A stretch of 64,000 nucleotides of DNA from Glycera tridactyla (Eukaryota): positions 89,652,001-89,716,000 of the forward strand of contig OZ286462.1 in the NCBI GenBank assembly GCA_965644265.1, in the 5' to 3' direction. Below the pieces are notes generated by a model. The model ran no database searches. It was given only the letters and a program-made list of their open reading frames with translations, and had not been told where the DNA came from. Below, in pieces: positions 1 through 64,000 of the stretch (positions within the stretch are counted from its first letter, which is position 1; every line of letters begins with the position of its first letter). The position numbers and the translations under genes are program-made.

Positions 1-980
1 TTAAACTTCCTCCGTCAAGGCTGTCTCTGTCAGATCCCTAAAAACGAATGAGCTTTCTCAAGTTTTTAGCCCTTGTGGTGATGGCGTTCTTACAGAAGGC
101 TTTATCCTTTTTTCACGGATCATGCCCTATAGGGCCCCGTGAGAGGGAAATTTCTTACGAGAAATTTTCACAGAAATATTTCCTATCTGGATTATGTCCC
201 TTTGGGACCCCAGATAGAGAAAAACCCTGGTTTTTGACCGGGTACCATTACTATTATACCATATAATATACTACCAATATGGATTTCTTGATGTACCGCC
301 CCTATAATGAGGCGCCATTTTGACTACTATCAGGGTTTCACCTGGAGAGTAGGGCACTGAAATCTCAATGATTATAAGATGGTGATATATATAGAAATTG
401 TCTTCTTGCTCACGCATAAATCTTTCACCTTTATTAAAGATTTCCGTGGAGAAGAACATTACAATGAACCTATAGCTTATTTTTCTGGCCTAGCTCAGGA
501 AAATAGTTACACTCACGATATATGAAATATGTAACATGAGGTACATATTATACATATATATATCAAAGGATTTACCGCCTAGGCTATACATTCGTGCTAT
601 ATCCTCTGTTACGGTTTCAAACAATCTATTGATGTATACGATTAAAGCCAACACCTAGGTGTGAAAGCTGCGAATTTGGATACGGCGAGCGAGCAGCGAG
701 CAGACTCGTGGCGAGTGAGCCGGCTTACAGCGCCTCCGGTGGCGATCGAGCCGCCCGACTCGCTACCTTTCACCCCTCGTCGATAAGCCGTTACGCCTCA
801 TTGAGCTCTACCTACCATACACCCCTAACCACGGATGAGTGGATAAGCCGTTGCATGGTGATACACCTGCGTTGCTAGGTAGACCTTAACAACCAAATCA
901 GATAAAACCAGGACCATCTTTGGGCTCATCCTCACTTCTCATTGAATCTTCATTGAGACAACACCTCCTTGACGCTCATC

Positions 981-1973
981 ATGATGGCAAACGAAACTCC
1001 TTCAAAGCGCAAATCCAAGAAGAAAACTGGTGTTATAACACCAGCATCACCATTGGCAACTACAGAAGACATGCTTGCAGTATGTCAACTGCCTATGGTG
1101 AATCTTGACTCTTCTTTGAATACAGACCTCGAAGTAAACCATAGAGAAGATGATGCTCAGCAGTCAATGACTTTGCCTGAATTGGAGTCAACGGCGGAGA
1201 TCCAGCTAACTCAAGAAGACCCGCCACAACTGTCCCAGCTTACGCAGGCTTCCTCTCAGGCGGAGATTGAGCATGCGAACAGCTTCGTACAAGAAGAAAT
1301 CCGTAATCAACTCGATGGCCTTGTGAAGAATAGGATGCAAGTGGTCGAGGAAAGAATGGACTCCTTGGGATCGAACGTGATGTCCTCCTTTCAATCAGTT
1401 TCGGAAGGAATGGTAAACCTTATCAAGGGCTTTCATGAAAATAACAGTAAAGACGAAACGGAACGAATCTTGGACCTCCTTGAAGAACGCAGGAAGAAGA
1501 GACGTAAGAAAAGGCACAGCAAGAAAAATAAGAAAGCGAGACGATGCGACTCTCCTTCGCCCTCCTCGTCCTCTTCGTCCTCTTCAGCCTCTTCGTCTGA
1601 AAGTGAAGAGGAAACAGTGGTAGTGCCGGAACCGAAACCCACTAAACCGAAAATACCTGAAATACCCTTATCAAGACTCCAGACTGTGATGGACCCACGG
1701 AAGAAAAGTAAAAAGGGAGAACAAAAAGACTTACCAGTTCCTGACTTCGATGTGGACAAGTACACGGCACATCCATCAGCTTCTCGGGTTGAAATTCCAC
1801 CTTCCATACAAAGGACTGGAGGAACCCGGAAAGAGAGGAAGTCCACCACACAGGTCCCTAAAGGGACCAAACTTCCACAAGACCCTCGCAAAACAACCCC
1901 ACGGGAAGAAGATGACTTCAATATTGAAGACTCACCGCTGGGAAGAAGGTTTATGCAGTCGATGCTGAAATGA
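981..1973 (+). CDS. DIRS ORF1a, 330 aa low-complexity protein (coiled-coil-like segment, basic KKRRKKR patch, poly-Ser); in frame with the next ORF
   Basis: First ATG at 981 (ORF track starts at TTG 969), open to TGA 1971-1973. No recognisable catalytic motif. Confidence 0.65.
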   Translation: MMANETPSKRKSKKKTGVITPASPLATTEDMLAVCQLPMVNLDSSLNTDLEVNHREDDAQQSMTLPELESTAEIQLTQEDPPQLSQLTQASSQAEIEHANSFVQEEIRNQLDGLVKNRMQVVEERMDSLGSNVMSSFQSVSEGMVNLIKGFHENNSKDETERILDLLEERRKKRRKKRHSKKNKKARRCDSPSPSSSSSSSSASSSESEEETVVVPEPKPTKPKIPEIPLSRLQTVMDPRKKSKKGEQKDLPVPDFDVDKYTAHPSASRVEIPPSIQRTGGTRKERKSTTQVPKGTKLPQDPRKTTPREEDDFNIEDSPLGRRFMQSMLK

Positions 1974-1988
1974 GATGATTCGCAGGAG

Positions 1989-3176
1989 ATGAACCCAACC
2001 CAGATGAGCCAGCGGTTGATCCGTGCTATGATCAACTGGGAAAATAAGAAGTGGCAGGACAAACTCCTTGCAAATGGATCAAAGTCAGATGATAATGATT
2101 CAGAAGAAGAAGAAGATGATGAACCTCAACCATCTACTTCACGTGACTACACACCTCCAGTACTTCAACCACAACGTGTGAAAACACCGACGCCGACGCC
2201 AACACCGACGACACCTGTGAGCTTCACACCTCAGCCTAGCCTAGCGGTCCCGTCGACTACGGAGACTCACAATCTGCAGTCACAGATACAAGGCGTAATT
2301 GCTCGAGATGAGCAATACAATGGCGATGAAACTCCCGGTCCAGAACTGTCGGAAGAATTATATGAACAACTTCACGTGATGCTGACAAGCCCTTTGGCGG
2401 AGGAACCTTTGAAGGAACTTATGAAGAAATACCTTATGCCAGCTAATGAAAAACTACTACGGGCACCAAAACTAAACCCACAAATCTTCAAGAAGCTCCA
2501 ACAGCCCCAAAAATCAACCGAAATGTCAGCACGAACCATCCAAAGTCTCCTCCTGAAGTCTATCATTTCGATGGTTGGAATGGTTGATACTATGCTCCAA
2601 GGACAGACTATGGATCCAAGTACCATTGCTACGGGTATATGGGATGCGGTACAGATGCTGTGCACAGCCAACCAGAGACTTGTAGAACAGCGAAAACAGA
2701 TTCTCAAATCGCATATTGGAATCTACAAAGTCTTGGTAGGCAAACCCATAGAGTACACTGAGCATCTTTTCGGTGACAACCTGGAAGGAGTCCTGGAACG
2801 ATTCCACAAGGCTGAAGCTGTTATAACTCGACTTGAAAAGGCTGAAAATGACAATCAAAACGCAAAAAAGGCGCCAAAAAACAAGAGGGGAGGGAACCCC
2901 TCGAAAACTACCACGCAACAACAAAATCAACAGATGCAGTGGTCAACAAACGGTGTGCCCAACTTCAATCAACATGCAACAGGGTACATGCCGTCCTACA
3001 ATCAGCAAATCCCACACATGCAGAACACGTTCGGCCATCCCAACCCATCACAGTTCAACGGTATGCCGCAACAGCAGCAACAACAGCAACAAAATGGGAG
3101 ACGCCGAAACAACAACCAAAACAACGGCAACAACGCGAACAAGAAGAAGAAGAAGAACAACAACAACAACAACTAG
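1989..3176 (+). CDS. DIRS gag-like protein, 395 aa, with a Q/N-rich basic C-terminus
   Basis: Directly upstream of pol. Segments LMPANEKLLRAPKLNPQIF and TEHLFGDNL resemble DIRS ORF1/gag cores. Ends at TAG 3174-3176. Confidence 0.8.
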   Translation: MNPTQMSQRLIRAMINWENKKWQDKLLANGSKSDDNDSEEEEDDEPQPSTSRDYTPPVLQPQRVKTPTPTPTPTTPVSFTPQPSLAVPSTTETHNLQSQIQGVIARDEQYNGDETPGPELSEELYEQLHVMLTSPLAEEPLKELMKKYLMPANEKLLRAPKLNPQIFKKLQQPQKSTEMSARTIQSLLLKSIISMVGMVDTMLQGQTMDPSTIATGIWDAVQMLCTANQRLVEQRKQILKSHIGIYKVLVGKPIEYTEHLFGDNLEGVLERFHKAEAVITRLEKAENDNQNAKKAPKNKRGGNPSKTTTQQQNQQMQWSTNGVPNFNQHATGYMPSYNQQIPHMQNTFGHPNPSQFNGMPQQQQQQQQNGRRRNNNQNNGNNANKKKKKNNNNNN

Positions 3177-3205
3177 TTGATGTAAGTGTTGACAACAATA
3201 GGTTT

Positions 3206-5248
3206 ATGGCAGGTGGTACGGCAAACCATATAGAACAATGGAAGGCTATTACTAATGATAGACGGATCATCAGGGCCGTGTCTTCTGGCGTTAAAATTGA
3301 CTTTGTGCAAATCCCGAAACAATCACGTAGGCCAGAAACAAGAACTATACCCAGCCTACGCGAACCAATGACTCTAGCTGTGAATAAACTCCTAAATGAT
3401 GGAGTGATTCGAACCTGCTCTCCCCAGGCAGGTGACTACTACTCAACAGTGTTTTTGACACCTGAAAAAGATGGTGTGTCATTCAGAATGATCATCAATC
3501 TAAAGAAAATAAAACAATACATGAAGTATCGAAAATTCAAAATGACAACAATTTACACATGTATGTCATTGATGTCACAAGATTGCTTCATGGCGGCAGT
3601 AGATTTATCGAATGCCTACTTCTCTGTCCCAGTTCATCCGAAATATTCAAAATATCTACGGTTCATATGTGACGGGACACATTATGAATTCAAGGGACTA
3701 CCGCAGGGTTTAGCATGTAGCCCCAGAGTGTTCACCAAAATAACGAAACCCATCATTTCAACTATCCAGAAACAAGGTTTCACGGCCTGCGCATACCTTG
3801 ACGACTTATATGTTCAAGGCGCGACATTTGTAGAATGTGAAAGGGCGGTTAACTTCACAGTTGATTTGCTACAAAACTTAGGTTTCCACGTAAACTTCGA
3901 TAAATCGCACATGGTCCCTGCTCAGAAACTGGTCCATTTAGGCTTTTCCTTAGATTCTAAGAAAATGGAATCCTCTATCACGTCAGAAAAATTGGAAACG
4001 ATCCGAATTAGAGCAGAGCCCCTGTTACAAGGCTCTGCTTCAATCAGAGACTGCATGATCCTATTGGGGACAATGGAGTCCTGCAGACCAGGAGTAAAAT
4101 CAGGACCAAATCATAAGCACTATTTGGAACATGCTAAAAATGAAGCGATGAAACACAAACTAGGGAACTTAGACGCTCACTTCCACCTACCAAATTATGC
4201 TAGGAATGATATACAATGGTGGCTCACTTACCCCTTACAGGACCCTCGCCCTGTCTCAATTCAGAATGTATCACACATAATGTACACAGATGCATCAAAA
4301 TTGGGCTGGGGAGCGATACTAGGAAAATCGAAAACTGGGGGCAGATGGTTACCAGATGAAACTATATTGCACATTAACCAGCTAGAACTCAAAGCAGTAC
4401 TATTAGGACTACAATCACTGTGTGACAACATTCATAATAGTCATATCCTTGTCTACTGTGATAACACAACTGCCGTAGCCTACATTACAAAAATGGGTGG
4501 ATGCAGGTCCCTACCATGCCATAAGATCGCTTGTGATATCTGGGACTGGGCCAATGCACATGGCACCCACATCTCTGCTATACACGTACCTGGGGTACAG
4601 AACGATAAAGCAGACAAGATGAGCAGAATATTCAATGATTGTACGGAGTGGCAGCTTCACCCTAAAATTTTTCAGTATATTTGTAATCATTTTGAGATCA
4701 AACCAGACATTGATTGTTTCGCATCACGATTAAACACACAACTTCCATGTTATATGTCATATAAGCCTGATCCTCACGCTATTGCTGTAGACGCTTTCCT
4801 TCATACTTGGAAAGACTTTGACTTACCTTTCTTGTTTCCTCCTTTCAGTTGTGTGGCGAAAACGCTTCAGAAGGTGGCAGCAGAGGAAGTCACGGCATTG
4901 GCGGTAACGCCGTGTTGGTTCACGGCTCCATGGATGAACCAGCTAACAAGCCTTCTCGTGGAACCGCCAGTTGTACTACAAGTAACGAAGAACATGCTCA
5001 GTCTACCCCACGACAGAAAACGAAAGCACCAGATGATACCAACCTTAAAACTATTAGCTTCCCATATCTCTGGAAAGCCATTTCGGACCTCAAATTACCA
5101 AAGACTGCGAAACTCACTATCCTTGAGTCAATCAGGGACTCAACAAAGAGACAATATAACGGGATCCTCGGTAAATGGTATACTTTCGCTGCAGGGATTC
5201 GCTGTGATCCCTACAGATTTACCGAAGATAGAATCATTGAGTTCTTAG
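3206..5248 (+). CDS. DIRS pol: reverse transcriptase + RNase H + DNA N6-adenine methyltransferase-like domain (680 aa from first ATG; frame open from 2852)
   Basis: RT motifs AVDLSNAYF, LPQGLACSPRVFTK, AYLDD. RNase H motifs YTDASKLGWG, INQLELKAV, YCDNTTAV, NDKADKMSR. MT-like motifs IDCFASRLN and LFPPFS. Confidence 0.95.
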   Translation: MAGGTANHIEQWKAITNDRRIIRAVSSGVKIDFVQIPKQSRRPETRTIPSLREPMTLAVNKLLNDGVIRTCSPQAGDYYSTVFLTPEKDGVSFRMIINLKKIKQYMKYRKFKMTTIYTCMSLMSQDCFMAAVDLSNAYFSVPVHPKYSKYLRFICDGTHYEFKGLPQGLACSPRVFTKITKPIISTIQKQGFTACAYLDDLYVQGATFVECERAVNFTVDLLQNLGFHVNFDKSHMVPAQKLVHLGFSLDSKKMESSITSEKLETIRIRAEPLLQGSASIRDCMILLGTMESCRPGVKSGPNHKHYLEHAKNEAMKHKLGNLDAHFHLPNYARNDIQWWLTYPLQDPRPVSIQNVSHIMYTDASKLGWGAILGKSKTGGRWLPDETILHINQLELKAVLLGLQSLCDNIHNSHILVYCDNTTAVAYITKMGGCRSLPCHKIACDIWDWANAHGTHISAIHVPGVQNDKADKMSRIFNDCTEWQLHPKIFQYICNHFEIKPDIDCFASRLNTQLPCYMSYKPDPHAIAVDAFLHTWKDFDLPFLFPPFSCVAKTLQKVAAEEVTALAVTPCWFTAPWMNQLTSLLVEPPVVLQVTKNMLSLPHDRKRKHQMIPTLKLLASHISGKPFRTSNYQRLRNSLSLSQSGTQQRDNITGSSVNGILSLQGFAVIPTDLPKIESLSS

Positions 5249-6018
5249 ACTCCCTCACCCAATCGGGCCTGGGCTACAGTTCTTTATTATCTGCGAAAGC
5301 AGCCCTGCTATTTGTACTACACTTACGAGTTGATGAGAAACCTCTGAAAAAGTTGGACAGATATATGAAGGGTGTCAGCCAGGGGAAACCCAGAAAAACC
5401 AAAGAATCCCACATATGGGATCCTGAGGTGGTTCTGGATTATCTAGAAACCTTTCCACCGGCTGACACCCTTCCTCTACTAGACCTAGCGAAAAAGACAG
5501 CGATGCTCATATCCTTAGCAACTGCACAAAGGGTTCAGACACTACATAGCTTGACAATTGATGATATTGTAGCAACGGATTCTTGTATTAGTCTGAATGT
5601 TAGAGAACCGATGAAACAAACCACGCATGACAGAGGTACTCCTACAATATATCTACCGAAACTAACGGAGAGACCAAATGTGTGTGCGGCGAGTTTCCTT
5701 CTAGCTTACCTGGAACGCACAGCCACCATAAGACAATCTCACTATCTTTTTGTTCAATCAACCAAACCATATCAGAGATGCAATAAAATAACCATATCAC
5801 ACTGGTTGCGGCAAACAATGGGGGGTGCAGGTATAGACAATAGGGTCTTTTCTGCCCACTCCATTCGAGCAGCAGCTAGCAGTAAAGCAGCTCTTTTCCT
5901 GCCTATATCACAAGTACTTGATGCTGTAGATTGGAAGACAGAGAGTGTCTTTCGAAAACATTACCAACGACCAATCTCGAAGAAGTCGGACTTGGCGAAA
6001 GCTATTTTTCTGAGATGA
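4930..6018 (+). CDS. DIRS tyrosine recombinase (362 aa from first ATG; frame open from 4822), overlapping the pol 3' end
   Basis: Core-binding segment STKRQY..KW. Catalytic residues appear intact: R (TAQRVQTL), K (PMKQT), HSIR (H-x-x-R), W (VDWK), Y (FRKHY). Confidence 0.93.
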   Translation: MDEPANKPSRGTASCTTSNEEHAQSTPRQKTKAPDDTNLKTISFPYLWKAISDLKLPKTAKLTILESIRDSTKRQYNGILGKWYTFAAGIRCDPYRFTEDRIIEFLDSLTQSGLGYSSLLSAKAALLFVLHLRVDEKPLKKLDRYMKGVSQGKPRKTKESHIWDPEVVLDYLETFPPADTLPLLDLAKKTAMLISLATAQRVQTLHSLTIDDIVATDSCISLNVREPMKQTTHDRGTPTIYLPKLTERPNVCAASFLLAYLERTATIRQSHYLFVQSTKPYQRCNKITISHWLRQTMGGAGIDNRVFSAHSIRAAASSKAALFLPISQVLDAVDWKTESVFRKHYQRPISKKSDLAKAIFLR

Positions 6019-6506
6019 TTGGATAATGCCATGACCCGACCATACTCCGGCAAATATACTGAGAACAGAGATCTTCTCCCGTTCACATACTATAAATTTT
6101 CCTACAATATAATAGGACAACTGTTATTGATTTGTATTACTACCATTTGTGCGTATTAGAAATATAGGATTGGTAGACCCCAACGGTAGCCGCTGGGGGA
6201 AAATGATGCTATTTGTCGATTTTATTTGCATATGATGTATCCTATGAAAATAAATGTATATATGTTTTATTATATCTGGGTGTCGTGTCTCTATGAGCTA
6301 CGTATCTGAAAGAACACACTGATATTGATATCCATGAGGGGAGCGTATCCCCTTAATAGGTATCAAACAAGCGTACTACAAAATTGGGATCACCACACGA
6401 AGCACCCATACCTGGATGGACCCACTAATATCAGTGGAGATACATGTGGTGCCAGAGGTGCCAGATATGGAGGGAAAAATAATGGAGGGTCAGAGTGAGC
6501 TCGATC

Positions 6507-6725
6507 GGGATAACCACCATAAGGGAGGTGGAAACCCTGATGAGAATCACTTATCCGACCCAATGGTAGCTAACTTACCTGTAACTCTCAACCAGGATAA
6601 ACACCACAAAAGAGGTGGTAACCCTAGTGAGAATTTTAGAAATATTACCCTGCTGAGTTATTAATAATGCGAAAAACTCGACTGGGATAACCACCACAGG
6701 GGAGGTGGAAACCCTGGTGAAAACA
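6507..6725 (+). repeat. Three ~41-nt hairpin-forming direct repeats separated by unique spacers in the DIRS 3' non-coding region
   Basis: Copies start at 6507, 6594 and 6684. Consensus GGGATAACCACC-8 nt-GGTGGAAACCCTRRTGA, with an inner CCACC/GGTGG stem and an outer GGG/CCC stem. Confidence 0.75.
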
Positions 6726-6877
6726 TCACATTATTAATATTTTTTACTCTGAAATGCGCATAAATGCACCCCAGATTCAGAGACCATATACACAAAAAAC
6801 CTCTAAAAACTATGCCGAACGGGCGTAGCTTAACCTTGAAAGGTCTATGGTTGCCTAGCGACAGAAAATGTCTGAGG

Positions 6878-7146
6878 ATTAAAGATTAAACCTAGCCCAG
6901 TAGGGCGTAGTTTGATACTTATCCTCTGACATTTTCATGTCGCTAGTGCTAACATACCCACCCTGGAACCCCCCCAAATATGTTAGCACTAAATCAGCTA
7001 CGCCCTGCTCACGCCCGTCACCTTCAAAAACTGAAGCTAAATCGCTCAAGACTCGCTTTTATAGGTCTATGTTAGCACTAGCGACATGAAAATGTCAGAG
7101 GATAAGTATCAAACTACGCCCTACTGGGCTAGGTTTAATCTTTAAT
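6878..7146. repeat. Perfect 79-bp inverted repeat at the DIRS right end (ICR/terminal pairing)
   Basis: 6878-6956 (ATTAAAGATTAAACC...GCTAACATA) is the exact reverse complement of 7068-7146. Confidence 0.95.
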
Positions 7147-10100
7147 TATACTTGCTGAGGGTACTGCCTCCACGAGTTGAAGTGCAAGAAGAAAGCAGAT
7201 GCTCACACATGATTTATATGTGGTATAAAAGCAAGAACACATGAAGAATGCATAGAACACATCATAATCCACTTGCTGGCCCTCTTATGGCCTTAATCTT
7301 GTGACTATGAGGGGACTATTTTGAGTGAGCAGTCACACTATTTGAAAAAGCCCTGTTGTTTAGCCATCAGCACAGAAATGAGATGAGCTGTGAAGAGTGC
7401 TTGGATTATTGTAGAATTTGTGAGATTAGTGAAGAGTCACCCGCATCAGTTGTTCATATCAATAGTGACTGTTGGTGATTAGTGAAACACCCATCTCTCA
7501 TCACCCAATTTGATGAAATGATGTCTTCGTAATTCAATTTCATTTTAACTCTTTGCATATACATTATAATTTGCTTTTTCTGACAATGACGAGTAAAATA
7601 GAAAGAAAACGTTTACTCAACTGTAGACAAGTAAATACAAAAGCAAATTTGAGGAAATATCTCGAATATTCAGCTTGGTGGTTGGGAACATATGCATACA
7701 AATTTCTTGAGTATGAAACTAGTATATGTGTGTATGTATGAGTTTGCAACGTGATCCAGTTAGCTATGGCTACATCATGCCAGTTAACGTCTTTGTATGG
7801 TTTCGTCGAGGGATGGCAAGGAACGTCTCAGTGAGACCCCCTCCGTTTGAAATAGGTTTCATGGAAATGGATCTATAGAGGAATGTCCGTGTCTTAGCAG
7901 GTGACAGAAGGTGAAGAAGACACTCAATTGGCCTGATCATTCCGTGCCGTGTGCGTGCTGCGCACTCCAAGTTACGACTCTGAACTGTGACCAACATAGC
8001 TGCAAGGCAGATAATGAAGGAGACTGTCAACTCCTGTGAGGGGTCACTCCCCTCTAACTTAGGAATCCCCGAAGATATCGCTTTAACAGTTTATGACATA
8101 TGAAAAGTAGTCTTTGGTTGACGTATAGATTGTAGTCAAACTGGCCAGGCGTCTCCCTCACACCTCATGCTTGCCCAATTATCTCTAGCACAGGCAATGT
8201 TCAGCTATCCAATTTAGCATCAAAAGGTGCGAGAATGTTTGTCGAGATGGCTGACGGCATGAGGTTCGGGCGCGAGCGTGAAGGCTGTCGAGCGTCACCT
8301 CGTGCCAGTCTTCGGCGTTGCTGTCGATATAGCAGCACTGTTATTGAGAAATATTTCTCTCAAATTTATGTGTCACTACATTAACCTTTGACTTGCTGCT
8401 GATAATTGGAAGCCAGGTTGACTCAGATATATTTCAATTGCATACTCCTATTAACCCGTAGGTGCAAGTCAGATATAATCTTATTAGGTCATATCTCATA
8501 AGTAAGGTATACCTCAATTGCATACTCATATAAGGCTCATTTGTATTGGTTGGATATACCTCGATTGCAAACTCTTATCAACCCATTATCATAGTGATAT
8601 TCCTTGATCAAATGCTCCTATTAGGTTATATATTCAGGTCATGTATACCTATTTAGAATACTGTTATTTGTGTTATTTATATGTCAGTAATTTCTATATT
8701 GAATACTCTTGTGAAGTCATATTTATGACTATTGAATGCTAGTGATAAATCATTCTTATAGGTCTGTTATACCTAAATTGATCACTCTGTAGGGGTTTAT
8801 CTATGGGTCAGATACAACTATTGCATACTCTAATTGAGTCATATTCATTAGTCAGATATACCTCTATTGATTATTCTTGGATACTCTTGTATAGGCATAT
8901 TGATCATGAGTTCATTGGCTCATTTTATTATAAATCACCTCAATCGCATAAATTAAACTCAATTTCATGGCATAGAGGGTTTTCCATCCTGGAATTTGCT
9001 CAAAAACCTCTAGCACATACCCTGTTATCCAACAGCTGAGCATTCATTTATCTGGTGACATTTGCCGTTAATTTGAATTGTGGCCTCGTGAAATCCCCCA
9101 ACCCAACCACTCTTACACGACAGCAGGCAATGAATCATGTAGTCGAGCATACTTGTTTTCCGTCATTGCCACTATGATGACAGTAATAGAGAGGGTTATT
9201 CACCCGGCGGTCATGGTCGGAACATCCGGTGTCAGTTGTTGGGAGAAGATAGTTGTCTTTTGTGTTGTGAACTTTGCCTCCAGTCCCGTTGATTGTTCTT
9301 GTCTGAACATTTGGAGGTGTTCTCTGTGTGACACATCTGTTGACATCAGAGATTCTTGCCAGCAATGATAAGTTGAGTGCAACTTGGCCAACATTCGATT
9401 TTAATTATGTAAACTTCAACATAATTGATTTCAAGTTATGGTCTAATTTGGTTCAATATGAATCCCATCCGCATTAAAACTCTTCTTAGCAACAAAAACC
9501 CGACCCGTCCCCCAGCTATCAGTATCGACCACCTGTCTATGAAGGCCAACCAGATCAGTGACTACAGAAGTATTTTCTATAGTTAACAATCTTTTGACAA
9601 AGGCAACATGGCTACAAATATCTTTTTTTCATGCGAGCATGGGTCTTCTTTCCAGAAAGCTTTGACTGTACATGGTTTTTGTGTGTGGTGGGGGGGGGGG
9701 GGGCATGTGTTTGTGTGTGTGTGTGTGTGCCTGTGCATGTGTGTGCAGTGTGTGTGTGAGTGGGAGGCTGTGTGTGTCTGCTTGTGTGTGAGAGAGTAGA
9801 GAGGGGTAGAAAGAGAGAGCAAAGAGGGAGGGAGACGTTGAAACAAGGCACTGCAGGTGTTGATCCCCTACTCATTCTGAAAGAACCACTGCCGTCTTTC
9901 GCGAAGTCCGATGGATCATTTTTTTTCAAGTTGGGATTGTTAAGTCATTATTTTTTCTGAAGAAGATCTACGACTAAAAGCAACCAGCCTGTGATCTGGA
10001 GTATTGGATCTACTCCAAACTGCAGGCTCACAGTCACAGGACCGCAGCAAGAGACCATGGATCAGCCTATTGGCTGTTATGTCGAGGTGCTCTCCATCTG

Positions 10101-10811
10101 GAATTCCTTTACATATATCTCCAGTATAGTCTTTTTGGCATGTTACATGGGTGTAGTAGAATTGCTGTCTGATGGTATTTTCTCCTCATTCATGAGAATT
10201 TCTGAAGATCATGATAAAACAGAGCAAATGAATAAATCAATGAGCACAGTATGCATGAGTGCATCATATCATATAATATCTTATTTATGAGAATTTGGGA
10301 AATATGTTGATGCAAAATGCTTGGAAAGTGTTAAAACACAATATTTTCATTCTACATGTACATGTTATATTGATCATTATGGTTTGTATAAGTTGGCTGA
10401 TAATAGAAGCAGGCGGTGTGGAGGTTAGATCTAGAGTAACAATCAACCATGAAACTTTAATGTTAGCAAGTCAAAACCCGGGGCATTTACTCGTTATTTA
10501 TGGGTTGAGGTGGAATTTATCAGTTCAATTTGACTGATGATTTTGAAATCATTTGCAAGAATCAAAGATTGGTAGATTAGGAGATTGTTTCTGGTTGGTA
10601 TAGAGCAACAGGCATTGCATTTTTATGCAGGTGGGGAGGAAAAAGTGTTGGCCTGCTTTCTGGTCCCATTCAAGAAGATGGTCATGTCTGGTGCCTGCTT
10701 CACTGACACAGAATTGGACGTGAAGTCTCCATAAATTTCATTTGATATGAAGATTTCAAATTTGGTTTTCATAATTTTTCCTTAATTATTTGTATACAAC
10801 ATCCACATTTA

Positions 10812-10986
10812 CAGTCAAACCTGTCCTAAGCAGCCACCCTTCGGGAAGGCAAAAAGTGGCTACTTAGGGCACGTGGCTGCTTAGAACAGGTTAACTATAT
10901 TGGAAAAAAACGTTGGGAAATTCAAAAGTGGCTGCTTAGGGCAGGTGGCTGCTTAGTACAGTGGCTGCCAAGGACAGGTTAGACTG
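10812..10986. mobile_element. pogo/Tigger-type MITE, 175 bp
   Basis: TA flanks on both sides. TIR CAGTCAAACCTGTCCT vs CAGTCTAACCTGTCCT (15/16). Internal GTGGCTGCTTAG repeats. Confidence 0.85.
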
Positions 10987-11617
10987 TATTGCAAGAATCA
11001 TAAAGAAAACTGCCTATATAAAGTGGAACTTATAAACTCAATAAAATATGAATCATATCATTGTGAAGGCCAATCTTAGGTTGAGTTCAAACATATGATG
11101 CAAGGAATTATTTCAGCACTGATTTGGTAGGTTCCAGTTACATTAAAGAAATTGTGTCTTTATTGAGTCAATTTGACGCTCTGCTATTTTCAATCTTTTT
11201 TTTCAATACATCCAAACTATTTGCCCAATAAAACCTCTGGCTTCTCTCACTGAAAGTGTGATTACACTGTTTGTCTGTGAAATGTTCCTTGTCTACTGTA
11301 GCTGCTAGCAGGATATCCAGCACAGTCCAACCTCTCATTGGTTTATGATCCTACCTCTCTGCCCTCAGCCTTGCCACGCCTTCCCCATCAACCTGATATC
11401 AACCACATCGCTCTCCATCACTGCAGCTCTAGTGGCTATTATACTACCACTCATCCGGTCCTTCAGCTGTAGAAGTTCTCCACTTGATGCATACTCGAGC
11501 ATGTATGCATGGATCTTCAGCATGGAGTACTTTGTTTTAGATTGATGGATCAAGGACAAACTACTATTAGATACCACATCAAGTCTTTCTTGCAGCATTG
11601 GTCTCATTCACCTATTA

Positions 11618-12344
11618 CAGTCTAACCACTCTATAAAAAGTACCGTCAGTCGCATGAAAAAAGTGGCCTTTATGGGCAGGTGGTCTTTATAGAGTTCATT
11701 TACTACTGAAAATATTACCACAGTTGCAGCTCAGGGTGGCCTTTATAATGAGGTGGTCTTTATATAGACATGTTCTTTAGAGCAGGGTTCAACTGGATAA
11801 GCATACTTGTGTATTGGAAGTTTTGGTGGCACATAGTCAAGCTTGTATGAAGTCACTCTTGGTCACATTAACAAGGGTCTTTGTAGACAGGTGTCCTATA
11901 TAGAGAGGGGGTTCACTGTAGAGGATACCATCACAGTCGCCAATCAGTGTGGCGTATGTAGGCTGATGCCATTTGTATAGAGGTGATCTTAAGCAGGTTT
12001 GACTGTATTCATCTAAAAGAGATGATCTTGAAATGTCTTAAAAAGCATGATTTTCCATCATAGACTAGTCCACAATAGGCGATTGCACATCATATGTGAT
12101 GGCTCATCACAGTCCCAGCTATCACAGACACAGGCTTCCTAATACCATCTCACCACAGGTTTCACTGGAAAGTGAAACCTGCAACGAGAGATTAGCCTCA
12201 ATTTCACCAAAATTTGGTTCTCTGAAAAGGTGTTTTTTGTCAGATGTATACTTGACTATATCGAGAAGAAAAGCTGAAGTGAAAAAGTGGTTTCCCATCA
12301 AAGGTGGTCTCTGTTTGTAGGTTCTCTCACCACAGTTTTCACTG
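11618..12344. mobile_element. Cluster of adjacent or degenerate pogo/Tigger-type MITEs
   Basis: Several TA-CAGT(C/G)(A/T)AACC and GGTTT(G/C)ACTG-TA ends (11618, ~11918, 12005, 12170, 12344) with internal GGTGGTCT(C/T)T repeats. Confidence 0.65.
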
Positions 12345-12750
12345 TATCACTGAGAAGCTACCTCAGTAAGACAAACTTGCAGGTTATCCATCCATGTGTA
12401 TCTTCTGTTCATTCTCCATGTAAATGATATTGTAGGTCACCTGGACTCAAGAACTCAGATTGATGAATGAAATAAATCTACAAGACGCATATTGAAAAGA
12501 GAGAGAGAGACGAAATTAGAGAATAACAAGAGGATGTTTAGATGTGTTTAAGAAATCAATCCCTCCTAATTACATGCTCTGTCATTAGTTAACAAGAGAT
12601 TTTCCCAAGATAGAGAGAGTCTGATATTGTTGTCTAACTGTAGATATTGATTGAGTCTTAAATATGGGTAACTGAGTAGCCTCCAATTCTCTGGATACTT
12701 CATGACACATTTTATATTGTTTCGCGAATTTGCTTGCTTGCTAGGCATTC

Positions 12751-12943
12751 NNNNNNNNNNNNNNNNNNNNNNNNNNNNNNNNNNNNNNNNNNNNNNNNNN
12801 NNNNNNNNNNNNNNNNNNNNNNNNNNNNNNNNNNNNNNNNNNNNNNNNNNNNNNNNNNNNNNNNNNNNNNNNNNNNNNNNNNNNNNNNNNNNNNNNNNNN
12901 NNNNNNNNNNNNNNNNNNNNNNNNNNNNNNNNNNNNNNNNNNA
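12751..12943. other. Assembly gap (193 N) next to a (CA)n microsatellite
   Basis: Run of N. ORFs spanning it are artefacts. Confidence 0.99.
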
Positions 12944-14457
12944 TCACTCTGTAATTTTTTATCCACACACGCATGCATGCATGCACACATACACACACTC
13001 ACACACACACACACGCACACACACATGCACACACACACACACACACTCACACACACACACACAATCTTTGTTATACATGGAATTCTGACATGTATGCAGT
13101 CAGTGTTAATTGCTGATTATCCACGATAACCATTCATTCCAAAGTCGCTGCTGATCCAGAATAAACATGTGCCTGAGTTTCCAGCATTTTTCTTCCCATC
13201 AAAGAAGCAATCTGCTCCATTAGAGAAAGCACAATTGACTGGGAGTGCTCCGTGACTGACCCTGGGGTCAAGCATTTCAATCAGATCCTCGCTTTCTTTG
13301 TCCCGCCATATTTCATTTTCTCCTAATTAGAATTGAAGTCCCCATCCATGGATATCTTCGTGATTTTAGGCAAACTCCCATTCCTTTTATGTTGGTGAGA
13401 CCCGTCACCAGCCTGAGGAAGATGTTAATTTGCGCACGCAGGGATGTCTCCGAGGCACAAAATGAACAATGGGCAGTTGATTTGTCAAGTTGGGTGGCCA
13501 CTGAAACAAATTATGAGGGCCACCTGTCAATCGAACTTGAGGGAGTACACAGCATGAGCATGCTGCGCTCTGCGTACCGCCAGCTGGTCACGTGGCACGC
13601 AGTGGCATGCCATCCAAACGCAACTCATCCAAAGGTAATCGGTATTGATGTCAAAAATAATTATGAAAGTGCAGAGACAATAGCCCAATGGATTGGCTTC
13701 GCAGGGAACATGGGTTTTCCATAGCAACTAATACAGCAGGGGGTGATAAAACATGTGCACAGTGACATCTACAGGCGACCACCTGGTGACTTCCATGTGA
13801 ATTATAGTGTAATGGTGCCAACTTGAAAGTTGTAGTTAATACAGTCAAACTTGTCCTAAGCATGAAGCCGCGGGATGTGAAAAATATGTTGCTTAGGACA
13901 AGTTCTTGCTTAGTACAAGTTCATCTTACCGTGCCAAGCGCAGATTCTCAAACCGAGCTAGCATCTTAACTAAGGAATAACAGATGCAAATTAACTTTTG
14001 AAAACATATATTCGGATTAAAATCGGCATATTTACAATAAAATATATATTTCTACACATCCATAATATCGATAAAAAAAAGAATAGAATACAATTCTGGT
14101 AAATATTGCTGGTGAAATTATAAATTGTCATATCACAGAAAAACAAGCTAAAATAAATATCATATGAAAATATGATAGTAAATGCTTGATCAAAAATTCA
14201 AATTTGCTAGCAATCATTACTGGTTTAAAAATAAATATTGGATAGTAAATGCTGGATTTGATATTAAAAAGAAATATTGGAAATAATGAGAAAAACCTGA
14301 ATATCACAGAAAATGTTGACCAGATTAGAAATTTCCATATTATTCTATCACAGAAAAACAGACTAGATAATTATCAAATAGAAAATGCTGGTAAATAATC
14401 AAATGTAGATGATAATCATCACTTGTATACAAAATAAATATTGTAAATATTGAGATA

Positions 14458-15395
14458 TTATTTCGTTTTAAAAAAATCAAGAATTGATGTCTGGCGATTT
14501 CTTTGTACACTTACAGCATCAATTTCATCAGAAAGGTGCATGACTGCATTTAGCATGCCAGAGTATCCATGATGGGTAGCGAATGATTTTAGTTTCACAA
14601 TAAAATCATGCACATTTCCAATCGAAATGACTTCTTCATTCTCCTCCTCCTCCTCCTCCTCCTCCTCTTCACATTCACCCGCTTCTTCCTCCTCTTCACG
14701 CCCAGATTTCAATTCATTCATAATAGCACTGGCACTTTGCTTCTCCCAATCTCGCAAGGGTTCACATGTTACAAAATTCTCATCAATCTTCAATAACTCA
14801 TTAAATTCGCAATCAAACAAATCTCTTGCCATCGCCACAACTTTAAGTGGCACATTATCGTCAATGTCTGTGTCGTCATCAACAGATTCGAGACCAAAAC
14901 CACACCTGACAAAACATTTTGTAATCGTTGAAGGATCCAGACTCTTCCAAGCATGACTAACCCAGTAAATGGCATCAAGAATGTTCACTGATTTCAGAAG
15001 ATCACTACCAGTTTTGGATGGGTAAAGATCCATCTGAGAGATCACATTGCTCATCTGTTTTTTACGATAACGTAACTTAACTGCCTGGATTATTCCCTGA
15101 TCCATTGGCTGACTATAGCTTGTTGTGTTTGGTGGAAAGAACATCAATTTAATGTTTGTAACTTTTGTCTGGATAGCATCAGGGTGACAAGGAGCATTGT
15201 CCAAGAAAAGAACCACTTTCCTTTTTTGGAGGCGCATCTTGTTGTCGAATTTTCTTAGCCACTCTTCGAAAATTGCACTGGTCATCCAGGCTCGGCGATT
15301 GTTCCTATACATAACCGGTAACGAGTCAACACTGATCTTGGCGAAAGCCCGGGGTTTTTGCGCTTTTCCAATGACCAACGGCATCAACTTCTCTC
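14458..15395 (-). CDS. pogo-type transposase, exon 2 (DDE domain, acidic tail, PIP box); spliced protein 522 aa
   Basis: Acceptor TCTGTCTCTTAG|GA. The join reads ASMSG-EKLMPLVIGK in frame. Motifs LFLDNAP and QPMDQGII, and C-terminal QTSILDFF. Confidence 0.92.
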
Positions 15396-15785
15396 CTAAG
15401 AGACAGACATAAAGAGAATGGAATAAGACAAGGTTAATTGAAAGTATTTAATGTACCTACCTACTCTATTCTTCGATAAAATGAACGAAATCACGCTGTT
15501 GTGAAAATATTTTGATTCCATCCGGAAGCCGCCATTTTGAATGTCTCATGTGAACTATCGTGAGAGCACCGCATATTTGAATGCATTTTTACAGCCGTAG
15601 CAGAGGGGATAATGAATAAAGAGGGGATAAACTCCAAATTAGGAAAGATTTCGTGTGAAATATCGATTATGATAATATCTCTTGCAGAAAAATACCGTCT
15701 CTCATGATCTCGTCAATGTTGCGAGAAGTTGGCTCATTATAAATTCACTTTTTCGGGGAAGAACGGAACCCGGATGTACACTCAC

Positions 15786-16416
15786 CGCTCATGCTGGCAC
15801 ATAAAGCTATCGTTATCCTCTCTTTCGCACGTTTCCCTCCACCGCAATCCTCTCCATTGACAATATACGTGTACTTCGTGGAATCCTTAAAGAAAAGACC
15901 GGTCTCATCCATATTGAATATATCGTCGGCGGAATAATCGGATATAAGACGTGGCAGTCTCTCCTTCCAATCGTCAACCACTTGCGTATTGACATCACCT
16001 CGCTCCCCACATGTTGCCTTGAAAACAATTTTATGGTGCTTCGTAAAGGAATCTAACCATCCTGTCGATGCTTTAAAACTATCCAACTGTAAGTCTTTAG
16101 CAATCTGCAGAGCTTTTTCACGGATAATCGGGCCATTTACATTGATTTTCCTGATGCTTGCATCTTGGAACCAAATCCACATCAGCTGATTTAGTTCTTC
16201 ATTACCGGTTTTTTTACAGTGTCTTTTAATATCTGGATTTTCAGCAGACTCATACTCCTCCATAATCTGTCGTTTTCTTTTTCTAATAGAATGTAACTGT
16301 GTCAATCCAACACCAAATTCGGCAGCGATCAGACGAGTTGCCTTCCCATTCTCCATCATCTTCAATGCAGAAACACGTTCAGCCAATGTCAAACATTTTC
16401 TCTTGGGGGAGGCCAT
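15786..16416 (-). CDS. pogo-type transposase, exon 1 (CENP-B-type HTH domains, first catalytic D)
   Basis: ATG at 16416 (MASPKRK), FKASTGWLDSF, IFNMDETGLFF. Ends at donor AGCG|GTGAGT (intron 15785-15396). Confidence 0.92.
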
Positions 16417-16812
16417 GGTAAAATCCAGTTAAAACACGTCTTCTCTCACTAAAACCTGCTCACAAACTGGCGATATCGTGATATGAAAACTCGCGGGGGA
16501 GCGATTGTTTTATTGAACTCACTTAGAACAATAGAGGTGTGAAAAACATGGCTGACACGGGGACAATAGCGAGCCGGATCGCCTGTTCGCCGACTCACCT
16601 GTACTGCCGGGTCACGTTCAATACAAGTTGATGGGCTCGGCGGGAACCAAAATCATCGTTCGCTATTCGCGTAAGGCAGGTTCACGCTTAGAACAGGTGA
16701 TTTATAGTGAAAATATAGTCGGGGGGAGTTGAAAGTGTTCGCTTAGGACAAGATCCCGCTTAGAGGAGGTTCACGTTAAGGCAAGTTTGACTGTATTGGT
16801 TAAATTGATGGT

Positions 16813-16876
<64 letters not shown>

Positions 16877-17208
16877 TTGATAAATATGGAGAGACGGGAG
16901 GGCAGATAGACGAAGGGACAGGCGGGCAGACACAGGGATAGATAGAGAGAATTGACATTGACAATGTGCCCTTGACAGATACTGAATAGTGTGTAGAATA
17001 TAGCTCAGTGCAGTGAAACCTGCAAAGAGAGACCACCCTGAATATAACCAACAAGAGCGCCCACGTGCGCCGAGAGATCTCCGAGGAGAGAGAGAGGTGG
17101 GGGGTGGGGAGAAAGGGAGAGAGAATTACAACACCAGTAACGGCAGCAGTAACCACCACCACCACCACCCTCATACACAATGCCACCACCACCTCACTGA
17201 CAATGACG

Positions 17209-17342
17209 NNNNNNNNNNNNNNNNNNNNNNNNNNNNNNNNNNNNNNNNNNNNNNNNNNNNNNNNNNNNNNNNNNNNNNNNNNNNNNNNNNNNNNNNNNNN
17301 NNNNNNNNNNNNNNNNNNNNNNNNNNNNNNNNNNNNNNNNNN
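17209..17342. other. Assembly gap (134 N)
   Basis: Run of N flanked by simple repeats. Confidence 0.99.
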
Positions 17343-18189
17343 ACACATATTGACAGACAGACAGACAAACACCATTGTAATTTATCATGTTTTTATCCTG
17401 ATTTTTGTCCTGTTTTCCAGGTGAGTTGAGCAGGGTGCAGAGCTGCTGTTAAAAGTGAGTTACTCATTGTGTACCCATCTATTGCTCTATCCCTTCATTC
17501 CGGACAAAAATATACTCCACAAGTTTTTCCGAGTGGTTAAATCGGAACAATCGATTGATTAAACATTGCCGTGTTCGCTGGCCATTTCTTTTTCAACATG
17601 GACGCCATGATATGATACATCTATGTTGAGCATTGCTTCTTTTCAAGTTTCGCTGCTTTCAATATCACATCAGATTCCCCACTCACTATGATTACCATGG
17701 CGATATAGAATATCTTGGTCATAGATGGCATAGGTGAAATACTTCATGGAATATTTGTTAGGGAGCAAGGGTGTCCATGGGTGTATTTGCTCATCAGACA
17801 AAACAAATTCGGCTGGCTAATGAATGGGAACATTGTAATTGAGTAGGGTTTGCATCATTCAATATGTATTTGCACTCTAGGATGTGTGAAAAATGTACAT
17901 TTTAATCAATGATGATTGACGTAAGTAGGTCATGGCGAGTGAGACCTTGAACAGGAAACAAATGTTATTGACCAACTCAGGTCAAACTAACTGAATTAAT
18001 CAGGTGACTAAGTGGGAAGCGATCTTCCCCGGATCGTTTTCGGACTGTTTCATTTGATCATAGGTAGATAGAGACCACTGATGAGATCCTGGAGTTAGTT
18101 GGGGAGAGAGCTTCATACTCGTAGGAAACAGCGGATCGATACCCCTCACAACACGCTTTCCTCTGTTTTGAGTACTGACTGCACTTTTT

Positions 18190-18420
18190 CAAAGTGAAAG
18201 CATTACTATCAGGCTCGAGTGTCAGCTTCTGGCAAGTTACATAGTTAGATACCAGCTTTAGGTTCATTATGATCATATTGGACACGATACATAGAGGTGT
18301 GTTTGAACTGCCAGTTACTGCTATTGGACAACCTTTCGTCTTGTGTCCGGGGGTTTGTGAGAGATGCCTGCAGAGGGCAGAACATTCACCTTTCATAGAC
18401 CAGGAACACATGACATAAGT
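18190..18420 (-). repeat. One copy of an old dispersed repeat family (at least 8 copies in the window)
   Basis: Shared core ...TGTCCCCTGCAGGCATCACTCTCACAAACCCTGAACAC... Other copies at ~26925, ~34440, ~44900, ~56615, ~59190 (minus) and ~47500, ~61690 (plus). Confidence 0.7.
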
Positions 18421-19650
18421 GACCCTCTAGTTTGATACATGCTGTTATTCTCAACCATTCATAACCAAACCAAATCCTAACCACCAGCAGCAAGTCTCTT
18501 ACCATCCAGACATGATTCTGTACTTAGACCACAGATAATTAGACAAGCCCAATGGGTCCCTGAAGTCCCATGTAGAACCCACCATGTTCAACCATTGTGA
18601 CATCATAGGATAATGCTGTGACCCTTAAGTGATTTGACTACTTTTTTAGTGACCAAGGGTGCTACGTTGCTACCTGTAAGTAGCCAATTGCTACCAAACC
18701 TACCTTTGTCACAGTGTCATCACTGATAATCAGTGACTCCTACTCCAAAGGAATATCACTGGTAACTACGAACTACAGTTGATTCCTCTCTATTTCGTGA
18801 ACCATCTTTCAAGGATTTTCCCTGAAAATACTTGAGCAGGAATATTCAATTGAAGTGGAAACAAGAGCAGGTAATATTGGCTAAAGTTTCTGGGTAAACC
18901 ACGAATATGTCAGGGTGCTGATTGTATACAGATCCATGAGTAACACTCATGTGCTGGTACTCTAAAGTGACGTATTGATCAATGAAGCTAGCCAACGATG
19001 AAAATGTGACTGGCGATTGTTACATAGTACAGCATCAGCTGAACATCAGCACACAACTTGGAACCATAAACAATTAATCATTATTGGGAACTCATCAAAT
19101 ATGAGGAGTTATAATCACATCATCATGTGATACATCATCACACAGGAACTTATGACTCCATTGTACCCAATGTCAGGGAATCACTCTTCAATATATCTGC
19201 TCTCAAGATATTGAAAACAAACTGTGATATATGACAGCCAATATATTCAGGGGCCAGCTGGCTCTGGTAGCCAGTGCCAAATGTTAGTGGCCAGTCAATA
19301 TATTTTCGATCACAACCTGTACAAAATTTCAGGGGCTACTGACTTGTATGGTAGCCAGAGGGTAGGTTGTCTCGGTAGTCGTCCATTCGGCCAATCAGTG
19401 GGCAGAATAGATGGCGATACTCAGCGATGTTGACATGGGTATTGCGGACTTGTCAAGTATGAGTGACGTGGTGTAAAAAAATATTCATATCATCAAAGAA
19501 TCTTGTCATGCATGTGGGATTTTGTCTGTTTCACATATGGATCACCAACAGACATAGGATGGTTTAATCAATGGATGTTGATAATGACTATATTTATAAC
19601 AATGACAATTATAAGACCTTTTAACGTGAAATACTAATTCATGTATTATA

Positions 19651-19887
19651 AGATGAGAATTGATACTATACTGTGGCAAGTAGACAGAGGAGATGAGAAT
19701 TGATATTATATTGTGGCAAGTAGACAGAGGAGATGAGAATTGATATTATACTGTGGCAAGTAGACAGAGGAGATGAGAATTGATATTATACTGTGGCAAG
19801 TAGACAGAGGAGATGAGAATTGATATTATACTGTGGCAAGTAGACAGAGGAGATGAGAATTGATATTATACTGTGGCAAGTAGACAG
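19651..19887 (+). repeat. 40-bp minisatellite, ~6 near-identical copies
   Basis: Unit AGATGAGAATTGATATTATACTGTGGCAAGTAGACAGAGG. Confidence 0.95.
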
Positions 19888-20844
19888 GGGAAGGTTTGAT
19901 CCAGTCCAGATGACTTTCACTTTCACAAACCCTTTTTATGACCATCTTGAGTATGATTTGGAACATTCATCAATCCTAAACATTCCATTCTTTTACATCA
20001 TCTGTCAATTACACAAAATGAAATCTTGAAAATATAATTCATTGTACAATGATGAAAAAAAATCTCAAAGATCTTAGCAATCATTATGGAAGACTTTATC
20101 TCTTTCCTGGGAAACACATTGGCATTTTCTATTCTCAGTCCATCACCGCTGCTACCAAACAAGAATAAAAGATGGATTTGATGGCAAAATTAATGTTTCG
20201 TGTTTTGAAGAGGAATGTATTATCGCAATATATGGTAGTCCTGACGTGATTGTATATTTTTAGCTAATGAAGTAGGTTGAAATATGGAATGAGAGAAGAA
20301 AAATGTTGGGAAGTCACAAAGAAACATCTGTCTCCCATGGAAGCTACCGTATATGGGCATGTCCAGAAACCTGGTGCACAATGCGTTACATCGTTCTGTA
20401 CCAAGGTGATTTGTATGGTGTACATAAGAAGGACACATTGTGAGTTGTAAAACTCTGTTGCAGGCCAAGTATAACTATGTTCAGCAGTTTTAAGTTGCAG
20501 ATATTTCAAGCATCACATGTACATGATTTTAGATTGGCATGTATTCAGGTGTCCATTAAGTGATGTCCACAAAACCAATTTCTGTTGTATGTCATCTTGA
20601 CATTCTGGCAAATGTGAAGGTATTTGGCATCTATGCTCAGAAGAGTGATGCAGCTCACCACCTTTCAGCAAATTCTAATCATTTAAGTCACTATACATAT
20701 AACTGGTGAATAATTAGTCAGATATCAAGCTTCATATTAGAAATGACATAAATCAGTACATCATTTTGACCACTTAATGGGACCTTCCGTACTAATTCGC
20801 ACCAGCATATATTTTTTAATCCTTCCCCTTATATATGCTACTCA

Positions 20845-22262
20845 TTCATGACAGACGAGTTCTAATTCATCCAAAAAATAGGTTTCGGTTCATGTATAGT
20901 TGGTGCATAATCATGATTTCTTCACATATTTGTCGTTTTTCATCACCACGAGAAAATGATGTGGGAGAATTTCAATGTGTCTGATATTGGAACTTATTTT
21001 TATCCCATCTCCATGTGGTTTTCTCCCTATTCAAAGCATTTTATTTTCAAAAATGACTCTGGAAGTCATATTCGCGTTCCAACGACTGGTCATTTCAAAA
21101 TGACTAGAGGTCATACTAACATACACCAACACTCTCCATATTTTTCACCCAGTGGTTCAGATCCTTATTTTCACTCCTGCTATAGCATCTACACTGTTCA
21201 TCCCAAGTATCTGAACACAAATGAGTCTCTCGTGCCATATTTTTTTTTACCAATCCTCTGACTGGCAGTGAGGGGGTTGTACATCATTTTGACATGCCTC
21301 AAATGTCAAAAGTTGTGAACTGCTTCACTTTTGAAACAAGATTCATTTCAAGGCGAAATTTTATATTCAATGAAATACACCAAAACTCACAATGATCATG
21401 AGATACCTGCAACTGTCATTGACAGTAAGCTTCTGGGAGCTTTCATGTATGTACATTGACTGTGAAAGTCATTTTTGTACACATTTTGACGTAATTGCAG
21501 AATTAGCATGAAACAGCTTTTGAAAGATAACCATCTCATCTGTAACAAACAACATTCATGACAGACAAGTACTAATTCATCAAAAGAATTGGTTTATATT
21601 CATGTACAGTTGGTGCATGGTCATGATTTCTTCACATATTTGTAGTTTTTCTTCACCACAAGATAAAGATTTGGGCGATTTTCGATGCGTCTGATGTTGG
21701 AACTTATCTTTATCCCATCTTCATGTGGTTTTCTCCCTATCCAAAGCATTTTATGTTCAAGAATGTCTCTGAAAGTCATATCATTGTTCCATTGACTGGT
21801 CATTTCAAAATGACTAGAGCTCAACCTAACATACACCAACACACTCTATATTTTTCACCCAGTGGTTCGGATCCACATTTTCACTCCTGCTATGACATCT
21901 ATACTGTTCATTCCAAGTATCTGATCCAAAATGAATCTTCCATACCATATTTTTGGACCAATACTCTGACTGGTAGTGAGTAGGGTGTACATCATTTTGA
22001 CAGGTCTCAAATGTAAAAAGTGTCAACTGTTTCACTTTCAGAATAAGACTCATTCCAATGCGAAATTTTCCATGCCATGAAGTGCACCAAAGTTCACATT
22101 GATCATAATATACCTGCAACTGCTATTAACAGTGAGAATCTGGGAGCTTTTATGTATGTAAATTGACTGATGTAGGTCATTTTTGTACACATTTTGACAT
22201 CATCACAGAATGGGGTATTAGAGCTTCTGAACGATCGCCATCTTATCTGTAAATTGTTCAAT
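20845..22262 (+). repeat. Diverged tandem duplication of a ~710-bp unit (2 copies)
   Basis: ATTCATGACAGAC at ~20845 and ~21554, with collinear shared blocks (ACTGGTCATTTCAAAATGACTAGAG, TTTTTCACCCAGTGGTTC, GTACATCATTTTGACA). Confidence 0.85.
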
Positions 22263-22949
22263 GCACGATTCCATCGCCTTCTCAAATATTCAAGTGTTTC
22301 GGATCTCTTTCTCTCTGATCTTCACAATTTTAAGCAGGAAATTCAGAAGATGAATTTTTACTGAATTGATTGACATGATTTCATGCCAAGATGTAAGAAA
22401 ACAAGGGAAAAGTAGTGTCTAAATCTTCATTGTACTAGGTTTCTGACCTTCTCAGCTTCTAATATTGATGGGAAGTTGGATGATTTTTTTGTCCTCTTCA
22501 CCCAGGTGCCTCAGTTTGAGTAGGTCAGCAGATATCGACAGTTTTTCACTAAAATTGCCTATTGGCTTTCAAATCTTTGTGACTTGCGAATTTTTGGACT
22601 TTCTCAATGAAAATTGGCAGAACTGTTGCCAAAATACTGCTGAATCAACTTGTGTTGTCATTTTGATCCAGTATTGAGGAGAGGCCACAAAATATGCAGT
22701 TCAATGAACGTAGGTTTAGTCATGTAACGCTGAAAAGGTCCAAATATGACAGTTCTCATGGAATCACTTGCTTTGTTTACAGTGTTAAAATTTGTTGATT
22801 CTGCCCAAAGTTGCACCAGTTGTAGCTTAATATGTGTGCTTTCAAGACATTCTACAAGATTCTGACTGCTCAATACAGAACTGCAGATACATAGCATCAT
22901 ATCCGATTGACGGTGATTTTTGCGATAGGGGCCAGGTTTCTGGACATGC

Positions 22950-24207
22950 CCATATACTCGCATTTAAGCCTTCACCGTGTATAAGCCGGGGGTACGATTT
23001 CCCACCTATAAGCCTCCCAATGATTCTGCTGAATGAACATGGTGAATATCGTGACAAGTGAAGTGATACATTGAAGACGACCGTGTAGAGAAGCCAATTC
23101 ATGCTTTACCCTGGCTATTGTTGATACGTTCACGCCTCCATACTTCAATGATTCACGAGTACAATCCATATTGAGGCAATCTCTACCACTCAAGTGGTGT
23201 CATGTGTCAAGGCTGAATGAGCCTGTATTTCGTGATGAAAATGAAAGTCTGGCTTCCCCAACAGCGATTTGGGCACCATTGTTGTGGCTAGTCATGAGAG
23301 TGGCATCCCGGGGATTTCCTGGATGTACTTCATGTATAGTTCAGATAAATTATGCGAATCAGCTTTTCTCTCCTTGTTTGTCATGTGATCCAATGATGGT
23401 CAAAATGGCGGAACACTATTGGATGGATATCAGTGGTTATACAGGCCGAGTTTTCATCACGTTTATGGCAAATTGTCGGGATTCTCTCCAAAACGATCAT
23501 CAAACACACAATTGAGTCAATATTCATGCATTTGGTACTATCAATTGACATCCGGCAGCATGTTAGGTATTTGAAGATTGATCGGGAGTTGTGAAAAACA
23601 TCGTTTTCAGCATCAGTCTCAACTGGTTGGTGATTTGCAATGGCGTCTGTACTTGTGTCACATTCCAGTTTATAAAAATATTAATTTCTCAAGAACCATG
23701 TGATGAATCAAGTAAAATCTTATAGCATGTTAATTAAGACAATATTGCTGACAAATGTTTTGCATTGATACACTTTTATTTGTTGGGGAACCCTGGCCTA
23801 CTTGATGATGTTTGAGTGGGTTTTTGTTGAGATCAGTGTCTAATGGCGTATGTACTCATGTTGGATTCCGTGTTATAAAAATATTAATATCTCAAGAATC
23901 ACGCGATGAATCGACTAAAATGTAATGACATTAATTAAGACAATATTGCTGATACATTTTTTGCATTGATACATTGTATCTTTTTGGGAACCTTGTTAAA
24001 TTTGATGATATTTGCATGTGTTTTTGTTGGTATCAGCCCCGGTTCTTTAGAAATCCAAGATGGCGGCGGCCACTGGCGAATCCCCCATGGCTCTTCATTC
24101 ACGTTGATATTAGCTCTGACAAAATTTATACTCGCATATAAGCCCCCTACCTTATTTTGTCCCAATATTTTGATCTTAAAAAATGGGCTTATATGCGACT
24201 ATATACG
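22950..24207. mobile_element. Degenerate non-autonomous Tc1/mariner-group element with an internal ~203-bp tandem duplication
   Basis: Imperfect TIRs (ATATACTCGCATTTAAGCC at the left, GGCTTATATGCGACTATATACG at the right). Duplicated block TTAATTAAGACAATATTGCTGA at ~23730 and ~23932. Confidence 0.5.
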
Positions 24208-24630
24208 TTAGGTCAAATATGAAATTTCAATGCCACTGGTGATCCTGGCAGAACCTAACCACCTATGATGTCATAAATGAACGATATGTGCCATCTATGA
24301 CATAACAGACAAGTGATGTCATAGTGAAGGTCACAGAGTGGCAGCCATGGACTGAGTTTGTTATTTCTGCATGGTTGCTATGGTTCCCATTGTTCCTCAA
24401 TCATGTGACCAAAACGAGCGCTTGGAACCATGTTTTAACACCTTATACTGGTGGCCCCTCATGTCGTTAATGCAGATTTTGGTACATTTGATTGTGTATC
24501 CAACACCTATTCAGACATTGATTTCTTGAACAAGATGATAACAACTTTCCCCCAACTGAAGTTAGTAATGATTGAGGAGAGAACTTGACCATTAATTCGA
24601 GTTGCATTCTGATGCCAAAACCATCACCTT

Positions 24631-25029
24631 GGTTGCCATGGCAACCATGAATTTCATATCATTTTTTCATATATGTCCCTGGCGCCATGTCTTCTGTATA
24701 TTTACATGGATGATTTGTTCTTGATGATGTAGAGGGACTTGACCATGATCTTTCGAAACATGTATGTTTTTGAGATAGGACTTTCTCATGATGATATTTG
24801 ACATTATATACACAAAAATATGCATTTTTCCGATTTTATTCGACTTGGAAATCTAATCCTGACAAAAACAATTCAAAAATAAAAAACATACATCATTGAT
24901 ATTGCATTAATGATGTTCCTTTATGAAATGGAATCATCATTTAGGGAGTTGACATGAAGGAGACATGGCGCCAGGTCAAAATGAGTGATTTTTCATTGAA
25001 ATTTAGGTAGCCTGGTTGCCATGGCAACC
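24631..25029. repeat. ~400-bp inverted-repeat (MITE-like) element with GGTTGCCATGGCAACC palindromes at both ends
   Basis: 16-bp palindromes at 24631-24646 and 25014-25029. Inner perfect 15-bp inverted pair at 24678-24692 / 24961-24975. Confidence 0.6.
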
Positions 25030-27624
25030 GTTGCCATGGCTTTGAACTCTTTCATTAGGACAATACATTGATACAAAATCATCTTTCCATTATGTTACCT
25101 AATCTTGCCAAACACTAAATACATCTAATACTGAATTTCTAACTTTTACAACATAGCAAACTGCATTAAAGACATGAGCCTGGTAATGGTTGAATTCAAC
25201 TCAACAGGACCATTGAAAATGGAGACATTTTCTCACATGTTTGGAATTGGCCTGATGATGCAATGGTCAAATTGCGAAAGCTGCATGCTTCAGCCAGGAT
25301 TAGTCAGTGAAGTGACTGGAGGTGGTCCTGAAAAATCAACGAGGGTAAAGTTTAAGTTGGACTTTGGTTTGTTTCTACACATTCATAGACTGAAGGAGAC
25401 TAACTCTGTCCTATCCAAATGTGATGGGTACCTCTCATGCAATATATTCATCAATTTTCATCTGATCTGACTTTAATGGCACAAATGATTGTGCATTCTG
25501 TAGGCCTATGAAAAGAATACGCTATCATTTTATTGCATTTATATGGCGAATCCGCTGGCATTATCGTCTGATCTTCCCTACTTGTAGACATGACTGCCAC
25601 ATGAGCAGTGAAAGCAGCGTGTAACTGACACATTTGGCGTTAAAGAGTGAAATATATGAAGGAACTTTGCCAAGATTGCATTTCAAGTCGCCGGAGATGT
25701 CAACGATGTCTGTCAATGAGTTTCATTTCAGTCCGATGCAAATTCGCGATGCTATGGTGAAAAACGTACCCGCCATGATTATACTTGACAGACTTCACCT
25801 GAGTTAGAAGTTAGTGGAATGAAGTGGGAAAACTACCGGTCGTGTTCAAACATTACGGGGAGCCATCTCAGCTTAGTAAACATCCCTCTCGTTTCATAGA
25901 GTAATGATATATGTGCCGTTGGTGATCGATATGTTTTACATTTCCACAAGCAGATACATGTTGGTAAACTTTGTCAATCAATCAATTGATCAATCATCCA
26001 ATATTCTGGAGACAGATTCGTGATAAGTTGTGGAACTTTCATGATACACCAAACGGCTCAAACACAAGTATGACTAGATAGTGAACTTGATCCCTGGGTG
26101 TCGGTCGCCAGGCATGGAAATTCCACAAAATATTGGATGATTTCTGGGAATGTAATTTGTACATTCCGATGGTGTATTGTGAAACATGGATTCATCCCCT
26201 CATGATATCTGTTTGATCATTATACAGTGCTTGCCGACTAGGGCATCAAGGGCCGCCTGTATGAGTGTCTTTCATGCTGCGTGCAACTAAAAGATCTACG
26301 GTATGCTGTAAATTTGTAAGGAGTAGGGCAAGTGCTCTATTCTTCAGACAACAGGTATTTTTTCATGAACAAGAATTGAAAAATACCAAGAATGAATACA
26401 AAAGTATGGATACCAAAAATATGTTCTCTTTGACATTCTTTTATCACTCCAATGTTTCACGGGACTATGTTTTATAACTGATCATATCTTCAGTCTTGAA
26501 TAATTCTGCCTGGATTGAAGAGACGTTAAGCTCTAGTCAATCAATCAATCAATCAATAGTTCAATCAATCAATCAATCTCATTGATGTTCAGTTTTCTGG
26601 TGGATGACTGGTCGGCAAGTAAGCCGTGTCGACAACTCTATTGTTCTCATAAATGGTTTCTTGATGGCGGTAAGTACACGTTGACATCTATTTATGGCGT
26701 GATATAAGAACTAATCGCAGCCACTCAGACTTGTATTATTAGGCATAATACTTGGATAATCAAGGCTGTAGTAGTGGCAGTCCACAGCACACACTCACCA
26801 GCCTGATAAATGGCCACCAACCATTGACAGCAGCTACAGTCTAATCTGATTTACATGCAACTACATCTCTCTCTTTCATTCATAAACAAACACTGTCTGC
26901 ATAACATGAAAGAGCCATGGGCATTATCTGTTCAGGGTTTGTGTGAGGGATGTCTGCAGGGGACAGGACATGTAGTTTGTATTGACTGGGAGCACACAGC
27001 ATATATTATCAGCTTGGTCGATACATGCTGTTAAACCACAAACAAACAAATTGATTGCCTTCAGTGTATATTTGTGTGTGGCTGTGTGTGTGTATCAGTG
27101 CATGTGCAATGAGAGAAATCCAGGAAGAGACTTCTTCCACAAGGCAGCTCTGATATTTGACTTATTTAAATATGCCTCCAACAAGAGACCACCCCTTTCT
27201 AAAGACAACTCTAAAGTGGTCTTTTTTTTCTGTCTCACAAGGAAGATTACTCAGTCACAGATGCTCTCACTGAAGACTTGAAATTTTGTTGTGATCTGGG
27301 AAATTTACCAAAAAAAGTGGTGTGACTGAAAACAGAAGAGACTATAGTGGGATTAATGTGAGACATAAATCTATGTATAATGTGTGTGATCAGGCTGTAG
27401 AACATGTACTACCATGACATGTACTCCCATATTCACACCTTGAGTCTGACTGTGAATTGCATGACATGTGCTCCCATATTGACACTTGGACACTGCTACA
27501 AGTTCACAGTGTTTTACATCCTTCCATAGTACATCTATGGCATTGTGCTTGCTCATATACTCACACAGATACTTGATACATATAACCTTTTTTCATATTA
27601 GAACACAAAATAAATGAACATGTC

Positions 27625-30600
27625 TTATTTTCCCATTTTATTTAGCCCATAGGGTACAAAGCTTCTGAGTTGGTATATCCAATTTCTCTCTCGTCTTCTT
27701 CTTTTCATGGTCGTGTCTTGGTCTTCATAACTGGGGATGGCCTCAAGTATGTAGGACTCAAAATCCTTTCTTTTTCGATGTTTCGTGTTGAAGTGAACTG
27801 CCACGGGCTTGTCTCGGTTGTGGCGGATGTCAGCGTCGTGTTCCTTATATCTCGTTGCGAATGCTCTCTTTGTTTCACCAACATATTGCATTTTGTGTTC
27901 TGGACAGTATAGTAAATATACAACATTGCTTGTTTGGCAATTCACAGTTTGTTTTAATATGTGTTGTTGATCTGTGTTAGGGCAGTGGAATGTTCTCCTT
28001 CTGCGTAGTTCATTGCAAATGTTGCAAGCTGGTTTTCTGCATTTAGCATCTGATATTTTCGGTGGTTCTCTTCTTTGGTTAGTCGGTGGGTATTCGACTT
28101 CTGCTCTGATCAGCATTTCTTTGATGTTTTTGCATCTTCTGTATGCCACTAGTGGTCTTGGGCCAACTAACTCCCTTGTGATTGGTGAGTTGCGTAGAAT
28201 GTGCCAGTTCTTTTTTAGTATTTTTGTCAAGTTTGGTATGCCCTGTCCATATGTCGTGACGAGGGGTAGTTTTTGTGCCTGTTCCTTCTTTCTTCTTTGT
28301 TGTAAAGGGTCCATTAAGGACTCTCTCGTTATCTTTTCAACCTTATTAAGTGAGTCTTGTAATTGTGTGGGGTTATACCCCTGTTTCTTGAAATGTTGTG
28401 TCATGTTTGAGCTGTGCGTGGAGAAATCTTCTTCCTTGGTGCATATTCGTCTGAGTCTTAAATATTGACTGAATGGGAGAGCACTTTTACAGTGGTCAGG
28501 GTGATGTGATTGTGCTGGTAGATAGTTATGTGAATCAGTTGGTTTACTATAGAGGTCTGTGTAGATTTCGTTTGTATGGGGGTCGATTTTGACCTTGGTG
28601 TCCAGAAAAATGATTTCTTCCTTGCCATTTTCTGCTGTGAATTTTATTGTTGTGTGGAAGTTGTTGCAATGTGCAATGAAATTGTCTAGATCAGAGACTG
28701 AGTGGTTCCATATCATGAATATGTCATCAATGTATCTCAAGAAGATATATGGTTGTTTGTTTGATTGAGCCAACATTTTTGTTTCCAAGTCTGCCATGAA
28801 GAGGCATGCATAGGTGGGGGCTACCTTGGTGCCCATGGCGGTGCCGCCTATTTGTAGGTAATGCTTGCCGTTGAATTCGAAATTGTTCTTATGTAGAACC
28901 ATTTCTAGTAGTTTTATTATTGTGTAGTTTGGGATGAGTAGTTTTTTATTTCTTATTATGTTTGAAATGGCTTTTAAGCCATCCCCGTTCGGAATGTTTG
29001 TGTAGAGTGAGGTGACGTCCATGGTCACCAGTATTGTATTCTCTGGAATATTCATATTGTGTATGATCTTCACAAATTCTGTGGTGTCTTTGACATATGA
29101 TTTTATTTTTGGTACAAATGGTTTTAGAATTTCATCCACGAAACTGGATATTCTCTCAGTTGGGCAGTTATTCCCACTAATGATTGGTCTCCCCGGTATG
29201 TTCTTCTTGTGTATTTTCGGGAGCAGGTAAAATCTTGCTGTTCTTGGTTCATATTTGGTTAAAGTTTGTGCCAGTTTGGCATCCAAGTAGCCTAATGCGA
29301 CTAGTTGCTCTATGTATTTTGTTATTTGGTCACCATGGTGGGTGGTAAGATCTTCTGTGACAGGAAGGTAGAAATTGTCATCTTGTAATTGGCGTTCTGC
29401 CTCTCGGATGTAGTCAGTGGTGTTCATGATTACCACTGCTCCTCCTTTATCTGCATTCTTAATCGTGATTTCTTTATTGTTAAAGAGATTGTTTATGGCC
29501 TCTCTTTGACAAGAAGGCATGTTTGATTTGTATGTGATGTTGTTCATGTTGTTTAGTATGTCATTTCTGCATGCTATTGTGAAAGCTTCTATGCATTCGT
29601 CGTTCAGGGGTGGTTCCCATGTACTTCTGATTTTAAAATTCTTTCTCAGTGCTCTGGTTATTTCTGAGGCGTCAGTGACTTCCTGTTCTTGGTCTCTAAA
29701 GAAAACTCTAAGTTTCATTTTCCTGATATATTCTTGGAAATCATCCATGATATCTACTATTTCTGATTGTCTGGGTGTAGGGCAAAACTTCAGTGTTCTA
29801 CTCAAAGCATTGATTTCTGTTTCTGATGGTTCATAATTCAAGATATTAACGACAGATCCGTCATTGTACGATTCAATATTTTTATTTGTTTGTAAGATAT
29901 TTACAGCTGCTGCGGGTGGTGGTTCTTCATCCACAATGTGGATTAACGGCGGTATCTGCGTTGTTTCATGGCCCGAATGAGGCTCAAGATGTCTTCTTCC
30001 GAATCTGTTCGGTTGTTTCTCCTGGGATTCCCCCATTGTTGGCTTCTCGGTTGGCCTCTGTTCAACGGGCGGGGGGGGTCTTCTCTCTCTCGCTTGCCCG
30101 GGTGCCTCTTCCAGGCGACTTCGTTTGGAATCGGGTGCATCCTTCGCTATGACTTCGGACAGGTATGTCAGGGTCTTCTGCTTCTGTTCTTCGGTTTCGA
30201 TCGTGGACAGCATGGCTTGTTTCTTCTCGGCGAGTCGGCCTTGTAAACTCTGTAATTCTCGGTTGGCTCTGTCTCCCAGAGATACCATGAGCTTTATGCT
30301 GAAATCTCTTCCCAGTCTTGTCCATTCTTCCATGAACTCTGGTTCATTCGCTCCAAAGGCTGGTTTGATGTGTACTTTTAGTCCTATCGGGATCGTATTC
30401 TTCTCAATGGAGTCTGTCAGGAAGTTCAAGTGGTTTGTCACTTTGGCCTCCCTGACTGCTAGTTTTCTCACCTCCCTGAAGAGAGGGAATGCGATGTCTG
30501 GAACGACTTTGTACTCAGAAGTCTCTCTCTTCCTCTTCTTGGATACTTGGAAGTTGGCATTGGATGCTGATCCTTGAACCACTGTGTTTACACTAACAGT

Positions 30601-30711
30601 GCTGCTACTGGCTGTCACTGTGTCTTGAACCACTCTGGTAGTGCTTGTAGAAGCTGCCAACTTCCAACGTGCTAGCTTGTCTGCCAGCTCATCACTGCCG
30701 ATTGTAGACAT
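27625..30711 (-). CDS. Penelope-like RT + C-terminal GIY-YIG endonuclease, 1028 aa from first ATG
   Basis: RT motifs FYLLPKIHK, PGRPIIS, MDVTSLYTNIP, GTAMGTKVAP, RYIDDIF. Cys-rich linker CRKPACNIC. Endonuclease NVVYLLYC...QYVGET...EH, and terminal WIYQLRSFVPYGLN typical of the Neptune group. The ORF-track start at 30846 is a TTG. Confidence 0.97.
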   Translation of the reverse strand: MSTIGSDELADKLARWKLAASTSTTRVVQDTVTASSSTVSVNTVVQGSASNANFQVSKKRKRETSEYKVVPDIAFPLFREVRKLAVREAKVTNHLNFLTDSIEKNTIPIGLKVHIKPAFGANEPEFMEEWTRLGRDFSIKLMVSLGDRANRELQSLQGRLAEKKQAMLSTIETEEQKQKTLTYLSEVIAKDAPDSKRSRLEEAPGQARERRPPPPVEQRPTEKPTMGESQEKQPNRFGRRHLEPHSGHETTQIPPLIHIVDEEPPPAAAVNILQTNKNIESYNDGSVVNILNYEPSETEINALSRTLKFCPTPRQSEIVDIMDDFQEYIRKMKLRVFFRDQEQEVTDASEITRALRKNFKIRSTWEPPLNDECIEAFTIACRNDILNNMNNITYKSNMPSCQREAINNLFNNKEITIKNADKGGAVVIMNTTDYIREAERQLQDDNFYLPVTEDLTTHHGDQITKYIEQLVALGYLDAKLAQTLTKYEPRTARFYLLPKIHKKNIPGRPIISGNNCPTERISSFVDEILKPFVPKIKSYVKDTTEFVKIIHNMNIPENTILVTMDVTSLYTNIPNGDGLKAISNIIRNKKLLIPNYTIIKLLEMVLHKNNFEFNGKHYLQIGGTAMGTKVAPTYACLFMADLETKMLAQSNKQPYIFLRYIDDIFMIWNHSVSDLDNFIAHCNNFHTTIKFTAENGKEEIIFLDTKVKIDPHTNEIYTDLYSKPTDSHNYLPAQSHHPDHCKSALPFSQYLRLRRICTKEEDFSTHSSNMTQHFKKQGYNPTQLQDSLNKVEKITRESLMDPLQQRRKKEQAQKLPLVTTYGQGIPNLTKILKKNWHILRNSPITRELVGPRPLVAYRRCKNIKEMLIRAEVEYPPTNQRREPPKISDAKCRKPACNICNELRRRRTFHCPNTDQQHILKQTVNCQTSNVVYLLYCPEHKMQYVGETKRAFATRYKEHDADIRHNRDKPVAVHFNTKHRKRKDFESYILEAIPSYEDQDTTMKRRRRERNWIYQLRSFVPYGLNKMGK

Positions 30712-30848
30712 TGAGGAGTCAGTATCGGTATCAAAAGCACTAAGGCAATAAAAGAATATATGTGGTTTGATACTGGTCCTGCAATGTGCTGATAATGTGG
30801 GGTGATGTCCCTTTGCAAATTGGGGTTTGACAATATGTCTAACCAAAT

Positions 30849-30887
30849 GTCTGACTAGTTTCGCTCGGTCGGAGCTTCATCAGAGAC
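30849..30887 (-). ncRNA. Minimal type I hammerhead ribozyme
   Basis: Minus-strand RNA GUCU-CUGAUGA-A-GCUC(CGACC)GAGC-GAAAC-UA-GUC|AGAC. It has the full catalytic core, 4-bp helices I and II, a palindromic minimal helix III (ACUAGU) and a GUC cleavage triplet (cut between 30853 and 30852). Confidence 0.9.
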
Positions 30888-30990
30888 TGAGCATTCTGAC
30901 TTGTGCACTCTCTTATATAGCCTGACTGTCTGTGGTTGCTACCTGGCTGTGATTGGCCATTGCTGGGTGTGTGCTTGGTTCTGATTGGCT
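30886..30990 (-). promoter_or_regulatory. Internal RNA polymerase II promoter of the Penelope RT ORF (CCAAT x2, TATA, Inr)
   Basis: Minus strand: AGCCAATCAG and GGCCAATCAC (ATTGG at 30984 and 30952, 32 bp apart), TATATAAG starting at 30919, and TCAGT with its A at 30888, 31 nt downstream of the TATA. Confidence 0.7.
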
Positions 30991-30997
30991 GACGGTG

Positions 30998-31264
30998 TGT
31001 CCGGTGTGTCCGGTTCTGTGTCCGGTGTGTCCGGTGGGTGTCCGGTGTGTCCGGTTTTTGTCCGGGGTGTCCGGATTTGTGTCCGGTGTGTCCGGTTTGG
31101 TGTCCGGTGTGTCCGGTTAAGCGGTGGTGTGTCCGGCAAGTGTCCGGTGTCCGGTGGTGTCCGGGAATGTCCGGGAGGTGTCCGGTTTGGTCTTTGTTTA
31201 CTCTAGTGTCCGGAATTTGGACCCTGAGTGTCCGGTATGTTTATGTTGTGTCCGGTGTGTCCGG
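30998..31264. repeat. Array of ~22 invariant TGTCCGG heptamers with variable spacers
   Basis: Counted by eye. Cores are mostly 7-12 nt apart, immediately upstream of the promoter. Confidence 0.92.
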
Positions 31265-31811
31265 CAATGTGTTATTTTCCGTTTGTTTGGTTATATATGT
31301 TCTCGTATGTACATATTGTTTATCCCATTGTTTTTGGGTATGTTGATAGGCTGCTTTGGCCATTGTGTTACATGTTATGTTTGTAATAATATGTTTTGTT
31401 ATGTATTGTTGTTCATATTTTTTTGGAAGGATGTCTTTGTTGGATTTATTATATGACGATGTTACATCAGCACTTTTGGGTGTTGTGGAAATGTTGATTG
31501 AGTTTGGGAAAAATTTCCCATGCCAATATACTGGTTTCGGATTATTCCTACTTGTTGGATGGTAATGGTTCTCTCACAGAATGGACTCTTACATTCTCAA
31601 TATGATGAGACTGTTTCCAGGAATGATGGTATGTATTTTTGAATTGCAGGGATTGTGGTAGTCCCACATTCTGTTGTCTCTCATTTTGGTGAACTTACCT
31701 TGTGTCAATGGCAGGCATATGGTGTATATTTTTGGTGGTAGACCAACACAAAAATATCTGATTTTTTCTTACCTTGTGGTGGTTTATGAGATGTGGTGTT
31801 GTGATGGTTGT

Positions 31812-32324
31812 CTAATCGCGTTGGCCATGCAGGATGCATTTAGGGAGTACCAGATGGTCCAGGCGGCGTATCGCCTCTCTGAGTGTCTTGGTTGTATGTG
31901 TTTTCAGTTTTTCAAAGTCTACATGTGGGGTTCCTTGGCCCTCCGCATATGTGGTTCCATTGTTGCTTACGAGATTGTCCTCTGGATTGATTATAAGGGT
32001 AGGTGTGTTGATGTGAAAATAATTCCTCTTTGTTTGGTAATGAGTGGTATTACTCGGTGTTGAGATAAAGCCCCTTTTGAGGGGTGATGTCAGGAGGGAG
32101 GCTGTTCCAGTTTTTGGTGGTGTGGCGGCTGTGGTGCTTATTTGGTGCTTTTTTAGGATATGTCTCTTGAGATCATCGCTGTTTCGGTATTGCTTGCTGC
32201 AAGTATTGCATGCAATCCTGCTTGTCCTGTGTATAATTCGGAAGTGTTTGTGGCAGCCACTTTTGCTTTTAAAGACCTTCCCACATTCGGGATAAGTGCA
32301 TGCATATACGTTCACTCCTTCCAT
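31812..32324 (-). CDS. 170-aa protein with two N-terminal C2H2 zinc fingers, located inside the Penelope element
   Basis: CTYPECGKVFKSKSGCHKHFRIIH and CNTCSKQYRNSDDLKRHILKKH match C-x2/4-C-x12-H-x4-H. ATG start with an upstream in-frame stop, uninterrupted ORF, same strand as RT. Confidence 0.85.
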   Translation of the reverse strand: MEGVNVYACTYPECGKVFKSKSGCHKHFRIIHRTSRIACNTCSKQYRNSDDLKRHILKKHQISTTAATPPKTGTASLLTSPLKRGFISTPSNTTHYQTKRNYFHINTPTLIINPEDNLVSNNGTTYAEGQGTPHVDFEKLKTHTTKTLREAIRRLDHLVLPKCILHGQRD

Positions 32325-32859
32325 CGGGAACTGGTGTGTTGTGTTTGTTTGTTTTTTGTTTACATCATCTCATGGTGATTTTTGGTTGTTGTTGGTTATT
32401 TGTTTGTTTGTTTATGACGTCACAGTGTGTCTGTGATGCGTGTCGTGGTTCTTATGTTGTCAGAGGGACCTCGTATCAGTTTGTTGACATGTTACCATGG
32501 TTGCGATTGTTGCGTCATAGGACCGGCAATTGTGATGTCATAGTTTATTGTTAGGCGCGCGTTTCCGCGTGTCGCGTTGTGTTTATGTTCCCGGCGTGTG
32601 TGCCTTGTGTCTGCCTTGACACAGAAGTGGATATATTTCATGTTTTGTAAGTGTTTACATGTGTTATATTGATTGATCCATGTGTCATAACGTTTGTATT
32701 TTGTGGTGTGTTCGTGGATACTTCCTGGATGTCTTTATTGCTCTTTTGGAAGCCAAAAACATCGGTGCAATGCATGTCAAATGAGGGGTGCCACATGGTC
32801 AGTGGATTGGTGCTGGGAAATTCTCAGATCATGTTCTCAAATGGCATATAGCCTCAATA

Positions 32860-32959
32860 GAACACAAAATAAATGAACATGTCTTATTTTCCCATTTTAT
32901 TTAGCCCATAGGGTACAAAGCTTCTGAGTTGGTATATCCAATTTCTCTCTCGTCTTCTT
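32860..32959 (-). repeat. 5' terminal redundancy (pseudo-LTR): copy of the last ~25 codons and short 3' tail of the Penelope ORF
   Basis: Identical to 27601-27700 (offset 5259 bp). Confidence 0.95.
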
Positions 32960-33100
32960 TTTTCATATTACATGAGCAATTTGAGTTGAGTATTTGCCCA
33001 CTCTGTGGACTTGGCCTGATGCCTTCCTTACATTTCCAGAATTTTGATGAGACTGATATATTCATCTTTACTTGGACTAATATCAACCGCCCATATGTCG

Positions 33101-33892
33101 GTACTCAGTGCATGCTGACTCAATACTCAGTGCATGCTGACTCTATACTCAGTACATACTGACTCAGTACTCGGTGCATGCTGACTCAGTACTCTGTGCA
33201 TGCTGACTCAGTACTCTGTGCATGCTGACTCAGTACTCGGTGCATGCTGACTCAGTACCCAGTGCATGCTGACTCAGTACTCGGTGCATGCTGACTCAGT
33301 ACTCGGTGCATGCTGACTCAGTACTCAGTGCATGCTGACTCAGTACTCGGTGCATGCTGACTCAGTACTCGGTGCATGCTGACTCAGTACTCGGTGCATG
33401 CTGACTCAGTACTCGGTGCATGCTGACTCAGTACTCGGTGCATGCTGATTCAGTACTCGGTGCATGCTGACTCAGTACTCAGTGCATGCTGACTCAGTGC
33501 TCAGTGCATACTGACCCAGTACTCAGTGCATGCTGACCCAGTACTCAGTGCATACTGACTCAGTACTCGGTGCGTGCTGACCCAGTACTCAGTGCATGCT
33601 TACCCAGTACTCAGTGCATACTGACTCAGTACTCAGTGCATACTGACTCAGTACTCAGTGCATGCTGACTCAGTACTCAGTGCATGCTGACTCAGTACTC
33701 AGTGCATGCTGAATTGATACTCAGTGCATGCTGACTCAGTACTCGGTGCATGCTGACCCAGTACTCAGTGCATACTGACTCAGTACTCAGTGCATGCTGA
33801 CCCAGTGCTCTGTGCATGCTGACCCAGTACTCGGTGCATGCTGACCCAGTACTCAGTGCATACTGACTCAGTACTCAGTGCATGCTGACTCA
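33101..33892 (+). repeat. 22-bp minisatellite, ~36 copies
   Basis: Unit CTCAGTACTC(A/G)GTGCATGCTGA with variants. Confidence 0.96.
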
Positions 33893-36278
33893 TATAGTGT
33901 ACCCTTCAGTGGAAGACTGCCAAGAAGCACAGAGATGATTATTCTCCCAACTCAGGTGGATTCTTGGAAGAGATATGTTTGGATATATCATTCAGTGGAA
34001 GCAATTATGAGAGAGAGACCCTCAACAAAAGACCATCACTGACAGAAGACTGCTTCCATGGCACAGCTGCCCTATCTGGCATAGTCAAATACACCACCTT
34101 TGAGATAAAACACTTTTTGGTGGCATTTAGGGCAGAAGTGGTCGCTCTAATTAGGTGGTCTGATAGAGGGATTGCACTACATTAGACAGGATGAAGGCCC
34201 TGGTGAGATCCGTGTAATGGCGCCAGGTCAAAGCTGCATGTAATTGGGGATTGGAAACATGGCCGAAGTCAGAGTGTATTTGAGGTGCTCCAGGATCCAT
34301 GACATTATTTCATGGAATCATCAGTAGCCAATAATTCCTACAGGGGTCACAGGACATACACTGATCAATCAAAGGACTTTTTTTCAACCCAATATTTTAC
34401 ACAATCTACATCGTTCACATGTGATGATCCTATCATCATGTGTTCAGGGTTCGTGGAAGTGATGCCTGTAGGTTAGTTTCTAGCTTCTATAGACCAGGAA
34501 CACATGGGATACAACCTATCGAGTTCTCCATATAATCTTGTTGTAAGGGTTTGTGAAAGTGAAGATTGCTTGGGACAGACCACTCAGCATGATGATAAGC
34601 ACTGTGCTAGTCATTCTCCTGATAAAATAATACATCTTAGAGAATGTAAGGGATCTGTTCCCAATGAATAATCTTATTTATTCTGAGTCAACATAAGATC
34701 TTTTGGTGTCTTCTTCATGTGGCATTCAGAACTGATAAATCTATTTGCTCGAGAGGATATGGGAGAATAAGTCAATTTCCGTGAGTTTGACTTGGTGGGA
34801 TGACCGTAATTATGCGGTAAATGTAAATTATTGATTTGAATGGCGACATGTTGTCAGGACAAACTGTATTTACAGCAAAACCTGCAACAAGAGATGCCTC
34901 AATGCGAGACCACATCTGACGGACCCCTCTTCTTTCATGGACGGACGGTTGCCCCTGGAAGGATGCTTTCTTTTTTGACATAATCAAATATACCAGATGA
35001 GAGACCACCTCTTGTGAAAGACTAACTTTAGGGCATCCTCTAGCTACAGGTTTCACTTTATGTTCTCAGCTCAAAAATGTCTTTGTAAACAGGTGGACGT
35101 TATAGAGAGGAAGTTAATGGTAGGAAGTGATATCTAGGTCATTGCTCATTGGGTTGGAGATGCAGTAAGTGTTCAGTTGGAGATACACTATTTCTAAAGT
35201 TGGTAGCCAGTTTGGTTTGGATTGGTTGAGATCTAACGGCATGGTGATGCCGAGGATTTTGTGTACCATGTGTATATGTAGGAGAGAGGTGATTAGAAGT
35301 TACCACAGAAAACTATGATGCTGAATGCAAAAGTTTGAGCGATCTTGGTGAATGGACACCGGGAGGTTATATCTAAGAGATGCAAACAAAAACCCGACCT
35401 TGGGAGTGCTAACAAAGGTTTTTTGCAATCAGTGATCAAAGAGAGTATGTGTTGTGATCATCTGATTGGTAGAATGGCATGCGGCAAAGATCATTTTCAG
35501 TTTAATGAGTGTTTGGTTTGTAGCCTTGCATGTTTGCTGAGATGATCAGGTGCGATCAAGAAACGTGGTTGATGAGCGTCAACGGTCACGTTTGCGGGCG
35601 CTGTCTTGTATATGCACCTTACACCTTGCCTGTTGACACAACACCCAGGTTGGGTTGGCGACGCTTCTCCTTCACGCCCCAACTCACCTCGGCCATTGAG
35701 AAACACATTTGCAGAAAGTGAGTTGTGAAAGAAAACATGGGATTAGGACCGTTGAAATGCTGCACAATTTTCTTCTCGCGAGCACACGATTTTCTTGCAA
35801 GCACACATGAAGCGTTGAGGTATTCATTAGGTGTATTTAGTAGTTGTGTACTGCATGTCTGGATGGGAACTCTCCCTCCCCTCTCCCCAATCCTCATTAC
35901 CTCACCTTGTGTGTACTATGCTTATTATGGCTTTCTGATATTTCTGCCTATATGCATGTTGGCAGTAATAAACACCGCCCAATATCACACTATCTAATAA
36001 GACTGCAAATATTCAGGTGATGCTCACATTCTGCAAAACAATTGTGAGTTTTCTTCAAGCTATGATGTATGATGTACACAGTAGTGTGTATGGAGTGACA
36101 GCTGTTTTTATCGGACATCTGTTTCACCCCATTTGTGTAGAGTATGTGATTGTGATGTTTAGTGGGTGAAGTCTTACTCTAACCCATTCTGTCCAGTTCA
36201 AATCATACCGAACTTCTACCCTCATGTGTGTAGGCTCTGTGATGGGGACAGTCAGAGGGAGAGAGGTATCATCAAGTA

Positions 36279-36365
36279 CAGTGAAACCTGCGACGAGAGA
36301 CCACCTCTTTTGAGATACCACTTTTTGGTGACATTAAGGGCGGTCTCTCGTCGCAGGTTTCACTG
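36279..36365. mobile_element. 87-bp pogo/Tigger-type MITE
   Basis: Perfect 24-bp TIRs CAGTGAAACCTGCGACGAGAGACC and TA flanks. Confidence 0.88.
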
Positions 36366-37647
36366 TACTCCACTGTGCTCAAAATGAAAGTTGCAATCAG
36401 GCTTGGCTTTCAGCTTCCATCCTGTGACAGACAGTGTATATAATCATCTGAGTTCAGAAATAGAGTGACTCCAACAGGCTCCATTCGGCAGTAATTCTCA
36501 CACTGATTCCGCACTGGATGCCATTTTTTTCACTGTTTCTTACTGCAATTTGCAGAATGAGAACAATTCATTGGTGCAGAATATAATACCCTCTCCCTCT
36601 CTTAGATTGCTAGGCCACCAAAATGTATTTAGGGCTAGCACAGCAAGAATCCCACCATCCCAGTAGGCTACTGCCTCAAAAACTTCCGGATCACAAGAAA
36701 GTATTGTCAGATCATCAGTGAAATAATAGGTGGGGGTTCAGTCATGAAGTAAGGGGGAGATCTGACAGTCGAGCCAACAATGGTAGAATCTTTACCCTTG
36801 TCCAAATCCATCCCCAGCTCTTTGAAGACTGCTAGTGGATCCAAAAATCAATACATGGCATCTCTGAGAAAGAGTATGAACTTTATATGTCAGAGAAGCA
36901 AAACGTTTTTGGTACCCTCATAGATTTTGAGCATTTGGTTAACTGTTGCACTTTGATGTGGATGCCAGGATATCAGGCGAATAAAAACAAACCACCATTT
37001 TTTCATCAGAAGTGTATGTAGTCTGCAGATTGTATGTGAAGTGTATTCTGTCAAGCTTTGATTTCCACGGTCCTCAGAGTAAGTTGAAGTGTTTGCGGGA
37101 GTAATCCATGCAGCGTAGAGCCAGCGATGAAGCCATGTTAAGTAGAGGCGTGTCAATATATAGAATCAGCTACTCATATTGCTCTACAATCATCACATCA
37201 AAAACTACACCAATGATGTCAACCGCTGTGCAGGGGCCACATTCATGGGAACACCATTTGAAGCAAAGCAGCTGTTTTATATGAAATATCGGGGAATTTA
37301 GACCTGCTGATCCTCATGTTCTTGTACTTTGTTTTGTCATTCCGTTCATATTCACCTATCCATATATCTTCTTTTTATATTCTTCTTTCTCCTCTTCCCT
37401 TTGCTCTTTTTACCCTTTCTGCAGATGTTTCCGAATCAAATCCTGGAAGTCATTCAAGTGTTTGTTGATTGATGAGTTGAATTATTATGTTTACTGGTCA
37501 GGTTTTGCAAAAAAAATATCCCCCTGGCCATTTCGACATGGTGAACAGCTTGTGTATTGGACGAACGAGGTGCCCCCTTCTCAGCGATGACATTTCTGAC
37601 CTCAGTCTTTCACGGAAAGAAACATTTTCTGGCCAAATTAGTTTTCT

Positions 37648-37735
37648 TTTCTTTCTTCTTCTTCTTCTTCTTCTTCTTCTTCTTCTTCTTCTTCTTCTCT
37701 TTCTTCTCCTTCTTCTTTTCTCCTTCCTCCTTGTA
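37648..37735 (+). repeat. (CTT)n microsatellite
   Basis: Direct inspection. Explains the poly-L/F/R ORFs in the track. Confidence 0.95.
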
Positions 37736-37798
37736 TTTGACACCCATTCATCAGTCTGTACTTACTCTTTTCACAGATGGAGGTCATGGAAGTGAATC

Positions 37799-38135
37799 TC
37801 ATGTTCACTGAATAACTCAGTGGCTATGCTGTCTTGATATGAGTGCATGTTCACAGGGTAACACAGTGGCTAAGAAGGACTGATATGCTCTCATGTTCAC
37901 AGGGTAATATAGTGGCCAGGATGTCTTGATATCATCTCATCTTCACAGGGTAACACACTGGCCAAGATGTCCCTATATGATCTCATGTTTATGGAGTAAC
38001 ACTGTAGTCAAGAGTTCCCAATATGATACCATGTTCACAAGGTGACGGAGTGGCAAGGATGTCCTGATATGGTCCCTTGTTCACAAGGTAACATAGTGGG
38101 CAAGGTGATATGATATTAATCCATTTTCACAGCCC
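37799..38135 (+). repeat. Diverged 46-bp minisatellite, ~7 copies
   Basis: Consensus CATGTTCACAGGGTAACACAGTGGCCAAGATGTCCTGATATGATCT. Confidence 0.8.
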
Positions 38136-41053
38136 GTGTGTTGAGAGAGTCAATGAACACTGACAGACTGACTTTGAGATGAATTGCTCAAACTGAATTA
38201 TTACTCAGTGGATCTATTATGGGCTTTTAGTGGGGCATTTCTTGCACAATCTATTTCTTGTTCTGCCTCGGCCGATGGTGCCATTTTTGTCAAGTGGTGA
38301 GCTTTCATAACTTGAGTGCAGGCAATGTGCCATAATATCCTCGGGGAAATGTGTCGATTTCCGTTTGGTTATCTGTAGCCGCCACATATAAAGACCACCA
38401 ATGATGATAACTTGGGCTGTTCAAACAGTGCCAGCTCTGTTTTATAGACAACCTGCCAAGCGATACCTGTCCAATATGGAGTGGTAAAAACTTCTGAGAG
38501 AAAGCCAATGATTTTGTGGTATCAATTTTGAATCCATGTCTCAATCTGATATGGCTGTATGGAAAATGAGCTTCTTCAAACTGTCAACTAGGCTATCTGT
38601 AAATTCTCCTGAAATTTCACCTCATATTTGGGACCCTGGAGAAGGAGTCTTGGATGACCTATGAATATTGCATAGGCGTCTCAACATAGCCCAGATGGTG
38701 ACAAGAAATTGAATATCCAAACAACCAAACTCGGAACCAATTTGTGTCTAGTTCAGCTAGGAATTAAGATTCTGTTGTCAAATTGAGAGATTTTCTGTTT
38801 GCGTCATTTCACCGGGTAAAAAAATATATCACCCCAAAAGCATAGCAAGATTTCTGCCCGGTTAAGTTATCGGCCTCATTGATGAGAAGCAACAATTTCT
38901 TTCTTTTTACAACTGAGTCAAACCTGTCCTAAGCCTGAGACCGAGTGAAGACACCAGAGTACATGCAAGTGTTCTTATAAGTGAGAGTACTCATGCCAGA
39001 TGAATACAGCAAGGAACTTGCTTATTATGGTGAATGCTCATGGCAGGTTTGACTATGGTTTACATTGCTTTGCTTGATATGAAAGGATTGCTATCAGACA
39101 GCGAGTGTCATCTTCAGATGAGTTACATCGTGTGATATGCCATCCTTGAATTTATCATGTTCATCGTCGACTGGTGAAGGTGTATGAACGGTTAGCTTCC
39201 CCCATTGAGACTACTAGTGCCACTGCGACTGCTGCCATCCTCATTATCATCATGCTATTACTGTTGTCATTTTGTGTTGTCGTCATTGTCGGTACCATTA
39301 ATATCTCAGCAAATGTATTATCTCCACCCCTCTTCACTTTACTGGTTGAAATGAACATTTTTACTTGAAAGTATAGATTGCTAAATGTAAGTTCAACACT
39401 TGTGCTTTACGAGATAGTACAGTAGTTGAGATCATTGACTTGAGAGCATCAGGCATCCATGGTGTTTTGTAAAACTTGGTTTCTATAATCCGGGCTGTTT
39501 ATGTAGCCTGAAGTGAGAACAGTATATTCCAATCATCGCATATGTGACAAAAACCCCAGTTGTTTGCCTCCACTTTTGCTTCACATGATAGAACAAACAC
39601 GATGTTTTTTTTAAATGCGGCAAGCATTAGTTTTTCTCGTTGATGTGAGGTGGAGTGTGATGTGCCAGCACGGCTTGCTGAGGTTTTAAGAGACGTGGTC
39701 ACGTAACTGATCCATGCTGTTTATGGGTCGTGAGCCTGAGTGGAATCGTACGCAAGATCTTAACAACTTCCTTCTTATATTGTCTCATCTTCTTATCAAT
39801 GGGCCTATGTTGAATGCCCATCCTAATTCTACACTCTCTTCTCTTTTGTGCTTTCCTTGATTTTCGACCGTACTTATTGCTTGCACTTATCATGCTTGCA
39901 GTGATCGACATTTTACCTGCCATCCTGGTGGTAGGACACTGTCTGTCTGTCTGACTCTGTGTGTGAGTTGACAGTCATTTTGACACGTCCAGATAAACAA
40001 GTGAGTTACTCCCTGTAAAGTCTGTCAAGTTCAATCGTGGTGGGTGGGCTTTTTGCCCTAGCATTGCGAATTTGCATCGGACTGAAACGAAACATGCTAA
40101 CAGACATTCTCTGATGACTAGAAAAAGTCCCCTTGAATATTTCACCATAGAACGCTGAATACATCAATTACGCATTGGTTTCACGGCTTGCATGGCGGCC
40201 GTATCTCCACTGTTGCACATACATATTCGCAGATAATGCCATCAGATTCGCTGAAAATATGCAATGAAATGATGGCACATCCTTGTCTGGAACATGCAGA
40301 TTACTTGAAACCATGTCTGATGATCGCCGGAAGACATGTACAATACATACGTGCATTTAAAATTCGGATCAGACGAAAAATGGCATATTTATTCCATGAA
40401 ACTTACCCACCACATTTGGATTTGACAGAGTTTAGATCCAAACAATTTGATGATACTGCCAAGAATATTCATATGGAGAATGGTATCTCTAAATCCAGGC
40501 AAGAGTCTTTCAGTTGATGAGCCCTGCTCAGGCTTGAGTGTTGGCACCAGTGATAGAAGGGCTCTTACTGGCAGATTAACTGTAAGGGCAGGTAATATCA
40601 AGGAGGGCAGGTGAGAGTGGTGATGAGGACAGGTGATAAGTCTGCTTCACCTGCCTGATAAATACCTGCAGCAAAAAATTGTAGAGCAGCCAGAAGTGTG
40701 ATAGCCAGGAAGTGTGATAGCATTGTACTGCCGGCATAGGCACCCATAATTGTAATCTGGTTTGGAGTTGACAGTTCATAACTTAACACATGGGTTGAGT
40801 ATTCTCCTAATGCTTTTCCTTGAGTGTCAACATCCAGCCAGTATTAGAGTTAGAAACGTCATGTTCATGACAGACAGGTAAAGGTGTGTCTCAACTGTCA
40901 GCCACCTCGACCTGACAACCCAACATCGAGCCAGAAACACATGGCTTGAATAATCATGTGGGTTGACCTCTACATGTTATGTGAGGTGGGTGGAGATATG
41001 TCTGAACTAATTGCTACTTGCACTGGATATCATTACTGACTCCCAATCATCTA

Positions 41054-41218
41054 CAGTAAAGCCTGTCTATAGTGAAAAGTCACGGACCAGATTTTTCGTT
41101 TCACTGTAGACAGGATTTCACTATATACAGGTCAATTATAGTGAAAAAAAAACGTTCTGGCCAGATTTTGTTTTTCACTGTAGATATGGACTGGATTTCA
41201 CAATAGCAGGTTTTACTG
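41054..41218. mobile_element. pogo/Tigger-type MITE
   Basis: TA-CAGTAAAGCCTG ... CAGGTTTTACTG-TA, with internal inverted AGTGAAAA/TTTTCACT repeats. Confidence 0.7.
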
Positions 41219-42851
41219 TAATTGTATTCACAAAAGTGATGTTTGCAGGTGACAAGGCCAATATCTCAGCTGAATGTGGCAACTAAGTCTGGAGAACATG
41301 GCAAACAGAATGACCTAGGTTGGAACTTGACTTGACTGACTGACTAACGAAACTTCTTCTTCACTGGTGACAATAGCACATATCACAAGATAATAATACA
41401 AGCAATCAAGAAACTAGTCATATGATCATTATTGGCTACCACCAATGTCTGGATGTATCAATTACCATTCTGCATATGGATGTTGCTATCATATGTTGAT
41501 ACCATCTGTGTTCTAGATCAGTTCAGACAACTACCTCTAGTAGTTCATACTCGGCTCTTGCTATAACCAATGCCATATGATATGAGTATAAAATGGGGGG
41601 GGGGGGGGGGGATGAAATAGGAGGATGATAGAAAGAATTGACTGATTGTTTGATTGTTGGAAAGAATAAGATATACCTACCAACCTACTGGCCAATCAAT
41701 CAACCCGCCAACCAATGCCAGTCTTTGAACTTGGCCACACTCCTGAATCTCTGCTGGGAGAGTGAAAGTGTAGTCACTATCCTGACAGAAAACTGTCAAT
41801 TTTTAGTTCATCGCACACATTCTCATGGCAGTCATTTTTTTCATGCAAAAAGAAAAACAACTCTACTGAACTAGAGCAATGAATTCTCTATCAATACACT
41901 GGCCCCATCTCGCCTCTATCGTCTATGAACTCCATTCCCTATGAGACTGCCTTCCATATATATGATAATGGTGATAAAATATTGCCAAAAGTGGTGATGT
42001 ATGGAATGATAAATTGAAGAAAAGTTTGGTTTGTCAGTCACACAAATCAGGGAGAGTGAGACATTTTTTTTCAGGGAAGTCATTTTTGTGAATAACTGTC
42101 ACAGAGGGAAAGTGGCTGTTGAAGTTTTCTGTATATACTGCAACTCTACAGCAACATTGCCAATAGTGGTGATGTATGGGATAAGATAATTTCAGTTCCT
42201 TTGCGTTATATTCATGTCACAAATGTTGGAGATTGTGAGTGGCTGTTGAGGTTTTATGTAGAGACTGCAACTCTATGGCAACCACACCCCAACTTGAAAA
42301 GTTTGTCCACAATTGCAGAACCTGGTAAAATGGCAGATACATTTCCCAAATTGTGTGTTGGCTTCATCTGATTTGGAGACTTTCATCCAGATGTCACGTT
42401 GATGCTATCAGAGCTGATAATTTGAGTGATATTAGGAGCATTTGGGAGACAACCCGTGATTGTGATATGACTGAAGCCCTATCACAAGGTGAGCTGTCAT
42501 TTTGAGGTCACACACAGATGAAAAATAAGCCACACCTGCGAGGAGATATGAATAATTATAGACCCGTGATTTAATCCTTCTTAACTTGTCATCAAGGGAT
42601 GAACGTATGATTATTATACTCTCATGTTGGCATGGTAACACTATCATGTCTGCCGCTTGCATCCTCATGCAGCCACATTGTGACATTTTATCCTCATTAG
42701 GCATTTCATCACAGAGATGACTTATATTCATAGGTTTTAATTCATTTATCATATTTTCAGTGAAGTATCAGGTGTTGAGTATTGCTTGTGATACTTCACA
42801 GCTGGGTGAGAACTACATTTTTATGATTTCACTCCTAATCCATGTGATAAA

Positions 42852-42980
42852 AGCAAGAATATATGGCCAGTAGATAAAAATGCAATACCAAACTTGGTTT
42901 AAATTTTGCTGAATGTCACGAGGCTGAAATTCACACCTCCTTTGGTATTGCATTTTACTTCACGGCCATGTATTCTTGCT
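42852..42980. repeat. Short fold-back (MITE-like) element
   Basis: AGCAAGAATATATGGCC / GGCCATGTATTCTTGCT and AAAATGCAATACCAAA / TTTGGTATTGCATTTT inverted pairs. Confidence 0.6.
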
Positions 42981-45104
42981 ATATTATTATGGCTTACAAT
43001 AATACATAGTTTTAATTGACCGATTACCATTTGCGTATCTCATGAGTGAAAAGGTCAAAGCAATTGTATGCCATGTACCCATTGAATAATATTTTGAAAA
43101 TCATGGGGCATTCTTGCTTCAAGGAGTTCAGATCCATTCTATATCCATCGATTGTCACTCGCTATATTGAGCTCTTCTCTTTCTAGCAGTCCCTTGATGA
43201 ATCATTCTTGAGTGAATATTTCTTGTAGATCTCTACAATATCCAGGAACCCATCTTACTTCTTTATTTGACAAACAAACAGAACAATTGCTCTGATGATC
43301 TGTGTACTCCTCCATGATGATATAATTTAGAAAGAGCAGACACAGGCTACAGTGTCAGGGTAGGCCTCAGGCCTAATAGTATTCTAATGTCTAGTTCCTG
43401 CTCTGTATTATCCATATGTACTGGTGCCACCTGTTTCCTAAAAAAAAAAATGTCTATATCTTCAATCTTGTACATCAGTGCTGTGATATTTTATTCAGCA
43501 GTTCCAGAAAAGACACCTTCACTCAATTCCAAGAAGTTCCTTTCATCTGCTTTTCTGTAGACTTTTCATTCAAAGTGGGAACCACACTGACAGCTGTGAT
43601 GTGTGATTCCCACTTTGAATGAAAAGTCACCAAAAAGTAGTCGCTTGAATTATGAGGTGTCTCTCATCAGTGGTATATTTGACAATGTCAAGGAGAAACC
43701 TTTGCTGAGAAAGTGGCCTCCTGTTCGTGGCCGTGCCTGTCCTTGGGTGGTCACCTACGGAAATTCCACAGAGAGCAAATGTCAGGGAATCATTAGGGAA
43801 TTTGATTTTGTGTCAGGGGAAATTGTAGGTTGACATTTTAGGAAGATTATCAGCAAATTTTAGTATGATGTCAAGGAATTATTAGTGAATTTTATTATTT
43901 TATAATGAAAGGTAATTAGTTATTGGACTGAGGGCATATATGTAGTCACAATTCCTTCCACGCTGGTAGACTTTCATATCACAAACTTTTCACTGTTACT
44001 ATGTTCTTGTGTATTGTTGTTTGGTTTGTAAACTTCCAAAGTCCAGTGAAATGTGTGGATAGGATGGCTATGAAGTGTGCTGCAAGGCAAATCATTTGAT
44101 TTTATTTGAAAAGTATTTATTTTGTTACGGGAGAGTTAACAGACTGTATTATTCTCAATCAAGTGAATATATTTACAACTATACAAAATGCAATGATAAT
44201 CGACATTAGTAGGATAGCGAAGAATATGCTTACACTTAATATCAGAAGTAAGTGAATAAGTAGTTACATAAAAACATACTGAATGAAGATATTGTTTCCA
44301 AATGGTAGGGGGATTATGGTCAAAATTACCATGGCGGTTGTAGTGTCGATGATGAATACTCCAGAGAGAGGCGATTCATTATCACCATGAGCTTGTCAGA
44401 GAAATTATATATTTCATCAACAAAAAGTCAGAGTAGGAAATTTCATCGCCAATCATGAGTTTCATGTTCAGCTGTATTAATGCTCAGAAAATGTATCAGC
44501 CAGAGAAAACATATTTCAAGCATGGGCCAAGGAGTCTATGCCTGATATGTGGAACAAGAACAGTGTGGCCGGCCCTTCCCTGAGCATCACTGAATCCAAT
44601 CATATCAGGTGGTCCAGTTTGAATCCTATGCTATTCCCAGGAGTCATTTAGGCAGCCATCTTGGAATCTACAAGCTAGTAAAGTGGACTTTGCCCAGACA
44701 GTTTGAATCCAGACTTTGTTACATTTTTATGATTTGTCAATTTCCATCCTTCTCGTAAGAATTTGTGTATAAAATTGTGTATATTTGAAGCAATTTTGGA
44801 TTTGCTAGGTCCATTCGTAAACTTGTGTATATGTGTAGAGATGTGTCTGAACTGACAGCTACTCCAGCCTAACAAACTTTCTACTGCCCCTTAATTTTTG
44901 TGTCCAGGGATTATGAGAGTGATACCTGCAGGAGACAGAGCATCCAGAATTCAAAACTCTGTGAAAAGTACTAATGCAGGTATGAAGAGGTTATTCCACT
45001 AAAATAGATAGATGGATAGATATTTTTTGCAGGGAAACAATGAGAAGTTTGGATAATGTTGGAGATCTGCCAGTAACAGGGCATTTGTTGAATAGAATCA
45101 TGAG

Positions 45105-45494
45105 CATTCATTATAAATGATAATTGACCTTGATTACTTTCTTCCTCGCCCTACTCTGTAATTTCAAGATATGTGAGAAACGCGTCAGAATAACTTCAAG
45201 CCCGGACAGGACAATACTTGTAACCACATTGAATATTCATTATCGATGATAAATGACCTTGATTGCTTTCTTCCTCGCCCTACTCTGTAATTTCAAGATA
45301 TGTGAGAAACGCATCAGAATAACTTCAAGCCCGGACAGGACAATACTTGTAACCACATTGAATATTCATTATCGATGATAAATGACCTTGATTGCTTTCT
45401 TCCTCGCCCTACTCTGTAATTTCAAGATATGTGAGAAACGCATCAGAATAAGTTCAAGCCCGGACAGGACAATACTTGTAACCACATTGAATAT
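45105..45494 (+). repeat. 129-bp unit in three near-identical tandem copies
   Basis: GACCTTGATT at 45126, 45255 and 45384, with almost no differences between copies. Confidence 0.93.
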
Positions 45495-46120
45495 GAATTT
45501 ATGGGAAAGCAAGCAGAAAAATATAAGCTGCGTATAAAGAAGTTAAGACGAAGGTTATCCTGGCATCTTCAGGTTGGTGATAAAAATATGAAGATGAGAG
45601 GCTGGTTGTCACGGTGATGGGGGCATTCATCCTGATGATGCTAATCATCTCATTGTGTACTTAACCTTCTTTCACTCACATTAACTCTTGAATTCTTGAA
45701 GTTGCTTTTGCTGTGATTGATTTACGGGTGGTGATAGCCTTTCTATTGTCATTGGATTATCCTGATTCCGTTGGGATGGTCACAGCTTGTTGATGGTGTG
45801 ATCTGATGTAGAATATATGAAAACTATCACTCATTCCAGAGAGATAAATATCATAAATATTTGATTACTATTTTATGGGGTTTACTACATTCATAGGTCG
45901 CCAATGCACTTAATCAAGAAACATTGATGTGAACTATGAAGAAAGCTATATCACATTTGACATGCTGCAAAGTCTTTTATATCATGGATATGGGTGAATT
46001 GAAGAATGAGAAATGAACATGGTGGATAGTGTGAACAATAACTCATGGAGAGAAAGTATATTTCATCGTACACCATTGCTATGTACATATTATATTTCTA
46101 GAAATCATTCAATTTCTTGT

Positions 46121-46199
46121 GGATTTGAACCTGGATCTCCAGCATGGCACCAACCACCTCGCCTGTGAGGGAGCAAGCAGTCAATGTACTGAGCAACTA
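46121..46199 (-). mobile_element. tRNA-related SINE head fragment (related copy at 50421-50495, minus)
   Basis: Minus strand GCTCAGT (A-box-like) ... GCCATGCTGGAGAT..GGTTC(A/G)AAT (B-box-like), shared between the two loci. Confidence 0.5.
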
Positions 46200-47819
46200 A
46201 AACCGCCGCACGGGTCTCACTATACCTCGAGTGTTCATTCCTCGGGGCTTTTGAATCGAAAATCTCATGACCTTCGATTCTCAGCATAGTGAGATCAGCA
46301 GCTAGGTCTTTAGAGCTCCTAGAATGGTGTTCGGAATGTTCAACTAACAGGACAAGCACATCAGCTAAGGACCCCAGATGTGTTGTATCCCATGCAATGC
46401 ATGATGGTGCCTCAATCAGAACAGACTCAATGATTCTTTTTAATAGGAATACTTTAAAACATGACCAAAACTTTTTGCGTTTTTTTTTTTGGAGGAAATG
46501 AAACTTTCAATGGTCCTGCGTATGAAACTGTTCAGATGATCTGGGGTTCATACTTCAAAGACCTCTGACCAGGTATTTATTTCTGCTGTGAGAACATGTA
46601 GCAATATTAATGCTGTGCCCCCCACTGTTTGCATTTGAGATGGATTGGAGAATTTGCTTTCATCTCTGCAGGACTCAACACATGCATTAGACACTCGCCT
46701 TTGCACGTATATGTGTGGCAAAAGATGCAGATGAATGCGTGTGAATGAGTCTCGTCATGGGTGGGCCATTGATATTGGTAGATATATAGATATACTTGTA
46801 TATAATTGATATTTATATGCTCGACCTCCACAAGATTACATATGAATTAAATTTAAATGGACAAAGAGAACGTTGTTTGGCACTTTACGATGCTCATTAG
46901 AAATATGATCGATGGGGGGCCTTCACCGATATATGCCACGCCTCACTTATCCAGTCTGTCATCTAACACATGCTTCCATTTACCAGAAACCACAGGCCTG
47001 CCAGCTCACATACACCCAAAATATTAAACGTATATCTTTTTCTTGTCAATCTGAGCACTCAGTATGGATGAAATACTTTACAAAAAAAACCAAAATATCT
47101 TATTATATCATTTTTATTTCTTGGTGTCACTTGATAAGAATTGTCATGGAGTCTGATTGGGAAGACGGAATATCCATATGTGATTATGTTGAAGATGGGG
47201 CAGTTAGGGCCCAGTTTCTGAGTCATGCATGAGAAAAGATTCAAGCTTATATCTTCCGCCAAACTGAATGGATTTAATAAGACGTAATTTATGAATACCC
47301 TCTTCATGTTTAAATGATCATGTATATCAGTGAGTATTAATTTGGAGCTTGTTAGGTTACCCGCAGCTAACCAGAAAATATTGCTTGTAGAAAGTTGGCT
47401 GCTATTGACAGGTGACATTCAATGATCTTGTTTGAAGATCTGAATGGTCTTGGAGAAGTTTTTGGATTAACAGAAGTTTTAATGGCACGTATCAACCCAG
47501 AGGATTTCATACCTTGTATGCTCCTATGGGAGCAGGATGTTCTGTCCCCTTCAGGTAACACTCATAAACCCTGCACACAAGATGATTGGGTGCCAAAAAG
47601 GCTGTCTAATGGCTGTAGCTGACAGTCCTGACATACCTCTACTATCCTCACATTAACCTGAATGAACCTATTAATGGTATATCAAACTCTAAAATTGGGT
47701 GAAAGCTGACAATCAAGCCTGATAAGTGATGTTTTTATCTTGAGCAGAGCACAGTATTTTGAACACGGGAATGCATCAGATTCAGAGAACAGTTGAACAA
47801 TGTGTTCAGCCTTATGAAG

Positions 47820-48033
47820 TAGGGCTCTACGTTGCTACCTGTGGGTAACCAATGGCCACCAGATTTACCCTCGGGCTTCCAATTTTAAAAGTTAGGAGCC
47901 AGCCGCCCCTAACATTTTGAGAGGTTTTAATTGGCTATGTATCGACTGGCTACCAAAAGTTTGCACTGGCTACCAAAACTTTCAACTCAGGGGACAGCCA
48001 GCTCCTAAATATTTTGGCCATCGTAGAGCCCTG
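47820..48033. mobile_element. hAT-like MITE, ~214 bp (fragments at ~18655 and ~19245)
   Basis: Ends TAGGGCTCTACG / CGTAGAGCCCTG (11/12) and internal GGCTACCAAAA repeats. No clear 8-bp TSD. Confidence 0.5.
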
Positions 48034-50951
48034 TTACAATTATTTGTCCCTTATAATTGCTGCAATCGGACCAGAATTGGTGGAGATAGAGCCCAGAGTT
48101 TATATGCAGTTAAACTACCCATGAGTTGAATTGTGTTGGGTTTCTTGGTCCACAGAATCTTGGAGAAAACCAACTCCGGTCAAGTTTTCAGCCAATCACA
48201 TCCCTGTATTCCACTGATGATGAGCTTGAACTGCTCTGGTTCGTGGTTTTGCTGATGTGGTCAACGTTCGAGCTCAGCATAATAATTTTTCTGGTGATTT
48301 GTCAAAATGATATCCTGGTATTATTCATGGAAACCTGCGGCCGGCCCACATCACAGGCTTATTGTGGCACAGGGGGCACATCATTTTTATGCCAGCTCTG
48401 ATGAGACCATGTGTATACATCACAAAAAAATACATGGTGATGAATAGGAAAAAATCACATAAATGTTTGCTCTGTTGTGGCATGCATTTCATTTTGAGGA
48501 TTGGGAAAAAATGTGGGAGCAACCTCATGTAAAACATGTTAGATCTTTCAACCTGATCTGACTGGGATTCCAGTGATGTCAACTGGAGCTTAAAGATCAA
48601 TGTGTTGTTCTGATTGTCTATACATTTAAATCTGTGAAGAGACTACCTTGAGTTTCGACTCCTACAGGCTATTTGATCTTGCACTACTAATTTTGGCAAG
48701 GAGCTCCTCATTAGAGATTTTCACCTGTGAATATGGTATCAAATTCTTCACTAAGAATGAGGAATCACTCACTGAAAGATTTAAAACAGCCATCTCAGTA
48801 TAGCACATCAGTGAAAGAGTATCTTTTGACTGAGATCAAACATGTTTGTGCCACTACCCCAAATACAGTGATCAATTTGCAGACTCGGCAAAATATCCTG
48901 ACAGTGATGAGTTTTTTTAATTACACCACCAAAAAGGACCATGTAGAATCAGCTTTCTTGTCACGGTCAACACCTCCCAGTGACAGATCTTTTGCATATA
49001 TTCATCGTGTAGATGACCGAGTCCGTAGATCTGTGGTGGCGGCCATATTTACCGTATGATGTATCATCGTTGAGGTCGTCGGGTCGTCATGCATGCGTGG
49101 TTTGTTGCCTCCACCAACGAGCAGGATTTATTTGACGTGCCTCACTTACTCTGATGACATGCCTCATTTATTTCACTATGGTTCATTACGTTTTAGGATG
49201 GGGAAATTTGACAATCAGTATGGGGGATGCACCTGTCATTATTGTCTGAATCAATGGCCCCTCAACCTGTGGTGTGTCTGTATTGGTTTGGAAAAAACGA
49301 ACTGACCATCCTGGTATTTATTAAGGGGGAAGAGGGGTATCTGACATCATCCAGTCTCAGCAGAAAGGGAAAGTCTGCATTGGTGTTCATCTATCTGTGA
49401 TTGAAGTAGATATGTATGTGACAATTTTCATTCTCTCTTATGATTGAATGGGGAATATATTGAAGTCACTCTGTCAGTCGGTTAGTCAACCAGCCATTGG
49501 TCGGTCAGATGGTCCAACTGCAACAAGTTTGTGGAGCAAAATACTTCCACATTCATTGAGTTATCGAATTGAAACTTGAATTGTCATAATCAGGAAGAGT
49601 AGATGTTCGAGACACAATTTTTATGCGGAGTGATCCTCACATTCCAGAGTTATGTGCCCTTGAACCTAGCCCTATTATCACGTTCATTATAATCTCAGTG
49701 TCAAGGCGGCAGTGGGAGTATTTTCAGTTGCGTCTGCGACAAAGCTCTCATTTTCAATTGGTTCTGACAGAGGAAAGACTTATATATTTTTCTCAATGAT
49801 GTCATTAAGATGGTATATGAGAAGTGGTATCATGAAATATTATGAGAATTGGATATTGTTTACAATCTCTCCAAGGTCAATGCAGGCTACATTCACTATT
49901 GGTGTTCTCTTCATCTGTTCCACCGCTATATTTTGGGGAAGGAAGCAGTGTGGTTCAAGATAAATCATAGGAGAAATTATGTATGGAATGGAACCATATC
50001 ATCTTGGGGAGAAACATTTCAGTTCTCCAGCACACCAGTCCTGTCTTCAGAGGGCCATGTCACTATATATAGGGGTGCCATTTGTTGCATTTTAAGATTG
50101 TCTATGCCAATGCTATGACAACCCTCTTCAGTTAGGACTTTGGATGTCCATGTTCAAAGTTTGTTAGTGTATCGTGAAGTTTAGATTGGACAGGGGTCAG
50201 GTCTCAAGTCCAACAGACTTGACTGGCCTGCCAGGGTCATCCTTCTACAGGGGTCTGAAAAAATGGCCGAAACCCGACCTGGTTTTTCACTGATGACCTG
50301 TCCAAATCACTATTTCTTCCACTGTGTCCTTTGAGTGATGTTTCTATGTGATGCTAAGCATATATAGTGATACACCATTGGAATGTATGAATCACACTCT
50401 CGGAGAACATCTGATTTCTTTATTCGAACCAGTATCTCCAGCATGGCATCCACCACCTTGCCTGTGTAGGAGCAGGTCTGTGCACTGAGCTGTGCAGACT
50501 ACCACAAAGGAGCAGCTGGATAACCCAGTCAGGAGCACACTCGATTTCATCATGTATGTTGGAAGTTGTTAACATAGATATGCTTTGCATGTGTCCAAAT
50601 AATAGTGGAGGGGTGGAGGAGTTCCACCCGATTACCTCCACACAGAGATGCCGCTTTAGTTAGAAGTGCCGATCATATAGATATGTGGAATGGTGCAGGT
50701 CATGTGATTAATGATGAACCTTGTTAGTTTTTGTTGTTATCCATGCAGGAGCAGATGGCGATGTGTGCAGATGGTGATGCTGGCGCTGTCGCTGTAGAGT
50801 ACATAGGGTTAACGTGAACAAGCCTGATGTGGCTGGTGTATTGTTTAGTTTGACCAGAGGCAGTTGACCAGATACATCATTAACTCCCACCCAAGACCAC
50901 ACCCTGTCTGTAATCAAAGTTTGATGTTCTAAAAGATCTATCCTTCCGTCC

Positions 50952-51208
50952 NNNNNNNNNNNNNNNNNNNNNNNNNNNNNNNNNNNNNNNNNNNNNNNNN
51001 NNNNNNNNNNNNNNNNNNNNNNNNNNNNNNNNNNNNNNNNNNNNNNNNNNNNNNNNNNNNNNNNNNNNNNNNNNNNNNNNNNNNNNNNNNNNNNNNNNNN
51101 NNNNNNNNNNNNNNNNNNNNNNNNNNNNNNNNNNNNNNNNNNNNNNNNNNNNNNNNNNNNNNNNNNNNNNNNNNNNNNNNNNNNNNNNNNNNNNNNNNNN
51201 NNNNNNNN
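50952..51208. other. Assembly gap (257 N)
   Basis: Run of N. Confidence 0.99.
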
Positions 51209-51379
51209 AGAACAATTGCAATATATATGCTGGTGAAGAATTCATCTCAATCCATTTTGAAGTTTATAATACTGTTGGTAGCTCATGTGCTTTGCAACCA
51301 TTCCGCACCCATTTACAAAGGAAACAACCCATTTGTCATAGCATCATGGTAAATTTCAAGGTCAAGTGTTTCTGGGATG

Positions 51380-51840
51380 AAGGATATCTATAGTGACATC
51401 AATGACAATGGTATCAGCAATAATGATGGCGACAGCAATGACAAAGGTAACAGCAATGATTATGGTGATAGCAATTATTATGGTAATAGCGATGATGATG
51501 GTGAGAGCAATGACAATGGTGACAGCAATGACGATGTCGACAGCAATGATGATGGTGACAGCAATTACGATGGTGACAGCAATGATGGTGGTGACAGCAA
51601 TGACCATGGTGACAGCAATTATGATGGTTACAGTAATGACGATGGTGACAGTAATGACGATGGTGACACCAATGACGATGGTGACAGCAATGACAATGGT
51701 GACAGCAATTGTACGATGGTGACAGCAATTGTACGATGGTGACAGAAATGACGATGGTGGCAGCAATGACAATGGTGATGGCAATGATGATGGTGACGGC
51801 AATGATGATGTTGACACCAATGACAATGATGACGGCGATG
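51380..51840 (+). repeat. Degenerate 18-bp (GATGGTGACAGCAATGAC)n low-complexity repeat
   Basis: Direct inspection. Generates open frames on both strands. Confidence 0.85.
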
Positions 51841-54800
51841 TTCTGAGCCGGATGATGCCGTGTCCAGCTGGTGGATTTTGGTCAGTCGGCGGTGGTGTCG
51901 ATGGGGGCTGGCTGGTGGCTGTCTTACGAAGAAGCTAGAGATGATGTCGGAGAAGTAATCATATTAGATCAGGGTCTGGCCCTCATATCATGATAGTACA
52001 CCACCGCTACACCGCACTCATAAATCCACCCCCACCCTGCCACCAGCCCGCCTGCCCGCCTGCCCACCGCTAACTGACGAGAGATACCATAATTGTCAGA
52101 TGTCCAACCCTGCTGCGATAAACACACTTCCGCAACCCTTTCAATACCCGAGAAAAAAAAAACGAATCGTTGTAGATGAGTGACATCATTCATCGCTTCT
52201 CGTTGCCTTTATGTTGGTATTACATGAATAAAAATCAATCCACAATGTGAGGATGATACCATGTCACTTGACTGTATTTGATGAATGATTATATTACAAA
52301 AAAGATAAGGATTTTTGCTGGATGTGTTGCAAACACGTCTCCATATGCTCGAGGATAAGATCGCTTGTGGGATTGGTAGTCAAGACAATGGCGTCCCGTA
52401 TAGAGTCTATTCGATGGTCGTCAAACTACCATTAGCTGCCCGTTTTATAACTGTAACGCTGGTGGAAATGGCCATCTGTCTCGGACGGGAAACATTTAAA
52501 TACCACGGAGGGAGACATTGAGCTGATAGTCTCTCATGCTCGGCCACTTGAGATCCATTTAGATTCGCGATTCTCGCAAGAGCAAGCACGCCAGCCACTT
52601 AAAAATCCCCATCTCCTGATCTTGTCACTGTAATGAGAAACCAACAGATGAGAGACCACCTGTTCTTTAAGACCATTCTTCATTTTGATCAAGTCAAATG
52701 AAGCAGTGTGAGCTTTCCCTGATCATGTGACCCCACCTCCACCCCCATGACTGGATGGGTAGTTTGTTCTAAGTGTGAAAAATCAGGAGATGTGTATATG
52801 TCTATCAACCAAATCATGTGTCTATCCATGTGTTCCTGCATGCCTGTCTCTCTGACTTTCTCACCGTGTCTGTCCATCTTTCTCTCTTTCTCTCTTGTTC
52901 AAATATCATGAAGACAATCTTACCAGATGAATGATGACCCTTTCATCTCCATCCTCATCCTACTCTTTCCATCTTACTCTCGCCAACCAACATCTTATCT
53001 TTCCAGAACTTGCACTTTGTCTTTCATCCTTCTCTTTATCTTTCATCTTCTCTCTATTCATATATAGCGACAAGGAGAGCTGTACCCCAGGTATAATCTC
53101 TAGACAAGTAATTGGCTAAAATGATATAGTTGAACACTTGTATATAATACCAACGTTAATAAGCAGAATGATGATTGATGCATTTAGATCTTGGTGGTAG
53201 CCAACAATAGTCATATGACTAGTTTCTTGATCTATTGTTATCATGTGATACTGTATGCTATTGTGGCCAGTGAGAATGAAGTTTTGTCATTCAGTCATAC
53301 AAAATCTTATGTGTTTTAGGTGAGTGGATATCCAGCTTTACAAGCCCTGTGAATCAAGTAAGGTAGTTGCTGACAAGTCCTGATCCTTGAGCACAACACC
53401 AGTCAGGTCACCATCACTTTTGTCTCCTGTTTTTGATGATTGGTTTTTAATAAGCTACGATGCCAATGTTCAAGATGTCATAAATGATGAATGCACTTCA
53501 CTCACAGTTGGCTAGGAACTTGAGAAGCTTTCAAGGTTCATCTGAGCCCTTTTATCAAACCTTGTTCAAGGTGGTCATTGACCTGAATGGAGTTCAACTG
53601 AAATAAAGGATTTCACCAACAGAAATGTACAAATTTTTTGCGAATGGTTGATCAGTACATTGTTGTTTGGTTATATGCACATCCCAGAAGATCCACGTTG
53701 TGATGTCATAACTGACATCACAGGTTACAAACATTCGCTTGTTTCTTCATGACAATAAACAGACCCTAACTCACCTCACCTACATATGATTTCACCTAGA
53801 AATTCCGGCAAAATGGATTGAAATTCAGAATATGTGTTTGTGTGTGTGTGTCTGTGTGTGTGCTTGTACTTGTGCTTGTGCTGATGCATGTGCATGCGCT
53901 TTGGTGTTCGACGTACCTAATTTAGCTACAGGATCTATGATTGTTCTTGGATGCCCAGTCAGATGAATTACCAGCAAATATGGGTGTCACGGAAAAGGCA
54001 AACCAACTGCAAACCAGTTCAAATCAAACTCCAATTCAATGGGACGGATGCAATCCTAGTATGTTAGATCCTGAAATAACTTGGTTTCTTTCAGACTTTC
54101 AAGGTGATGGAGGTTTTCTCGAGATGGAAATATTATTGCATCGTTCTCTTCAAATTTGTTGACGTTCACTATTGAGGCTTCTTGCATCATTTGAATATGT
54201 AGAGCTGATGGTGATTGGTCGTCTCGGGCCGCTCTGCGATTCTGCGGGTGTTAGCTTTCTCTCGTGTTTATTGAAAAACATTGCCATGGTATCAGGGAAA
54301 TGCATTACGGCACAATACCAATCTAGAGCATGCATCGTCACTCTCTCTCGGCTGCATCCAGTCCAACTAGATCTACGGCTCTTCAACAAGCATGACGCTG
54401 TGAAACAGCCGAGTTTTATAGACAGAAGCTCTAGCTAATGAATAAAATCACCATATGCCAGGGGCTGGAACTGGGTTGGGATCGCATGAGGCTGAAAGTA
54501 GTCCCACCTGGCTGGATATACTGATTTTATGACATCTCTAATTGCAATCGGGTTTTCTGGGATTCCTATGGTATCAGGAATCTTTTAGCAACTTTGAAAA
54601 CATTTTGTAATAAGTCAGAAAGGATTGAAGCATGATAAATATTCAGCAGTTGTCCTGATTGCATTGGTCATTCTTAAAGATAAGTTTTTGTCAATGCATT
54701 CTTCATTATTGAACTTTGATTATCGAGGTACTGTCAAGAATTCTAATTTTCTGAATAACTTGTATAAACATGGATTGGTGACAGGATACTGTGTGGAGTT

Positions 54801-56286
54801 ATTGCAGCTTATGCCATATCATGTAGATCCCAATGGCAAATAACATGGCTTCTGCATCTACCGACTAGTGGTCTGATACGGCCTGGACAAATCTGTCTCA
54901 AACTTTGCTTCGATTTGTGAAAGGAATCAAATGCAGTTCCGCAAAATCAGTGGAAATGGTAACAGGAAGGAAAAAACGAGAAGTCCCACAAATTCTGTCA
55001 AGGATATGTTCTGAGATTCTGCTTTAATTTTCTATGGCTTCTTCTGTGAAAATCAGTCTCATCCCCATGTCTCTTATCATGACATGTTCTGCATTCTCCA
55101 TTTCCTAATGAGAACAGCAGAGTTCTCAACTATTTTTCCTGCAAGATGGATTTCTCTAATCCCTGAAAAAATACTGAATCATTTCAAGAAAATATAATGG
55201 ATAGTTGCCCAGCCCCCTTCCATCACCCCCCCCCCCCCTTCCACCTTACCCCTCTCTCATGCATGTTATCAGCACTGATATTCCATAATTGGAGGTAAAT
55301 TTGAAGCGAGATTTTGACACTAAATCTAACGAGATGAAACTGATATCCTATCAGTCGGGCTCATGTCACGATGATTGAAGCCACAAAATGTCGACCTCCT
55401 CTCTACCCTCTCTTGTCAGAGTCATCATAATTGTCCATTTACATCATATCTCTTGAAAGAGTTGACAAGAGCAGAGTTGAAAATGTATGAACACTGAAAA
55501 GAATGCTGCTGTTATTGGGAGATTCAGGAAAGAAAAGAGAGTGTGTCGTGTTGGTGATTCTGATGACCTATCGGAGAATATAAAATGATTTCAGTGTCAG
55601 TATATTGGCTGACGTAATTTTTGTCAATGCAATCAGATGAGTTCTGATATCGATCCATGATTTGATGTAGAAATTGAACATTACGTGACTAATTCATGAT
55701 AGGGATATCATCAGGAAATATCTCGAGTTTTCAATCAGAGTGTAGGCGGCCTTGCATATCATTGCCTTTCTCAGCTCACTGAAGGGGAGGCAAACATGAA
55801 GATTGCTGTTACCCAATGCTACCCCAGGCAGTGGACACAAAAGCAAGGCTTGATGTTAAGGTAGTACATGGGAGAAATTAGTGTGGAGCCACCAAAGGGT
55901 GCAGAATTTGAAGTTACTTATCATTTGTGAAATGTGGGAGATAATAATGTCTCCATCACTGAACAAGCAGCAACATCCTGCATGGTTGAGGCTGGGCTAG
56001 CACTTTGCACCAAATAAGTAATTCAGTCTCCAGTCTCCAGTACTGCGGACCTAAATTTGACATTCTAAGTTTGCACCAAACAGTAATTTTTAAGAGGCAG
56101 AATATGCAAACCAATACCTTCTGTCTGGTGGATATCACGCCCAAAATCATATATGGATCCGGATTTCTCTTGCAATATTCCCACCCATTCAGATCATTAG
56201 GATATTATTTGTATAAATTCTGGATCAAAATGTTACTATTCACGCGACTCATTATTTTGCAGGGAGTTCATTGCCTTTGAACTTAC

Positions 56287-56493
56287 CGTTTCCTTTTCAA
56301 AATGATCAGTTGAAATTTCAAGTTTGGTGGTGATGTTTGTGGTGGTGGTTGTGGTGCTGCTGCTGGTGCTGCTGGCAATTGTTGAAGTTGAAGAACAGGT
56401 AGTGGTGGAAGCGTCAGTGGTAACGACAGTGGTGCTGATGCCATTTCCGCAGTTGCAAGTTGTTGCTTCACCTTGGACAATTTCCAACCTCAC
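56287..56493 (-). CDS. Possible host-gene exon (207 nt, phase 0-0), Ser/Thr-rich peptide VRLEIVQGEATTCNCGNG...HFEKET
   Basis: Acceptor GTTTTAG| at 56494, donor ACG|GTAAGT at 56286, open frame between. No homology recognised. Confidence 0.3.
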
Positions 56494-57726
56494 CTAAAAC
56501 TCTTCATTCTGTGGTCAAATGTTGTCAGAGTAGTGACTATCCATATATCTTGAGAATATCCTTTGCATTTGTCTGTCACCCCTTCACACAAATTATTCCA
56601 AGTTGGCAGTGCCCCATCATTTTGTGTTCAGGGTTTGTGATAATGATGCCTGCAGGGGACAGAGAATCCAAACTTCATAGATTGCGAACACATGGCATAT
56701 ATTATCCTTCATGTTCATACATGCCATTCAACCCCAACTGAAACAGACTGACACTTTTATCACTTCTCTTGTCATGGTGTTAAAATCCAGTTTGACATCA
56801 CAGCATGGAGCACATGCTCCATCAAATTTGCACATGCAATCTGGGCAATGATGGATATTCATGAGCCTTTAATGAAATAAACGAGTGAATAGCAATTGAA
56901 TCGAAACGATACGCAATGATGCCGTGTGCTGCATGCTGACAGTTGTCGACTTACGCTTCAAGCGAGAGGTCAACACGAGTTTAGGGAGGGGCAAAGTAAC
57001 TCACTTATGTTACAGGCAAGAAGCAAGCATGGATATTTGATATGCACTGAATGGAAGCCTACGTAATTCCATCAGGTTCCCTGCGGGCGTCAATCGCTGC
57101 CGCCATCACCGCCTTCTCCCTAGGAGGAGGAGCGATGACAGCAACACGGGCACTCACGGGGCTTGCTAACCCTGAAATCTCTGAATAAAAGACCTGAGAC
57201 ATGTTTCATTGTTATTCCATTCGATTGTCAAATTACATTCACAGAAAGTGTCTGATTTAAGTTGTTTGTTTTGAACCTTGATCTCCAAAGTACAGTTTTG
57301 TATTTTTGGGTGCATCCCACAGTCTTAAGAAGGAGGACTCATCTGTGAATTCCCTGAAGAGTCCCTGAGATGCAAAATGAGACCAGCCGTTCCCATGCAC
57401 TTCTGTGATCCAAGATGATGAAACTGATGTTCATGAACATTACTCTATGAACAGGTAATTGTCAATAGAATGGCTGATATGAAAGTCAGGCACTGTGTCA
57501 CCCATATCTTGACTCACATGATGCATCACAGGACTCACTCTGAACAGTCTGTTCGGGTCCCCAGGATGCATCATCATTCTGGTGAAAGCATCAGGGTTAT
57601 ATAGTCTTATCTGCCAGATGATCCCACTGCTACTGAAATAGCAGCTGAACAACACTAAAGGGGTTTACTACACTGCTCACACATATGCTCCGAAAACCTC
57701 AATAAATCCACCCTACTCACTATTAA

Positions 57727-58596
57727 CCCTTTGCGCCATGTGACGTATTTTGACGTACAGCCGATTTTGCATATGACGTATTTTTACGTACAGCCGATCA
57801 TGCATACGATGTATATTGTCATATAGCCAATTATGCATGTACATGCAATGCGTCATGACGTATTACAACATGACGCAAAGATTGCGATGGAGAAAAAGTA
57901 AATACTACACGGAAACGACGATTTGAAGGGGTTACCATGCGAATATCGCTATAAACTGTGTACCAACATGAAGAACACGTCATTGTGGTGATCATGTGAG
58001 GATTTCCCGGCGATTCCAACAAGAAATGATGACGTAGGAGGTCGGAGGAAGCCGGGATAAACATCCACCGCAAAGAATTGTGGGTGTCTAGACTCGAGGG
58101 GGAAGCCTAAAACTGGCAAATGGCACTTCACAACACTGGTCTTCATCATGGATTTACATGCGATATACGTCGTATTTTTCAGGATTTACCAGTCTATCTA
58201 CCATCTTTAAGCCCCTGTGAATCGATTGGTATGCCTATTTCAGCGCTCACACAAATATTTCTTATCGAAATTTGTGATGGAAGACAAGAAGTATGGAAAA
58301 AACACGGCTTGCCAATCCAGTTCATACATGTCCTATCGAAAATCCGAGGTAACCATCGTCTTCAGCATCTTTCAATCTGCTCAGGCAAATTTTTTGGTAA
58401 GTTTCTGACCATTATTAAAAGTGTTGGGCGCCGCTGAAAAAACGTCAATTTCTTGATGTTATGCCGTGACTCTGTGTGTGAATGCATGCGAGTGACAGCT
58501 GTCACATCATGGCGCAGTTGATGCTAGCGAAGGCTCGTTCATGACGTGTTTATGAGCAAAATGGGCACAACGTCATGGCTTTCATGACGCAAAGGG
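57727..58596. mobile_element. Non-autonomous piggyBac-type element, 870 bp
   Basis: TTAA on both sides (57723-26, 58597-600). TIRs CCCTTTGCGCCATG / CCCTTTGCGTCATG (13/14). No transposase ORF. Confidence 0.85.
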
Positions 58597-59803
58597 TTAA
58601 GCCATTTTTATTCATTTAGATATGATAAGTTGATCAGTGTTAAACTACATCTGATTCATGCAGGTAGGATTTTCACTGAAATTTAGTTTCATTCAAAACA
58701 GAAAAAATATCATGCAATTGCGATACTTCAATTTCCATTCAAGGACCGCATCTCTGCTGATGAATGAGAAAGTTTCACAATGCATTTTAAATAAAAGCTC
58801 GATTTGATATTGGTGGTCTCACAAAGAAATTTGATTGGGTCTGAAAATTTCTGTTACATAAACGCATTTCATCTGTTACTGAATCAAACCCGATCGCAGT
58901 TACAGGTGTTTGTGAATGGGGCATTTTGAATGGTGAGATTTGTATACAGATATAGCCTGAGATCAGATATTCTCAAATGGCAAAACAATGTATCAAATAC
59001 AGGTAAACTAATATATATGTACTCTCATGTTGGATGAATATTCAACTAGGTTGATTAATTGATCAATCCATTGATTCAATCTCATCCATTGATTAATTGA
59101 AATTTATCTCACTTCAGTCTCTTGCCTAGGGCTTTGAAGTTGAAAGTTCATATTTGAACACATCTGTTGAGTTATTGCTTCGAATAAAACCATCACTGTC
59201 AGGCTTGAGTGTCAGCTTCCAGCCAGGTACCATCTTATGAATCACCATGTTCATATCAGACATGAACTGTCAGCTACTTCCACTCGACAACCTTTCAAGT
59301 ACCTCATCATCTGGTGTTCAGGGTTAGTGAGAGTGATGCCTGCAGAAGAAATAACATCTTACTTTTATTGACCAGGAATACCCAGCATACATAACTCTCT
59401 ATGTTAAACCTCGATCAAACCAAAATGAACCTCCTCAGAAGTAATTGTCATGATCTCTCAAGAGGGAGTGAAATGCAGTGGTATTGTTTGGAGATTTGAA
59501 AGCTCTCAAAAAGTAGTCTCAATTAAAAGGTGGTCTCTCACCAGGGGTCGAATTATGAGTCCATATAATATTGTATAGCTGAGCTGGGGTCTGTTTTCAG
59601 GTGGCACGTCTGAAAGATACAAAGAGGTAGCACAACAGCAAATATGCAGCTGACGGAATGAGTGTGGATGCATTCTGAAAACTTCCGCACTGTGAATAGC
59701 ATGAATCTACCTTCTCAAAATACATCTATATTAAAAGAATAGTTTGAATAAGTTTATTGGACAAATTTAGAGATTCTGTTTTTTTTTGAGAAGTAGTATG
59801 TCC

Positions 59804-60264
59804 TTTTGAGAAGTAGACATCATTCATTGTATATCATTTTGAGAAGTAGACATCATTCTTGTATGTCATTTTGAGAAGTAGACATCATTCATTGTATGTC
59901 ATTTTGAGAAGTAGACATCATTCTTGTATGTCATTTTGAGAAGTAGACATCATTCATTGTATGTCATTTTGAGAAGTAGACATCATTCTTGTATGTCATT
60001 TTGAGAAGTAGACATCATTCATTGTATGTCATTTTGAGAGGTAGACATCATTCATTGTATGTCATTTTGAGAAGTAGACATCATTCATTGTATGTCATTT
60101 TGAGAGGTAGACATCATTCATTGTATGTCATTTTAAAAGTAGACATCATTCATTGTATGTCATTTTGAGAAGTAGACATCATTCATTGTATGTCATTTTG
60201 AGAGGTAGACATCATTCATTGTATGTCATTTTAAAAGTAGACATCATTCATTGTATGTCATTTT
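59804..60264 (+). repeat. 32-33-bp minisatellite, ~14 copies
   Basis: Unit TTTTGAGAAGTAGACATCATTCATTGTATGTCA. Confidence 0.95.
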
Positions 60265-62528
60265 AATGAGAATTGATTGACTATTCAAGTCAGTGTAGTC
60301 CTCACCAAGGTCCTCAACAGCCACTCCCCCTCCTGGAGAGTGCATTGGAAAAACTCCTCTACCCCCAAAAATGTGTCACTCTTCAGAAAGTTTGCAACTT
60401 GGAAATAAGACGAACAAACTGAAATCTCCTTCACCCCAGACAACATCACTTTTGACGATGATTTCTCTCAAAATAATGTATGTGAAGTTGTCTCATAGCA
60501 CATAGGCCTCATTGTTGATAGAGCCAAGATGGGGCTAGGTGGTATTCCACACTGACAATAATACATCGCTCTTATTCAGCAGACCTGTTATTTTTTGCAT
60601 GAGAAAAATATTGTTACTAAAATATTTGTGCTAACCCAAAAGATTACTTTTTTGTCCAGTTAGGATATTGAGATTATAACGCTTCATAAGGCTTCAAAAT
60701 AAAGGCTTCATAAACTTTTTCATTCTCATGAAAATATATTCACTCTCCCCTGGATTCAGGATTCACTCTCCTGTAATTAAATTCACTCTCCCCAGGATTC
60801 AGAAAAGTGGCAAAATTCAAAAAGTGTCAATGAATGCTCATGTGGGGCATAAAGGGTCTGTAAGGAATGTGACAGTAAGAGGAGTTAAGTAGACGCATCG
60901 GTTCTTCAGGTCGGCAGTAATCACGCAACAATCGCAGCAAACAAAGACGAGGGAGCTGGGAGGATCAAATCCGGGCTCCGACTCAGCCTCCTGGAATGGG
61001 TGCTAATCCTCGGAGCTTCGGGAAAACCAGCGGCTGAAAGAAGCGAACAAAAGGCGGGGCTCATCCCTGATCAACTTCGTAAATGCAAGTCAGGCTCAGG
61101 GCATGAGGTCATGTACTCCGAATCACACTAAGTTTGACCAATCACAGAGGAGTTGTATCTCAGCCATCTTGAAATATACATCTCTAAAGGCTGCAGCTGT
61201 TGTGTGATAAAATGTATTGGAATTTTTATCCTGTGAGATGAAAGTATTCATTTTTATCTCAGTTCTCACTGATTTTTACCATGATTATTCCTGGTTTAGC
61301 AATTTCACATGGAATTCCACTTATCTCAATATTGTTTATCTGTTTGTTTTGGTTTTGGTTTTATTTCACTGGCTTATATTGAACTGAAATACTATATGAG
61401 AGTGAGATTTCCTGATCGAGACAATCACCTACTCCTTGTGAGACACAGCAAAGCAATCAAGTATGAAACTGAGCTGAATATGCTGAGGAAAGTAGGTGCC
61501 AATGTCAGGGGCAATCCCCTACTCTTTGCGGAGAACAGCAATGGTTCTTCTCTGTGCATACAGGACCAGAACTGGAGGGATCATGCCCAGCTCATTCCTC
61601 CATCCATCCTTCATGTCATTTATCAAACCATTATCGAGTCATGATTTGGCTTTTTTCTACAGTATCTATCAACCCATTGTGTATGAAATCTAGATGCCCT
61701 TTACCCTGCAGGCTTTACTTTCACAAACCCTGAACACAAGATGAGTGGGAACCAGAAGGGTTGCCAAGTGGAAGTTGCCGACAGTTCAGACACACCTCCA
61801 CCTGTCAAACATGAACATGATGGAGTTGAGATGGTATATCGGACAGTGTAGTTGTCTGGAAGCTGACACTCCAGACTGATAGCAGTACTTTAATACAAAG
61901 CAAATATTGAATGACTGACCAACATTTGCATCAGTTTATCCACATGAATAAGTAAATGATACCAAGTATAGCTCTCTCTGGTGATTACTCTTGTATGTTT
62001 TGGTTGTCATGCAACATGATATATATGTATGTATCTACAGAGCAGCCAGTGGTCCAATCCTTGTATTATATGACATATATGTTTACCTTTGATATGTAAC
62101 TGATGTACCCAATAAGTAATGCCTCTCTACCCGAAGCGCATCACATGGTGCTTTGACATGTGACAGAATGATCCCTGCTGATAATTGTCTGTCATAGGCA
62201 ACTCAACCCAACGACATATGCCGATGAACACAACCAAAAAGCATATCATTCATTCACTCTAAATACCCGCAGATTTTGATGCATGCCAAAATACTACAAA
62301 AATGCTCCCTATGATTGGTATTGACACCCATACGGTGTGGAATTGTATGATATTTGATGATTTCCTGGAGTTTGAGTACGTGGATGATGGTTAGATTACA
62401 GGACGGGAGGATGGGAGGTGCTTTACTTCCTTGAGTCCTCCTTTTTATAGGAGTGCTTTGATCATCTGGTTTCCATGACAACCTCTTTGATGCATGGCAA
62501 AATGGTCTGTTTGTGTGTATACATGTAT

Positions 62529-62574
<46 letters not shown>

Positions 62575-62888
62575 ATCAATGTGTGAATAGTCAGTGCGTC
62601 TCATTACTGCCAATCTAACCTTTTGGTGGGATGACTCAGTGATGCAGTGGTCGGGAGTGTTGAATCCTTGTTTTTTGGCCCATGGTGTATTCATTCCCAT
62701 AAGAAACTCAAATATTGGGCTCTGGCATTTGAAACATGTTAGGTACCTGTTGTTTGTCCATCATGTCACTCACATGGAGTTGATTGAAAAAGGCAAACTC
62801 GAATTTGTCTACCCTTGATCTCGGCAATATTATTGGAATGACTTCAAGCTGGATAGATCCTCAATATGCCAAATAGGCTGTGTGGCTA

Positions 62889-63080
62889 CAGTGAAACCTG
62901 CTATGAGAGACCGTCCTAAACGCCGGCAAAAAGTGGTCTCTCAAAAGAGGTGGTCTCTCATCAGAGGTATATTTGACTATGTCAAATAGAAAAGCTGCCC
63001 TGGAAAAGCGGTCTCCCGTCGGAGTTGGTCTCTTGTTGGAGGTGGTCTCTCGTCGGGGGTCTCTCATCGCAGTCTCACTG
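62889..63080. mobile_element. pogo/Tigger-type MITE, 192 bp
   Basis: TA-CAGTGAAACCTGC ... GCAGTCTCACTG-TA, with internal GGTGGTCTCTC repeats. Confidence 0.8.
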
Positions 63081-63319
63081 TACTAACAGTAGAGTGCTAG
63101 CACCATTGGCCGAATCAGATTAATGAGGGCAAGTTTTGTTTGTATGAAGACAAAATAGGGTAGGATCCATGCTCACCACATCATCCTTCATGGCAGAAAA
63201 AACTGTGTGCAGCAAATATATGTATGTGTACCCCTGACTTGTGGTAACTACATCAACCTGTCATTGAACTGATGAGATCCAGCATGACAAACCTTATTTC
63301 ATGTGATTTCCAATGTATA

Positions 63320-63496
63320 CATCGAAACCTGCAATGGGAGACCCCCTGACGAGAGACCACCTTCAACGGGAGTCTGCTTTTCCAGGGCAGCTATTCTTTT
63401 TGACATAATCAAATGTACCTCCAACAAGTGACCACCTCTTTGGAGAGACCCCTTTTTGGTGACATGTAGGTCGGTCTCTCATAGCAGGTTTCACTG
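63320..63496. mobile_element. pogo/Tigger-type MITE of the same family as 62889-63080, in inverted orientation
   Basis: TA-CATCGAAACCTGC ... GCAGGTTTCACTG-TA. The internal TTTTCCAGGGCAGCT..TTTGACATA is the reverse complement of the neighbouring copy. Confidence 0.78.
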
Positions 63497-64000
63497 TAAC
63501 CTGACGAGCATGGTTGTTTTTGGCATGACCCGTCATTCACTTGTGATGTGGATAAGTGAATTCTTGTGAAATTGGATAGTCGGGAGATATGAATTGAGTC
63601 GGAAAGACTGGTGCACGTGCAGCCGATGAATATGTGATGCTGGGCACACATTTAGGTCATTGATTGCGAGAGATTAATACGAGAATTATAGGAATGATAG
63701 AGTAGGATAGCAGAGGATGAGAAGTTGTTGCCCTCGGCAACGGTAGCCATCACTGACATCTCTCTCTCATTGCTAGCCTTTGCTGCTTCATCTGTTTCAT
63801 ACATCACCTGCTCTAGTCATCTGTGATATACTCAACCAGTTCTTTCTCAGGAAAGTGCCTCCAGCAGTCTCTACCAAAATGAGATTCTTTTTACATTGTC
63901 TCCCTCCCTCCCTTCCCTCCTCTCTACCTCCATCTGTTTTCCTCTGTATGTATGTGTATGTGCATGTTTGTGTATGTATATGTGTATATATATGCATGTC

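What the first reader, a model, noticed from the sequence alone, without database searches (positions are those of the whole stretch)
27601..32956. Penelope-like retroelement carrying its own C2H2 zinc-finger gene inside the mobilised unit
Seen: an intact 170-aa two-finger C2H2 ORF (31812-32324) lies between the element's terminal repeats and inside the 14-bp TSD. It is on the same strand and has the same compositional bias as the RT/GIY-YIG ORF. Known: Penelope/Neptune elements are normally described as single-ORF elements. Inference: this is a two-gene PLE family in which the zinc-finger protein regulates the element (DNA or RNA binding) or acts against host silencing. The finger linker (RTSRIA) is not the canonical TGEKP.
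Basis: partly seen in the sequence, partly recalled or inferred. Interest (0 to 1): 0.88.

Follow-up and report, generated by a model that had tools for sequence, protein, structure and literature searches.

The report
Penelope-like retrotransposon with own zinc-finger gene
A young, abundant Penelope-like jumping gene carries, besides its reverse transcriptase/endonuclease gene, a second intact gene for a two-zinc-finger protein; this gene is kept under purifying selection and recurs in distantly related elements from other genomes, so it belongs to the element, which is unusual for a class described as single-gene.

Summary
A 5,356-bp insertion (27601-32956, minus strand) lies between exact 14-bp target-site duplications. 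It holds a 1073-aa RT/GIY-YIG ORF and, on the same strand, an intact 170-aa ORF with two C2H2 fingers.

The ORF is not a one-off capture. At least 150 genomic copies were scored and 147 have no stop. Among 38 sequenced copies from 20 loci there were 34 synonymous and 24 non-synonymous variants, against 18 synonymous expected (p=1.7e-5).

Full-length homologues (28-52% identity) sit beside related RT/GIY-YIG genes in several other assemblies. Four parts keep the same order:
- a CRE site upstream of the ZF ORF;
- an array of ACCGGAC repeats;
- a CCAAT/TATA promoter;
- a minimal hammerhead ribozyme in front of the RT gene.

It is therefore an element-encoded accessory gene of a Neptune-like PLE lineage. 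Its function is untested. My leading hypothesis (about 35%) is a DNA-binding regulator that acts on the element's own ACCGGAC array.

I found no published description of such a gene. Canonical endonuclease-bearing PLEs are described as single-ORF elements.

This scan had already noted the same gene on another copy in this genome (s1-333359). Expression could not be shown.

The parts
27587..27600 (.). Target-site duplication, downstream copy (CTTTTTTCATATTA on + strand)
   Evidence: Exact 14-mer found only twice in the window, 0.01 expected by chance
32957..32970 (.). Target-site duplication, upstream copy
27601..32956 (-). Whole PLE insertion: about 100 nt of a 5'-truncated upstream tandem copy plus one 5,259-bp unit
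   Evidence: 106-nt direct repeat with 5,259-nt spacing; sequence read directly; genomic tandem arrays with a period of about 5,268 nt
32858..32956 (-). Pseudo-LTR: the 3' end of the RT/EN ORF and the 3' UTR of a truncated upstream copy
   Evidence: 99% identical to 27599-27704; it encodes the same C-terminal EN peptide
32415..32422 (-). CRE palindrome TGACGTCA, 98 nt upstream of the ZF ATG; candidate promoter element of the ZF gene
   Evidence: A full CRE lies 98-266 nt upstream of the ZF ATG in the window, L065, L067 and L068/L069, and by eye in L070. The 5' region 32860-32325 is as conserved among copies as the ORF itself (pi 0.0237)
31812..32324 (-). ZF ORF: 170 aa, two C2H2 fingers (aa 7-60), a variable linker, and a conserved C-terminal region (aa about 78-170) of unknown fold
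31291..31811 (-). Non-coding spacer, the most variable part of the module
   Evidence: pi 0.0495, against 0.0236 in the ZF ORF
30999..31264 (-). Array of 22 CCGGAC(AC) motifs, mostly 9-12 nt apart
   Evidence: ACCGGAC arrays lie at the same place in L067 and L068/L071 and are absent from the ZF-less relative L062
30913..30988 (-). Promoter-like block: CCAAT (30988-30984 and 30956-30952) and TATATAA (30919-30913)
   Evidence: Read directly; aligned with L067 and L068, TATA invariant; lowest diversity among copies (pi 0.0107)
30849..30890 (-). Minimal hammerhead ribozyme motif (CUGAUGA, helix II, GAAA, palindromic CUAG loop); predicted cut after C30853
   Evidence: Core invariant and helix II kept by compensatory changes in three lineages: GCUC/GAGC, GCCC/GGGC, GACC/GGUC. 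Not detected by Rfam; the monomer fold is not better than shuffles
30753..30753 (-). Alternative downstream terminus ('site B', ...ACCACATATATTCT followed by flank), used by many other insertions of the family
   Evidence: Unrelated flanks follow this point at 13 or more loci. 28 of 68 exact occurrences do not continue into the RT ORF. A contig loose end and an inverted joint lie there
27625..30846 (-). RT/GIY-YIG ORF (open frame 1073 aa; first ATG at 30711, giving 1028 aa), with an N-terminal coiled-coil-like region, RT, a CX5CxxC linker and GIY-YIG

Best explanation
The 170-aa ORF is a real, selected gene that the element itself encodes. It is an accessory gene of a Neptune-like, endonuclease-bearing Penelope-like retrotransposon lineage.

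Layout, read along the element strand:
1. stop of the RT/EN ORF;
2. about 0.45-0.6 kb holding a CRE (TGACGTCA);
3. the ZF ORF;
4. about 0.5-1 kb of spacer;
5. an array of ACCGGAC motifs;
6. two CCAAT boxes and a TATA box;
7. a minimal hammerhead ribozyme;
8. the RT/EN ORF of the same or the next tandem unit.

Shown: the gene is part of the mobilised unit. It is open in nearly all copies. Its variants are biased towards synonymous changes. Homologues are linked to related PLE RT genes in other genomes.

Inferred: the ZF gene is its own transcription unit, driven by the CRE-containing region.

My leading mechanism (about 35%) is that the two-finger protein binds the ACCGGAC array in a sequence-specific way and so tunes the adjacent RT promoter. 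That would make it a self-encoded transcription factor with its own cis array. Next most likely (about 25%) is an ORF1p-like nucleic-acid-binding RNP cofactor for target-primed reverse transcription.

The confidence figure below refers to the core claim of an integral, selected accessory gene, not to the mechanism.
For: Within the genome:
- The 2-kb ZF module is found at 42 or more places at 94-100% identity, including tandem arrays.
- 150 ZF ORF copies were scored and 147 have no stop. A 24-mer from the ORF matches 180 places.
- 38 ungapped copies from 20 loci are all open.
- 58 variants split 34 synonymous to 24 non-synonymous, while the site ratio N:S is 3.47. The spectrum-matched expectation is 18.2 synonymous, p=1.7e-5. 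By codon position the variants number 8, 14 and 36. The other two frames show no such bias.
- The ORF has half the diversity of the spacer after it, and almost no gapped columns.

Across genomes:
- Exhaustive HMMER finds full-length homologues: P0044 (44%), P0048 (37%), P0045, P0068 and P0190. The fingers and the C-terminal region are conserved.
- L067 has ZF ORF, ACCGGACAC array, CCAAT, TATA, HHR and then an RT N-terminus 46% identical to ours.
- L068, L069 and L071 have the ZF ORF on the same strand as a 250-aa ORF and a 772-aa RT/GIY-YIG ORF, in both orders. Their RT is 55% identical to ours.
- L070 has the EN C-terminus, then a CRE, then the ZF ORF.
- A CRE lies upstream of the ZF ATG in 4-5 lineages.

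For the mechanism:
- ACCGGAC arrays are present in all 3 ZF-bearing lineages where that region is visible. They are absent from the compact ZF-less relative L062.
- Finger-2 contact residues are N,D,D,R in the window and L067, which share the CCGGACAC motif. They are H,D,T,R in the L068 type, whose motif is CCACCGGACC.
Against: - No proof of transcription or translation. Only assembled contigs of coded runs were available, none certainly RNA.
- The canonical C2H2 recognition code, applied from memory, predicts roughly GCA-GNN for these fingers. That does not match ACCGGAC.
- The link between array and ZF ORF rests on only three lineages plus one clean negative.
- Most intra-genomic variants may be post-insertion mutations, so omega (about 0.2-0.3) is only an upper bound on the constraint.
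- RT markers (374 places) outnumber ZF markers (180), and arrays with a 2.33-kb period lack both markers. The ZF gene is therefore not needed in cis for every amplified copy.
- Repbase and Dfam could not be searched, so the architecture may already be catalogued there.
Confidence: 0.88

Rival explanations
1. The ZF protein is an ORF1p/Gag-like cofactor. It would bind the element's RNA or the cDNA/target junction as a chaperone or RNP component during target-primed reverse transcription, rather than acting as a transcription factor.
For: Accessory nucleic-acid-binding ORFs are common in retrotransposons. Chlamys-2_cBra PLEs have an upstream zf-CCHC ORF and Athena elements have an ORF1 (PMC8557442). 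The conserved C-terminal region of about 90 aa suggests a function beyond DNA reading. ZF-only insertions of 2.1-2.3 kb end at site B, so the ZF-coding RNA is itself a template for the RT.
Against: Tandem C2H2 fingers with near-canonical spacing are most often DNA readers. This reading gives no role to the co-conserved ACCGGAC array. No RNA-binding domain is detected.
Confidence: 0.25
2. The ZF protein is a targeting or integration cofactor, or it acts on the host (for example by countering host silencing).
For: In other retroelements, such as R2 (from my own knowledge), C2H2 fingers guide target choice. The ORF is selected, so some benefit to the element exists.
Against: Insertion flanks are heterogeneous: GATA/TAGA microsatellites and unique DNA. 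No common target motif resembles a 6-7-bp ZF site. Nothing here bears on silencing.
Confidence: 0.2
3. The ORF is a passenger: host C2H2 sequence captured once, or a chance open frame on a T-poor strand, carried along without function.
For: The element strand is A/C-rich and poor in stop-forming T, so long chance ORFs are easier to get. The copies are young (94-100% identity), so openness alone is weak evidence.
Against: Synonymous excess and third-position excess appear only in this frame. There are no indels in 38 copies, while the neighbouring segments carry indels. Homologues at 28-52% identity are still open and still next to PLE RT genes in other assemblies, where the flanking non-coding DNA no longer aligns.
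Confidence: 0.03

Closest known systems
Canonical C-terminal EN+ Penelope-like elements, Neptune clade (Arkhipova 2006; Craig et al. 2021, PMC8557442)
   Same: RT with the DKG motif, a C-terminal GIY-YIG, and a CX2-5CxxC Zn-finger-like linker (CRKPACNIC). Also a pseudo-LTR from a partial tandem copy, adjacent inverted 5'-truncated copies, a variable TSD, no poly(A), a minimal hammerhead motif, and tandem and inverted arrays.
   Different: These elements are described with a single ORF. This lineage has a separate, conserved 170-270-aa C2H2 gene with its own CRE-containing upstream region, plus an ACCGGAC array, between the RT/EN stop and the promoter/HHR block. The unit is 5.26 kb. Clade placement by phylogeny was not done.
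Chlamys-2_cBra (Chara braunii PLE) with an upstream ORF encoding a gag-like zf-CCHC peptide (PMC8557442)
   Same: A PLE with an additional small ORF that encodes a zinc-binding, nucleic-acid-binding peptide.
   Different: It belongs to a different PLE clade (N-terminal EN, green lineage) and carries a CCHC knuckle rather than tandem C2H2 fingers. No sequence relationship was tested or is expected.
EN-minus PLEs (Athena) with an ORF1 / coiled-coil N-terminal ORF separated by a frameshift (PMC8557442, Fig. 1 legend)
   Same: A multi-ORF PLE organisation. The relatives L068, L069 and L071 also split the N-terminal region off as a 250-aa ORF that overlaps the RT ORF.
   Different: That ORF1 is the N-terminal coiled-coil part of the RT polyprotein, not a zinc-finger protein. 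The ZF gene described here is additional to it.
Fundulus Neptune element repeat.CL27 with 'ORF1' (420 nt, no database similarity) directly upstream of the RT ORF (PMC12602865)
   Same: A Neptune-type PLE reported with two long ORFs.
   Different: Its ORF1 lies 170 nt upstream of the RT ORF and no zinc finger is reported. It most likely corresponds to the N-terminal region, not to the ZF gene.
ORF1 proteins of non-LTR retrotransposons and the N-terminal C2H2 fingers of R2 (own knowledge, not tested here)
   Same: Element-encoded nucleic-acid-binding modules that assist target-primed reverse transcription or target recognition.
   Different: They belong to a different retroelement class. R2's fingers are part of the RT polyprotein, whereas here the fingers are a separate gene with a separate putative promoter.

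Membership tests
Penelope-like elements (EN+, C-terminal GIY-YIG) | PLE-type reverse transcriptase | tested here: met
   Pfam RVT_1 at 38.2 bits. The DKG motif is present (NADKGGAVV). The best homologues carry DUF8422, RVT_1, HTH_animal and GIY-YIG, and include turtle and shark PLE-like proteins.
Penelope-like elements (EN+, C-terminal GIY-YIG) | GIY-YIG endonuclease fused C-terminally to the RT | tested here: met
   Pfam GIY-YIG at 30.6 bits, at aa 975-1062 of 1073.
Penelope-like elements (EN+, C-terminal GIY-YIG) | CCHH motif with two cysteines between GIY and YIG | tested here: inconclusive
   The sequence reads C-QTSNVVYLLY-C-PEH-KMQYVGET. Cysteines and histidines are present, but I did not align it to reference PLE endonucleases.
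Penelope-like elements (EN+, C-terminal GIY-YIG) | Pseudo-LTR from a partial tandem copy, inverted 5'-truncated neighbours, TSD, no poly(A) | tested here: met
   Tandem and head-to-head arrays are seen.
Penelope-like elements (EN+, C-terminal GIY-YIG) | Hammerhead ribozyme motif in the terminal or pLTR region | tested here: inconclusive
   The core CUGAUGA...GAAA with a palindromic loop is present, and helix II covaries in three lineages. Rfam finds nothing at E<1 and cleavage was not tested.
Penelope-like elements (EN+, C-terminal GIY-YIG) | Single ORF (as canonical EN+ PLEs are described) | tested here: not met
   A second, conserved ORF lies at 31812-32324. This is the departure that makes the element a variant.
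Neptune clade of PLEs | [quoted passage not shown] | tested here: met
   CRKPACNIC lies upstream of the GIY-YIG domain. The criterion comes from PMC8557442. The motif is shared with Nematis.
Neptune clade of PLEs | Placement inside the Neptune clade on an RT phylogeny | not tested
C2H2 zinc-finger proteins (Pfam PF00096) | C-x2-4-C-x12-H-x3-5-H fingers scoring above the Pfam threshold, with a beta-beta-alpha fold | tested here: met
   27.7 bits against a cut-off of 25.2, with two stretches. The AlphaFold2 model gives strand-strand-helix twice, with pLDDT 82-90 over aa 11-60.

The most novel reading that the evidence does not exclude
A retrotransposon lineage that carries a complete self-contained regulatory circuit. 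The circuit would consist of its own sequence-specific two-finger transcription factor, expressed from a CRE-type promoter, and a co-evolving array of that factor's binding sites (ACCGGAC, 8 to 22 copies) placed directly upstream of the promoter/ribozyme block that drives the RT gene.
Probability: 0.3. Interest if true: 0.8.

Novelty: new variant of a known kind. Interest (0 to 1): 0.66.

Why it matters
PLEs are the least understood major class of retrotransposons. Their transposition cycle, promoter use and RNA processing are still largely unknown. Canonical endonuclease-bearing PLEs are treated as single-gene elements, both in the literature and by annotation pipelines.

A conserved, selected second gene for a DNA-binding-type protein gives a concrete handle on how a PLE controls or assists its own expression and mobility. 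So does the fixed arrangement around it: CRE, ZF gene, repeat array, promoter, ribozyme.

The finding also means that automated gene sets in these genomes will hold hundreds of 'orphan' two-finger C2H2 genes that are in fact transposon genes.

Tried and rejected
- Rfam at E<1 over 27000-33500 found no ribozyme or other RNA family. Folding the hammerhead motif as a monomer is no better than shuffles, which fits minimal PLE hammerheads said to act as dimers but proves nothing.
- The word-indexed protein search with the ZF ORF found nothing. A metagenome scan with the single protein found nothing. Only the exhaustive HMMER search found the homologues.
- The ESM Atlas gave no usable hit for the C-terminal region. 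The AlphaFold2 model is confident only for the fingers (mean pLDDT 62; the tail is mostly under 50), so I ran no fold search on it.
The intra-genomic selection test therefore rests on copies that are 96.5% identical or closer.
- Expression: only assembled contigs of coded runs were available, none certainly RNA, and no GT..AG-type joints were seen. There is no verdict on transcription or splicing.
- PLE relatives at about 40% RT identity (L062-L064) have no C2H2 ORF nearby. The closest relative (L061, 58%) sits on a contig that ends before the expected position.
- The assembly accessions were not found in the paper library, so the other hosts remain unnamed.
- Rejected readings: one-off transduction, a chance ORF, and a ZF-RT spliced fusion. 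The ORF has its own conserved stop and no joint was seen.
- Method note: the commonest base at each site served only as codon context for classifying variants.


Full report
**1. What is at the locus**

The element lies on the minus strand. The ORF listing gives a 1073-aa open frame at 30846-27625 (first ATG at 30711) and a 170-aa ATG-initiated ORF at 32324-31812 on the same strand. Pfam assigns RVT_1 (38.2 bits) and GIY-YIG (30.6 bits) to the long ORF. It assigns zf-C2H2 (27.7 bits, cut-off 25.2, two stretches) to the short one. The fingers are C9-x4-C14-x12-H27-x4-H32 and C39-x2-C42-x12-H55-x4-H60, with the linker RTSRIA.

A 106-nt direct repeat (27599-27704 = 32858-32963, 99%) marks a partial upstream tandem copy, that is, a pseudo-LTR. 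The 14-mer CTTTTTTCATATTA occurs exactly twice in the window, at 27587-27600 and 32957-32970, with 0.01 expected by chance. A strong A-over-T strand bias covers the whole insertion and ends at its borders.

**2. The module between the two ORFs**

Read along the element strand, the order is:
- 32856, the start of the unit;
- a CRE palindrome TGACGTCA at 32422-32415, 98 nt before the ZF ATG;
- the ZF ORF;
- a 520-nt spacer;
- 22 copies of CCGGAC(AC), mostly 9-12 nt apart, at 31264-30999;
- CCAAT at 30988 and at 30956;
- TATATAA at 30919;
- a minimal hammerhead motif at 30890-30849 (CUGAUGA, helix II, GAAA, a palindromic CUAG loop), with a predicted cut after 30853;
- the RT frame.

Rfam does not report the hammerhead.

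**3. Is the ZF ORF part of the family or a one-off?**

The 2,011-nt ZF-bearing region recurs at 42 or more places on many contigs at 94-100% identity with full coverage. These include tandem arrays with a period of about 5,268 nt, equal to the unit length.

A six-frame search with the protein scored 150 places (out of 1,428 first-look candidates). Of these, 147 have no internal stop. A 24-mer from the ORF matches 180 places at two or fewer mismatches.

In the fetched loci, 38 full-length copies from 20 independent loci are all ungapped and open, with 24 distinct haplotypes.

**4. Selection**

Among those copies there are 58 variants: 34 synonymous and 24 non-synonymous. The ORF offers 3.47 non-synonymous sites per synonymous site, giving an omega of about 0.2. 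Variants shared by two or more loci split 10 non-synonymous to 20 synonymous.

I also placed the same mutation spectrum at random in the ORF. That predicts 18.2 synonymous, 38 non-synonymous and 1.8 stop-creating changes. The observed synonymous excess has a binomial p of 1.7e-5. Variants by codon position number 8, 14 and 36. Read in the other two frames, the same variants give only 9 and 16 'synonymous' changes. Both the finger part and the tail show the bias.

Nucleotide diversity is 0.0236 in the ORF and 0.0495 in the spacer after it. It is 0.0107 in the promoter/HHR block and 0.0237 in the region upstream of the ORF. Gapped alignment columns number 1 in the ORF against 8-48 in the neighbouring segments. 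Because many variants arose after insertion, omega is an upper bound.

**5. Other genomes**

The word-indexed search found no homologue. The exhaustive HMMER search found five proteins that align beyond the generic fingers: P0044 (E 1e-34, 44% identity, aa 1-169), P0048, P0045, P0068 and P0190. Their alignment shows both fingers and a conserved C-terminal region (roughly SPL-RGFI ... LIIN-EDNLP ... QGTP-ADF ... TLREAI-KLE ... LPKC) separated by a variable linker.

Their contigs give the context:
- L067 is an ENA assembly contig. It has the ZF ORF, then about 1 kb, an ACCGGACAC array, two CCAAT boxes, a TATA box, a hammerhead, and an RT N-terminus 46% identical to ours.
- L068 and L069 come from two NCBI assemblies, and L071 from an ENA assembly. 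Each has the ZF ORF on the same strand as a 250-aa ORF and a 772-aa RT/GIY-YIG ORF whose RT is 55% identical to ours. The order is ZF then RT in L068, and RT, about 500 nt, then the ZF frame's first ATG in L069 and L071, as expected for tandem units. They carry an array of TCCACCGGACC motifs, two CCAAT boxes, TATA and a hammerhead.
- L070, from a third NCBI assembly, has the last codons of the EN ORF (...YGLNTMGK), then about 440 nt with a CRE, then the ZF ORF.

A full CRE lies 98-266 nt upstream of the ZF ATG in the window, L065, L067 and L068/L069. An 8-mer palindrome is expected about 0.005 times per 300 nt.

The hammerhead core is invariant, and helix II is kept by compensatory changes: GCUC/GAGC, GCCC/GGGC and GACC/GGUC.

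Three PLE relatives at about 40% RT identity have no C2H2 ORF. In one of them, L062, the hammerhead follows the RT stop by only about 250 nt, with no ACCGGAC array. The ZF gene with its array therefore looks like an insertion into the terminal region of one PLE sub-lineage, kept since then.

**6. Where the gene sits in the unit**

In this insertion the ZF module is upstream of the RT ORF. The downstream end is 'site A' (27601, ...TGTGTTCTA).

Many other insertions of the family end about 100 nt after the hammerhead at 'site B' (30753...ACATATATTCT), followed by unrelated flanks. In those insertions the ZF module lies downstream of a 5'-truncated piece of the RT ORF.

Exact-pattern counts in the genome are:
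- site A, 532 occurrences, of which 466 run on into the module;
- site B, 68 occurrences, of which 40 run on into the RT ORF.

Public contigs show a loose end and an inverted joint at site B. Published PLE descriptions place the HHR within the pseudo-LTRs and near the 3' end (PMC8557442). By that convention, and by comparison with L062, the ZF gene lies in the 3'/pLTR region, downstream of RT/EN. Both ends are clearly used, however, and I could not settle which is primary.

An RT marker 24-mer matches 374 places, against 180 for the ZF marker. Arrays with a 2.33-kb period carry the site-A junction but neither marker. A 2,622-nt tandem derivative on contig C26 keeps the ZF ORF but lacks most of the RT.

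**7. How it most likely works**

Shown: it is an integral, selected, protein-coding accessory gene.

Inferred: it is a separate transcription unit. The supporting facts are the conserved CRE-bearing, TATA-less upstream region, which is as constrained as the ORF, and the existence of ZF-only insertions ending at site B.

Leading mechanism (about 35%): the two-finger protein binds the ACCGGAC array and so regulates the adjacent CCAAT/TATA promoter of the RT gene. Four facts fit this:
- a 7-bp core suits two fingers;
- the array and the gene co-occur in all three lineages where that region is visible, and both are absent from L062;
- the array core is conserved although the proteins are only 28-52% identical;
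- finger-2 contact residues are N,D,D,R where the motif is CCGGACAC, and H,D,T,R where it is CCACCGGACC.

Against it: the textbook recognition code, recalled from memory, does not predict ACCGGAC, and the sample is only three lineages.

Alternatives are an ORF1p-like RNP cofactor (about 25%) and a targeting or host-directed role (about 20%). A functionless passenger is very unlikely (about 3%).

**8. What is known**

Craig et al. 2021 (PMC8557442) describe canonical EN+ PLEs as having a single ORF. They mention an ORF1 in some clades and an upstream zf-CCHC ORF in Chlamys-2_cBra. A 2025 paper on a Fundulus Neptune element reports an ORF1 with no database similarity directly upstream of the RT.

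Full-text searches combining Penelope-like elements with C2H2, zinc finger, ORF1 or ORF2 found no description of a C2H2 gene in a PLE. Repbase and Dfam could not be searched.

The linker motif CRKPACNIC fits the Neptune/Nematis criterion. I did no phylogeny.

An earlier follow-up in this scan (s1-333359) reached the same conclusion on another, front-truncated copy in this genome. I re-derived its claims independently here.

**9. Limits**

Expression is unproven. More divergent genomic copies could not be fetched. The fold of the C-terminal region is unknown. The host organisms are unnamed.

**10. Verdict**

This is a real and well-supported new variant of a known kind of element, of moderate-to-high interest to transposon biologists. 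It comes with a testable regulatory hypothesis.

Noticed in passing
window 30753 (site B) and 27601 (site A); loci L002, L003, L008, L023, L028, L029, L036, L037, L039, L055, L056, L059, L060: The family uses two alternative downstream insertion ends, both finishing in TTCT(A). Site A is the end of the window copy; 66 of 532 exact occurrences do not run on into the module. Site B lies about 100 nt after the hammerhead; 28 of 68 exact occurrences end there. Insertions of 2.1-2.3 kb that end at site B carry the ZF gene without an RT.
   Followed up: partly
window 30849-30890 (-); L067:1994-2035; L068:2462-2503: A minimal hammerhead motif lies about 25 nt downstream of the TATA box, so a transcript started at that promoter may lack the 5' strand of helix I. 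The core is invariant and helix II covaries in three lineages. The loop is palindromic (CUAG or CCGG). Rfam misses it.
   Followed up: partly
window 30999-31264 (-); L067:1787-1875; L068:2108-2350; L071:118-360: Arrays of 8-22 ACCGGAC motifs lie directly upstream of the CCAAT/TATA block. The core is conserved between elements whose proteins are only about 30-55% identical. Spacing is mostly 9-12 nt in the window and about 20 nt in L068.
   Followed up: partly
G000 C1:122509699-122543571, C7:81508634-81546196, C1:35813584-35818259 and others (coordinates): Long head-to-head tandem arrays with a period of about 2,329 nt contain the site-A/5' junction. They contain neither the ZF 24-mer nor the RT 24-mer. 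They are probably non-autonomous (retrozyme-like?) derivatives; their content could not be read.
   Followed up: no
L004, L005, L007 (G000 C26:77732629-77742894): A tandem array of a 2,622-nt deletion derivative joins 30343 to 27708 (window numbering). It keeps an intact ZF ORF, the promoter, the HHR and the first ~500 nt of the RT frame (30846-30343), but lacks the RT and EN domains.
   Followed up: partly
window 32966-33990: A 22-nt-period tandem repeat (more than 34 copies) begins immediately beside the upstream TSD. The element therefore sits at the edge of a minisatellite. Other copies abut GATA/TAGA microsatellites.
   Followed up: no
L068:2638-5705, L069:309-3376, L071:648-3715: In the 55%-identical relatives the N-terminal region is a separate 250-aa ORF that overlaps the 772-aa RT/EN ORF by 4 nt. 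In the window family both are fused in one 1073-aa frame.
   Followed up: no
window 27637-27642 (-): An AATAAA hexamer lies inside the end of the RT/EN ORF, 36 nt before the site-A terminus, although copies carry no poly(A) tail.
   Followed up: no
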